Shown: piece by piece, positions 1-43,061 of the stretch | How positions within the stretch are numbered: the first letter of the stretch is position 1 | Layout: each line of letters begins with the position of its first letter | Made by a program: the position numbers and the translations under genes | The notes under the pieces: generated by a model | What the model saw: only the letters and a program-made list of their open reading frames with translations | Told to the model about the DNA's origin: nothing | Databases searched by the model: none | IMG/VR virus record: IMGVR_UViG_3300037722_000838 | Location: 1-43,061 of that record | DNA length: 43,061 nt | Origin: a virus | Taxonomy: Duplodnaviria; Caudoviricetes | Direction: 5' to 3' (one strand)

Positions 1-127
1 CGCTTGGATCGCCTCGGAACGCAACTGACGGATGTCGGTCTCGGTGATCACAGTGCCGCAGTCTACGTCTTAATGTCTAAGACGTTGTCGTTTCTCAGTC
101 CTCCCCGATGAAAGATTTGATCATGTC
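1..127. repeat. Terminal direct repeat (circular assembly overlap), copy 1
   Basis: Bases 1-127 are identical to 42935-43061; 127 is a common assembler k-mer size, so this indicates a circular or terminally redundant genome. Confidence 0.95.
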
Positions 128-2287
128 CAACGGGTTGCCCCTCACTAGGACGTCACGCTCCGACACCCCGGACTTGGCTGCCCGTCGGGCTTTGAGCTCT
201 TTCTGAGCCCGGTCGAACTTCTGTCGGATCGCGATCGGGATCCCCATATTCAGCCCCTTGTTCTGCTTGTGGTCGCGTTCGATCATCGGTCCGGCCTTGA
301 TCCAACCCACCCACGCCGCCATCGCAATGTCATCCGGGGAGTGGCCGGCCTGACCTGCTTTCGACCGGTCCGGTTTCTTGTCCCACGCTTTGAATTGTGA
401 TTCGACTTCCATCGCCCGCACCTGGTCCTCGCGAGTCATGTACGGAATCTTGATCCTCCCGTCCCGCATCCACGCTGCCAGAGCTCCCGGCCCGTAAAGC
501 TCAGTGGACCGCTCCAGTCCCGTCGTATGCGGGTAGATCGACACCCCCGCCGACTTCAACGCCTCATACACCACCGTCTCACCAAGAATCGACCCGTCCT
601 TGTTGTCCTCATAGCAAAGCCACGACGGATCCCACCGCGCCAACGGTTTGAGAATCAATTGGTCTTTGATCCCGTTGATTCCCAATTTCTGACCCCAGAA
701 GAAGTCGGCGATGGTCATCGTCCCCGTCGACTTGTCCACCGCCCACAGCACCCACGCCGCCCCATACCGCTGCGCCGGGTCCACACCCAGTACCTTGATC
801 TCATGGGAGAACACCTGACCGAACTGGCGTGTCTCGTCCCGGGCCCGGATCAATGTCTCCTCGGTGAAGTCCAGCACCGCCACGTCCTTGTCCCGCTTCT
901 GTTGGAACATGGCCATGAATATCAGCGGCGACCGGATCCGCTTCGTCAACAACCCTCTGATCCGCTTCCATCCCTTCCCGGTCCGCTCCAAATACTCCTC
1001 GTCGCTCAGCTCGTCGACCGGGACCACCTCACCGGTCTTCTTGTTGGTCAGAGCGTCACCCATCGGGAACCGTTCCGGCCAGTACGACTCCTCCTCCCCG
1101 GTTTCGGGGTTGACCCAGATCGCCTCGATGAAAACGGTCGCCACCCCGCTCGAGTACTTCCGGTAGACCGCCGGCCCGTCCCGCTTCTCCAACAGCACCC
1201 GAGCGTCCGCCAGATAGTTCTCCAAGATCTTCTCGTAGTTGTGTTCGATCGGAAGCCACGTCCCGATGATGATCAGCCGGCCGTCCTCATCGAGGCGAGT
1301 GTCGAGCGTCCCGTCGAGCCACCGGTACTGGTTGGCCCGGTTGGTCGGACTGACCTGATTCTCCATCGTGAAAATGTCGGAGCAGACACACAAGTTGATC
1401 CGCGACCCGTAAGTGGAGCCCTCCACCCCGGTCGCCCACAGGTTCGGGTCCTGCTCGGGGGCGACGGTCCGCACATAGTATTTCTCGTGTTGGGACCACC
1501 TGGTCTTCATCACCTCAGACCCATCCGCCCACACCATGTCAGGCTCCCACTTGAAAGGCCCGTAGTCGCCGATCAGCGTGGCCGTGGGGATCTGGCCGTC
1601 AGGGGTTTTCTCCGGCAGCTTCCGGTAGACCGCTGGATCCACCAGATATTTCTCGAGGCGGCTCATCCGCCGCGCCGACATGTCCTCGGCCTCCATGAAC
1701 CACGCAACCCGCAGTCCGGTCCGGTCGGGCGCGGATTTGTAAGCCACATAGTCCCCGGCGATGGTGTCCTTGCCCATCCCCGTCGGCCCGAAAATGAACA
1801 CGTACAGGTTCGACTCGTCCTCGAGCGCCTCACAGACGAGCTGCTGGTGTCTTACCGTCGGCCGGCCGAAATACTTCCATCGGAACTCGGCGAACGTCCC
1901 GGGGTCGGGGATCTCGTCGTCGGTGAGGATCAAACCCTTCTCCCGGCGGCGTTGCTCCCGCTCCAAAGCCAAGGCCTGATCCCGGGCTTTACGGTTCCGG
2001 GCCATCAACCTCCCCACCTCAACATCGAACGTCGGATAACGGTGCCTCCAACTCTTAACCGTGTCCCGACTCACCCCAGCCCGCGCCGACGCCCCCTGCA
2101 CACTCTCCCCCGAAAACATCTCCACCAACACCACCCGCATCCCAGTCAACGTCCGATCCTGAATATGAGCCGACGACGTCGCGGCGATCCTCTCGATGAT
2201 CTCCCCCACATCCTCAGTCCGCGACGCCCTCTCAGCATCCATCCGATGAGGAACCACCGTCCGACCCAAAGAATCAGTCTGACCCAT
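95..2287 (-). CDS. terL: Terminase large subunit with N-terminal HTH domain
   Basis: Walker A GPTGMGKD; RNaseH-like nuclease motifs LGVDPA and DDIAMA; directly upstream of portal; N-terminal HTH (SVQGASARAGVSRDTVKSWR). Confidence 0.9.
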   Translation of the reverse strand: MGQTDSLGRTVVPHRMDAERASRTEDVGEIIERIAATSSAHIQDRTLTGMRVVLVEMFSGESVQGASARAGVSRDTVKSWRHRYPTFDVEVGRLMARNRKARDQALALEREQRRREKGLILTDDEIPDPGTFAEFRWKYFGRPTVRHQQLVCEALEDESNLYVFIFGPTGMGKDTIAGDYVAYKSAPDRTGLRVAWFMEAEDMSARRMSRLEKYLVDPAVYRKLPEKTPDGQIPTATLIGDYGPFKWEPDMVWADGSEVMKTRWSQHEKYYVRTVAPEQDPNLWATGVEGSTYGSRINLCVCSDIFTMENQVSPTNRANQYRWLDGTLDTRLDEDGRLIIIGTWLPIEHNYEKILENYLADARVLLEKRDGPAVYRKYSSGVATVFIEAIWVNPETGEEESYWPERFPMGDALTNKKTGEVVPVDELSDEEYLERTGKGWKRIRGLLTKRIRSPLIFMAMFQQKRDKDVAVLDFTEETLIRARDETRQFGQVFSHEIKVLGVDPAQRYGAAWVLWAVDKSTGTMTIADFFWGQKLGINGIKDQLILKPLARWDPSWLCYEDNKDGSILGETVVYEALKSAGVSIYPHTTGLERSTELYGPGALAAWMRDGRIKIPYMTREDQVRAMEVESQFKAWDKKPDRSKAGQAGHSPDDIAMAAWVGWIKAGPMIERDHKQNKGLNMGIPIAIRQKFDRAQKELKARRAAKSGVSERDVLVRGNPLDMIKSFIGED

Positions 2288-2294
2288 CGGAAAG

Positions 2295-2300
2295 AGGTTA
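2295..2300 (-). promoter_or_regulatory. -10 box for a probable leaderless terminase mRNA
   Basis: TAACCT lies 7 nt upstream of the ATG at 2287; no SD. Confidence 0.45.
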
Positions 2301-2326
2301 GACCGCCGACCTCGCCCTAAGGCCGA

Positions 2327-2680
2327 TCAGGGAGTGATCTGCTCCAAATGGTCGGGTTTCACACAGTGACGAACACCGCAGAGCTGGGTAACCCAGTGAC
2401 CATCACCGATCGGACCCACCAGTAGTTCGTACGCGTAGCGGTGAGCGCCCCGATGACGTCGGGCGACATCGAACTTCCCATACCCAGAGCTATCCCTGGC
2501 CCCCACCCAGACCCAATGGTCCTCGCCTTTCTCGACCTTGGACCAGAATCGGGCCTCGTCGTCACCGCGGATCCGTCTGGTCTCGGTGGACCCAGTCTGC
2601 CGCTGACGGTGATAGTGAACCTCACACAGACCCTTCGCCCGGTGCTTCTCTGAGCAACCAGCCAGTTCACAGACTCTCAT
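2327..2680 (-). CDS. HNH endonuclease-like protein, probably catalytically inactive
   Basis: N-terminal Zn knuckle (CELAGC...CEVHY); RFWSKV...GYG...AHRYAYELLVGPI; DHLC is replaced by TQLC and CVNP by CVKP. Start set at ATG 2680, with TAGAGT 7 nt upstream. Confidence 0.8.
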   Translation of the reverse strand: MRVCELAGCSEKHRAKGLCEVHYHRQRQTGSTETRRIRGDDEARFWSKVEKGEDHWVWVGARDSSGYGKFDVARRHRGAHRYAYELLVGPIGDGHWVTQLCGVRHCVKPDHLEQITP

Positions 2681-2796
2681 CCTCCACACTCTAACACAGT
2701 ACCCACCCAGAGACGCGCCGCCGAGACCAGCAGATCCTCGACGCAAACAACAGTGCTAGCAAGAACTCGGTCAACTGTGGTCCAACTGTGGCCAGG

Positions 2797-2857
2797 GTGA
2801 TTATTAGTACTGTGAGGGGGAGACTACGTCTCCCTCCCCCCACAGTAACTAAATCAC
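2797..2857. other. Long imperfect inverted repeat/hairpin in the non-coding, putative pac region
   Basis: GTGATTATTAGTACTGTGAGGGGGAGAC-TAC-GTCTCCCTCCCCCCACAGTAACTAAATCAC. Confidence 0.7.
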
Positions 2858-3425
2858 TAACCCCGCGAAACACAACGCTACACACACGCCACACTCACTA
2901 CCAGGGAAAATACGAAGTCGCCACACTAATCTACACTACGCCACACATGTAAGGGTCAAAACCCCCCCTACACACTTACCCACAGGACACCACACAACAA
3001 AACACACAACAACAGCAAGCAAAACGCTCGCGCACCACAGACCCAAAAAACACCCCAAACAGCAAAAAATCGACCTCCCGCATGTCTCTTACGGCTATTT
3101 TCCGCACCTCTTACCACCGTGGGGCGGCTTATCCGCTGAGAGTGCATATCCGCTGTGTTCGGGGCGGATCGTTCGAGGTTGAATGACGTGTGGGAGGGTA
3201 CCTGTTGCGTGGTGGCGTGCTTATGGATGGCGTGGCGTGGTTGCTTGTGGATACGACGGATGTCTACCGCGGCGGCTGCGCCTGCTCTCGCATCGTGCCG
3301 AGCTGGTGGCCCGGGCTGGGTCGCTGGGTGCTGGTGGCCCGAGAGTGATGGGACGCACAACGAGGAGCGCTCTCGTGCTGCGATGTGGTGGGGCTCGGTC
3401 TAGAACGGCACCTCGTCGGGTGCGG

Positions 3426-3650
3426 TTATTGGGATCCTCCGCCGACTGCTCGGCAGAGGAGGTCGCTGATTGGGCATAGGAGGTCTCCGAGCCAGCCTGA
3501 CTTCCACCAGGTGTTGGTCCAGAGGATGAGTGCGAGGATCCCGGCGAGGGCGGCGAGTCCGACTAGGAGCAGGATCCCGCGGGTGATGAGGACGCCGGCG
3601 GGGGGCCGGTTGATGATTCGGTCCACGATCCGGTCTACGACGTGTTTCAC
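3426..3650 (-). CDS. Small membrane protein downstream of integrase (possible superinfection exclusion)
   Basis: GTG start just after the integrase stop; one strong TM segment (ILLLVGLAALAGILALILW); 74 aa. Confidence 0.6.
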   Translation of the reverse strand: MKHVVDRIVDRIINRPPAGVLITRGILLLVGLAALAGILALILWTNTWWKSGWLGDLLCPISDLLCRAVGGGSQ

Positions 3651-3664
3651 TGTTCCAACCTTAC

Positions 3665-4504
3665 TCAGAGGTAGTCGAGTGCGTCTGAGACTTCTCTGAG
3701 CTTGGTCTGTTTGGTCCTGGTGTATCCGGCGGTCTGGTCGGGGTTCTTGTGCCGGGCGAAGGTCTGTACTGCTCGGAGGTCGCCGGTGTTGTCGTTGGCG
3801 GTGGTGAGCGCGGTGTGGCGGAGCTGGTGGGTGGTGAAGACGTCTATGCCCGCGGCTGCGGCGACTTCTTTGCTCCACGTCCAGATCGTTGCGGGGGTGA
3901 CGTGGCCGCCGAACCGGCCCGGGAACACCCACCGCGTATCATTCGTGTTACGCGCGGCGAGTTCGTCTCTGAGTACCGGGTGGACGGGCAGCGTTTCGGT
4001 TTTCGCTCCCTTTCCCGTCACTGTGTACCACTGAAGATCATCGGTGAACCGGGACCACTCCGCGGTTGCGATCTCGGTCCGTCGTAGCGCGAGGTAGAGC
4101 CCGAACAGAACGGCGGTCCCTTTGGGTCTCCACCCGATCGCTGTTTTGGTGAGCGCTCGGGCTTCGATGTCGTCGACCGCTCTGCACACCATTTCGGGTT
4201 GTGGTGGGACTCTGATCGCTTTGACCGGGGGGCTGGTGCGGCCGGTTAGATCCCAGTAGTGGCGGAAGGCTGCGGCGGCTTGGCCTCGTGATGAGTGGGA
4301 GAAGGTGACGTGTCCGGTCGCGTAGTCAGCGATGTGTGATGGTGCGGCCCAGGCGAGAGTGGTGTGGTGCTGGTCGTGCATCCACTGGTCGGCGTGAGCA
4401 ACCAACGTCACGTAGATGTGGACGGTTCGTGGGCTGAGACCCTGTCCGATCAGATGTTCCCGGTATTCCTCCAACTGCGGAACTCTCTCTCCGCCCAGGG
4501 TCAT
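3665..4504 (-). CDS. int: Tyrosine integrase/recombinase (small, XerC-like, no arm-binding domain)
   Basis: Catalytic residues intact: R (LRRTEI), K (GKGAK), HxxR (HQLRH), H (ARHK), Y (TAGYT); about 279 aa from ATG 4504. Confidence 0.9.
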   Translation of the reverse strand: MTLGGERVPQLEEYREHLIGQGLSPRTVHIYVTLVAHADQWMHDQHHTTLAWAAPSHIADYATGHVTFSHSSRGQAAAAFRHYWDLTGRTSPPVKAIRVPPQPEMVCRAVDDIEARALTKTAIGWRPKGTAVLFGLYLALRRTEIATAEWSRFTDDLQWYTVTGKGAKTETLPVHPVLRDELAARNTNDTRWVFPGRFGGHVTPATIWTWSKEVAAAAGIDVFTTHQLRHTALTTANDNTGDLRAVQTFARHKNPDQTAGYTRTKQTKLREVSDALDYL

Positions 4505-4548
4505 GTTGGTGTGAAGGGTGAGGTTGGTTAATGGGCCGGGTGGCCTAT

Positions 4549-4797
4549 TCAGGCCGCGGAGGGTTCGAGCGAACTGAGCCAAACGCCCTTAGATTCGCCG
4601 TCCTCGAGCGCTGCGGCTACGACTTCGCCGGTGGTCAGGTCGAGGTAAACAGCCAGTTTCGGAATGTGTGAGAGGTTCGGCCGGCGCCACCCCTTCACCC
4701 ACGCTTCGACTGTGCCTACTGCGACGTCGAGATCTCTCGCCATGGCCCGGAGGCCTTGGTCGCCTTGTCGTTCTCTGAGTGCTTCTGACAGTCTCAT
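4549..4797 (-). CDS. XRE-family HTH immunity repressor with C-terminal -AA tail
   Basis: LRAMARDLDVAVGTVEAWVKGWRRP HTH; purine-rich RBS before ATG 4797; divergent from a Cro-like gene; 82 aa ending LEPSAA. Confidence 0.85.
   Translation of the reverse strand: MRLSEALRERQGDQGLRAMARDLDVAVGTVEAWVKGWRRPNLSHIPKLAVYLDLTTGEVVAAALEDGESKGVWLSSLEPSAA
4569..4598. other. Candidate attP core within the repressor 3' end
   Basis: Imperfect palindrome GCGAACTGAGCCAAACGCCCTTAGATTCGC with a dif-like layout, immediately upstream of the integrase. Confidence 0.4.
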
Positions 4798-4849
4798 TTT
4801 GCCCTTTCTCGCTCCCCCGGCTCCCGTTGTCGGGTCCCGCTTTTGTTCG

Positions 4850-4878
4850 ATCCTACCCACGTCTGAGGGTATTGGCAA
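4850..4878 (-). promoter_or_regulatory. SigA-type promoter for repressor/integrase
   Basis: TTGCCA-17 nt-TAGGAT on the minus strand. Confidence 0.7.
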
Positions 4879-4889
4879 GAGGGTATTGG
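4865..4889. repeat. 11-bp direct repeat GAGGGTATTGG x2 (candidate operator)
   Basis: Copies at 4865-4875 and 4879-4889, overlapping the repressor -35 box. Confidence 0.65.
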
Positions 4890-4895
4890 TAATCG

Positions 4896-4926
4896 GTTGA
4901 CAAGTGGTGTAGTGTGTCAACAATAT
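4896..4926 (+). promoter_or_regulatory. Early lytic promoter with palindromic operator
   Basis: TTGACA-18 nt-CAATAT; inverted repeat GTTGACA-N12-TGTCAAC (4896-4921). Confidence 0.6.
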
Positions 4927-5098
4927 GGACACCGAGACAATGACACGCGAACGCAAAAAGGTGCTCGCTCTGTACAGGAAGGGGAAGCCGGTGAGGGAGA
5001 TCGCCGTGAAGCTCGAGCTGTCGACGCAGCGGGTTTATCAGCAGTTGAAGCGGCTGCGTGAGCTTGGGGTCCTACCCGACGAAAGGCAGGAGTCGTGA
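4925..5098 (+). CDS. Cro-like HTH protein (57 aa, not in ORF track)
   Basis: MDTETMTRERKKVLALYRKGKPVREIAVKLELSTQRVYQQLKRLRELGVLPDERQES; first early gene; alternative start at 4940. Confidence 0.8.
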   Translation: MDTETMTRERKKVLALYRKGKPVREIAVKLELSTQRVYQQLKRLRELGVLPDERQES

Positions 5099-5367
5099 GC
5101 GATTTGTCAGGTCCGGCCCGTTGCCCCGAATGCTCAGAACCCGCCCGGATTTTCGTGGTGCGTGGTCGGATGATCTGTGAGTCTTGCCGGGACCGCCCAG
5201 AACGTTCTCTCGTTCGTCCCCCCGGTCCCGGCGAGGTTGTGGGGACGGGTGCCGTTTGGGGAAGTGCGGCACCTGCCCCCATCGACCGGCGTACCCGGCG
5301 TCTGCTCTGGGCGCTCGCTGCGGTTCTTCTACTCGGCCAGCTTGCTTGGCTCAACCCGCTGCCATGA
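5095..5367 (+). CDS. Zn-ribbon protein with C-terminal TM helix
   Basis: CPEC...CESC and a hydrophobic C-terminus; GTGA coupling. Confidence 0.65.
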   Translation: MSDLSGPARCPECSEPARIFVVRGRMICESCRDRPERSLVRPPGPGEVVGTGAVWGSAAPAPIDRRTRRLLWALAAVLLLGQLAWLNPLP

Positions 5368-5702
5368 GCGAAGTCGAGGAGCTCAGGGAGGCGACCCGTC
5401 ACGCCCACGAGGCGATTAAGGACCTGCGGGGTGTGATCCGCGAGGCCAATGAGACGGTGGCCGAGGTGCAGAAGTTTATGCACGACTCGGTCAGCGACCG
5501 GCTTGATGCCGAAGTGGCCCGGGGCCTCCAGGAGTACAAGACCGCGATCTCTGCGGCCATCGAGGACGCCACCGACCGGGTCTTCAAGCGGTTCGACTAC
5601 CTCGCTGAGTTGCTCATGGGCGAGGACCGGAAGAGCCGCCGTATGAGGAAGAAGTCGATCCCCGATTTCATCAGCGACATGACAGGAGGGACGGAGGGGT
5701 GA
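5364..5702 (+). CDS. Coiled-coil hypothetical protein
   Basis: ATGA overlap; MSEVEELREATRHAHEAIKDL; helical heptads. Confidence 0.7.
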   Translation: MSEVEELREATRHAHEAIKDLRGVIREANETVAEVQKFMHDSVSDRLDAEVARGLQEYKTAISAAIEDATDRVFKRFDYLAELLMGEDRKSRRMRKKSIPDFISDMTGGTEG

Positions 5703-5938
5703 GCGACAACGTGACCCCAATCCCGGAGATGAAAGACGCTCAGTTGACGGTGACCCGCCGCAACGCCGAAGACATTGTCTGGTCGCTGGTCCGCCCCGAA
5801 GGAGCCCGCCCCCATTACGACCGGATCGTGTGGACGTCGCACACGTTGACGTTCCATTTCCGGCATCCGGAATTGGAGGGCGAGAAGCAGGTGACGGTTT
5901 TCAAGAAGGGTGATGGAAGCGTGGAGGTTGTGAAATGA
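5699..5938 (+). CDS. Hypothetical protein
   Basis: SD and GTGA coupling within the operon. Confidence 0.65.
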   Translation: MSDNVTPIPEMKDAQLTVTRRNAEDIVWSLVRPEGARPHYDRIVWTSHTLTFHFRHPELEGEKQVTVFKKGDGSVEVVK

Positions 5939-6165
5939 AGCACCAGGCATCGCTCAGGGTGAGCAAGAAGATGGCGGAGGTGATTCTTTGGGATGCGGTC
6001 GGCACCACAGAGAGGGGCCGGTCGATCGATCTCTACGAGGACGTCGCCACTGGTGAGCTGGTCCTTGTGTTCGAGTATGACGACAGACGGCCAGAGCGGG
6101 TCACGAACCGTCTGCTCAGCGCCGAAGAGCTCGCCTACCGTCTGTCGGTCGGCTACGACGCATGA
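5935..6165 (+). CDS. Hypothetical protein
   Basis: SD GGAGG and ATGA coupling. Confidence 0.65.
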   Translation: MKHQASLRVSKKMAEVILWDAVGTTERGRSIDLYEDVATGELVLVFEYDDRRPERVTNRLLSAEELAYRLSVGYDA

Positions 6166-6359
6166 GCGGGATGAAGTTCTCGGTAGACGAACCACCCCAA
6201 GGTTTCGCCGGTGTCCGCTCAGGCCCACAAGCGGTCTGCGTCAACGGCCACGAACAATGCTCCGACTTTCACCGGGGACCATGCACTGAGCTGGCCTGCT
6301 CTTGTGAGACGGGCTACTGCCGGTCCTGTGACCCGGTGCGGGACCGTGTCCGCCGATGA
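6162..6359 (+). CDS. Cys-rich hypothetical protein
   Basis: ATGA coupling at both ends; multiple Cys/His. Confidence 0.55.
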   Translation: MSGMKFSVDEPPQGFAGVRSGPQAVCVNGHEQCSDFHRGPCTELACSCETGYCRSCDPVRDRVRR

Positions 6360-6457
6360 ACGCCCGGGTTGCGCTCCTGGTGGTCCTGATCGTCCTCCTG
6401 ATCGTGGCCATGTGGCTGCTCGTCGACATCTTCGCCGGTCTCGGGGTGACGGTGTGA
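6356..6457 (+). CDS. 33-aa single-TM peptide (not in ORF track)
   Basis: MNARVALLVVLIVLLIVAMWLLVDIFAGLGVTV; coupled by ATGA and GTGA overlaps. Confidence 0.6.
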   Translation: MNARVALLVVLIVLLIVAMWLLVDIFAGLGVTV

Positions 6458-7311
6458 CCGACGAGACAGTTTTCGCTGAGCCGGTTCGGGCGCACCGCTA
6501 CTGGTTTCTAGACACGAAGAAAATGCACCTGTTCGGGATGAACGGCAACGCGTGGGACACCGGGTTCCTCGAAGCCCGGTGCCTGACGTGGCAGCACCCG
6601 GCACCGCATTGGGTGGGTCCGTCATCAGATGATAATGAGCGGTTGTTCTGGCTGAGCTTGGGAGCCGCCGGCGTGATGCCAGGTGAATGCATGTGCGGTG
6701 TCAACGCTTACAAGCTGACCACGCCGGTCGAAACCGACCCCTCCACGATGGGTAAGGGGAAGATCCTGGTTCATGGCCTGGTCGACCTCGGCGGGCGGGT
6801 CCACGAGTACGAGCGTGGTTATCGGGCTCAGTACGGGCTGATGGTTGAGGCCATGATCCTCTCCCAGGTCCCGTTCGGATCGAATTTCAGCGGGTATCTG
6901 GAAGCGAAGTACGAGTGTCCGTTCCGGGTGATGACACCTGCGGATTGGAAGACCGAGTGGGAGGCCACGTATGGCAGAGATAGGGAAACCGTTGAGGAAG
7001 ATCAGAACACCCAAGCCACGGCGGGAGCGGGAGCCCCGGCGCTCACCTACGCCGGTTCCTACGCCTTCGCCAAGTCGCAGGGAAAGACAGCCGCAGCCAA
7101 CCGGATAGTCCAGGCCGCGACGGCCACCTCGCAGTTCACCAATGTCGTTGATGAGCTAACGAAATCTCTGGATGGGCCGCTCACTGGATGCAAATGCAGC
7201 ATCTGCGAAGGACGGCGTGGAAAGTCATGGTGGTCTCGCAACTGGTTCGAGATTTACATGGCGTTCACAGTGCTGGCCGCCGCTGTGTTGATCGTGGCGG
7301 CGCTCTCGTGA
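6454..7311 (+). CDS. Hypothetical protein with Cys/His metal motif, possibly ADP-ribosyltransferase-like fold; C-terminal TM
   Basis: EPVRAHRYW...ARC...HPAP...CMCGVNAY...GRVHEYERGYRA; GTG start coupled to the upstream stop. The fold is an inference. Confidence 0.65.
   Translation: MTDETVFAEPVRAHRYWFLDTKKMHLFGMNGNAWDTGFLEARCLTWQHPAPHWVGPSSDDNERLFWLSLGAAGVMPGECMCGVNAYKLTTPVETDPSTMGKGKILVHGLVDLGGRVHEYERGYRAQYGLMVEAMILSQVPFGSNFSGYLEAKYECPFRVMTPADWKTEWEATYGRDRETVEEDQNTQATAGAGAPALTYAGSYAFAKSQGKTAAANRIVQAATATSQFTNVVDELTKSLDGPLTGCKCSICEGRRGKSWWSRNWFEIYMAFTVLAAAVLIVAALS
6971..7108 (+). CDS. Nested 45-aa Pro/Arg-rich peptide in a different frame inside the 6454-7311 gene
   Basis: Strong SD GGGAGG 6 nt before ATG; MAEIGKPLRKIRTPKPRREREPRRSPTPVPTPSPSRRERQPQPTG. 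Confidence 0.5.
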   Translation: MAEIGKPLRKIRTPKPRREREPRRSPTPVPTPSPSRRERQPQPTG

Positions 7312-7487
7312 CCGATTTCAAGACGTGCCGGAAATGCGGGAAAACCAAATCCGTCAACCAGTTCCGCGCCGACGCCGGGATGAAGGACGGCCGGCGCTCC
7401 ACCTGCAAGTCGTGTGAGACTGGTGTCCGGCGGATCAGTGGGTGGCGTGGGCCGACGGCCCGGTTGCCACGAGGTATCGAGCTGTGA
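7308..7487 (+). CDS. Small zinc-finger protein (CxxC...CxxC)
   Basis: KTCRKCGKTKSVNQF...DGRRSTCKSC; resembles N-terminal modules of phage HNH proteins. Confidence 0.65.
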   Translation: MTDFKTCRKCGKTKSVNQFRADAGMKDGRRSTCKSCETGVRRISGWRGPTARLPRGIEL

Positions 7488-7777
7488 GAAAGATACCGCG
7501 GAGCCCAGACCGCATCCACGAGCACAACGAGAAGTGGAAGCGGCGCTACCACGTCCGCGCTCAACTGCGGGACCGCTACCCCGATGAGTTCCAAAAGCTC
7601 CGGGAGGAAACAACCTATTTCGTGGCGCTTCGACTCATCGAGGAGGCTCACCCAGGCGAGATCCCGATCGAGCCGCCGGGTCCGGTCGGTAAGCAGGCGA
7701 TCGGGAAGCTGCGCTGTGCGACTTGTGGGGATCTGCTCAGCCTTCACACGCTCACGCAAGCGGAGGCGTGCCGATGA
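7484..7777 (+). CDS. Hypothetical protein with C-terminal Zn motif
   Basis: GTGA coupling; CATC...H...C. Confidence 0.6.
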   Translation: MRKIPRSPDRIHEHNEKWKRRYHVRAQLRDRYPDEFQKLREETTYFVALRLIEEAHPGEIPIEPPGPVGKQAIGKLRCATCGDLLSLHTLTQAEACR

Positions 7778-8703
7778 GCTATCACGGTGTTGAGATCCCC
7801 ACCGAAAGTCGCGACGACTGGCTCGAGAAGCGGCGCAAAGGGATCGGCGCGTCCGACGTCGCCGGCATTCTCGGAGTCTCCCCTTGGTCGTCGCCGTTTT
7901 CCGTCTACGCGGACAAAGTCCACCAGGTCGAGAAAGAGAAAACGGAAGCAATGGGGTGGGGACAGAAGCTCGAGGCCGTGGTTGCTGACGAGTTCGAGGA
8001 GGTCACCGGGCTCTACGTCCATGACCGTCAGATGCTGGTTGCGCACCCTGAGTATCCGTGGGCGACCGCCACGGTCGACGGTCTCGAGTACGAGTCGCAC
8101 ACACCGGAGAGCCGAGCCGACTCCATCGGGCTCTACGAGGGGAAGACCGAAGCGTTGTTCGGGCGGTGGGATGAGATCCCCGACCACTACCAGATCCAGG
8201 TGCAGTGGCAGATGTGGGTGACTGGCCACGACGGCGGTCACCTGGTCTGTCTCCACGGCGGCCGCCAGTTCGAAATCTACGAGATCGAAAGGGACGCCGG
8301 GTTGATCAACCGGATTGTGGATCTTGTCTCCGAGTTCCGGGGGAAGCATCTGACGGGCGGGCTGACCGGGGAGCTACCGCCTCCTCCGGAGGTGGATGAG
8401 CATTTGGCGACCACGCGCGTCATAGCTGACCTTTGGTCGGATCCGGTGGAGGGTGCGGTGGTCGACCTTCCGACTGATGTGGCTTTCGATCTTGGTGTGT
8501 TGCGTGGGGTGAAAACCGAGATTTCCCGGTTGGAGAAGGAGAAGAAGCGGTTGGAGAACCGGGTGAAGGCGGCGTTGGAGGACGCGGAGGTGGGGTTGGT
8601 GTCGGGGGTGCCTGCTGTGACGTGGAAGAAGGTTTACCGGAAGATGTACACGGTGCCGGCCGGGGAGTACAGAAGGCTAAATGTGATCAAGGAGAAGGAA
8701 TGA
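7774..8703 (+). CDS. YqaJ-like viral recombinase / lambda-type exonuclease
   Basis: WLEKRRKGIGASD, WGQKLE, ATVDG, YEGKT, YQIQVQWQM motifs; paired with RecT. Confidence 0.92.
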   Translation: MSYHGVEIPTESRDDWLEKRRKGIGASDVAGILGVSPWSSPFSVYADKVHQVEKEKTEAMGWGQKLEAVVADEFEEVTGLYVHDRQMLVAHPEYPWATATVDGLEYESHTPESRADSIGLYEGKTEALFGRWDEIPDHYQIQVQWQMWVTGHDGGHLVCLHGGRQFEIYEIERDAGLINRIVDLVSEFRGKHLTGGLTGELPPPPEVDEHLATTRVIADLWSDPVEGAVVDLPTDVAFDLGVLRGVKTEISRLEKEKKRLENRVKAALEDAEVGLVSGVPAVTWKKVYRKMYTVPAGEYRRLNVIKEKE

Positions 8704-9170
8704 TGGAAATGAAAACGTGGAAGCACAAGACCAGGCTCCGCCCGATTCCGGCCGGGCCATGGGACGACGAACCGGATAAAGCGCATTGGGTGGACCCCGA
8801 GACCGACCTCGACTGTCTCATCCACCGCAATCCGCTCGGCGCGCTGTGCGGGTATGTGGCCGTCCCGCCAGGCCACCCGTACTACGAGAAGGACTACGAC
8901 GACGTGGACGTTGAGGTTCACGGCGGACTGACCTACGCGGACAAGTGCCGGGAGGGTGCCGACCCGTCCGAAGGGATCTGTCATGTTCCGCTGCCTGGTC
9001 GACCGGAGGACGTGTGGTGGCTCGGGTTCGACTGCGCCCACTTATGGGACCTGACGCCGGGGATGGAGGACCTGGGTGTGACGCTCCCAGACGAGACCTA
9101 CCGGGATTTCGAATACGTCAAAGCCGAGATCGAGCAACTGGCGAAGCAACTGGCGGGAGTGGCGGCATGA
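8700..9170 (+). CDS. Conserved phage protein (HGGLTY/GFDCAH motifs)
   Basis: LCGYV...VHGGLTYA...WWLGFDCAH; function unknown. Confidence 0.75.
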   Translation: MMEMKTWKHKTRLRPIPAGPWDDEPDKAHWVDPETDLDCLIHRNPLGALCGYVAVPPGHPYYEKDYDDVDVEVHGGLTYADKCREGADPSEGICHVPLPGRPEDVWWLGFDCAHLWDLTPGMEDLGVTLPDETYRDFEYVKAEIEQLAKQLAGVAA

Positions 9171-9958
9171 CTGAGGAAGCGAAAAACGCCGAGCTCGCGA
9201 AAAAAATTGAAGGCGGCGGAAAGGCCGACCTAACCCGGGAGGACAAAAAGTATTGGGCGGTGATGCTCGACGCACAGCGAGTCCAGTTCGCCAAGGCGCT
9301 CGAAGGTACAGGGATCAGCGCCGAACATTTCGGACGGGTGGCGCTGACCGCGATCAGGGCGAACAAGATGCTCCAAGAGGCCGACTTCATCTCGTTGATG
9401 GGTGCGATCATGACCGCCGCCCAACTCGGGTTGGAACCCGCAGGCCCGTTGGGTCAGGCGTACCTGGTTCCGTTCAAGAACAGCAAAGAGAAGCGGATCG
9501 ACGTTGAGTTGATCGTCGGCTATCAGGGTTTTGTTGAGCTTGCGTACCGGTCGGGTCGCGTGATGTCGATCATCGCTCACACCGTCCACGACAAGGACTA
9601 TTTCGAGTGGGAGTTGGGCACGAATGAGCGGATCATCCACCGTCCTGCTGAGGGGGACCGGGGTGACGTGATTGGGGCGTATGGGATAGCGAAGCTGGCG
9701 GGTGGTGGTCAGGTGTTCGACTACATGACGAAGGCTGAGATCGAGTTGCGGCGTGCGCGGGCCAAGACCGACAACATTTGGAAGTCGGATTATGAGGCGA
9801 TGTGTCGGAAAACTGCAATCCGTCAGTTGTTCAAGTGGGTGCCCGCCAGTGTTGCGGTGTCGGCGGCGTTGGGTGCTGATTCTCAGTCGTTCCGTGAGAT
9901 CCCGGGGTCGGCTGATGACATCCCCGACGTCATAGATGTTGAGGGAGATGAAGTCTGA
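9167..9958 (+). CDS. recT: RecT-family ssDNA annealing protein
   Basis: AAQLGLEP...GQAYLVPF...VGYQGFVELAYRSG...AMCRKTAIRQL. Confidence 0.92.
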   Translation: MTEEAKNAELAKKIEGGGKADLTREDKKYWAVMLDAQRVQFAKALEGTGISAEHFGRVALTAIRANKMLQEADFISLMGAIMTAAQLGLEPAGPLGQAYLVPFKNSKEKRIDVELIVGYQGFVELAYRSGRVMSIIAHTVHDKDYFEWELGTNERIIHRPAEGDRGDVIGAYGIAKLAGGGQVFDYMTKAEIELRRARAKTDNIWKSDYEAMCRKTAIRQLFKWVPASVAVSAALGADSQSFREIPGSADDIPDVIDVEGDEV

Positions 9959-10133
9959 CCATCGATGCGCATATTGGACCGTCGACTGTGTGAAACCGGC
10001 GTGGCGGTGCCGACCAGAAGAACTCTGCCCCAAAGCCGGGGTGAGGGTCTACCGGGACAAATACACACAAGGTGGCCACCACCACCTCGACAAGAAAGAG
10101 AAGAGCGATGACACAAGAGAACCTGCCCGCTGA
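9948..10133 (+). CDS. Small Cys-rich hypothetical protein
   Basis: Fills the gap between recT and the next gene; SD-like GAGGGAG. Confidence 0.4.
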   Translation: MKSDHRCAYWTVDCVKPAWRCRPEELCPKAGVRVYRDKYTQGGHHHLDKKEKSDDTREPAR

Positions 10134-10413
10134 GGGCATGGAAGAACCCACCAAAACCCACTTGGGGTTCGGCGGGAAAACGATCAACCGGATCCTCGAG
10201 ATCGAGGGGGACGACGAGCTGTACCTGTTGTTGCGCTGCGAGATCGTGTCGGATTCTCGTAAGGAGACGAACGGGAAGATGCGGCATGGGGCTGGGGCGC
10301 GGACGACGATTCTCGCTGAGTTGACTCACGCTGAGGCGGCACAGGTGGCTGACCGGGCGACGTTGGATCTTCCGATCGAGGACGTCGAGGACGACGAGGA
10401 CGACGACGAGTGA
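10108..10413 (+). CDS. Hypothetical protein with acidic C-terminal tail
   Basis: MTQENLPAEG...IEDVEDDEDDDE. Confidence 0.7.
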   Translation: MTQENLPAEGMEEPTKTHLGFGGKTINRILEIEGDDELYLLLRCEIVSDSRKETNGKMRHGAGARTTILAELTHAEAAQVADRATLDLPIEDVEDDEDDDE

Positions 10414-10562
10414 GGTGGCTGATCCTCAAGAACAAGTCGGTCGAGGAGATCACGTTTGATGAGTGGCGCCGGTTCCGGCCGGGCGTGACAAAAGGGTACA
10501 TCCTCGGGGTTCGGGTGCCGGTGAGGTTTGTGAAGTGGTTGGGCCGGAGGTTCTCCAAGTGA
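10410..10562 (+). CDS. 50-aa hypothetical protein (not in ORF track)
   Basis: MRWLILKNKSVEEITFDEWRRFRPGVTKGYILGVRVPVRFVKWLGRRFSK; GTGA-coupled on both sides. Confidence 0.55.
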   Translation: MRWLILKNKSVEEITFDEWRRFRPGVTKGYILGVRVPVRFVKWLGRRFSK

Positions 10563-10729
10563 GCGACTACTCGTGGGACGACAAGTATTGCTATGACGGC
10601 GACCGTCACGACTGGGAGAACCAGGGCGGTCCTGATGGGATGGTCTGCCTGAAATGTGGTGTGTCTGAGGCGGAGCTTGACCACCTGCTGGCCCAGAAAC
10701 GGAGGGCTCAAAGTGACCCTGTCCGTTGA
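10559..10729 (+). CDS. Small Zn-binding hypothetical protein
   Basis: C...HDW...CLKC; GTGA coupling with SD GGAGG. Confidence 0.55.
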   Translation: MSDYSWDDKYCYDGDRHDWENQGGPDGMVCLKCGVSEAELDHLLAQKRRAQSDPVR

Positions 10730-10970
10730 CCGTGGCACGTTCCTGGTGTTGCTCTACGACCACCAGGGCCGGCTGCTCAAAACCCTCCCCGACATTGCTG
10801 GGCTCAACGCTGATGACGCGGTCGACCGGGCGATCCGGAATCACCTCGAGAAAGAGAAAAGGTTGGAGGTGCGGGCGGCTGCGGTGTTCCGTCAGTGGGA
10901 GGCTCAGAGGCGGGTGGTGAACGTGGATGCTGATTATCGGATCAGCCCGTTCGAGGAGGCGGTGAGCTAA
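10713..10970 (+). CDS. Hypothetical protein
   Basis: SD GGAGG before GTG 10713. Confidence 0.6.
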   Translation: MTLSVDRGTFLVLLYDHQGRLLKTLPDIAGLNADDAVDRAIRNHLEKEKRLEVRAAAVFRQWEAQRRVVNVDADYRISPFEEAVS

Positions 10971-11164
10971 TGGATTATTCACCGAGACATCTGTCTGACC
11001 CGCAGTCGTTCACACCTGACGAGGACGAGTGGTTCCACGCCCGCTGCACTTGTGGGTACGCAACCGAAGCCGCTTTCCCTGACCTCGAAACTGTGGTCGA
11101 TGAACTCATGGCCCACGCCGCGAGGATGGCGTGGCGACCTGATGACGGAGGCGAGGAAGGATGA
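10970..11164 (+). CDS. Small Zn-finger-like hypothetical protein
   Basis: ARCTCGY...MAH; TAATG coupling. Confidence 0.6.
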   Translation: MDYSPRHLSDPQSFTPDEDEWFHARCTCGYATEAAFPDLETVVDELMAHAARMAWRPDDGGEEG

Positions 11165-11400
11165 GAGAGAAACCGCCCGCCGTCACCATGGACTCCACCC
11201 AACCCGAACCCGGCAGCCTCGAAGACAAATACATGAAACTCCTCGCCGAATGCCTCGCCGGGATCGGCTACGTCCACCGCAAAAAACTGAGACGGAAACG
11301 GGGTCACTGGTATCGGATGACCGTGACCTATCAGTGGGCGGCTGAGGGTGTGATCGACGTGGAACTGTTGACGGTGCGTGAGATCAAGGATCCGAGATGA
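11161..11400 (+). CDS. Hypothetical protein
   Basis: ATGA coupling and SD. Confidence 0.6.
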   Translation: MREKPPAVTMDSTQPEPGSLEDKYMKLLAECLAGIGYVHRKKLRRKRGHWYRMTVTYQWAAEGVIDVELLTVREIKDPR

Positions 11401-11642
11401 TCGACAAGTACCTGCTCCACAAGTACCGCGACGTCCAAGCCGACGGCCGGACCATCACCCAGATCCGTGACGAGATCCACGAGGCTTTGCTGTCTGGGTC
11501 GAAACCGGGAGATCTGCGTGTGTTGGCGGGGAGTCTGTCTGAGCCGCTGTACGAGCAGATTGTGATTGCTGGGGAGCCGGTGGATGTGGTTATCGAACGG
11601 TTGGCGCCTGGTGACCGGGTGTGCGGAGTGCTGGTGGTTTAG
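11397..11642 (+). CDS. Hypothetical protein
   Basis: ATGA coupling. Confidence 0.6.
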   Translation: MIDKYLLHKYRDVQADGRTITQIRDEIHEALLSGSKPGDLRVLAGSLSEPLYEQIVIAGEPVDVVIERLAPGDRVCGVLVV

Positions 11643-12029
11643 ATGGAACGCTTTTGGTCGAAGGTCGATGCGTCGGGCGACTGTTGGGAGTGGACTGGTT
11701 GCGTCTTGCAGAACGGCTATGGACAGTTCTCAGATGAGGGGCGCCGGGTATTCGCTCATCGCTTTGTGTGGGAGCTGCTGGTCGGGCCGATCCCCGAGGG
11801 TCTGACCATCGACCACTTGTGCCGCAACAAGATCTGCGTGAATCCGGACCACTTGGAGCCGACGAGCATGAGGGTCAATGTGCTCCGCGGCGAAGGACCG
11901 ACAGCACGGAATGCCCGTAAGACTATTTGCAAACGCGGGCATGCTTTACGCGGATCCAACCTATATGTTCCGGCGTCAGGAACGCGGCAATGTCGTGCAT
12001 GTCGGCGAATCCGAAAGGTCTCACGATGA
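11643..12029 (+). CDS. HNH homing endonuclease with C-terminal Zn-binding DNA-binding domain
   Basis: RFWSKV...CWEWTG...GYG...AHR...IDHLCRNKICVNPDHLE...N, then CKRGH...CRAC. Confidence 0.9.
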   Translation: MERFWSKVDASGDCWEWTGCVLQNGYGQFSDEGRRVFAHRFVWELLVGPIPEGLTIDHLCRNKICVNPDHLEPTSMRVNVLRGEGPTARNARKTICKRGHALRGSNLYVPASGTRQCRACRRIRKVSR

Positions 12030-12199
12030 CTGACCTGACCGAGAAGATCCTCGCGTTGAAGATCGAGCATTCCCCGGAGTGGTACGCGGAGATGCGTAAG
12101 GGTTTGGCTGAGGCTGTGGAGCTGGCCCGAGAGCGGGACCGGGAGCGGGGTCGTCATGTGTTGGATGGGGACCGCGAGTCGAGGACGGTGCCGCGATGA
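12026..12199 (+). CDS. 57-aa hypothetical protein
   Basis: MTDLTEKILALK...; ATGA coupling on both sides. Confidence 0.55.
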   Translation: MTDLTEKILALKIEHSPEWYAEMRKGLAEAVELARERDRERGRHVLDGDRESRTVPR

Positions 12200-12576
12200 C
12201 CGACCTGCTCGAGAAGGATTTCACGGACAACGTCGTCCAGTTGGCGAAAACCCTGGGGTGGCGGGTCGCGCATTTCCGTCCTGCTCGGACGAAGCATGGT
12301 TGGGCGACTCCCATGCAAGGTGATAAGGGGTTCCCTGACCTGGTGCTGGCGAAGCAGGGTCGGGTGGTTTTCGCTGAACTTAAGTCACGGACGGGGAAGC
12401 CCACGGTCGAACAGCGGGATTGGTTGGGTGCCCTGAGCCGCACCGACCCCGAGTCGTGGAAGTCAGCGTTGACCGGGGCGACGTCGGGACATAACGGGCC
12501 GATGAGTTTCGAGGTGTACGTGTGGCGCCCTGACGACATCGATCAGATCGGAAAGGTGCTCGGACCAAATGAGTAG
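12196..12576 (+). CDS. VRR-NUC domain nuclease (PD-(D/E)xK), likely resolvase
   Basis: EKDF...GFPDLVL...FAELKS.TGK.T.EQ..W. Confidence 0.88.
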   Translation: MTDLLEKDFTDNVVQLAKTLGWRVAHFRPARTKHGWATPMQGDKGFPDLVLAKQGRVVFAELKSRTGKPTVEQRDWLGALSRTDPESWKSALTGATSGHNGPMSFEVYVWRPDDIDQIGKVLGPNE

Positions 12577-12889
12577 GCATGGAACACGATTCCCTTACTG
12601 GCTGGTGGAGCGGTGGTTCTGCTGGTTCTGTTGGGGCATGTCCCGCTACCGACCACCGGACGGCGAAGAACCACTCGCCTCAGTACGAGGCTCATTCAGG
12701 TCAGCCGTTGCTTGTGCCCGGGCGCTTCGGAACCCGCGCTACCGCTGCCGGTCTTGCAAGTGGAGCCACCACGGAAGCTTCTTTGCTTTGGAGCACGCCC
12801 AACTGAAAGATCATTGGGTTGAGGACACCGAGGCGAAGCCGGGGAAACCTCGATATGTGACACATGGGAGATTCGGATCAAATGCCTGA
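12569..12889 (+). CDS. Hypothetical protein with C2H2-like motif
   Basis: YRCRSCKW...EHAQLKDH; operon position. Confidence 0.55.
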   Translation: MSRHGTRFPYWLVERWFCWFCWGMSRYRPPDGEEPLASVRGSFRSAVACARALRNPRYRCRSCKWSHHGSFFALEHAQLKDHWVEDTEAKPGKPRYVTHGRFGSNA

Positions 12890-13151
12890 AACCCCCGACT
12901 ACGAAATCAACATCGGCGACGACGGCACCATCGAGGCGGTCACACCCGACGGCGAATACCAGGTCGAATTCTTCACCACTCCCCCATTCGTGGTCACCGG
13001 GTTCGACGCCGGGCTCATCCAAGTCGACGGCGACCGGGCCTACGTGGTCAGTTTCTCGGTGATGGGCCAGGACGAAAAGGTGGTGGTCGCGATGAACCAG
13101 GAGACGGTCGAGAAGTTGGTCGGTGGATTGATCGACACGGTGGAGAGCTGA
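12882..13151 (+). CDS. Acidic hypothetical protein
   Basis: MPETPDYEINIG...; SD GGGAG. Confidence 0.65.
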   Translation: MPETPDYEINIGDDGTIEAVTPDGEYQVEFFTTPPFVVTGFDAGLIQVDGDRAYVVSFSVMGQDEKVVVAMNQETVEKLVGGLIDTVES

Positions 13152-13160
13152 GGTCAACGA

Positions 13161-14486
13161 GTGTCATGGGAAGGCAAAACCACTCCGGGAGGGTGGGAGT
13201 ACAAGAACGGGGACGGGAGGATCGTCCTCGATTTTGTGCGCCCGACCTCAAGGGGTCTCGAGGTGTGGGTGGAGCTTTGGCAGGGTGACGACGAGATCCC
13301 GGTGGTCCAGGGCCAGCAGAACATCATGTCGCCCCGGGCCGCGCAACCTTTCGTCGAGGGGGCGAAGGCCAAGAAGGGTGATTGGGCGGAAGGGCTGCGG
13401 GTGGCGTTCCACCAGTTGCTCCTCGAGCATCGCGACCCGTCCGAAACGGTGGACCTGACCACGGTCGAACCGACCGGCCTCGAATGGGTGGTCGAACCTC
13501 TCATCGAGAAAGGCGGGAACACCCGGCTGATCGCTGCGGGCGGGTCGGGCAAGAGCATCATGGCGATGGCGGTGGCGTTGACCGTGGCCACCGGCAACCG
13601 CAAGTTCTTAGGGTTGGATGCTGCGGTGACCGGGCCGGTCCTCTACTTGGATTGGGAAACCAACGCGGGGACTCACGCCCAGCGGGTCACCGCGTTGTGT
13701 GCTCCGCTCGACGTTCCGAAACCGGGACACGACCAGCTCCTCTACCAGTACCATGCCGCCCCGTTGGCTCGGGCTGCTCAGTCGGTGAGGAGGACGTGTG
13801 AGAAGTTCGATGTGGTGATGGTGGTGGTCGACTCGTCGAAGATGGCTGCGGGCCCGTCCGGTCAGAGTTCGGGTGAGGATTCGACTCTCGGGTTGTACAC
13901 GGCGTTACGTGAGATTGCCCGGCCTGCTCTGGTGATCGACCACAAGACGAAAGAGGATGTGGCGAAGGGGAAGAAGGGCGGGTACGGGTCGATCTATTTG
14001 CAGAACCTGGCTCGGATGGAGTGGGAGATGACCAGGTATTCGAGGGTGTCGAAGAACAAGCGGACGTTCGTCCTGTCGTTGGAGAAGGAGAACAATGTGG
14101 GGGACCTGCCGCCGATCGGGTTCGAGATGTGGACCGACGGCGGGAAGACCGGGATCAGTGACGCCCGGTTTTCTCGGGTGAGCCCTGACAGTGTTGCGGA
14201 TCCGTCGGAGAACAACATGGTGGAGCGGATCGCGACGGTGATGATGGGGTCGAATGAGCCGTTGGAGATCAAGAAGATCGCGGACATGTTGGGTGCTGTG
14301 GAGAGTTCGGTGCGGGCTTGTCTGAACAGCAACAAGAACGTTTTTGAGAATGTGGGGAAGCAGGGTCGGAAGGGGTTGTGGAAGTTGATGGATGATTACG
14401 GGACGGATGACGGGTTTCAACCTCCGCTTGAGGTTGAGCCTCCGCCTGGTGTGCCGGATGATGGTTGGGAAGGGGAAGTGTTTTGA
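13161..14486 (+). CDS. RecA-fold AAA ATPase / replicative helicase (RepA/DnaB-like) with C-terminal wHTH
   Basis: Walker A AAGGSGKS, VLYLDWE, Walker B VVVDS, LVIDH; C-terminal helix-turn-helix (IKKIADMLGAVESSVRACL). Confidence 0.85.
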   Translation: MSWEGKTTPGGWEYKNGDGRIVLDFVRPTSRGLEVWVELWQGDDEIPVVQGQQNIMSPRAAQPFVEGAKAKKGDWAEGLRVAFHQLLLEHRDPSETVDLTTVEPTGLEWVVEPLIEKGGNTRLIAAGGSGKSIMAMAVALTVATGNRKFLGLDAAVTGPVLYLDWETNAGTHAQRVTALCAPLDVPKPGHDQLLYQYHAAPLARAAQSVRRTCEKFDVVMVVVDSSKMAAGPSGQSSGEDSTLGLYTALREIARPALVIDHKTKEDVAKGKKGGYGSIYLQNLARMEWEMTRYSRVSKNKRTFVLSLEKENNVGDLPPIGFEMWTDGGKTGISDARFSRVSPDSVADPSENNMVERIATVMMGSNEPLEIKKIADMLGAVESSVRACLNSNKNVFENVGKQGRKGLWKLMDDYGTDDGFQPPLEVEPPPGVPDDGWEGEVF

Positions 14487-14692
14487 GCCAGACGTTTCTG
14501 ATAAAGCGTGGACGAAGGGCGCTCTACCGGCAAGCCCGAGCGCACCTGGGGAGGTTCAATCACAGGGGCGAACTGGTTGGGGCTATGTGCGGGCGGTCAG
14601 GGTTCGACTTTTCGAGCAACGTGCCTTGGGGATTGCGTACATGTAAGGACTGCATCAGTGCCGAACACAGGGAGGACGAAGACCCGTCCTAG
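14483..14692 (+). CDS. Small Zn-binding protein (H...CG...CKDC)
   Basis: TTGA coupling to the helicase stop; last early gene. Confidence 0.55.
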   Translation: MSQTFLIKRGRRALYRQARAHLGRFNHRGELVGAMCGRSGFDFSSNVPWGLRTCKDCISAEHREDEDPS

Positions 14693-14904
14693 TGCGAGAA
14701 CGGTGACTGGTGGATCGGGTCCACCATCTGACGGGTATACCCAGCAGCCACCGCCGAACTAACCGGAGCAGCAACCGCCAACCACAACGGCACCGCATCC
14801 CCCATCCCCACCAGCGCAGCAACCCACGCACCGAGGCCCACCGCGACTATTCCAACAGACGCGGCGGGCTCCCCCAGGATCAGGTCTTTGACAAATTTGA
14901 GCAT
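14689..14904 (-). CDS. Holin-like membrane protein
   Basis: Two TM segments; GEP...TRQMVDP pattern typical of actinophage holins; directly after the endolysin. Confidence 0.7.
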   Translation of the reverse strand: MLKFVKDLILGEPAASVGIVAVGLGAWVAALVGMGDAVPLWLAVAAPVSSAVAAGYTRQMVDPIHQSPFSH

Positions 14905-14981
14905 GGTCGTATGTCCTTCCGGTAGCAGCTCCGCTCTGCCAAACAAGATTCTAAGGAAGGCGCCGCGACGCACCACGGCAA

Positions 14982-15710
14982 TCAGTCGGCCAGCCGCTCC
15001 GAGAACTCGTCGGCGATCTCCGCAGCCACTTCGGCTTTGACCTTCTCGGCGATCTGAGCGCCCAACGCAGCAATGTCCTCAGCCGACAGGGACACTTCGG
15101 GGGATTCGGCGGCGACCTGTTCGATGAGCTGGCGGGAGACAGCGGCGTCCACACGAGCCCGGTAGGCGTCACCTCTCGCTCCAGCGAGGAGCGCCTGTGC
15201 GCCCCGCTGGTTGCCGGTGACAGGGTCGGTGACCAGCCTGTACCAGATGGCGTCGATGTCGTCGTTGGTTAGTGGCATGTTTTCTCCTAGGTCCCATTCG
15301 TGGGTTTGGTCTGCGATCGTTGTGGCGACAACTGAGAGGTGGCCGTGGTTGATGTGGCCGTTGACTCCGGTGTACTCCCGCCACTCCCACGCCGGGCCTT
15401 TGCTGTTGGAGTAGGAGGCGAACATCCGCTCGTCGTGGATGAAGTATTTGAGGCGGGGATCTTTGGATGCGCGGAGGGCTTCGCCGATCGCGTCAACAAA
15501 CCCGGGCTCATGTTCGAAGAAGTCGAGCGCCCGGACGATCCCGTCGTCGTCGCGATTGTGGTCGGAGGTCCGATTGGAATGCTCGAGGTCGCCGAGTGTG
15601 CCGTCCACCGTGTACGAGTTGGTGTGGCCGCGGGCTTCCATGATCTGGTCGCCGAACGTTTCGATCGACCCGGCGACTCGCCACCCGTTGCCCGAGTACC
15701 TAAACGGCAT
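14982..15710 (-). CDS. Endolysin, Zn-peptidase (M15/Hedgehog-like) type
   Basis: DGTLGD..H....SDHN...VRALD...KYFI...YTGVNGHINHGHLS metal-ligand pattern; located in the lysis cluster. Confidence 0.8.
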   Translation of the reverse strand: MPFRYSGNGWRVAGSIETFGDQIMEARGHTNSYTVDGTLGDLEHSNRTSDHNRDDDGIVRALDFFEHEPGFVDAIGEALRASKDPRLKYFIHDERMFASYSNSKGPAWEWREYTGVNGHINHGHLSVVATTIADQTHEWDLGENMPLTNDDIDAIWYRLVTDPVTGNQRGAQALLAGARGDAYRARVDAAVSRQLIEQVAAESPEVSLSAEDIAALGAQIAEKVKAEVAAEIADEFSERLAD

Positions 15711-15978
15711 CGCTTCGACTCCCGGTGGCGTGCGCGGCGATATGGTCGTCGACTCTCTGGGCGATCCCCTCGAGAGCTTCGGGAAGGTTGTCCCAGCCGT
15801 TGGGCCACAGCGTGCCGGGATCTTCGATCCGGCTGTACCGGATCAGCCCGGTTTCCAACAGGACGTCTCTGGTGATCGCTTTCAACCAGCGGGTGATCCG
15901 TCCACCGAGGGTCAGCAGTCCGAGCAGGACAGCGATAACCGAGGCGGCGACACCGATGAGTAGGGAGAAGAAATCCAT
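15700..15978 (-). CDS. Membrane protein of the lysis cluster
   Basis: N-terminal TM followed by a short coiled coil. Confidence 0.7.
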   Translation of the reverse strand: MDFFSLLIGVAASVIAVLLGLLTLGGRITRWLKAITRDVLLETGLIRYSRIEDPGTLWPNGWDNLPEALEGIAQRVDDHIAAHATGSRSDAV

Positions 15979-16200
15979 TTAGACCGCTCCGCTTTTGATC
16001 CGCTGGTTCAGTAGTTCCGACGGCCGGTTTTCGGTCGCTCCGTACCCGGCGAGGAACACGAACCACAGCATGTTCCAAGCAACGTCGACCGGGTGGAGCG
16101 AAACCTCATAAACCTGGTAGACCACGGTCACCCCGAAGGCGTAGATGGTGCCGGCGAGGAACACTCCGGTCATCTTCGAGGTCGGGAGCCAACGTTGCAT
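15979..16200 (-). CDS. Two-TM membrane protein (possible second holin)
   Basis: PTSK...TM...TM...AGYGATE. Confidence 0.65.
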   Translation of the reverse strand: MQRWLPTSKMTGVFLAGTIYAFGVTVVYQVYEVSLHPVDVAWNMLWFVFLAGYGATENRPSELLNQRIKSGAV

Positions 16201-16212
16201 CAGAGACTCAGG

Positions 16213-16470
16213 CTAACCCTGATCCTTGTCAGTTTCTGGTTTGACAACCTGGATCGTCCAGTCGCCTTCTTCGGTTTGGTGGAGGGTGACGTTGTGTCCG
16301 GCGGCGTTGTCCCACGCTTGAGCGGTGATTGTTTTGGATCTGGTTCTGCCGAGGATGGCGGTGAGTGCTCGGGCGTAGACGGCTTCGAGTTGTTCGACCC
16401 GGTTTTGGAGTGCTCGTTTTTCTACGGTGAGTTGTTCGTTGTGTTCACGGACTGTCATTTCGTCGGCCAT
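16213..16470 (-). CDS. Coiled-coil hypothetical protein
   Basis: SD GGGAGGT before ATG 16470 (MADEMTVREHNEQL). Confidence 0.7.
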   Translation of the reverse strand: MADEMTVREHNEQLTVEKRALQNRVEQLEAVYARALTAILGRTRSKTITAQAWDNAAGHNVTLHQTEEGDWTIQVVKPETDKDQG

Positions 16471-16484
16471 TTGGGTTACCTCCC

Positions 16485-16493
16485 TGGTAATGT
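16485..16493 (+). promoter_or_regulatory. Extended -10 promoter for the antisense cassette
   Basis: TGGTAATGT (TGnTAnnnT) just upstream of the structured leader. Confidence 0.55.
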
Positions 16494-16496
16494 CAG

Positions 16497-16590
16497 GTGC
16501 CGGGATAGACCGACGGGTCGAAAAGGTGGTGGTTCCGTCCCCGCCCTGCCCGGCACAACCAAAGGACGGAGCATCTGACGGAGGTGCAAT
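16497..16590 (+). ncRNA. Structured cis-regulatory RNA leader (three-way junction plus RBS hairpin)
   Basis: P1 GTGCCGGG/CCCGGCAC; P2 GACC-gacg-GGTC; P3 GGTGGTGG/CCCCGCC; TCCGTC(C) complementary to GGACGGA (16564) and GACGGA (16577); SD within the GCATCT/AGGTGC stem. Confidence 0.6.
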
Positions 16591-16800
16591 ATGGATTGCG
16601 AGACAACAACGCTGTCGGACGGAACCGTGATCTGCCACCTAGTGCCGCTGCCGACGTTGGTTCCGGCAGAGACAACCACTACAACGGTGCCAGACGTGCT
16701 GCCCATGACCGGGTTCGATCCGGTGGTGGGTGTGGTTGGGACGCTGGTGCTCATCCTCGGGGCAGCGCTAGTTCGAGTCGTTTCACCTTCTCGGAAATGA
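16591..16800 (+). CDS. LPxTG sortase-substrate mini-protein (69 aa)
   Basis: SD GGAGGT; Cys pair, TTTTT linker, LPMTG, hydrophobic helix, basic tail RVVSPSRK. Confidence 0.7.
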   Translation: MDCETTTLSDGTVICHLVPLPTLVPAETTTTTVPDVLPMTGFDPVVGVVGTLVLILGAALVRVVSPSRK

Positions 16801-17884
16801 CTGCAACAACCGCCCGTAAGTCATAGATCTCTTCCTCATAGGCTTCGGGGACAGCCTCGTGGACATGCTCGGCGCCGAAACCGAGCCGCACCTGGCCGTT
16901 CTCGTCGGTCCAGCGGATCGGTGTGGGTAGCACGAAATCTGCCGCGTCGGGTGCCCACCTCCAGTCCGGCTTGTATTTGAGAGAGGAGGTGGAACGAAAA
17001 ACCGTGTTTCCGCTGGCTGTTTGCACAAGGTTCGCCGCGGCAGCGTTTGTAGTGGAGTGCGGTCTGATCCCGCCACCGTCAACGATAAACCTGACCGCGC
17101 CGCCGATTATCGTATGGAGTACGTCGCCTCCCGGCCACCGAAGTCCGGTGTCTGTATCACCAAGACCAGCTAGTCCAGGGGTTAAGACCCCAACGAAATC
17201 ACCGCCGCCAGTCACGGCTAATTGCGCAATGGCGTTTGGCCCGTCTTGGAATCTTCCCCGGATCGTTCCAGCGTCAAGAAACGCGATACCTGCGTCCGAT
17301 GACAACCCTAACCGGTTATCTATTACGATCGTACCGGGGTCGTATAATGAGGCTGAGAACCCCATCCGTCCGACCTCGGTACCAGCGCTGTTGAACATTC
17401 GTGTGAACGCTTCCGCCGTGTCACCTCTGATTTCATACCGCTCTCCGCTGGCTGCTGTTCGGAAGCGGATAGCGGTGATAATCCCCGCGTTGATCTTGTC
17501 CGCGCTGAGGTCGTTGATTTTGGCGTTGGTGATCTGAGCATCCGCGATCTTCGCGGTAGTGATCTGAGCATCCGCGATCTTCGCGGTGGTCACCGCCAGG
17601 TTCGCGATCTTGACCGTCGTCACCGCACCATCCGCCAACAAATCAGTGGTGATAACCCCCGCATTCAAATGCAACGTCGTCGCCTGAATCGCACCCGCCG
17701 ACGAATCCAACAAAAACCCTTTAGTCGCATCCGTATCAGGACCCGCCGACAGATCCCCACCACCATCCCAATTGAACGAACGGATATCCCCCCGAAGTGT
17801 CACATTCCCCAGATTGGAAATGTCCTCCGGGTGGACCGTCTGAGGTACCGGCAACGCCGGGAACGGGTCATGCCGAGATGTCAT
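16751..17884 (-). CDS. Tail fibre/spike with C-terminal intramolecular chaperone (S74-like)
   Basis: 10-aa ITTAKIADAQ repeats; STSSLKYK cleavage motif, GFGAEHV, terminal coiled coil. Confidence 0.8.
   Translation of the reverse strand: MTSRHDPFPALPVPQTVHPEDISNLGNVTLRGDIRSFNWDGGGDLSAGPDTDATKGFLLDSSAGAIQATTLHLNAGVITTDLLADGAVTTVKIANLAVTTAKIADAQITTAKIADAQITNAKINDLSADKINAGIITAIRFRTAASGERYEIRGDTAEAFTRMFNSAGTEVGRMGFSASLYDPGTIVIDNRLGLSSDAGIAFLDAGTIRGRFQDGPNAIAQLAVTGGGDFVGVLTPGLAGLGDTDTGLRWPGGDVLHTIIGGAVRFIVDGGGIRPHSTTNAAAANLVQTASGNTVFRSTSSLKYKPDWRWAPDAADFVLPTPIRWTDENGQVRLGFGAEHVHEAVPEAYEEEIYDLRAVVAVISEKVKRLELALPRG
17529..17587. repeat. 30-bp period tandem duplication in the tail fibre
   Basis: GTGATCTGAGCATCCGCGATCTTCGCGGT occurs twice, identically. 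Confidence 0.85.
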
Positions 17885-19722
17885 ACCAGCTCCCTGCCCC
17901 GCACCCTCACCGTGGCCGCTGGGCCCTCCTCCTCAGTGTTCGCCGTCTGCCGTTGCGGTAGGAACACCTCAGCCACCGCCACGTCATAGGTGTCGGTCCC
18001 GTCGTTCTCCCGGTTCAAATACGGGTCTTTGAACGCCACCACCGCCTTATTGGTCCGCAGCGTTGCCAACTGGTCGAGAATCTTGTGCGACTCCTGCTCC
18101 CCGGCATTGCCCACGTCGATCGACATGATCACCTCGAGAACCGCCGACGCACCCACCGCCCGAGCCGACACCTCACGGACCGTCGGCGTGTTCGTGTTGG
18201 TAGTGGTGGCAAGTATCAACCTCAACTCGAACTCGAACCCTGTCACCGTCGACCCCGCCGACGTCGACACCGGGACCGTCACCCGAGTCTGGCCGTCAAC
18301 ATTGTGAGTGGTCCCCGACACGGTGACAAAACTGGCGCCGTCGGCCGAATACGCCACCTGCACCGACGTGTCCGCCGGCAACGGGTCGGTGATCACCGTC
18401 ACATCCAACAAGGTTTTCAGCAGCCCCCGGTAATCCCAGTCGTGTTTCCCCAAATCGATCGTCGCCGTCTCTGTGGTGTACAGGTTCTCCCGGAACCGTT
18501 CCACCGCCAGCGAGTTCCCACCTGAGGTGACCGGAGTGATGAACACCTGGTTACCCAACACAATGCAATCCTCCGGAGTGCCGGTAGTGGTCTGCTTCGA
18601 CCACTGGTAGACCGCCCCATCGGTGAAGTTGTAAGCCCAGACCGCCCCATCGAAGTAGACGATCATGTCGTCGCCGATCATCCCCCCGATCAGGATCGGT
18701 TTCGACGCGGTGGTCCCAGTGGTGGAACGGAACGGGCCGATCACCCCGTCCTGACCACCACGCTTATACCAGATGTAGGCGTCGCCAGAATTGGCGTGAG
18801 CGTCCGCCACCCGGTACGCCACGAACGTGTACCCCTTGGTGAAGAACACCGCGTACGGGAAAATGAAATCCTGTGGGGCTTTCCCGATGACCTCTTGGAA
18901 GTCGAGCGCCTTGTGGTACTGCCACAGCAACGTCTGGCCGTTGTCGAGCCGTTGCACCCAGATCGGCCCTTTATCCGACAGCGACATCCGCCCATAGCTC
19001 CATGTTGACGCCAGGTAGACAGCCGAAGACCCATTAGCTGGGTCTGCAACGGCGGTCCTGGTGTCAGGAGTCGACTTGTCGATCTCGTAGAGGTCGTCGC
19101 CGTCGAGAGCGTAGAGCACACCCTCATAGGACCGGACCACCGGCGCATAAGTGAACGGGTCGGTGGTCGTGTCGAAATGTTCTTCGGAGGTCCCCGACTT
19201 CCACCGCCAGATCGCCCCCGAAGCATGACCCGAATACATGTGCGTGTCGTCGCCGTCGGTCATCGAAGTCACATCAGAAGCCCCAGCCCCTATCGTGATC
19301 GCCGCCCCCCAGTCAGGCGTCCACTTGTAACCATGGCCGTCGTCGGCAACCCATATCGACCCGAGCCCGTACCCGAACCTAGACCCGTCGTTGAATACCG
19401 CACCACCCGAATCGTTCACCGTCACATCCTGGTCGGCGCCCAAGATCAACCCGTCGAGGATCGACACCGGCCGCACGTTGGTCGACTGCCGGTACATCGC
19501 CCCTTCCCTATCCCAGTACGTGATCCCCTCGCCACCACGCCAACCCCGGACCGCCCAACCCCGGAACTTCGGGTCCGCCTCGAGTCCCGGCACATCACCC
19601 GACGCGGACTCAGATTCGAAATCAACCGGGATGTAACGCCGCTGATACTGGTCAGCGGAAGGCAGCCACGCCGCCAGTTTGAACTTGACCGACCCCAACT
19701 GGCCTATCGGATGGTCGCTCAT
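17881..19722 (-). CDS. Tail nozzle / tail tubular protein B-like
   Basis: 613 aa, beta-propeller-like composition; position after the adaptor gene. Confidence 0.6.
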   Translation of the reverse strand: MSDHPIGQLGSVKFKLAAWLPSADQYQRRYIPVDFESESASGDVPGLEADPKFRGWAVRGWRGGEGITYWDREGAMYRQSTNVRPVSILDGLILGADQDVTVNDSGGAVFNDGSRFGYGLGSIWVADDGHGYKWTPDWGAAITIGAGASDVTSMTDGDDTHMYSGHASGAIWRWKSGTSEEHFDTTTDPFTYAPVVRSYEGVLYALDGDDLYEIDKSTPDTRTAVADPANGSSAVYLASTWSYGRMSLSDKGPIWVQRLDNGQTLLWQYHKALDFQEVIGKAPQDFIFPYAVFFTKGYTFVAYRVADAHANSGDAYIWYKRGGQDGVIGPFRSTTGTTASKPILIGGMIGDDMIVYFDGAVWAYNFTDGAVYQWSKQTTTGTPEDCIVLGNQVFITPVTSGGNSLAVERFRENLYTTETATIDLGKHDWDYRGLLKTLLDVTVITDPLPADTSVQVAYSADGASFVTVSGTTHNVDGQTRVTVPVSTSAGSTVTGFEFELRLILATTTNTNTPTVREVSARAVGASAVLEVIMSIDVGNAGEQESHKILDQLATLRTNKAVVAFKDPYLNRENDGTDTYDVAVAEVFLPQRQTANTEEEGPAATVRVRGRELV

Positions 19723-20598
19723 CTACCACGTCGCCCTACTGAACCGCTTCCGGAACCGAGGCTCGGGCCGCACCTCTTTGTGCAGGGTCCGCTTGTACTC
19801 GTCGCGCTCCTGGAAGAACTCCGCCATCAACCCCCGATACGCCTGTAACAGAGGCTCAGGGCTCCGACGGGACCGCGCCGCGTCATTCATCACCTGAGGG
19901 TTCCTGTACGCCACAGACAGCGCAGCAGCCGCCGTAGGGATCATGTCAGCAAGTTCGTCAGCCAGGGTCGTGAGGTCATCGACGTGGGGCCGGCGCTTCG
20001 CCGTGAAATACACCGGTTCGTCGTAATCCCACACCTTCCTGATCCGCAGCAGCCCGCCCTGAGTGGCGACCGTCGAGTGGATCTGACGTTCCACATCCCA
20101 CCAACCGTTCGGGATCGGATGGAACTTCTCCTCCCCGTCGAGGTTCTCCTGGTAGACCATCACCACCTCATCGATGTACTGGTCGAGGTCGTACATGCTG
20201 TCGGTGTCGACCGCTGTCAACGAGTCCTTGTGCCACGTCCAGACGTGGGGCCAGAGCCTGGTGCGGACCACCTTCTCCACCTGCTTCTCGATTTCGACAC
20301 GCGTGTAGAGAGGGTTCTTCGACATGACCGCGCCACTAGCCTGAGCCGCCGCCGTCGACCCCCGCTGCCCCCGGCGGACCACCGTGGCCCCAGCAGAGTC
20401 CCCCTCGAAGATGACGATCTCCCCGTCATCGAACTCGGCGTAGTTGTCCTTGAACCACATCGACGGCGTCCACGGCGTCAACGAGGTGGCGCCCACTGTG
20501 ATCGCCCCGTTCAACGTGTCCTCAGCGGGACGCTCCACCAACTCCATCCCGTACAGGATGCTCCGGGTGTCGGTCACCAGTTGAGCGAGAGAGGTCAT
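19723..20598 (-). CDS. Head-tail adaptor / tail tubular protein A-like
   Basis: MTSLAQLVTDTRSIL N-terminal helix, inserted beta domain (VRRGQRGSTAAA), C-terminal helix; synteny. Confidence 0.6.
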   Translation of the reverse strand: MTSLAQLVTDTRSILYGMELVERPAEDTLNGAITVGATSLTPWTPSMWFKDNYAEFDDGEIVIFEGDSAGATVVRRGQRGSTAAAQASGAVMSKNPLYTRVEIEKQVEKVVRTRLWPHVWTWHKDSLTAVDTDSMYDLDQYIDEVVMVYQENLDGEEKFHPIPNGWWDVERQIHSTVATQGGLLRIRKVWDYDEPVYFTAKRRPHVDDLTTLADELADMIPTAAAALSVAYRNPQVMNDAARSRRSPEPLLQAYRGLMAEFFQERDEYKRTLHKEVRPEPRFRKRFSRATW

Positions 20599-21062
20599 GC
20601 CTTCCCCAACAAGTCGAGCTGCTCATAAATCCGGCGGGCGTCCATCTCAGACACCTTCCGACACAACTCCCGCACCTGACGGGCCGCCTCCTCATCGGTC
20701 AAATGGCCGAGCCCGCCCAACTCCTTCATCTGCCTGATCCGCTCCATGTACTTCCCCGGGTCCTGCGCCGACCACTTCAACATCTGCTCAGCGAGATCCC
20801 TGGTCAGGATCTCCACCGTCTCCCGACCAGGACGTGGCTTCTCCGCAGCCGGCGCCTCGAGAACAGCGTTGCCCTGAGCGTCAGTGTCGCCCCGCTCCCA
20901 GTCGGCGTGGTGGGCTACCGCACCCACCTCGAACTCGACCCTCCGGCCCTCCTCGTTGCGGAGGTTCGCCAACGCCCGACGCCGCCAGTCGGCCACCTTC
21001 TGGGAAGGGAGGAACTGCCATTTAGGGTCGGGGTTGCGACCTGTGTGACGGAGCAGCGTCAC
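20595..21062 (-). CDS. Hypothetical protein
   Basis: Abuts the upstream gene and is ATGA-coupled downstream. Confidence 0.65.
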   Translation of the reverse strand: MTLLRHTGRNPDPKWQFLPSQKVADWRRRALANLRNEEGRRVEFEVGAVAHHADWERGDTDAQGNAVLEAPAAEKPRPGRETVEILTRDLAEQMLKWSAQDPGKYMERIRQMKELGGLGHLTDEEAARQVRELCRKVSEMDARRIYEQLDLLGKA

Positions 21063-21887
21063 CTAGTCCTCGCTTCCACGCCCAGAAATCGACCCACGCG
21101 TGGTCACGCCAGGCACCACCGGCGCACCCACACCAGCCTCAGTCCGACCGAAATGATCCACCGAGCAATACCCAGTGTGGACCATCTCACCGTTCTCCTC
21201 AGCCGAAACCTCCCAACAACCACCAGCAGGACACAGCATCGGCTCGGTCCGCTTGAACCCCTTCTTCGTGTACTTGCGGTACCCGTCCTCGAGCGACCCG
21301 GCAATGTTGTTGAACTGGCCCTCGTAGGGGATCTGGCGGAGCGACCCATCAGGAGCGACCATCTTCAACGTCCGGAGCAGCGGACCTTCCTCCGGAGCGC
21401 CGTTCACCTTCCTGTCCGCCAACAGGTCCTCCATCGTCTCGGTGATCAGCTCGGCCAGCTCCTCCTTGTCCGGACGGATCGGGTCGTAACCCTGCTTCAT
21501 CCGGGTCTTATTGATCGACGCGATCTCAGCAAGCGCCATGTCCCGCAACTGCTTCTCGGGGTAGAACGCCTTGACGTCCTCGATCGTCTCGAACAGGTGG
21601 TGGCGGATGTTGACGGTCGGCTTGTTCGCCTCGAGCTCCGCCTTCTGCTTCTCGATTACCTTCGCCGCTTCCCGCAACTGCGCCCGCAACACCTCGGCGT
21701 CTTCGGTGCTGTCCGCGGTTTCGGCCGCCTCGCTGGCAGCCGCCTCCGGTTCGATGATGATGTACCCGCCCGCGGCGATCTTCTTCTTGGAGAGCTGGAC
21801 CTTCTTCCCGCCGACCTTCTCAACCCAGTAGTAGCCACCGCCGATCTCGATCAGATCAGTCGACTCCTCATGCAATGTCGTCGTCAT
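21063..21887 (-). CDS. Hypothetical protein with C-terminal Cys/His motif
   Basis: ATGA coupling; CPAGGC...YCSVDH. Confidence 0.75.
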   Translation of the reverse strand: MTTTLHEESTDLIEIGGGYYWVEKVGGKKVQLSKKKIAAGGYIIIEPEAAASEAAETADSTEDAEVLRAQLREAAKVIEKQKAELEANKPTVNIRHHLFETIEDVKAFYPEKQLRDMALAEIASINKTRMKQGYDPIRPDKEELAELITETMEDLLADRKVNGAPEEGPLLRTLKMVAPDGSLRQIPYEGQFNNIAGSLEDGYRKYTKKGFKRTEPMLCPAGGCWEVSAEENGEMVHTGYCSVDHFGRTEAGVGAPVVPGVTTRGSISGRGSED

Positions 21888-22120
21888 TTCGATCCCTCCG
21901 CTCGGTCGACGGCCTGTTGGGCGGCCGTCCGTACTTTGGCTGCGGCAACAGCTTGGTCAGCGGCCCGGTTCTTCGCCGCCAAAGCTGCCTCATCACGGTC
22001 GCGTTCACGGCGAGCCTCTCGGTCCTTGAGCGTCTGCTCAGGCTCAGAGATGGGAGCAGCCTTCTTCTTGGCTGCCGATTTCTTCGCCGCGGGCTTCTTT
22101 GTGGTCTTTGTGTTCGCCAT
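21884..22120 (-). CDS. Small Lys/Ala-rich basic protein
   Basis: KKPAAKKSAAKKKAA; SD AAGGAG. Confidence 0.75.
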   Translation of the reverse strand: MANTKTTKKPAAKKSAAKKKAAPISEPEQTLKDREARRERDRDEAALAAKNRAADQAVAAAKVRTAAQQAVDRAEGSK

Positions 22121-22141
22121 GTGTCCACTCCTTACTTGAGG

Positions 22142-22169
22142 AAAACCGGGCGGGGACCAACCCGCCCAG
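22142..22169 (-). terminator. Rho-independent terminator after the capsid/decoration genes
   Basis: CTGGGCGGG-ttggtc-CCCGCCCGG followed by TTTT on the minus strand. Confidence 0.7.
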
Positions 22170-22187
22170 TCCTCCTACCTACCTACC

Positions 22188-22904
22188 TCAACGCCAGGAC
22201 CAGACTTCGATGAAGTCCAGGTCCAGGTCGAGAGTGTCACCCACATCATTCCAATGGGTGATCTTCGGTTCCGCCTCCTCGTCGTCGTCGATCACAGCGA
22301 ACACCGCACCAGCGAGCTCACCATCAACAAACGCTTCGACATAGCGAGGTCCGCCCTGACCGTTGGCGCCGGTCCACTCCACCCGGCACACATGCCAGGT
22401 GTCGAGCACGGCGGTCGTACCGGATGTCAACGTGGACACTCCTCCAAGCGCCACAGAGTTGTCTCCATGGTCCGCAGAATCCGCTTCCAGGCTCAACACA
22501 CCAGCATCGGATTCGATCCAGATGCCCACCGTCGGAGCGGTGACCGTCACTGAATCGTTGAGCCCGATCCGGAAGTTGTTGCCTGCAAGCGCGTTCCCGG
22601 TGATGTCCGGGTACCGGAACTTGAAAGCGAAACCGCCTCCCTTCCCACCGAACGCGAAGGAGTCCTCGTCGAGACGAAGATTCGATCCTTGCGCGGTGGT
22701 CCCGGCTGTGGTCTGCCTCAACACCCCGGCTTCGCCCGCCGCTGCCGCTGTCACCAGCACATACGTCGAAGCTCCACCGATCGTGACAATCTCCCAGCCC
22801 AACTCCCCGACGACCGCGTCGGCCACCGAGTCGTTGGACAGGAAATCGTCCTTCAACCAGAACCCATCGATCGGGCTGACAGGCCGCTCATGATTGATTG
22901 GCAT
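22188..22904 (-). CDS. Capsid-associated beta-sandwich protein, paralog 2
   Basis: Shares KDDF.SNDSVADA..GEL.WEIVTIG, DSADHGD, LTSGTT and QGGP with the upstream gene. Confidence 0.7.
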   Translation of the reverse strand: MPINHERPVSPIDGFWLKDDFLSNDSVADAVVGELGWEIVTIGGASTYVLVTAAAAGEAGVLRQTTAGTTAQGSNLRLDEDSFAFGGKGGGFAFKFRYPDITGNALAGNNFRIGLNDSVTVTAPTVGIWIESDAGVLSLEADSADHGDNSVALGGVSTLTSGTTAVLDTWHVCRVEWTGANGQGGPRYVEAFVDGELAGAVFAVIDDDEEAEPKITHWNDVGDTLDLDLDFIEVWSWR

Positions 22905-22915
22905 CTGTCACCTTC

Positions 22916-23650
22916 CTATGGGATCCGGGGCTGCCAGAAGTAGATGTAGTCGATCTCGAACGCGACAGCATCGGGGTTACCCGAATCCTGCCAGTGGACG
23001 ATCTTCAACTCCACTTCCTCGTCGTTGTCGATGTTGCATGGCACCTTCGCAACGTGCTGCATCGGCGCCTGGCCGTCACCGTCGGTCGAACCGACGAAGA
23101 AATCGACCTCGTCCGGTCCGCCCTGAGCGTTGGCCCTACCCGACGCCCTGATCAGAACGTCGAGCCATTCACCGACAACCATCGTGGTCCCCGACGTCAG
23201 ATCCGGATGTCCCGTCACCAGCTCGGACGCGTCGCCATGATCGGCTGAGTCCGTGTGGCATTTCAGGACACCGGCGGCCGACTCAAGGGTCACGCCGACC
23301 GTCGGCCTGGTGCCCGTCACCGAGTCGTCCAGCCCAACACGGAAGTTGCCTGACGCAAGTTCCACCGGGTACCGGACCCTCGCCCCAAGCTCGAAGCCCG
23401 GTTTGAGAACCAGCCCGTCTTGGAATAACCGCATCGCTTCGCCGTCGCCGTCAGAGGTCGCCGCCGTGGTGAGCCGAAGCACACCGAACGGTTGCGCCGT
23501 CTGATAGGCCAATGTCGAAGCGTTCCCGATTGTGACGATCTCCCACCGCAGCTCTCCGGTCAGCGCATCCGCGACCGAATCGTTGGAATAGAAATCGTCC
23601 TTGACGTACAGACCGGCCGGGGGGAACGTGAGATCTCTTGGATTGCTCAA
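22916..23650 (-). CDS. Capsid-associated beta-sandwich protein, paralog 1
   Basis: Directly after the major capsid; TTG start with SD GGAGGT; paralog of the next gene. Confidence 0.7.
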   Translation of the reverse strand: MSNPRDLTFPPAGLYVKDDFYSNDSVADALTGELRWEIVTIGNASTLAYQTAQPFGVLRLTTAATSDGDGEAMRLFQDGLVLKPGFELGARVRYPVELASGNFRVGLDDSVTGTRPTVGVTLESAAGVLKCHTDSADHGDASELVTGHPDLTSGTTMVVGEWLDVLIRASGRANAQGGPDEVDFFVGSTDGDGQAPMQHVAKVPCNIDNDEEVELKIVHWQDSGNPDAVAFEIDYIYFWQPRIP

Positions 23651-23660
23651 TTCATACCTC

Positions 23661-24536
23661 CTATCCGCGGTCCGTGATGATGGCTACGCCGGCGTTGTCG
23701 TCCAGCTCCCCGACCGCGTAAGCGGCGGTGACTGCGACTTCCTCGGCGCGGAGCGAAATGTCCCGCTCCATTTCCGAACGACTGGCCCACTTCTCGACCA
23801 TGGCCAGCGCCCGGTTCCCGCCGAACATCCCACCAGCCGAGTCCGCACCCGCATTCGCGGTAGGGACTGTGGTCGATGAAATGGTCCGGACATTGAACAC
23901 GGTGCCGAAGTCGAGGGATGGACCCATCGACAGGTCGTTGGTTTCGGCTCTTGCCGTGCTGCCTGTGTTCCCGGCAGCGTCAATGCTTGAGCCGATCGAC
24001 GTTTCCAGGTTTTGTACCTGTTCTGGGTACAGCACCGAAACGTAGGGGCCTTTGATTCTGCGGATGATCAACTGAGTCTTGGCGTCACGGAACTGCTGTT
24101 CCGTAAGGTCAGACCCGGAGCTCCCAACAGAGTTCGAGAATCCACTGAACAACGCCGTGATGTCGGTGAGGATCTTCTCAGCGAGAGCCTGACCGGCCTC
24201 AGTCCCGTACTCCGCCATCTCTTGGATGGATGAGAATCGGGCAAGGTCGGTGAGGGTCAGGAGAAGACCCGCCTCTCCAACGGTCAGCGTTACCTGATCG
24301 GGAGCATACGGGGTGTTCGCCATGTCCACGCCATCCGCCAGTGAAGCGGCAGCGAGGGTTGGCTTCTTCGGGAATCTCTCACTCGTCGAATGAAAACCGG
24401 CGAGGTTCTTTCTCTTCAAAAACGGAATTATCAGTCTCGCGTCTTCGTAGAGAGCCTCAAGCATCGAGTCGTTCATCACCCTATATCCCGTCGAATATTT
24501 CTCCGAGATTTGGGCGTATGTGATCTCGTTCGCCAA
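23661..24536 (-). CDS. Major capsid protein (HK97 fold)
   Basis: 291 aa after the scaffold; P22/N4-like pattern (EAGQALAEKILTDI...SEMERD...AAYAVGEL); TTG start with SD AAGGAG. Confidence 0.85.
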   Translation of the reverse strand: MANEITYAQISEKYSTGYRVMNDSMLEALYEDARLIIPFLKRKNLAGFHSTSERFPKKPTLAAASLADGVDMANTPYAPDQVTLTVGEAGLLLTLTDLARFSSIQEMAEYGTEAGQALAEKILTDITALFSGFSNSVGSSGSDLTEQQFRDAKTQLIIRRIKGPYVSVLYPEQVQNLETSIGSSIDAAGNTGSTARAETNDLSMGPSLDFGTVFNVRTISSTTVPTANAGADSAGGMFGGNRALAMVEKWASRSEMERDISLRAEEVAVTAAYAVGELDDNAGVAIITDRG

Positions 24537-24541
24537 AAGGC

Positions 24542-24576
24542 ATCACTCCTTTCGAATGTCTCGAACCTGGAGTGAC
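24542..24576 (-). promoter_or_regulatory. Hairpin sequestering the capsid SD
   Basis: GTCACTCC-agg-TTCGA-gacat-TCGAA-a-GGAGTGAT on the minus strand. Confidence 0.6.
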
Positions 24577-24587
24577 CGAGAGGTCTG

Positions 24588-25130
24588 TTACCAGGGCCGA
24601 GTTGGTTCTACGATGAGCCCTTTGTCGTAAGCAGCCTTCAAAGCTTCCTCGTCCCCTGAGGACACGAGAGCCTTGTATTCGGACGACCCAACCGCAATCT
24701 TCTCCTGGGTGCCCACCTGTGGTCCGCCGGATCCAGCGTTCGCCGGGCTTGGCCCGCCGAAACCTTGCTGGGCGGGTTCTGTGGCCCCGGCCGGTTCGGT
24801 GCTTTCACCTTCGCCTTCGCCGTTGCCTTCACCACCGTTGGCAGTAGGAGCTGTCACGTAGAGAGCTTTGAACTTGTCCTGTCCCAGGGTGTCGGGAATG
24901 TCATCGAGTTCGACATCGGAGAGGTGTGGTGTGACCAGGTCAGCGATCGAGTCGATCCTGTCCGCGTCCACCTTTCCCTTCAATGCTTCTCGTGCCCGAT
25001 CCCGTTTGAGATAGGAACCCAAAGCCGATTTCGCCGTCTCAGCCTGCTCTTTGAGTGAGTCCCGTTCCCGGGTCACTCGGTCGAAAGCTTCTTTCGAAAC
25101 CTTCTCGGACTTATCGCCTTCTTCTGGCAC
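24588..25130 (-). CDS. Scaffolding protein
   Basis: Coiled coil, Gly/Pro-rich linker and C-terminal helix; directly upstream of capsid; SD AAGGAGG. Confidence 0.75.
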   Translation of the reverse strand: MPEEGDKSEKVSKEAFDRVTRERDSLKEQAETAKSALGSYLKRDRAREALKGKVDADRIDSIADLVTPHLSDVELDDIPDTLGQDKFKALYVTAPTANGGEGNGEGEGESTEPAGATEPAQQGFGGPSPANAGSGGPQVGTQEKIAVGSSEYKALVSSGDEEALKAAYDKGLIVEPTRPW

Positions 25131-25151
25131 GTTTCTCCTCCTTCGTGCCCC

Positions 25152-25256
25152 GCAGGCTTCTGCCTGCTTCCGAATCTGGTGAGAGGGGGCTGCACCAGAT
25201 TTACCAACTCGGTTGCGGCCATTTGATTCTCTGACCGGAAGACCAGCCCGGTTCAG
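25152..25256 (-). promoter_or_regulatory. Structured 5' leader of the scaffold-capsid operon
   Basis: Three hairpins at 25231-25256, 25173-25201 and 25152-25167, downstream of a TAGTGT -10 box (25266-25271). Confidence 0.55.
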
Positions 25257-25284
25257 GTGATCGACACACTAACATAGAGCCTCA

Positions 25285-25707
25285 ATGTCCAGTGTATTGT
25301 GCTCTATCTCCGACCCCGACTGCGACGAACTCGCCAGCTCTCGGGGGTGGTGTCACAAGCATTACATGCGCTGGTATCGAAACGGTGATCCGCTCGACCA
25401 TGGAGCATTCATCCGCGGTGACAACGAGGCGCGGTTCTGGTCGAAGGTCGACGCCTCTGGAGATTGCTGGGAATGGACCGGATACACCGATCAGGACGGG
25501 TACGGAAGGGTTGGTGTTGGACGGCGTGTCGACCAGCGCACGATTCCCGCCCACCGCTACGCCTGGGAGTTGATGGTGGGCCCGATCCCTGAGGGCCTCG
25601 AGATCGACCACTTGTGTTTCAATCGGCCTTGTGTGAATCCCGATCATCTGGAGCCGGTCACTCACACCGAGAACATGAGGCGTCGTCACCTCGCAATGAT
25701 GGCCTAG
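25285..25707 (+). CDS. HNH homing endonuclease inserted antisense in the structural operon
   Basis: Zn knuckle plus RFWSKV...IDHLCFNRPCVNPDHLEPVTHTEN. Confidence 0.9.
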   Translation: MSSVLCSISDPDCDELASSRGWCHKHYMRWYRNGDPLDHGAFIRGDNEARFWSKVDASGDCWEWTGYTDQDGYGRVGVGRRVDQRTIPAHRYAWELMVGPIPEGLEIDHLCFNRPCVNPDHLEPVTHTENMRRRHLAMMA

Positions 25708-27197
25708 TCCAGAGACGTTCCGTCATGGGCGCGGAACCCGGCACTGTCGAGAGCGGAGTGGATCGCCGCTTTCAGGGTGGCCTCTGACGCTCCCGAATGG
25801 GCGGCCCACGCTGACGCCACCGCGAGCATCGCATCCTCAGTGGTGGCCTCCCCGTCGGGATGATTGTCGATTTGGAACACATCCGATACCCGCTCGAAAC
25901 CCTCCGACGTCCTGAACCCTCGCCGCGCCGACCGCCCGATCGGGGAGAGGACAAGGTTCCCTGAAAGCCGGTGGAACTGGGCGAAGCTGAGCGCGGTAAT
26001 AGCCAGCGCAGCACCGAACAGGACCGTGACCGACGGAATGTCGGCGACAATGGTGATCGTCTGAGCTGACACGTTCACCGACGCCGACAGCGACGCCGTG
26101 GGGATCCCCGTCGACACCGACACCGCGGCGACAGCTTTCTCCGCCGAGGCGGTGATGGTTGCCTGGGGGATGGCCGTAACCACGTCCACCGGGGTAGCTG
26201 CCTGTTCGACAGAGGCAGACACTGACGGTTGGGGGACTGCCGCGGGAGCTTCGACGGCCGCTGGGGTTCCTGCCGCGTCTCCCGACCCGGTGACGGTCGG
26301 GAGGGGCACCGCCGCCGGAGCTGAGACGGTGGTGGCATCCTTCTCGACTGAGGCTGGCACCGTGGGTTGAGGGACCGCGGAGGGAACGTCGACGGCTGTG
26401 GCGGGCTTCTCCACGCTTGCTGTCACCGCGGCTGCTGGGACCGCTGCTGGGACTCCAACCGCGGTAGCCAACTTTTCCGCCGAGGCGGTGACGGTCACCT
26501 GGGGGATGCCTGCTGCCACCGCCACCGTGGCCGGGGTTGCTGTGTCATCCCCGCCCGCCCCGGCAGGGCGGATTGCAATAGTGAACCCGTACCACGCATC
26601 CCCGGCGTTCCACGTCCAATCGCCCGGGTCTTCAGCACCGGCTGTCGCTATCTCTTTGGTGGCGATTGCCGAGCCGTGGGCGTTGGTGTCGTTGCGGCCG
26701 GCAGACCCAAGATTTGAGTACCCGGTGGGTGCTGCTCCAGCTACTGCCTGTTTTTGCTGTGACCCACCAACAATCACCCACGCCCCGTCGGTGACGGTGG
26801 TTATCCCCGAATAGTTGATCGGGTCGGCGGTCGACTCACCAGTCTCAACAATGGTCGCGTCCAGCGGAGTAGTCGCGTCCACACCCCTGAGAACAACGCA
26901 GGCATAGGTAACGGCGTCCCGATTGTCTCCCCCTCCCTGGCAGACCACCGACGCATCCGGAGAGGCTCCCAAAAACTTCGTCCAGACACCTGTGGCGAAA
27001 CCGGCCCGCTGGTGTAGTCCCTGTTGGGTGTAGCCGGCCGTTGAGGGACCGACTGGCTCGTCGGCGTCGTTGTTTCCGTTGCCGCCGACCAGAACGACCA
27101 GGTCATCCTCGGCTGGAGTTCCATCAAAGGTGAGAGTGACATCGTTACCGTTGAGGGCCGAGTCGGCCTGGGCGGTGCCGACAATCGTTATAGCCAT
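25704..27197 (-). CDS. Fibre/adhesin-like virion protein with Ala/Val/Thr repeats
   Basis: N-terminal beta-sandwich; roughly 22-24-aa repeats (ATAV.VP.AVP...VTASVEK). Confidence 0.65.
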   Translation of the reverse strand: MAITIVGTAQADSALNGNDVTLTFDGTPAEDDLVVLVGGNGNNDADEPVGPSTAGYTQQGLHQRAGFATGVWTKFLGASPDASVVCQGGGDNRDAVTYACVVLRGVDATTPLDATIVETGESTADPINYSGITTVTDGAWVIVGGSQQKQAVAGAAPTGYSNLGSAGRNDTNAHGSAIATKEIATAGAEDPGDWTWNAGDAWYGFTIAIRPAGAGGDDTATPATVAVAAGIPQVTVTASAEKLATAVGVPAAVPAAAVTASVEKPATAVDVPSAVPQPTVPASVEKDATTVSAPAAVPLPTVTGSGDAAGTPAAVEAPAAVPQPSVSASVEQAATPVDVVTAIPQATITASAEKAVAAVSVSTGIPTASLSASVNVSAQTITIVADIPSVTVLFGAALAITALSFAQFHRLSGNLVLSPIGRSARRGFRTSEGFERVSDVFQIDNHPDGEATTEDAMLAVASAWAAHSGASEATLKAAIHSALDSAGFRAHDGTSLD

Positions 27198-27258
27198 CGA
27201 CGGCCCCCTAGCCCATTACCCGACGGCTTCGTCCGACTGGACAATATCAGACAGGGCA

Positions 27259-28137
27259 TCAGTCGAGTTCTGCTACTACCTGCCCGTCGCCCATCGAGTC
27301 GTAGTACACGATCATCCCCACCAGCCCGTCCTCGCAGGCGATCACCGTCACCCGATCCTCGGATACGGAGTGAAGATTGAACACAATGTTGTTGGCCACG
27401 GTGTTGGTGTAGTCGCGGATGTCGATGACGTTGCCCTGTCCGTCGAAGAACCCAATCCGAGGTCGTTCGTCAACGGGCCGACAAGCACCGTCATAGTCGA
27501 TGGGGGAGCGCACGTCGGTGCAGTCCTCGTCCTGAATCTCATTAGTGCCGGCGGTGTGGAGTGTTCCATCTAGATACCTCTGTGCTTCGGGCATGTAACG
27601 ATCGTTGACCTTGCCGTAGGCCTGCCCCAGTGGACGGACGAAGGAGTACCGGCCGATGATGTCCCCCGAACCGTCGGCGTAGAAGCCATACCCGCAGCGG
27701 TAGCCTTCCCGATCACCGGGCAGGCTCTTAGCTCCCGGTTGGTACAGGCCACCGTCGCCCCAATAGTCAGCATCCCACCAGAACGTTCCGGTCTCGGCGT
27801 TGGTCAGCATGAAGGTAAACCCGTCGCTCTCAGGTAACCCCCTGGACGGGTAGGGCTCGGTCGGCGGAATTACTAATCCTGCATCAATTGTGGTCGAAGT
27901 AGTAGTTGGTGCTGATGTGGTCGTTGTCGGCTGAGTCGTCGTGGTCGAGGTCGAGGTGGTCGTTGTGGTTGCCGGCGCACAGTCGGTGTTGGGGAGTTCC
28001 ACACCATCGGCGAGAAAGCACAGATCCTCCTCAATGCCGCCGCCCCACAACTGGTCGTAGACCGACGGGGCAGCAACTCCTATCGCGGGGATCGCCAGTA
28101 GAGCTATTACAACCCACCCCAGATGCCTCTTATCCAT
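27259..28137 (-). CDS. Secreted protein with signal peptide and Thr-rich linker
   Basis: MDKRHLGWVVIALLAIPAIGVAA signal; PATTTTTSTSTTTTQPTTTT linker; Cys-containing domain; SD AAGGAGG. Confidence 0.75.
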   Translation of the reverse strand: MDKRHLGWVVIALLAIPAIGVAAPSVYDQLWGGGIEEDLCFLADGVELPNTDCAPATTTTTSTSTTTTQPTTTTSAPTTTSTTIDAGLVIPPTEPYPSRGLPESDGFTFMLTNAETGTFWWDADYWGDGGLYQPGAKSLPGDREGYRCGYGFYADGSGDIIGRYSFVRPLGQAYGKVNDRYMPEAQRYLDGTLHTAGTNEIQDEDCTDVRSPIDYDGACRPVDERPRIGFFDGQGNVIDIRDYTNTVANNIVFNLHSVSEDRVTVIACEDGLVGMIVYYDSMGDGQVVAELD

Positions 28138-28148
28138 CACACTCCTCC

Positions 28149-28598
28149 TTACGGGGTCAGATCGAGGTTGAAAATCCCACCCGAACCAGCAGCAGCCCAC
28201 TGGACGGTGAGTGTCCCCGAAGTGGTCGACACCGCAGACACGAAATCGGAGAGGACGATCAGGTTGTCCCCGCCCAACGCGTCGGCGTAGATGATCGCCG
28301 CCATCGCATCAGCAATCGTTGACGAACTCCACGCTGCGTCGGCAGCGTCGAAAACCGCCGACCCGGAAACAGCTTCGGTGAACACCGTGGTAGACAGCGC
28401 CTCACCACCAGCGGAGTACCCGGTCCCCGACGCCTCACCTGACGACGAATACGACACGTCGGAGGAGAAGTCAGGGGTCAACGAGTCGAGGAAGAGAGCA
28501 ACCTTATGGGTTTCCAAATCGAGGTTGATGGCGAGTTGGGTCGTGTCGAACACGTCGATGATGTTCGTCACGTACAAACCTGAGGCGGTGATCGACAT
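28149..28598 (-). CDS. Small virion structural protein (fibre base/adaptor-like)
   Basis: KVALF...GYSAGGEAL...FDAAD..W...AIIY...DF...GTL.VQW...GIF pattern common to phage structural proteins that precede fibres. Confidence 0.65.
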   Translation of the reverse strand: MSITASGLYVTNIIDVFDTTQLAINLDLETHKVALFLDSLTPDFSSDVSYSSSGEASGTGYSAGGEALSTTVFTEAVSGSAVFDAADAAWSSSTIADAMAAIIYADALGGDNLIVLSDFVSAVSTTSGTLTVQWAAAGSGGIFNLDLTP

Positions 28599-28873
28599 CA
28601 GGAACCTCCCGCTTCGACGTCAGACGCGGCCAGTTTCACACCATGAGACTTCGGGGACACCGTGGCGTCGCCAGGCCCGGAAGGGGCGGTCCGGAAATTG
28701 AGCCGCCAGTTGTCACGGACCTTCGCGAAATCCTGCTGGGCCTTGTGGAACGCCGCCTTCTGCTTGTCGGTCCGCTCGTCGCGGGGGATCGCATGGTATG
28801 CGGCTTTCTGCGCCAGATACTTCTCCTCGGCCTCGGCTAACGCCAGTTGCGCTTTAGCCGTCTTGACGTCCAT
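28598..28873 (-). CDS. Hypothetical protein
   Basis: SD GAGGAGG; TGATG coupling downstream. Confidence 0.7.
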   Translation of the reverse strand: MDVKTAKAQLALAEAEEKYLAQKAAYHAIPRDERTDKQKAAFHKAQQDFAKVRDNWRLNFRTAPSGPGDATVSPKSHGVKLAASDVEAGGS

Positions 28874-29126
28874 GCTGCCTCCTCAAATCGGCCAGTTTCG
28901 CCGTCACCGGCCGGACCGAAGCGGTGGCGTCGACATGACCATCGAACCACTCCCGATGTGCGACCGTCCCCTTCGGTGACACCTGCCCGGTGGAAGCCAC
29001 CCCTTCGACAGTGACATGGCTCCGCTCAGAGAATGGAGTGGTTGGAGGTCGAACCCTGACCATGCCGTGTCTAGTGCATTCCCCAACCGAGCCCGGTCGC
29101 CACACGTCACCGCAGAGATGCTCCAT
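28854..29126 (-). CDS. Hypothetical protein
   Basis: TGATG coupling to the upstream gene. Confidence 0.5.
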   Translation of the reverse strand: MEHLCGDVWRPGSVGECTRHGMVRVRPPTTPFSERSHVTVEGVASTGQVSPKGTVAHREWFDGHVDATASVRPVTAKLADLRRQHGRQDG

Positions 29127-29389
29127 CAATCGAAGACCACCGTCACATCGAGAGCCGCATCCGACGCGGTGACAACCAGCCCATTCACCTGAACGTCGAA
29201 GTCGTAGTTGCCGTTCCCCGCGACGATCGACGCGATGATCGCTATCGGGTTCTCCGCCGTGTCGGTGACGGTCACGGTCGATGAGGCGACCCCTGTGTTG
29301 ACCACGATCCGGCGGAGCACTTGCGCGTCGGGCAAAGCCAGCGGTGTGTCGTCATCAATGTTGCGGTATGTGTGACTTCCTGCACTCAT
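29126..29389 (-). CDS. Small beta-rich virion protein
   Basis: 87 aa; leaderless-type start (TATGAT 8 nt upstream). Confidence 0.65.
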   Translation of the reverse strand: MSAGSHTYRNIDDDTPLALPDAQVLRRIVVNTGVASSTVTVTDTAENPIAIIASIVAGNGNYDFDVQVNGLVVTASDAALDVTVVFD

Positions 29390-29441
29390 CGGCGGTCATC
29401 ATAACCTCGGCCACCAGTGTCCTAGACGCAATACACTAATT

Positions 29442-31004
29442 TCACAGTCCGCCGAGCCCGGCGATCCTCAAACGGCCCTTCTCGTCCTGGAACCCTGCGG
29501 TCTGCTCGAAGCCCGACCCCGCCGCCTGACGGTCACGCTGGAAACGGGCGAGAGCGTTGATCACCTCACCCGGCGTCTTCCCGTTCGGGTTGGTCTCACC
29601 GAAAGCAGCAGCGATCAGATCATCGCGAGTGAACCCAAGTTTCGTGTCCTCCAGCTCGTGGCCAAACCGGACCGTGTTGAGAGCGAGCTCTTGGCTGAGA
29701 GAAGCGAAGGAGTCGGTGGTGAGCAGCCGGTCGGAGGTGTCGACCACTTCCATGAGCAGGTCGATGTCCACGTCCTCAAGCCCCGCACGCTGCAAGGCCG
29801 TCGCCGCGGCAGCCGTGTTCAACGCTTCGACCACATCAGGGATACCAAAACCGGAAAGCGCGTTCAAGAACTCCACCTCGTCGATCGACCCGAGCCCCGA
29901 CGCTTCGAGGATCAGGTTCGCCTGAGTGAACGACGTTGGGTCAGATCGGAAAATGTCGGCTTGCTCGAGGACCTGAGCCGCCGCGCCCGGAGTCCAACCC
30001 TCATTCAACAGGCCGTGGAGGTACTCCGTCGATGATGCCTGCTCCCCAGCAAACGGCCTGATCGCCGTCCGCAACGCATTCTCGTCGGCGACCAACTGGT
30101 TCACCGCATCGGAGATGGTCACGTTCCCCGTCAAATAATTGTCGAGCGCACCACCGAACCTTGCGGTGAACGCGCCCGTCCCCGAAAGCTCCTGCCACAA
30201 ACGACCAGACGACCACTCCTGGGCTGTCCCCTGAGCGACCAATGCCAAAGCATCCGGAGCATTCCTCAGCCAGGCCGGCAGATCCTCAAGCCCCAGCGCC
30301 CGCGTCTCACGTTCGATCTGAGAACCCAAAGACTCGGTGGATCCGGCGATCTGGCCGACCGACCCGACCTCGGTGAAACCCTGAGAGTCGAACCCGGACT
30401 GGGAGAGCGTCGAAAACGACGTGAAGTTTTCGATACTGCCGAACATTTCGGTGAACGTGGTTTTGTCACCAACCTCGTAGACCAGCTCCAAACCCATCCA
30501 GTCGTAGGCAATGAAATAGAGCTCAGACGCATCGGCACCCGTCGGGTTGGTCACCCGGACCAGCCGTCCACCCTGAGGGATAATGGTCGACCCGACCTTC
30601 AACGGATCAACATCGGTTACCCCTTTCCCCGGGTCCAGCTTGGCCGGCGCCTGCACATCGGCGAACGCTTTGCTGCCCGAGATCAGAGCATCAGCTCCAG
30701 CCTGGTCGACACCGAGCGTCGACATGATCTTCTCGGTCCCGACGAAATATTTGAAAATGTCGTTCCGGATGCTCGACTCGGTGCGGGTACCAGCATCGAT
30801 TTCGGACGCCCACCGGGAGATATCAGCAGGGTCGATCTTGTGGAGCTCCGACGGGAACAGTCGAAGCATCTGACTGATAGACGAGGCGATCAGGTCGTAC
30901 TGACCGCCGGGAGGGATGAGAGCTTTGAGAGCCTGAGAGTATTTCGCCGCGCCGAAGGTGTCGACATCGCCCGCCTGATAGTCACGGTTCAGGTCGATTG
31001 TCAT
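29442..31004 (-). CDS. Internal virion (ejection) protein
   Basis: 520 aa, helical; third of three large genes after the portal. Confidence 0.55.
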   Translation of the reverse strand: MTIDLNRDYQAGDVDTFGAAKYSQALKALIPPGGQYDLIASSISQMLRLFPSELHKIDPADISRWASEIDAGTRTESSIRNDIFKYFVGTEKIMSTLGVDQAGADALISGSKAFADVQAPAKLDPGKGVTDVDPLKVGSTIIPQGGRLVRVTNPTGADASELYFIAYDWMGLELVYEVGDKTTFTEMFGSIENFTSFSTLSQSGFDSQGFTEVGSVGQIAGSTESLGSQIERETRALGLEDLPAWLRNAPDALALVAQGTAQEWSSGRLWQELSGTGAFTARFGGALDNYLTGNVTISDAVNQLVADENALRTAIRPFAGEQASSTEYLHGLLNEGWTPGAAAQVLEQADIFRSDPTSFTQANLILEASGLGSIDEVEFLNALSGFGIPDVVEALNTAAAATALQRAGLEDVDIDLLMEVVDTSDRLLTTDSFASLSQELALNTVRFGHELEDTKLGFTRDDLIAAAFGETNPNGKTPGEVINALARFQRDRQAAGSGFEQTAGFQDEKGRLRIAGLGGL

Positions 31005-32380
31005 CCGACACCCACCCCTTTAAGAGTCTGCGCGAGCCGTTGGGAGAAGCCTCCACTGTTCTGGACTTCCCTGGTTCTTGACACGCGTTTGGTCTGATCG
31101 ATCGGAGACGCACCAGACGTGACCGCAGCAAACCCCTGCTCCTGGTTGAACTGGTCGCCCTGACCGAACTGGCTGATCCGACCCAGGTAGTCGTTGAGGA
31201 ACTGCTCTTCGGTGGTGCCGGGCAGTTTGTGCTTGAACACCGTCTTGTAGCGAGGTTGGGATTTCAGTTTGCCCCGCACGAAGGTGTCGAAGTCGAGTTG
31301 GCCGCCCTTCCCCGACCAGAACGATTTCGCCTCCCTGATGTACTGGTCGACGATCCCGTTGATGATCCCCATCGGCGCCTCACCCGGCTCCAGCATCCAC
31401 GAATGCCACAGGTCCTCCACCTGGGAGACCAGGTGGTTCCGGTCAAACTCGAGAGCCCGCCTAGTCGTCCCGCCACCCCCTCCTCCCGCCGGCTTCTGGT
31501 TCTCGGTCAGCTTCGCGGTGAACTCCTCCTCACTGATATGAGGGATGATCCCACCCTTCGACACCGCGACCGGAGTGTCATCGTCCGAGACATGGGCCAA
31601 CCTCTCCAACCTGGTCCTCATCGCCGCGAACGTCGAGATGTAGCCCGGCGTGGTCGGGTTCTGAGCGAGCTGCTCCTGCACCCGCAACGACGTCTCCCGG
31701 TCGCCCTGGCGGACCACCGACGAAATCGCCGACCTGACCTTCGCCCCCAGCGACGACGACGGCTGATTCACTGAAAGGTCGATCTGAGGGATGACCGTCT
31801 CCTCGATGAAGTTCACACCGGTCAGCGGGTCGTTGACCACAATCACCGGGACCACTTCCTCCTCCCCCGTCTCCTCGTTGGTCGCCAACAGCTCCGACGT
31901 CCACGCCGGCGGCATCGTGTCGAGGCTGACCCGGAACGGAAGCCACGCCGCTCCCGCCATGAACTCCTCGTTGTTCAACAGGTCGGTCGCTTTCGGCACT
32001 TTGTCGATGGCGTCGGTCGGACCCAGGCCCTGCTCCTCACGCCATTTGAGCGCCCACTCCTCGACGAAGGCGTCTACCAGGGTGGTTGTCCCTGACGGCA
32101 TTTCGATCACAGTGCCGAGCGCGGTGATGATCCGCTCGAATCCGAACTTGTCGGTCGACGCGAAACTGCGGAATTCTGGGACGGCTGGCCCGTCGTCAGT
32201 GTTGGGGTCTTCCCCGCGGGCGGCTTCGTCTACGGTCAGTCCGCTCCCGTCACCGACCGGCAGACCGGTGCCCTCAGAGGTGGTTGTTTCCGCTCCTGAC
32301 ACTTGGGCGTATGCGGCGATGAGGGACTGGTTGAGTTTGGTCAGGTCGGAGAGACCACTGAAAACGGTTGGTAACGTCAC
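31001..32380 (-). CDS. Internal virion (ejection) protein
   Basis: 459 aa with a poly-Gly linker; synteny. Confidence 0.55.
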   Translation of the reverse strand: MTLPTVFSGLSDLTKLNQSLIAAYAQVSGAETTTSEGTGLPVGDGSGLTVDEAARGEDPNTDDGPAVPEFRSFASTDKFGFERIITALGTVIEMPSGTTTLVDAFVEEWALKWREEQGLGPTDAIDKVPKATDLLNNEEFMAGAAWLPFRVSLDTMPPAWTSELLATNEETGEEEVVPVIVVNDPLTGVNFIEETVIPQIDLSVNQPSSSLGAKVRSAISSVVRQGDRETSLRVQEQLAQNPTTPGYISTFAAMRTRLERLAHVSDDDTPVAVSKGGIIPHISEEEFTAKLTENQKPAGGGGGGTTRRALEFDRNHLVSQVEDLWHSWMLEPGEAPMGIINGIVDQYIREAKSFWSGKGGQLDFDTFVRGKLKSQPRYKTVFKHKLPGTTEEQFLNDYLGRISQFGQGDQFNQEQGFAAVTSGASPIDQTKRVSRTREVQNSGGFSQRLAQTLKGVGVG

Positions 32381-32619
32381 TGATCACCTTCTCTATCCGC
32401 CGCTCGCTGCGATCGGCCACCAGCGGTCCACCGCTCCCACAGAGGATATGTCTTGTCGAGTAACCAGCCGCCCACTGGCATGAGAATCTTCGTCCAAACG
32501 AACCAGATCGTTACAACCAGACCGACCGCGAACATCAGTAGCTCAAACGTTATGTCGCCAGTGGCGACTCGTTCGAAGGGGCTCTGGTCAGGGTGGTGCA
32601 TGCTCAGAAAGACCATCAT
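32377..32619 (-). CDS. Small membrane protein following HNH
   Basis: TM FELLMFAVGLVVTIWFVWTKILM; coupled on both sides. Confidence 0.55.
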   Translation of the reverse strand: MMVFLSMHHPDQSPFERVATGDITFELLMFAVGLVVTIWFVWTKILMPVGGWLLDKTYPLWERWTAGGRSQRAADREGDQ

Positions 32620-33128
32620 GCCGTCCTAGCTATGTCGCGGCGCCGCAGGTTCTCTTGTGTCGTCACGGGTTCTAAGTCACCGGGATTGACACAAGGCCGA
32701 TTGAAACACAAGTGGTCGAGCTCCAGGCCCTCGGGAATCGGCCCCACCAGAAGCTCATACGCGAAGCGGTGGGCGCGTACAAACCGGCCGTCGACACCCA
32801 GCACGCCATATCCGTCCTTGTCGGTCGTCCCGGTCCACACCCAACAGCCGTCACTAATGAGCACCTTCGACCAAAAGCGCCGCCAGTCATTACCGACAAT
32901 CAGACCGGTCTTCTCTGGGTCGCCGTGTTTCCGCCACCGCTGATAGTGCTTCTCGCAGAGGCCTTTCGCTTTGTGGGGTTCTTCGCAGCCAGCCACCTCA
33001 CAACCGATTCGACTCTGTATCCGCAGGATCTTCTTCGGGTCCCGATACTTCAACCACCGCCGATAGTGCTTATTGCACAGCCCTCGCGCGTGAGGCGTCT
33101 TAGCGCATTCTTCGACTGAACAGATCAT
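32616..33128 (-). CDS. HNH homing endonuclease with two N-terminal Zn knuckles
   Basis: CSVEEC..GLCNKHY and CEVAGC..GLCEKHY, then RFWSKV...LDHLCFNRPCVNP...TTQEN. Confidence 0.9.
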   Translation of the reverse strand: MICSVEECAKTPHARGLCNKHYRRWLKYRDPKKILRIQSRIGCEVAGCEEPHKAKGLCEKHYQRWRKHGDPEKTGLIVGNDWRRFWSKVLISDGCWVWTGTTDKDGYGVLGVDGRFVRAHRFAYELLVGPIPEGLELDHLCFNRPCVNPGDLEPVTTQENLRRRDIARTA

Positions 33129-36100
33129 GACTGGCCCTCCGCAAGTATGGCCTCTAAGTCTAGAACCCGACCTCCAGTCCCGGCGCCTCTGGGATTGTCA
33201 GCACTAAACACAGACGGATCCCAAATGGGTACCCCGTCAATGTATAACCAGGCCAAGAGTCTGCGTTCTCCGGGTGCCGACAGTTGAGTCAAGCCAAACA
33301 ATTCTGGTCGATAGATCCCAAGGGTGATCTCCTCGGCCCCGGCGACGACTCGCGCCAATTGCTCCCTCGCTTCCGAATACCCCGGCTGCGTCACCTCCGG
33401 CGCATTTAGGCCTACGAACCGAACCCGCATCGGTCCGTCTTCGAGGAGGATCGACACGGTGTCCCCATCAATCACCGCCAGATCATTCAAGTCGTCGCCT
33501 GCCACCTGGATGCCCGACTCGAGGTCGGCGACTGGCGGCGGGACTGGCGGGGTGTAGTCGATCGGACCGAAGATCGGTTCTATCTCCTGGCGGTAATCAG
33601 CCAGAGTGGTGTAGCCAAGGTTGATGGCTTCGGTGAACCGGGAGCGGATCTCCGCCAACGTTTCTTCTGGCCAGTCCTCCATGCTCTCGATCCCCTGGTC
33701 CTGGAAGTACTTGTCGGCCTCGCCCAGATCGTCGAGCAGTCCCGTCCCGAAAGCGTCGCCGTGTTTGGCAAGCTGGCCGTGCACCGCCCCATTCTGCAAT
33801 GTGTTCAACAGGACCGGTTGAGCCACCTTGAACCGCTCATCGAAGTCGCCGATCAAAGAGTGGAACTCCCCGTAGGTGAGTTCGGTCCCGGCGGTCAGAT
33901 CCATCCCCGCCGCCGCCAACACTTTCGCTTCGTTCTCACCGAGGACAAACGACTTCGCCGCCAACGATTCGGAGATCCGACCGGACCACGGCTTGTAAGA
34001 AATCCACTCCCACACTCCATGGACCGCCCGGGCCCCGGACTTGTATACCGCTGCGGCGGCGTCGAACGCCCACTCCTCCACAGGACGCGAAACGATCCAC
34101 CCGTTCTTTCGGGCGTCTGACATCAGCTCAGACCCTTCGGGACCGGGCGGGACATTCTGGGTTCTTCCCGTCAGGGCGCTGATGTAGGTGTTCTTGAATT
34201 CGGCGTGGTCGTCGGAGCGGACCGGGATCCCCGAATCCTCGGTTTTCCCGATCAGGTTCACCGCGATCTCCGGGTGGATCAGGTGGAGGTAGTCCATGAA
34301 ACTGAATCCGGGATACACCTCGCGGCGTCCCGCCTCGAAGTACGCGGTGGTGAGTCGATCCCGTAAGAACTCAAGGTCGTCAGGGGCGGCGGTCCCCTCG
34401 AGGTATGAGTCCCAGATCGCTTTGATCCGCGGTTGGCCTTCGACGTCGAGGAGGTCGTTCTGTTGGAAGATCCCCGCCGACGACATCGACGCGAACACTT
34501 CCTCATCGAACAATCCTTCGTAGGCGCGGAGAGCCCGGTACTCGGCGTCGTAGCCGGTGAGAGGAAACACTCGGTCCCTGAGGTCCTGGTTCCACTCCTG
34601 GCGGTTTGCTTCGATCGCGCCTTTGACCGCGATCTCGCCGATCCGCTGGTTGAACTCGTCCGACCCCGGGACCAACGCCCAGATGCTCGCCTCGCCGTCG
34701 AGGTCCTCCTTGAAGAAGTCGGAGATCATCGACACTTGGAAGTCCCCCGTCGCTGACGGCACTTTCCCGTCAAGGACGATGTTGGTCAGCGACGCGCCGA
34801 GCCCGGTGTCGGTGTGGACATCCTCACCGAAAAACGTGTACCCGAGACGAGAGGCGCTGCCGGCGAGATCGCGCAGCGAACGACGCGACGTCGGGATCAC
34901 CCGGTCGAACATCTCCTCGAGGACACCACCCTCGCCGACCTCGGTGAACCCGAGCGCGGGGAACAACGTCTCGAAAGCGTCGATCGTCTCATCGTCAAAC
35001 ATGCCCTTGTCGACCATCAGGTCGAACATCCACGACGGCAGAGCCCCGAACTGAGGGGACACGTCCAACAGGAATTCTTGGTCGAAGTGGAACGGGAAGA
35101 AGGTCAGGTTGTCGATCGTCTGGTCGAGGAAACTGTCATGCTCGTTGTTCACCCCGGCGACGAGGTGGGAGAACTTCCCGAAAGCGCGGGCGTTGATCGG
35201 AATCCGTTCCACCGTCTGAGAGAGCGCCTGGTTGATCCTGGGGAACTTGGCCCGCGCCTCGAGAGGGATTCTCAGTGTCATCGGCTTGGTCAGGTGGTCG
35301 GACCACCACGACAGGAAATCCATTTGTGCCCTGGCAAACGGGAACATCAGCCCGGCCTCAACCCCGCGTCCGGCGAGCGACGACGCGGTGAACCGGTACA
35401 TCAGGTCATCGGCCCGCCGTTCGGCGTAGGCGGCGGCCCGAGCCTGTATCTGCGATTCGAGTTTCGCTCCGGTCTGGCGGACAAGGTGGGATACCGTCTG
35501 GTTGTCCATCCCCTGTTTCAGCATGAACTGTGCTTCCTCGATCGGCTTTTTGGCGTAGTCCGCCACCGTCTCCGCGGTGAGGACCTTGCTTCCGTGACGG
35601 GTGCGGAGAATGTCCATCGCCTCATCGAAGTAGTGCTCGAAGAACACCCCGGCGCGCCTTCCCGACGGAGCCCCGAAAAAAGTGTTGAAGATCGACGTTC
35701 CCGGCCCGGTCTTCCCGCTCAGCCCCGGCACCTGCTCTATCGCGTTGAGCAGCGACGCGTCCTTCACCACGTCGAGCCGTCCGCCCTCCGATGTTGCTGC
35801 CTTCCTCAACGCCCGGCGCATCGCGTTCCGCTGGTTCGGTTTGACCAACAGCTCGATCCAATGCTCGAAAGCGTTGTCGATGATGCCGAATGCTTCGTTG
35901 GCGGTGAGCTCGGTCCCCATCTTCACCGATTCGCGGATCGTGACTTTGGTCTGGCGGGCCTCCGCTTTCCCTGGTCGTCCGGTCCCCGCGCCGTTGTCCC
36001 ACCAGTCGATGAACCCCTGTGGGGCGATCTTGGTTCCGTCCTCGAGGATCTGGGCTTCGTCAATCCACCGGGCGTACTCACGGAACCTGGTGTCTTGGAG

Positions 36101-39100
36101 CAACGTCCCGTTCACCCACCGTTCCGCCTGCTCCCGGAAGTCGGCCTGTTTGAAACCTGGTGATCCTGCCCGGCGTCCTGGGTTTTTCACCCAGTCGTAG
36201 TTGGAGTAGTCGTCGGCGGACCACCCCCCAACATTGCGGCGGTACTGCTGTGCGTAAGGGTTCGGCATCGACTTTGTGAACTTCTGCACAAAGTTCGACT
36301 TCGCAAAGCTCTCCGTCCCCCGGCCCACAGCCGGGATCCCCGCAAGGGTCGCCCTTGTAAACTTGCCGACCTGACCGGTGTCCGCCAGGAACCGCAGAGT
36401 CTCATCCAGGGTCACCTTTCCCGCGGTGACCGGGTTAACTAGAAGGTTCATCGCAAACGCGAACTTCATCCCCCCAACAACCTTCTTGACCCGCTCCCCT
36501 CGCAGCACGTTTGTCACCTTCGCCAACGCGTTCGGGTTCCCGGCGATCTTCTCGTACAAGATCACCTCATACGGAGACGCCGGCAGCAGCACCTTCTGTG
36601 ACCGGTTGAACATCCCCACCGCGTCGAGACCGCGGGACATGTCCACGTCGTCGACAGCGAGCCCCATCCACAACCTGAGGTCCTGGTCGTCGCCTGCCAC
36701 CGACCGTTTCACCCCCGTCACGGCCGACCAGTCCCGCACCGGGATCTCCGGCGCCAACGGGTTTACGTTCTTGGTGACCGGCAGTATCCCCTCACCGAAC
36801 TTCGCTTCGAGCCTCTGGGCGATCTCCTCGTACAACTCAGCGATCACACCCGCCATCTCGTTGCGCGCCGCGTTCGCGACGTCGGCTTCGAGGTATGCCG
36901 CTTTGCCCAACTGCTCATGCGCCACCCGCCGCTTGTCGGCGACCCGACCAAGTTTCACTTGAGCGTCGGCGTACCGCCGCGACATCGTGGCGTGAGTCTG
37001 TTCGAGCTGCTCGCGGACCGCGGCTTTCGCTGCGTCGTCGGCGGTCAGGTTGTCCACCTTGGTCAAAGCGTCCTCGATCGCCGTCAGGTTCTCGCCCACC
37101 GCTTTGAGGTCGTCGGTCCCGGTGATCGCCGTCCTGGTCCCCGCCGACTCCCACAGCGACCGGCGCGCCGACTCTTTCATCGCCTGGTTCGCTCCCTGCA
37201 ACGCCAACTCATCACCTGCCGACGACACACGGCGCACCGCGTCAAGAAAGAACCTGGTGTAAGTGTCGGCGTCGCGGGGGAAGAATTGGGTGAGCATGTC
37301 GGCGAAAACGTCGAGGGACTGGTTCTCACCGAGCCTGACAGTCCGTCCGACGCTGAACTTGGTGAGCATTTGCATCAGCGGCCCGAGGTGCTCGTCGGAG
37401 ATTTTGCCACCGGCGATCGACTCGAGCATCCGACCTACCCCTTCGACGGTGGAGTGGCGTTGGGCTCGCATCGGTCCTTCACCGAGGTAGTCTTTGCCCA
37501 TCCCCCGGATCAGCACATCCTCGATCTGTTCTCTCGTCGCGTTCGGATCCATTGCAAGGTTGACCAGGTCGATCATGTCGATGTTGTCTAGGCCCGACAT
37601 TGATGACGCTACTTTGACTCCACGCGGATTGACGTAGCCACCGGAGAGCGCCGGGTACTCGTCGCCGATCCGGAACCCGAGACGTTCGGCCACCTCCGCG
37701 GCATCGCGACCGATGTATTCCTCGAGTCCGATGTAAGACCGGAACCCGCTCTCCATAGCGTCGGGGACCACCGCTTTCCCGTAACCGTTCTCGCGCATCC
37801 ACTGAGCGGTCGCCTCGAACCGGTCCTCATGTGCCTCCCAGTTCTCAAGGACGAACCCCCGTTTGGTCGCACGTGGCTGCTTCACCCCTTCGGGTGTGAA
37901 CACCCGGTAGTACGTCCCCTCATCGACCCGCTGCACCAGCCGGTCCGCTTGCAACGCATCGAGCAACCCGGCCGGCAGATCGCCAGGGTCGATGAACCCG
38001 CTGAGGTCTAACTCTCTGCCGAACACCGCCTGCACCCGCACCTGCGGCGCCCGGTCCGGTCGAAGTTGACGGACCCCTATCTCGTCCAACCCCCAATTGG
38101 TTGACTCCACAACCTCTTTCAGATGCTCGCCCGACCGAATCAGAATCGGGCCGTCCTCAATCTCCAAGAACAGGGACGCCTCCGGGTCGACCAGTCGGTC
38201 GTAATCCTCGACAGTCAAGTCCTCGAGATCGACGTTCCGTCCCAACAATTCATCGAGGCTTGAGGAAGGTGAACCGGCATCGGCGAAGGCTGACGCCACC
38301 GCCGGGTCGTCACTGAAATAGAACTTGCCGCCCTGCCCGGCCCGTTGACCGCCGGTCGTCCGACCTCGGAACCCAGCCTGCGAAGCGTCGAACACATCGA
38401 ACGTCTGCGAGGTGCCGTGGTAGAGAACCTTGCCCGTTTCGGCTAGTTCGTCCACCGTCCCGAAAGGCACCGGGCTCTGAGCCAGCGCCTTCTCTAGTGG
38501 CGGAGACGTCACGCCTTTGATGACGCCCTCAGCAATATCCTCTAGGTTCGACTTCCCCACGATTGCTTTTATCGCGCTGGGATAGGAACCCATCCTCATG
38601 TACACCCTGGCGTACTTCGGGTTAGTCAACGCCTTCCGGGCTACCGCCCTCATCCCCTTCGCACCAGGAAAAACGAAGTTGAACGGGTCGAACAACCCGC
38701 CAACCACCAGGTTCGCCGCGTCCGCCGCTCCGCCCTCCAACCCGAAGTACTCAGCGGCGGTCATCACGTTCACGCCGAGCACCTGCTCACGGTGGGCATC
38801 GGTTTCGCCCGGCGCCTCGAAAACCTGTTGGAGCCGGGTGAACCCTTCCTCCCAGTCTCCGCCGACGAACTCACCTCCAGCACCGAAGATGTCCTTCCAC
38901 GCGTCGATGGCGGCGACCCCGAGCGTCTGGCTGAACATGTCCCACGCCTCAAACACCTCAAGCGTCTTCCCCAGTCCGGTTTCGACAGCCTCCCCCAGCG
39001 CCGAGCGCCCCTCCGCCTCGGCTTCGAGCTCGGTGAGAATCTCCTCCGACGTCATCGCCCGGAAATCGGTCAGCATCTCCTCGCGGTTCTCGTCAACAAT

Positions 39101-40279
39101 CTCCGCGGCCAGCTCAAGCGCCGTCGCCGAGTCCAACTCCCCTTCGGCGTCGCCCATCATCGCCCGAGCGATCGAAGCAATGATCATGCCCTCGGGAAGC
39201 GGGATCACCGACGCCAACCGGACCGACTCCTCGGTGATCTCCCCCTTCTCATCTCGGATCCGGTTCGCCCGCCTCTCCTCGATGTCCTCAACATCCTGCT
39301 GGGTCAACCCTCCCCACAGAGCATCGATACTGGTCCGCGCCGTCGGGTTGTTCTCCAAGAAACTGCCGATCGAATGCGCGGTGTCCATGATCGCTTGAAC
39401 CGCGCCACGACCATGCTCCGGTGTGAGTTGGCCGCCAGCAACCCGCCCGTCGGCCTGAGCGGACACCACTTCGGCCATCACATCGAGATGGTTCTTCGGG
39501 TCGAACCCCGCCCTGGCTTCAATCCCGATCGTCTCCTCCCTGTCACCCTCACCGATCGTCACCGCGAGAATCCCCGACGACGGGGAAAACGACCACGCAC
39601 CCGGTACATCGAACAGGTTCTCGAATGTCTGCGCTCGCGTCAGCCCGCCACCGACCGCCTCACCGCCAGCCCGACGACGGTCGCCTTCAATCCCCAGGTC
39701 CGGAGCGTCGGGAAGGTCCATGTCCGCCAGCTCCATCGCAGCCGATCCGGTCAGCGCCTCGAACGTCCCCGACATCGCATCCGCCTGCTCAAGTTCGAGC
39801 TGGTGTGCGAGTTCGGTCGCACCCACCTCCCAAGCCACCTCCGCCACCGCGTCGAACACGTCACCGAACTGGCTGACAGGCTCACCCCGCATGATCTTCT
39901 CCGCGATCTCAATGTCGGTGAGAGCGAACAACGCGTTGACGTCTGAGTTGAGAGCACCTGTTAGAGCAGGGTCACCGGCGGTCATCTCCAGGAAGCGGTC
40001 GGCGATCGGGTCGACCACACTCGAAAAGTCCATTCCCGGAATCCGGTTCCCCAAATGGAGGGCGACCGCCGCCTGGACCGTCTGACGCTGCTTCGAGAAT
40101 TCGAGGGCGCTCTCACCGATCACCGCAGCCCGACCCGCAGCGTCAGCGGCCACACTCTGTTTCACCGCCGGTTTCGACATCGCTTTAACGCCCGTCACAG
40201 GCGCAGTCCCCAACGCTTTGTCAGGGTCGTAGGCGGCTGGGTCGGTGTAGAACTTCCGGTCGGCGGGATCGATCGGCAC
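33125..40279 (-). CDS. Giant polyvalent internal virion/ejection protein with ART-like and C-terminal SNase-like domains
   Basis: 2384 aa; LYHGTSQTFDVFD...GKFYFSDDPAVASAFA...ENGYG (ART-PolyVal-like); VIDGDTV...RVRFVGLNAPE...RRLLAWLYIDG (thermonuclease-like). Confidence 0.8.
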   Translation of the reverse strand: MPIDPADRKFYTDPAAYDPDKALGTAPVTGVKAMSKPAVKQSVAADAAGRAAVIGESALEFSKQRQTVQAAVALHLGNRIPGMDFSSVVDPIADRFLEMTAGDPALTGALNSDVNALFALTDIEIAEKIMRGEPVSQFGDVFDAVAEVAWEVGATELAHQLELEQADAMSGTFEALTGSAAMELADMDLPDAPDLGIEGDRRRAGGEAVGGGLTRAQTFENLFDVPGAWSFSPSSGILAVTIGEGDREETIGIEARAGFDPKNHLDVMAEVVSAQADGRVAGGQLTPEHGRGAVQAIMDTAHSIGSFLENNPTARTSIDALWGGLTQQDVEDIEERRANRIRDEKGEITEESVRLASVIPLPEGMIIASIARAMMGDAEGELDSATALELAAEIVDENREEMLTDFRAMTSEEILTELEAEAEGRSALGEAVETGLGKTLEVFEAWDMFSQTLGVAAIDAWKDIFGAGGEFVGGDWEEGFTRLQQVFEAPGETDAHREQVLGVNVMTAAEYFGLEGGAADAANLVVGGLFDPFNFVFPGAKGMRAVARKALTNPKYARVYMRMGSYPSAIKAIVGKSNLEDIAEGVIKGVTSPPLEKALAQSPVPFGTVDELAETGKVLYHGTSQTFDVFDASQAGFRGRTTGGQRAGQGGKFYFSDDPAVASAFADAGSPSSSLDELLGRNVDLEDLTVEDYDRLVDPEASLFLEIEDGPILIRSGEHLKEVVESTNWGLDEIGVRQLRPDRAPQVRVQAVFGRELDLSGFIDPGDLPAGLLDALQADRLVQRVDEGTYYRVFTPEGVKQPRATKRGFVLENWEAHEDRFEATAQWMRENGYGKAVVPDAMESGFRSYIGLEEYIGRDAAEVAERLGFRIGDEYPALSGGYVNPRGVKVASSMSGLDNIDMIDLVNLAMDPNATREQIEDVLIRGMGKDYLGEGPMRAQRHSTVEGVGRMLESIAGGKISDEHLGPLMQMLTKFSVGRTVRLGENQSLDVFADMLTQFFPRDADTYTRFFLDAVRRVSSAGDELALQGANQAMKESARRSLWESAGTRTAITGTDDLKAVGENLTAIEDALTKVDNLTADDAAKAAVREQLEQTHATMSRRYADAQVKLGRVADKRRVAHEQLGKAAYLEADVANAARNEMAGVIAELYEEIAQRLEAKFGEGILPVTKNVNPLAPEIPVRDWSAVTGVKRSVAGDDQDLRLWMGLAVDDVDMSRGLDAVGMFNRSQKVLLPASPYEVILYEKIAGNPNALAKVTNVLRGERVKKVVGGMKFAFAMNLLVNPVTAGKVTLDETLRFLADTGQVGKFTRATLAGIPAVGRGTESFAKSNFVQKFTKSMPNPYAQQYRRNVGGWSADDYSNYDWVKNPGRRAGSPGFKQADFREQAERWVNGTLLQDTRFREYARWIDEAQILEDGTKIAPQGFIDWWDNGAGTGRPGKAEARQTKVTIRESVKMGTELTANEAFGIIDNAFEHWIELLVKPNQRNAMRRALRKAATSEGGRLDVVKDASLLNAIEQVPGLSGKTGPGTSIFNTFFGAPSGRRAGVFFEHYFDEAMDILRTRHGSKVLTAETVADYAKKPIEEAQFMLKQGMDNQTVSHLVRQTGAKLESQIQARAAAYAERRADDLMYRFTASSLAGRGVEAGLMFPFARAQMDFLSWWSDHLTKPMTLRIPLEARAKFPRINQALSQTVERIPINARAFGKFSHLVAGVNNEHDSFLDQTIDNLTFFPFHFDQEFLLDVSPQFGALPSWMFDLMVDKGMFDDETIDAFETLFPALGFTEVGEGGVLEEMFDRVIPTSRRSLRDLAGSASRLGYTFFGEDVHTDTGLGASLTNIVLDGKVPSATGDFQVSMISDFFKEDLDGEASIWALVPGSDEFNQRIGEIAVKGAIEANRQEWNQDLRDRVFPLTGYDAEYRALRAYEGLFDEEVFASMSSAGIFQQNDLLDVEGQPRIKAIWDSYLEGTAAPDDLEFLRDRLTTAYFEAGRREVYPGFSFMDYLHLIHPEIAVNLIGKTEDSGIPVRSDDHAEFKNTYISALTGRTQNVPPGPEGSELMSDARKNGWIVSRPVEEWAFDAAAAVYKSGARAVHGVWEWISYKPWSGRISESLAAKSFVLGENEAKVLAAAGMDLTAGTELTYGEFHSLIGDFDERFKVAQPVLLNTLQNGAVHGQLAKHGDAFGTGLLDDLGEADKYFQDQGIESMEDWPEETLAEIRSRFTEAINLGYTTLADYRQEIEPIFGPIDYTPPVPPPVADLESGIQVAGDDLNDLAVIDGDTVSILLEDGPMRVRFVGLNAPEVTQPGYSEAREQLARVVAGAEEITLGIYRPELFGLTQLSAPGERRLLAWLYIDGVPIWDPSVFSADNPRGAGTGGRVLDLEAILAEGQS

Positions 40280-40282
40280 CGA

Positions 40283-40636
40283 TCACCCTCTTGTCTGTGT
40301 CAGCCGGCTGAGCACCGCCTGAGCGAACGACGACTGAGCCGAAGCCGCCAGCGCCGACATCACCGAATCAGGTTCCGACGCCGCCGGGCTCCCGGCCTGT
40401 TCGGTGCCGATGAACGGGAAATCCGCCGGCGACCGGTCACGCAGCAAGTCGAGGCCTGACATGGGCGCACCCTGCTGCTGTGGTTGTGGTGCCCGACCGC
40501 CCGGCGGGGCCATGGGGGGCGAGACCCCGCCGGGAGAGGTCGATGTCGGGAGACCTGCTTGCTGCATCGCAGCGACGTTCTCCTGGCGATTGCCATAAGG
40601 AGCGTCGTTAGGCACGAGGTCCTGGCTGGTTGCCAT
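40283..40636 (-). CDS. Pro/Gln-rich small virion protein
   Basis: PYGNRQENVAAMQQAGLP; low-complexity protein of the kind often found after podovirus portals. Confidence 0.7.
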   Translation of the reverse strand: MATSQDLVPNDAPYGNRQENVAAMQQAGLPTSTSPGGVSPPMAPPGGRAPQPQQQGAPMSGLDLLRDRSPADFPFIGTEQAGSPAASEPDSVMSALAASAQSSFAQAVLSRLTQTRG

Positions 40637-40747
40637 CTACGCCGCCTTCCGGATCGTCGGTGCAACCTTGTGGTTCGTCGCCGAGCAGATGAAACCCCAC
40701 GGAGTCCAGAGCGCCGCCCGCCTGTGCTTGTAACACCATGCGATCAT
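40637..40747 (-). CDS. 36-aa Cys/His mini-protein (not in ORF track)
   Basis: MIAWCYKHRRAALWTPWGFICSATNHKVAPTIRKAA; SD AAGGAG; ATGA coupling. Confidence 0.55.
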   Translation of the reverse strand: MIAWCYKHRRAALWTPWGFICSATNHKVAPTIRKAA

Positions 40748-40944
40748 TGCCACGTCTCCTTGAGGAATCTCAGCCGATACCAGTGGCGGAGCCGGGAATG
40801 CCGCCCGCCGTACCCGCAGTCACATCCCGGTGACCCATAGAAGGTCAGCGGGTACGGGCCAAGGAAGTCGCCCGTCTCGTACTGGAGACCCTCGAAACCC
40901 GATGTTTCGATTCGAGTGTCTGTCCCGTCGGTCGTGCCATTCAT
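40744..40944 (-). CDS. 66-aa hypothetical protein
   Basis: MNGTTDGTDTRIET...CDCGYGGRH; ATGA coupling with SD GGGAGG. Confidence 0.55.
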   Translation of the reverse strand: MNGTTDGTDTRIETSGFEGLQYETGDFLGPYPLTFYGSPGCDCGYGGRHSRLRHWYRLRFLKETWQ

Positions 40945-41105
40945 GTCGCGGTCCCTCCCAGCGCGTTGCGGAACAGAATCCAACGCCCACTGCGCGTGGC
41001 TACCTCAAGGTCGGACAGCATCTGAAATCCATGACCGACAGGACATTCCCACCCACGCAGGGCCGGGTTGTAGACCGCTTCCTGTTTGCATGTGCCACAC
41101 CTCAC
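40941..41105 (-). CDS. 54-aa Zn-ribbon mini-protein (not in ORF track)
   Basis: MRCGTCKQEAVYNPALRGWECPVGHGFQMLSDLEVATRSGRWILFRNALGGTAT; GTGA overlap with the portal stop. Confidence 0.6.
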   Translation of the reverse strand: MRCGTCKQEAVYNPALRGWECPVGHGFQMLSDLEVATRSGRWILFRNALGGTAT

Positions 41106-41125
41106 GTCGCGGTCCCTCCCGGCGC
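40941..41125. repeat. 24-bp direct repeat (22/24) flanking the Zn-ribbon mini-gene
   Basis: TCAyGTCGCGGTCCCTCCCrGCGC at 40941-40964 and 41102-41125. Confidence 0.85.
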
Positions 41126-42985
41126 CACCTCAGCGAGCGCCCTCGAATTCTCCGAACCCAACGCCTGACGCAACCCACCAGTCGCCACCGGCTGAGCCCC
41201 ACCAGTCCCAGGCTGACCCTCAGCGTTGCCCGGGATCCCACCCGAACCCAACGACTGCATCATCCGCATGATGTCCGCCCGGCCACCAGCGCCCAACCCA
41301 CCAGGGCTCGCACCCTCCGCCGGCGGAATGTTGGTGGCTCGGATCGTCTCGAACACCGCCTCGCGGACCGTCATCTTGTCGGTGTCGATCTTGTCGATGA
41401 AGTCAACGATCGCCTGCTTGTTCCCCGCCTGCACTTCCTGAGGCAACATCACATCGGTGAACAGAGTGATCAGCTTCTCGATCACCAACTCCGTCTCCAT
41501 CGCCAACGGATCGTCAATCCCCATCTTCTCCATGAACTCGCGGAGCGACATCGCCCCCAGGTTCCGCATCGTCGACGCCCGGATCAGATGCTGCTGCTCG
41601 TCGAGGCCGGTCCGGTCCCCATACGTCACCCGCACCCGCCAGTCACCCTTGAAAAGCTTCGCCGGGTCGTAAGACTCATCCACCAGGTTCGAATGCTTAT
41701 CCAGAAGCCAGATCTGTTTCTGGCCGGCGCACCGACGTTCATCCAACGCCGCCGTCGCCGACAACAGATCAGCGATCAGGATCTCGGAGTCGAACTGGGC
41801 GGCGGCGAGCTCAGCGTTGAAAGAGCCCATCAGCGCCGTCGTCCCCTTCGCCGACACGATCGAAGCTCCCGCCTCACCGGACCGCTGCGCCGGTTCGAAC
41901 GCCTGACGCCGGGTCTGTTCCATGATCGAAGAAACGGTCTGCTGCGCCTCGAAGTTCACCGGCGGCCTGCTCTGTTCCACCTTGGCGGCCCCCTGGCCGT
42001 CGCCGATCAGGATCGCACCCGGCCCGTACTCCTCGATGTTCTGAATGTTGTCCGCGACCGTCGGCGCGTAAATCGACATCTCCAGGTCGTCGAGAAGTCT
42101 CGCCATGAAGTTCTGGGCGACCCGAAGCTGTGGGATGATGTCGAACAGCGCCCCCCGCGGCTGGTCGTTGACCGTGGTCCGGGTGATCGCTTTCAGCGGA
42201 CACTGATCCAATCCGTGACGCTCCGGTCCTGCAAGCCACGAAATGATCGTCGACCCTTCACCGATTTTGGGACCGAACGGCTGACCCTGATAGTTGTAAG
42301 GGATCGACGCGTCACCAATCGACACTCCCCACTGGGTTCCGTCGAAGTACCAGATCTCCTCGAGCCACGTCAACGGCGTATCCGACATCGCCGCCTTCAC
42401 CTGAGCCCCGATCAACGCCGGGTGGTTCTCACCCCAGTCCGCTCTGAGGTCCGCGACCCGTTTCTGTCGCATCACCAGCCCTGCGGTCAGCCGGCCCCGG
42501 TTGTCCCACCCCAACGGGAACACAGCCCTCGGGTCTTGGAGTTGGAAGTAGGCGAACCGTTCCGCCGACGGCAACATCACACCCGAGAATCCGGTCGCCC
42601 AAGGGTTCCCCGCGGCCAGCCCGGCGTGGTAGTAGTCCCGGTAGATTTTGCGGAGGTTGCGGCGGAAGTCGGACCTCTCCAAATACGAAAGGTTGACCCG
42701 CTGACGTTTCGCCGCGTTCGACTCACCCTGATCCTTCCTGGTGCCCCTCGTCGGCTGAGTCAGCACCTGAGGGATGATCGTCGACGCCGTCAGAGTCTTG
42801 TCCTCGAGCGCTTCTGCGTAGAGGTTCTCGATCAGCGGTTTGGAATGCTCCACTGAGGCGTCGGGCCAGAGGATTTCCCACTCCCCACCTTCGATCGCAT
42901 CAGCGAGGACCAGCTCCCCCTTCCACCTCGAGTGCGCTTGGATCGCCTCGGAACGCAACTGACGGATGTCGGTCTCGGTGATCAC
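41102..42985 (-). CDS. Portal protein
   Basis: 627 aa, directly after terminase across the circular junction; P22/T7-like size with a low-complexity tail. Confidence 0.85.
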   Translation of the reverse strand: MITETDIRQLRSEAIQAHSRWKGELVLADAIEGGEWEILWPDASVEHSKPLIENLYAEALEDKTLTASTIIPQVLTQPTRGTRKDQGESNAAKRQRVNLSYLERSDFRRNLRKIYRDYYHAGLAAGNPWATGFSGVMLPSAERFAYFQLQDPRAVFPLGWDNRGRLTAGLVMRQKRVADLRADWGENHPALIGAQVKAAMSDTPLTWLEEIWYFDGTQWGVSIGDASIPYNYQGQPFGPKIGEGSTIISWLAGPERHGLDQCPLKAITRTTVNDQPRGALFDIIPQLRVAQNFMARLLDDLEMSIYAPTVADNIQNIEEYGPGAILIGDGQGAAKVEQSRPPVNFEAQQTVSSIMEQTRRQAFEPAQRSGEAGASIVSAKGTTALMGSFNAELAAAQFDSEILIADLLSATAALDERRCAGQKQIWLLDKHSNLVDESYDPAKLFKGDWRVRVTYGDRTGLDEQQHLIRASTMRNLGAMSLREFMEKMGIDDPLAMETELVIEKLITLFTDVMLPQEVQAGNKQAIVDFIDKIDTDKMTVREAVFETIRATNIPPAEGASPGGLGAGGRADIMRMMQSLGSGGIPGNAEGQPGTGGAQPVATGGLRQALGSENSRALAEVAPGGTAT

Positions 42986-43061
42986 AGTGCCGCAGTCTAC
43001 GTCTTAATGTCTAAGACGTTGTCGTTTCTCAGTCCTCCCCGATGAAAGATTTGATCATGTC
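42935..43061. repeat. Terminal direct repeat (circular assembly overlap), copy 2
   Basis: Identical to 1-127; joins the terminase 3' end to the portal 5' end. Confidence 0.95.
42994..43019 (-). promoter_or_regulatory. Leaderless portal promoter with palindromic operator/hairpin
   Basis: ACGTCTTA-N5-TAAGACGT palindrome abutting a TAGACT -10 box 8 nt upstream of GTG 42985 (same sequence at 60-85). Confidence 0.55.

Follow-up and report, generated by a model that had tools for sequence, protein, structure and literature searches.

A temperate phage carries a predicted int-alpA-led mini-gene for a sortase-type anchor without a signal peptide

Phage-borne LPXTG proteins are already known, and SasX, reportedly a larger secreted protein, is one of them. 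It is an LPXTG protein encoded on a phiSPbeta-like prophage of S. aureus ST239 (PMC6048232). Like SasX, the 69-residue protein described here is phage-carried and would be wall-anchored; unlike SasX, it belongs to another host phylum and follows an int-alpA leader RNA, which is not reported for SasX in the part of the source available to us (PMC6048232). The first-pass annotation of this locus had stated that no described phage system like this was known to it. Phage-borne LPXTG proteins exist; for a signal-less one we found no precedent. Literature titles and abstract openings contained neither a signal-less phage sortase substrate nor a sortase decoy. A small Streptomyces sortase substrate was not found on searching and is not used in our reading.

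Proteins inserted by YidC offer a second comparison. In the available parts of the cited papers, Oxa1/YidC is described as moving tails of up to about 50 residues (PMC7616256), and the insertion of MifM by SpoIIIJ needs acidic amino acids within the N-tail (PMC8920935). The YidC-inserted Pf3 coat and MifM resemble our protein in their short acidic N-tail, single transmembrane helix and basic C-side (PMC8920935, PMC7616256). However, neither of them is a sortase substrate, and for the mini-protein we infer the YidC route.

The leader provides a third comparison. int-alpA (Rfam RF02996, an entry typed Gene; sRNA) is a catalogued orphan RNA class. The motif is reportedly attributed to an RNA-motif survey. 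Its name is absent from the main text of PMC5737381. A literature search for the term gave two papers, one of which uses it for the RNA, in a table. The RNA described here matches the Rfam model over its full length and has the same three-way-junction core, but it appears to act as the 5' leader of an envelope gene, and the pairing of its loop with two downstream sites is not part of the Rfam model.

The window, that is the whole stretch of DNA that was analysed, is a complete virus record of 43,061 bases with direct terminal repeats at its ends. Its genes include terminase, tyrosine integrase, repressor, RecE/RecT, HNH genes, capsid protein and tail fibre, from which we consider the phage temperate. 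The late genes are on the minus strand. The cassette and its neighbours are as follows:

14982..16200, minus strand, likely lysis genes, comprising two small ORFs of hydrophobic character plus one for an endolysin-like protein of 242 aa
16213..16470, minus strand, 85-aa late gene with no assigned function, whose Shine-Dalgarno sequence lies directly upstream of the cassette -10 on the other strand
16485..16493, plus strand, predicted extended -10 (TGnTAnnnT), TGGTAATGT, called from sequence and position
16497..16569, plus strand, int-alpA RNA (RF02996) with a three-way junction, from cmscan and the MFE fold
16497-16504/16549-16556, plus strand, leader stem P1, from the MFE fold
16508-16519, plus strand, leader stem P2 with a GACG tetraloop
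16525-16545, plus strand, leader stem P3
16531..16540, plus strand, variable P3 loop, complementary to two downstream sites
16564..16572, plus strand, site 1, the decoy pairing site for the P3 loop
16577..16585, plus strand, site 2, overlapping the Shine-Dalgarno GGAGGT
16580-16585, plus strand, Shine-Dalgarno GGAGGT
16591-16800, plus strand, mini-gene of 69 aa, supported by codon test, anchor homology and model
16751..17884, minus strand, tail-fibre gene, from PHROG tail-fibre matches

Every element that had been listed for the plus-strand cassette between the tail fibre and the likely lysis genes was present in the sequence. We assign the lysis function to 14982..16200 as likely, from the position and from conserved His/Asp residues. 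No Pfam family was found for the endolysin-like protein, and against PDB it gave a weak match to 9flh (E 8e-4), in which the chain is named LysM domain-containing protein. Its family (window 14982-15710) has conserved His/Asp residues, is without a Pfam family in 21 of 22 members and counts hundreds of relatives in viral and metagenome contigs. Elsewhere in the window, a 2384-aa ORF (33125-40279), whose single weak match is a C-terminal endonuclease PHROG, is possibly an ejected internal virion or polyvalent protein. An inverted repeat at 2780-2845 sits within a long, AT-richer gap downstream of the integrase side and is a possible terminator, operator or attP arm site.

Judging by integrase matches and anchor type, the host would be an Acidimicrobiia bacterium. 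The integrase matched in 4 of 301 Acidimicrobiia genomes (E <= 1e-40; 38-52% identity) and in 1 of 301 genomes of a phylum-wide sample (40-41% identity). The endolysin-like gene also matches contigs labelled as several other phyla, the RecT matches pointed to no host, and we found no attP/attB match or tRNA that would fix it. One Logan contig spans the cassette with zero differences and may be the source of the same DNA.

The claim that the cassette is self-contained was too strong. The last 16 codons and the stop of the tail-fibre gene lie antisense to the final 50 nt of the mini-gene (16751-16800), and no plus-strand terminator was found after 16800 in a simple scan, which can miss actinobacterial terminators. 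Apart from this terminator, the cassette has what is expected of a moron: a predicted promoter and RBS of its own, insertion in the late region, and cargo that varies between phages.

The predicted extended -10 ends 12 nt before the int-alpA core. Among 71 distinct upstream regions of the int-alpA family, window included, 10 of the 13 extended -10 sites are located 10-15 nt from the RNA core. The window has 5 TGnTAnnnT sites where 16 are expected, so the pattern by itself shows no enrichment, and the support for the promoter call is positional. Upstream of the cassette -10 we found no -35 element. Three further TGnTAnnnT sites (2688-2696, 25266-25274 and 27241-27249) are intergenic, on the minus strand and upstream of ORFs, and are likely phage promoters.

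The first-pass annotation had described a structured leader of about 95 nt. It proved to contain the catalogued int-alpA RNA, matched at 16498-16569 with 42.2 bits (cut-off 35.8, E 2.3e-7) over positions 1-71 of the 71 in the model, which is the sole Rfam match above cut-off anywhere in the window. The MFE and centroid folds agree on the three-way junction, but the fold stability itself is not unusual (z = -1.34). A search of viral contigs with the leader core pattern, over 43 of 64 parts of the collection, gave at least 119 loci, and the resulting set has 81 distinct sequences, window included; a narrower pattern gave 2 loci, both on contigs of the wider set. At the P2 pair that the pattern leaves open, all 81 leaders have a standard pair, and five pair types occur. 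The free base of the P2 loop is G in 80 of 81, hence the loop is GACG. Such a tetraloop is known to kiss in gamma-retroviral RNA, according to the available part of PMC5874298. In int-alpA, the conserved tetraloop suggests RNA-RNA kissing or a protein ligand as a possible trigger. Of 5 phage records, G303 (see below) alone contained RF02996; none of 150 genomes of the likely host class did, in an uninformative run that gave no positive-control match. A blastn search of the leader against annotated phages gave chance matches only.

The P3 loop is the part of the leader that points to regulation. Its predicted duplex has -16.6 kcal/mol with site 1 and -10.9 kcal/mol with site 2, and none of 63 other family loops achieves two sites of at least 6 nt on the window leader. 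We compared 64 distinct loops with the next 50 nt downstream, a set in which kinship is reduced but still present and the likely false member L329 is kept. The longest loop-target match had a mean of 5.83 nt, against 4.25 +/- 0.12 in permuted pairs (maximum 4.56 in 200), and two pairing sites were seen for 89% of loops, against 45% in permuted controls. As judged from these sequences, loop-target complementarity is shown to covary across the int-alpA family. Since the loop matches the RBS of the plus-strand ORF, the leader is tied to that ORF. The proposal that the mini-gene is riboregulated is thereby strengthened, by an int-alpA leader and by a loop-to-RBS match that covaries. The P3 loop could toggle: when on the decoy, where pairing is stronger, the RBS would be free, and when on the RBS, translation would be off. 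We rejected another mechanism, in which loop-decoy pairing melts a local hairpin at the Shine-Dalgarno sequence; its unpaired probability was 0.39 when free and 0.41 with site 1 blocked.

The mini-gene starts with ATG at 16591, at normal spacing from the Shine-Dalgarno sequence, and an in-frame TGA (16576-16578) closes its frame five codons upstream. With codon models trained on 22 window genes, the plus frame outscores each of the five shadow-frame models, with margins of 7.1-24.6 nats that lie toward the lower edge of those of true genes. Its CAI is 0.63 (true genes 0.68 +/- 0.09, shadows 0.59 +/- 0.07). An ORF with LP.TG, transmembrane stretch and basic tail did not appear in any of 150 order-4 Markov copies of the window, and 119 unrelated loci (453 kb) contained zero LP.TG matches and two junk LA.TG matches. 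The codon statistics thus look coding, with a low-end margin, in agreement with the original call of a real plus-strand gene.

In the encoded protein, C3-x11-C15 is followed by a Thr run, LPMTG at 37-41, a hydrophobic stretch at 44-64 (19-residue hydropathy up to 2.44) and a basic tail (R62/R68/K69). The Cys-x11-Cys loop that had been noted is therefore there as C3 and C15, with a putative disulfide between them. A single-sequence AlphaFold model (pTM 0.33) has residues 3-7/13-17 as a beta-hairpin and 44-64 as a helix, with a stalk modelled at low confidence; this would place both cysteines in the predicted N-terminal hairpin, followed by a Pro/Thr stalk. The first 35 residues contain no basic residue and no long hydrophobic stretch, consistent with the earlier remark that a signal peptide is missing.

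With LPXTG substrates of the Acidimicrobiia LPFTG type the mini-protein shares the motif, the glycine-bearing hydrophobic helix, the basic tail and the Thr-rich stalk. In contrast to them it has no signal peptide and just 36 residues before the motif, is missed by curated HMMs and is encoded by a phage. The sorting signal read from the letters is supported by homology to Acidimicrobiia anchors, but not through the TIGR01167/Gram_pos_anchor check that had been proposed for it: TIGR01167 and PF00746 gave no match to the mini-protein at E <= 1. These curated models are weak on this anchor type, as they matched 6 and 10 of 24 aligned rows, respectively (E <= 0.1). Among 1.84 billion representatives we found, besides the protein itself, P0003 and P0002, neither of them close. 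P0003 is the informative independent match (E 7.1e-4, anchor region); it was not found in viral contigs. P0002, an 813-aa repeat protein, was rejected as a spurious match. Within the likely host class, 88 of 301 genomes gave matches to an alignment of three anchors, query included. A host-anchor HMM from 35 host segments ranked the mini-ORF first of 837 window segments (E 8.2e-9, 30.4 bits; next 12.3 bits), a test with some circularity, as the alignment used to find its loci contained the query. The mini-protein keeps the full host anchor consensus, with the invariant L, P, T and G and the transmembrane glycine. By sequence comparison, it ends in an Acidimicrobiia-type LP(F/M)TG anchor. No close homologue was found in viral or metagenome contigs, a search of 5.8 billion proteins returned only the protein itself, and there were no PHROG, Pfam or NCBIfam matches. 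The ESM Atlas matches were all below 0.9 and serve as leads only.

Other short proteins with this anchor exist. A profile search of 35-137-aa proteins gave at least 55 matches besides the query, with the best 8000 candidates scored. By a crude rule, 19 of the 55 combine the anchor with a signal peptide and a short linker. Among these minis, 4 have a Cys pair after the signal peptide, two of them nearly identical. The other 36 have no signal peptide by the rule, two have one by eye, and many of them look like cut or mis-started gene calls. Six short host frames and L365 included no convincing signal-less mini-gene with a clear start. The nearly bare sorting signal, which had been read from this locus, is therefore not unique; since bare-anchor minis exist, the odd feature is the missing signal peptide. 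The signal-bearing mini class (83-132 aa, short linker, LPFTG) includes P0050, P0053, P0068, P0070, P0075-P0077, P0084 and others. P0070, P0076 and P0084 resemble the window protein in having nearly no passenger domain, some with a Cys pair at the mature N-terminus, but unlike it they carry a signal peptide.

How could such a protein reach the wall? Its N-tail of about 44-45 residues has 6 acidic residues and no Lys/Arg, and the tail at the other end has 3 basic residues. An acidic N-tail and a basic C-tail fit N-out insertion without a signal peptide, and export of the N-tail by the YidC route is likely by analogy. The phage window contains no sortase gene, while sortase is present in 141 of 151 genomes of the class to which the host would belong.

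Other phages help to judge the slot. In phage G303, int-alpA (40.2 bits) drives an antisense gene for a secreted DUF3152 protein, located between genes for a tail protein and an amidase. The DUF3152 gene overlaps the end of the tail gene and faces away from the amidase, a layout like that of the window, and by eye the leader flanks of G303 are the most similar to those of the window. This DUF3152 protein (G303:C1 32651-33490; L349 1501-2340) has an HEVGH motif, and its leader shows two-site pairing at -11.4 and -5.3 kcal/mol. Phage G304 (L220 1888-3129; also L219) encodes a 413-aa LPFTG protein on the late strand, just upstream of an M15 endolysin region, with a signal peptide, Thr-rich linkers and an HhH_3 domain; in the pattern scan that gave this protein, 3 of 5 loci were not sorting signals. 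In the stretches fetched, no protein common to the window and G303/G304 was detected. L136 (2-733) has a Thr-rich LPFTG protein in an early region, cut by the contig end, which is the sole such ORF in 215 loci, and shares the endolysin-like gene with the window at 64%. In L001 this gene is 73% identical, and the slot is taken by another small ORF, hydrophobic and antisense, which follows a hairpin other than int-alpA. The tail region of L001 includes an antisense hydrophobic protein with a Cys pair and a hairpin-plus-SD leader (7636-7960) and an antisense lipoprotein-like Thr-rich protein (5410-5700). Since L001 and G303 have unrelated cargo there, the slot behaves as a variable moron site. 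A search with the tail-fibre gene gave 40 loci, matched mostly through a short internal repeat, and was uninformative for the slot.

Behind int-alpA, envelope cargo is rare. Leaving the window aside, there were 80 distinct leaders, and we scanned the 71 that have an ORF of at least 60 aa downstream, some of them cut by locus ends. The 71 genes comprised 12 of nuclease type, 9 antirepressor/Bro/Rha, 4 DUF1376/HTH_36, 6 others and 40 without a family, so that nucleases, antirepressors and likely replication initiators make up 25 of the 31 family-assigned genes. By analogy, this leader class suggests limited output. The only envelope case, by eye, was G303; none of 73 was flagged by a hydropathy filter, which did not pick up G303 either.

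Taken together, we read the cassette as a lysogenic-conversion moron for metered display of a wall-anchored peptide of about 40 residues on the lysogen, with a probability of roughly one half. Transcription would start at the extended -10, opposite to the late operon and probably in the lysogen, and late transcription would be antisense to the cassette. The acidic N-tail of about 44 residues would insert N-out through YidC, with no need for a signal peptide. Host sortase would then cut between T40 and G41 and link a hairpin-plus-Thr stalk of about 40 residues to peptidoglycan, and the displayed peptide would modify the lysogen surface, most plausibly phage adsorption or attachment. The first-pass annotation had offered display and a sortase decoy, and we regard display as the better of the two.

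The most serious alternative, which we consider less probable, is that the ORF is a remnant or recent capture, i.e. the 3' end of an LPXTG gene from host or phage that came to lie behind a promoter-leader-RBS unit left by earlier int-alpA cargo; it may be translated, with nothing selected. In its favour, the mini-protein is a singleton, it looks like the mature end of longer proteins, a short Pro-rich motif is common to it and the L136 protein, and the gene has neither a stop nor a terminator outside the tail-fibre gene. That complete-looking short host-type LPFTG proteins carry signal peptides (the 19 minis above) and that the slot holds unrelated cargo in other phages also agree with it. However, the normal spacing of the ATG, both pairing sites, and the motif, transmembrane stretch and basic tail are all intact, and the length and charge of the N-tail fit signal-less export. 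Moreover, 4 of the 19 minis with signal peptides likewise have a Cys pair at their mature N-terminus, so that the mini-protein looks like a whole mature protein and not a random cut.

A canonical LPxTG substrate is turned over by sortase and would not block the enzyme. This speaks against the sortase decoy, in which the peptide would occupy host sortase, lower the anchoring of pili or receptors and so exclude superinfection. The minimal passenger domain, the genuine anchor, the moron position and the frequency of sortase in the likely host class would suit a decoy, and the accessible part of PMC9282373 describes a small membrane protein, SafA, that modulates an actinobacterial sortase, though it is no substrate. 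Nevertheless, the leader class points to limited output, where a competitive decoy would need the reverse, phages that carry LPFTG proteins carry long display-type ones, and the literature listings contain no such case. We therefore find the decoy and superinfection-exclusion idea unsupported, and improbable.

Small membrane morons that act in exclusion are common, and the mini-protein could be one: inserted, uncleaved, an entry blocker or toxin-like, with a vestigial LPMTG. A single predicted transmembrane helix without a signal peptide and the different small transmembrane ORF in the same slot of L001 fit this, but the full host anchor consensus, with its invariant L, P, T and G and transmembrane glycine, has been kept, and we hold this to be quite improbable. 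The weakest alternative, that the real gene is the minus-strand 92-aa ORF (16476-16754) and the LPMTG ORF its shadow, is very improbable. At its start this ORF has an ATGA overlap with the tail-fibre stop, and it ends at the Shine-Dalgarno sequence of the following late gene. Its third codon positions coincide with those of the plus frame, so that GC3 cannot separate the two, but it loses to a shadow model by 10.4 nats with a CAI of 0.49 (distal part 0.42), has no Shine-Dalgarno sequence at the usual spacing and is absent from the protein collection, where gene callers recorded the plus-strand 69-aa ORF. It also crosses, in antisense, an intact int-alpA RNA with a loop that targets the RBS of the plus strand.

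It is conceivable, though doubtful, that the int-alpA switch meters a signal-less sortase substrate that uses the YidC route, and that the anchored peptide masks or mimics a phage receptor or ties up the host sortase. Such a switch might include copy-number sensing through kissing of GACG loops.

The value of the case is limited since the protein is a singleton and the host is uncultured. Each part of the cassette belongs to a known kind; the combination is new, and so is the absence of a signal peptide. Several uncultured phages, likely actinobacterial, carry wall-anchored or secreted cargo beside their tail and lysis genes. With loop, decoy and RBS within 60 nt, the cassette is a compact test case for the function of int-alpA, and the mini-gene bears on the question whether export of a sortase substrate is possible when a signal peptide is missing. 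If the int-alpA switch operates as outlined, the phage would have a minimal way of displaying a peptide on the cell wall, and an orphan RNA class would have a use that faces the envelope.

Follow-up and report, generated by a model that had tools for sequence, protein, structure and literature searches.

Introduction

The int-alpA motif (RF02996) is found before genes of phages and mobile elements; Rfam types it as 'Gene; sRNA' and prints for it a structure of 17 nested pairs. The motif reportedly originates with Weinberg et al. 2017, and we take its name to point to integrase or AlpA genes as neighbours. For int-alpA, 23 of 23 pairs are given as covarying in the S1 Table of PMC7657543, with the Rfam and the ZWD structure alike. 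Since 23 pairs are listed there against 17 nested ones, RF02996 probably already annotates a pseudoknot of about 6 pairs between the loop of the third stem (L3) and a first downstream target (site 1). Elsewhere, 'int-alpA' appears as a table row in PMC12370729, and in the matching passage of PMC13612085 it is an unrelated gene-order phrase. The accession 'RF02996' was absent from the main texts searched and present in the supplements of PMC7657543 and PMC10690425. The main text of PMC5737381 does not name the motif, and its supplement may already describe the second target (site 2) or the hairpin (P4) discussed below. Topic searches of the literature found no paper testing the function of int-alpA or a two-site design, and the likely source supplement lay outside that search.

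Phages carry a group of leader and antisense RNAs that includes IsrK of Gifsy-1, the CI RNA of P4 and the C4 RNA of P1. IsrK and P4 CI, described in passages of PMC4825925, are phage leader RNAs with loops complementary to their own transcript and with mobile-element genes under their control, and a short form of them acts in trans; we see in them a likeness to int-alpA. Int-alpA differs from C4, CI and IsrK in that both of its sites lie at most 30 nt downstream and any short form of it is hypothetical. There is also a likeness to the cobalamin riboswitches (btuB, env8HyCbl), in which, according to the relevant passages of PMC10327014, the L5-L13 kiss stabilises a structure that blocks the ribosome-binding site (RBS). 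A loop of the upstream domain kisses there the loop of a downstream hairpin, as is predicted for int-alpA, although the core of int-alpA is far smaller, no ligand is known for it, and its loop has a parking site in addition. The homing endonucleases I-TevI, segB and mobE of T4-like phages have RBS-sequestering hairpins, as stated in part of PMC2988022, and the likeness lies in a hairpin that covers the RBS of a selfish nuclease gene. The T4-like hairpins are described as very stable and as released by a late promoter inside the stem, whereas P4 of int-alpA is weak and coupled to the junction loop. Passages of PMC2864571 served for comparison only.

In this work we analysed an element at positions 16497-16590 of a phage record of 43,061 nucleotides (the window), which has direct terminal repeats and a GC content of 61%.

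Relatives and Tests

Relatives were collected by five pattern scans, which together with the element's own locus gave 383 matches. A junction filter was passed by 275 of them, and 108 were dropped because they failed the filter or lay at a contig edge. Removal of redundancy at 80% identity gave three sets of 80, 64, and 59 representatives (203 in all), the first set including the 16497-16590 element. The junction letters were fixed by the search patterns, so their invariance among the relatives is not evidence of a binding pocket. By the core pattern we estimated about 480 viral and 2500 metagenome stretches, chance matches included. Covariation in the junction was followed in a MAFFT alignment of 60 sequences, formed by the element and 59 of 95 references selected by geometry. 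In the two-site test both sites had to reach −7 kcal/mol or lower and to have at least 4 loop nucleotides in common, the energies being stacking terms only. The downstream products amounted to 133, many of them cut short by the flank, and their groups were counted by hand.

The Element Belongs to the int-alpA Family

The Rfam scan of the whole record gave RF02996 at 16498-16569 with 42.2 bits against a cut-off of 35.8 (E 1.6e-05), the match being full length, from position 1 to 71 of the 71 of the model. The junction letters UAG, CGAAAAG, and CCU of the RF02996 alignment and the stems P1, P2, and P3 are all present in the element. It also shares with the family the position before phage or mobile-element genes, sitting as it does in a 43-kb phage record, and it differs in its cargo, an LPxTG-like minigene and not an integrase or AlpA. 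Nothing besides int-alpA reached the gathering score in the 43,061 bases, with no C4, CI, IsrK, or cobalamin match. A sequence-only reading of this DNA had suspected a wider phage RNA class. Relatives do exist, but the class is not new, and the proposal of a novel class was rejected; the Rfam match that takes away the novelty leaves the feature itself standing. A hammerhead ribozyme was rejected as well, as the order and letters of the junction are unlike the hammerhead consensus and no Rfam match supports it.

The 71-nt model stops at site 1, and its 3′ tail is where L3 of the element finds its complement, 7 bp with 16564-16570. Site 2, the hairpin P4, and the start codon all fall outside the model. 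The element is thus an ordinary member of the known int-alpA family with a well-supported 3′ extension. The Rfam cut-off was passed by 18 of 20 loci tested from the first set, which have a GACG loop on P2, and by 9 of 20 from the second set, in which this loop was left free; because only these 9 pass, the family is wider than the Rfam cut-off. An invariant GACG loop on P2 was rejected, since UAGCU and UCGCU types dominate once the loop is left free.

By Rfam up to E 1 no second int-alpA copy was found in the record. A relaxed-pattern match at 38442 was judged by eye to have a different layout, and the HNH gene at 11643 of the same phage is without a leader of the int-alpA type.

Structure of the Junction, the Loop, and Its Two Targets

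The int-alpA core is a three-way junction at 16497-16556 on the plus strand, assigned by Rfam, by folding, and by covariation, with 12 of the 15 consensus pairs in the junction varying on both sides (RNAalifold). The RNAalifold consensus is limited to the junction because the alignment did not line up the 3′ part. In the minimum free energy fold, P1 pairs 16497-16504 with 16549-16556 (8 bp), P2 occupies 16508-16519 with a GACG loop, and P3 pairs 16525-16529 with 16541-16545; the joining segments are AUA (J1/2), GAAAA at 16520-16524 (J2/3), and CUG (J3/1). This is the junction that had been drawn from the sequence alone, and it was borne out by the fold, with pair probabilities of at least 0.94 in the stems. 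The 60 nt of the junction fold with −31.3 kcal/mol (z −2.80), and none of 200 shuffles was equally stable. For 97 nt of the sense strand z was −2.27, against +0.25 for the opposite strand. The closing G-C pair of P2 is flanked by UA (16505-16507) and GA (16520-16522), which presumably resembles a loop-E-type extension with a sheared G-A and a Hoogsteen U-A pair.

L3 occupies 16530-16540 (plus strand), and its pairing segment, UCCGUCC at 16534-16540, was recognized by sequence and by the loop-site test. C16539 and C16540 are paired in a weak extension of P3 in the minimum free energy fold, and pairing of the full loop needs both to be opened. After P1 runs a single-stranded linker, AACCAAA (16557-16563, plus strand); linkers across the family are poor in G (G 5%, U 45%). 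It leads to site 1, GGACGGA at 16564-16570 (plus strand), which forms 7 Watson-Crick pairs with L3. Site 2, GACGGA(G) at 16577-16583 (plus strand), is at 16577-16582 the complement of UCCGUC, 16534-16539 of L3. The double complementarity of L3 proposed in the sequence-only reading is therefore exact, over 7 nt at 16564-16570 and 6 nt at 16577-16582. Among 2152 tiles of 40 nt covering the genome, two contained two perfect 6-nt complements of L3, one of them probably the element's own.

Hairpin P4 (16571-16587, plus strand) is formed by GCAUCU and AGGUGC around the loop GACGG, with a folding energy of −6.3 kcal/mol and the backing of the family test described below. The Shine-Dalgarno sequence (SD), GGAGG at 16580-16584 (plus strand), was assigned by sequence 6 nt ahead of the ATG at 16591 and lies partly in the P4 loop and partly in the 3′ strand of P4; the ATG is 34 nt past P1. 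Site 2 had been placed in the loop of a hairpin that buries the SD. The hairpin over the SD holds, but only 5 of the 6 nt (GACGG) are in its loop, and A16582 belongs to the top stem pair. Site 2 can thus form 5 pairs with L3 within the P4 loop, and 6-7 once the top of P4 opens. One loop has here two mutually exclusive targets, and a predicted hairpin that covers the SD presents the second of them. As both use the same loop bases, only one site pairs per molecule.

Two Loop-Matched Sites across Relatives

The two-site design was found in 65 of 80, 51 of 64, and 47 of 59 representatives, that is, in 163 of 203. Swapped loops passed in 18.7%, 14.7%, and 19.4% (z 12.9-15.7), and the pattern is absent from 40 of the 203. 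With GC-matched swaps the test was passed by 18.7%, and with swaps from the nearest relative by 41.9%; where the loops differ, the latter value was 36.7% against 80.2% for own loops (n = 177). These two controls reduce the effect of shared ancestry and do not remove it. When the positions were left free within the next 50 nt, the best and second helices had −10.9 and −8.9 kcal/mol, against −7.7 and −5.9 kcal/mol with swapped loops (z −14.5 and −16.3). Compensatory changes in three separate sets of relatives support the anatomy of a pseudoknot or kissing-loop switch read from this one locus. In near relatives all three partners change together: GCCUUA occurs with UAAGGC and AAGGC in one locus (L005), and GUCCUA with UAGGAC and AGGAC in another (L035). 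Site 1 was the stronger in 90 of 123 elements, equal to site 2 in 9, and weaker in 24. L032 and L051 form a natural pair for comparison: they are near-identical, share the loop and site 1 and keep P4, but L051 has an intact site 2 and in L032 this site has decayed.

The pairings in the RBS region are mutually exclusive, as in an expression platform, with shared loop bases in the same 163 of 203 and overlap with the SD in 85 of 118, where site 2 covers at least 2 bases of the best SD; 22 showed no clear SD. Because most relatives keep the two-site design, int-alpA is likely an on/off switch for translation. A link between the length of P1 and that of the linker was set aside as partly an artefact of how P1 was extended.

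The Hairpin, Start Signals, and Cargo of the Relatives

The stem enclosing site 2 had a mean energy of −3.08 kcal/mol in 123 two-site elements, against −0.61 kcal/mol with swapped halves (z −20.7) and −0.61 kcal/mol in spacer shuffles. A P4 of −2 kcal/mol or lower was present in 82 of them, compared to 12-13% of the controls, and the remaining 41 were without it. Site 2 lies entirely inside the P4 loop in 51 of the 82. In the third set of relatives P4 surrounded site 2 in 34 of 47, against 11.3%. The kissing-loop geometry is predicted family-wide, about a third of the elements being without a clear P4.

Ahead of P1, hexamers of the form TAnnnT peak at 6 nt (26 of 141, against a background of about 2 per position), with enrichment from 3 to 7 nt, and the signal for a −35 element is weak (23 of 68 against 11). 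In this copy there is a candidate extended −10, TG-G-TAATGT at 16485-16493 on the plus strand, 3 nt before P1 and in line with the family-wide TAnnnT enrichment. A strict sigma-70 consensus scan of the record gave 0 sites, so this −10 is a candidate by position and family trend. One relative (L025, 517-658, plus strand) begins 6 nt after a tRNA gene, and since it adjoins that gene its 5′ end could come from tRNA processing rather than from a promoter.

A Pfam match was obtained for 48 of the 133 downstream products, and 85 stayed unnamed. The commonest named cargo is homing-endonuclease-like, with HNH, GIY-YIG, NUMOD, or AP2 in 20 of the 48, followed by DUF4379, CapR, or DUF559 (8), antirepressor-type products (3), DUF1376 or DUF6291 (3), methylase, glycosyltransferase, integrase, and tail products (2 each), and 6 others. 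Integrase models were matched by 2 of the 133 and AlpA is listed for none, while the next gene of our element is an orphan ORF. No shared metabolic or signalling theme was found among the 133 products, which argues against a metabolite signal; there is no common product or pathway that could act as one.

Genomic Setting

The record has matches to phage genes for terminase, integrase, RecT, YqaJ, HNH, and tail fibre. The element and the ORF that follows it are plus-strand features flanked by minus-strand genes. On one side is a tail-fibre-like gene (16751-17884), the 3′ end of which shares 50 nt with the ORF, and on the other a run of genes headed by an 85-aa ORF (16213-16470), which starts 27 nt upstream of P1. 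Judging from its position, this run would be the lysis region. For the divergent minus-strand gene, the sequence immediately upstream of its SD is overlapped by the candidate extended −10, and that SD (16478-16484; region 16478-16493) adjoins the −10 of the plus-strand leader. Late transcription would traverse the entire element in antisense.

The downstream ORF (16591-16800, plus strand) is a predicted orphan of 69 aa, known from its translation and antisense to late genes. It is rich in Thr and Pro and has an LPMTG motif followed by a hydrophobic stretch and a basic tail, SRK, the order looked for in a sortase substrate; no signal peptide was evident by eye in the translation. There was no match in Pfam, NCBIfam, or PHROG, and the protein search for homologs returned the ORF itself alone (2 candidates). 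A weak Atlas lead (0.83) goes to an actinobacterial LPXTG cluster, 47% of whose members carry Gram_pos_anchor.

No match to the locus was obtained by blastn among cultured phages. The one phage locus found to be related (L265) is 73% identical over residues 1-172 of the 242-aa protein encoded at 14982-15710 (minus strand); this protein sits at the endolysin position and matches no Pfam or NCBIfam family and one PHROG of unknown function. No int-alpA match was present in that locus. Its small ORFs at 2410-2844 and 4636-4866 (both minus strand) and the ORF at 16591-16800 (plus strand) are different and all membrane-protein-like, antisense to the tail-to-lysis region, and the place seems to be a slot for accessory surface genes. 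Far from the element, a 2384-aa ORF (33125-40279, minus strand) has a sub-threshold ART-PolyVal match at residues 617-669 (E 4.3e-05) and is possibly a polyvalent protein delivered with the virion.

Discussion

The evidence speaks more for a 5′ leader than for a free sRNA in the case of int-alpA. Some form of translational control through pairing between the loop and the SD is very probable. For the particular form that we prefer, a cis translation switch gated at the junction, with the loop at site 1 in the ON state and kissing the P4 loop in the OFF state, we consider the chances about even. Transcription would start at P1, the RNA being the leader of its own message. Site 1 would be made first and would pair more strongly, so that the ground state would have the loop parked there. 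By itself P4 is weak (family mean −3.1 kcal/mol, here −6.3 kcal/mol), and ribosomes could then load. A kiss between L3 and the P4 loop (L4) would cover SD bases and stabilise P4, and initiation would be blocked, by analogy with the cobalamin riboswitches. As site 2 is the weaker and is nevertheless kept, something must pay for the OFF state and a trigger is implied. As a guess, the likeliest payer would be a small molecule or a widely available protein bound at the GAUAG/CGAAAAG/CCUKC junction. The cargo of this copy, not being a nucleic-acid-binding protein, argues against self-regulation by the gene product. There is uncertainty about the ground state because stacking energies ignore the geometry of kissing and pseudoknots, and the parked state might itself stack on P4 and repress, since P4 has here −6.3 kcal/mol and abuts site 1.

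Other readings share the same anatomy and assign it differently. A short junction RNA of about 60 nt, made by termination after P1 or by 3′ trimming down to P1, could act in trans by kissing the P4 loop of full-length messages. As this short form lacks site 1, its loop would be free to kiss, while site 1 would mask the message's own loop, and the outcome would be a burst in a naive cell and shut-off as the short RNA accumulates. Such RNA-only feedback seems unlikely, although several observations suit it. Site 2 is exposed in the loop of a hairpin and pairs more weakly in cis than site 1; copies on the same contig differ in their loops (pairs L032/L067 and L063/L162); Rfam types int-alpA as an sRNA; and no protein is required, which suits the range across phyla and the unrelated cargo. 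RNAs that are both small RNA and leader have a precedent in IsrK and in the processed P4 CI RNA (passages of PMC4825925). Among 144 relatives, 42 have at least 5 U within the 8 nt after P1, a content reached by 4.2% of upstream windows, but the other 102 have no U-tract, and in this copy no terminator was found after P1, with 0 U in the 8 nt following it. Site-2 helices, with a mean of 5.5 bp, are moreover short for a contact between separate molecules. The early formation of site 1 also fits a throttle or timer that needs no partner, in which the loop parks at site 1 and later drifts or equilibrates to the kiss, each message yielding a short or low burst and temperature or magnesium possibly shifting the balance. 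The unrelated and often nuclease-like cargo (those 20 of 48 named products) would suit such a device, and RBS hairpins limit the T4 homing endonucleases, as part of PMC2988022 states. Against it, L3 pairs more strongly with site 1 than with site 2 in 90 of 123 elements and the drift to site 2 would be uphill unless tertiary contacts add energy, and a plain hairpin could throttle without such machinery; we regard it as quite unlikely.

The polarity of the switch could also be the opposite, with a parked pseudoknot that stacks on P4 and locks it (OFF) and a loop that moves away or an invasion of P4 that sets the start region free (ON). P4 starts at most 1 nt from the end of site 1 in 67 of 98 elements, which suits coaxial stacking. 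In this copy the helix between site 1 and L3 can be extended to 16572 (9 bp) at the cost of two P4 pairs, and at that length it would strip P4 from −6.3 to −1.1 kcal/mol, so that the two are coupled. Site 2, however, overlaps the SD in 85 of 118, where a paired loop should be in competition with the tail of the 16S rRNA, and we hold this polarity to be very unlikely. Finally, site 2 might be incidental, nothing more than the SD, or a direct repeat in the DNA to which a protein binds, leaving only the site-1 pseudoknot or no effect at the RNA level. Most loops, rich in pyrimidines, would match any SD, and 15-19% of swapped loops, or 42% with the nearest relative, pass the two-site test. Yet own loops pair better than swapped ones when the site-2 region is held fixed (z −9.6 and −8.8), and 19 of the 74 different shared words in the first two sets (116 two-site elements) are not anti-SD-like and still match twice. 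The sites are a variable 4 to 18 nt apart, there are more G-U than A-C pairs on the element's strand (39 against 17, a hand sum from the alignment of 60 sequences), and P4 covaries around site 2. An incidental site 2 is thus highly improbable.

Taken to its boldest form, the trans feedback would make int-alpA a protein-free, address-coded switch used by phages of many phyla for any cargo, giving a burst at entry and then silence. We hold this to be improbable; if true, the conserved junction would present a freely re-programmable loop of 5-7 nt. The alternative bold reading is a new class of phage riboswitch that responds to some signal of infection.

The int-alpA motif is widespread and catalogued, and no tested function for it was found in the literature. 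When the motif is extended by about 25 nt, a conserved hairpin comes into view, and its loop repeats the target of the pseudoknot and overlaps the SD; the orphan motif thereby becomes a switch open to testing, with three parts that can be mutated. The copy at 16497-16590 suits such testing by its long GC-rich pairings. If the loop is indeed freely programmable, int-alpA would be a compact part for synthetic gene control.
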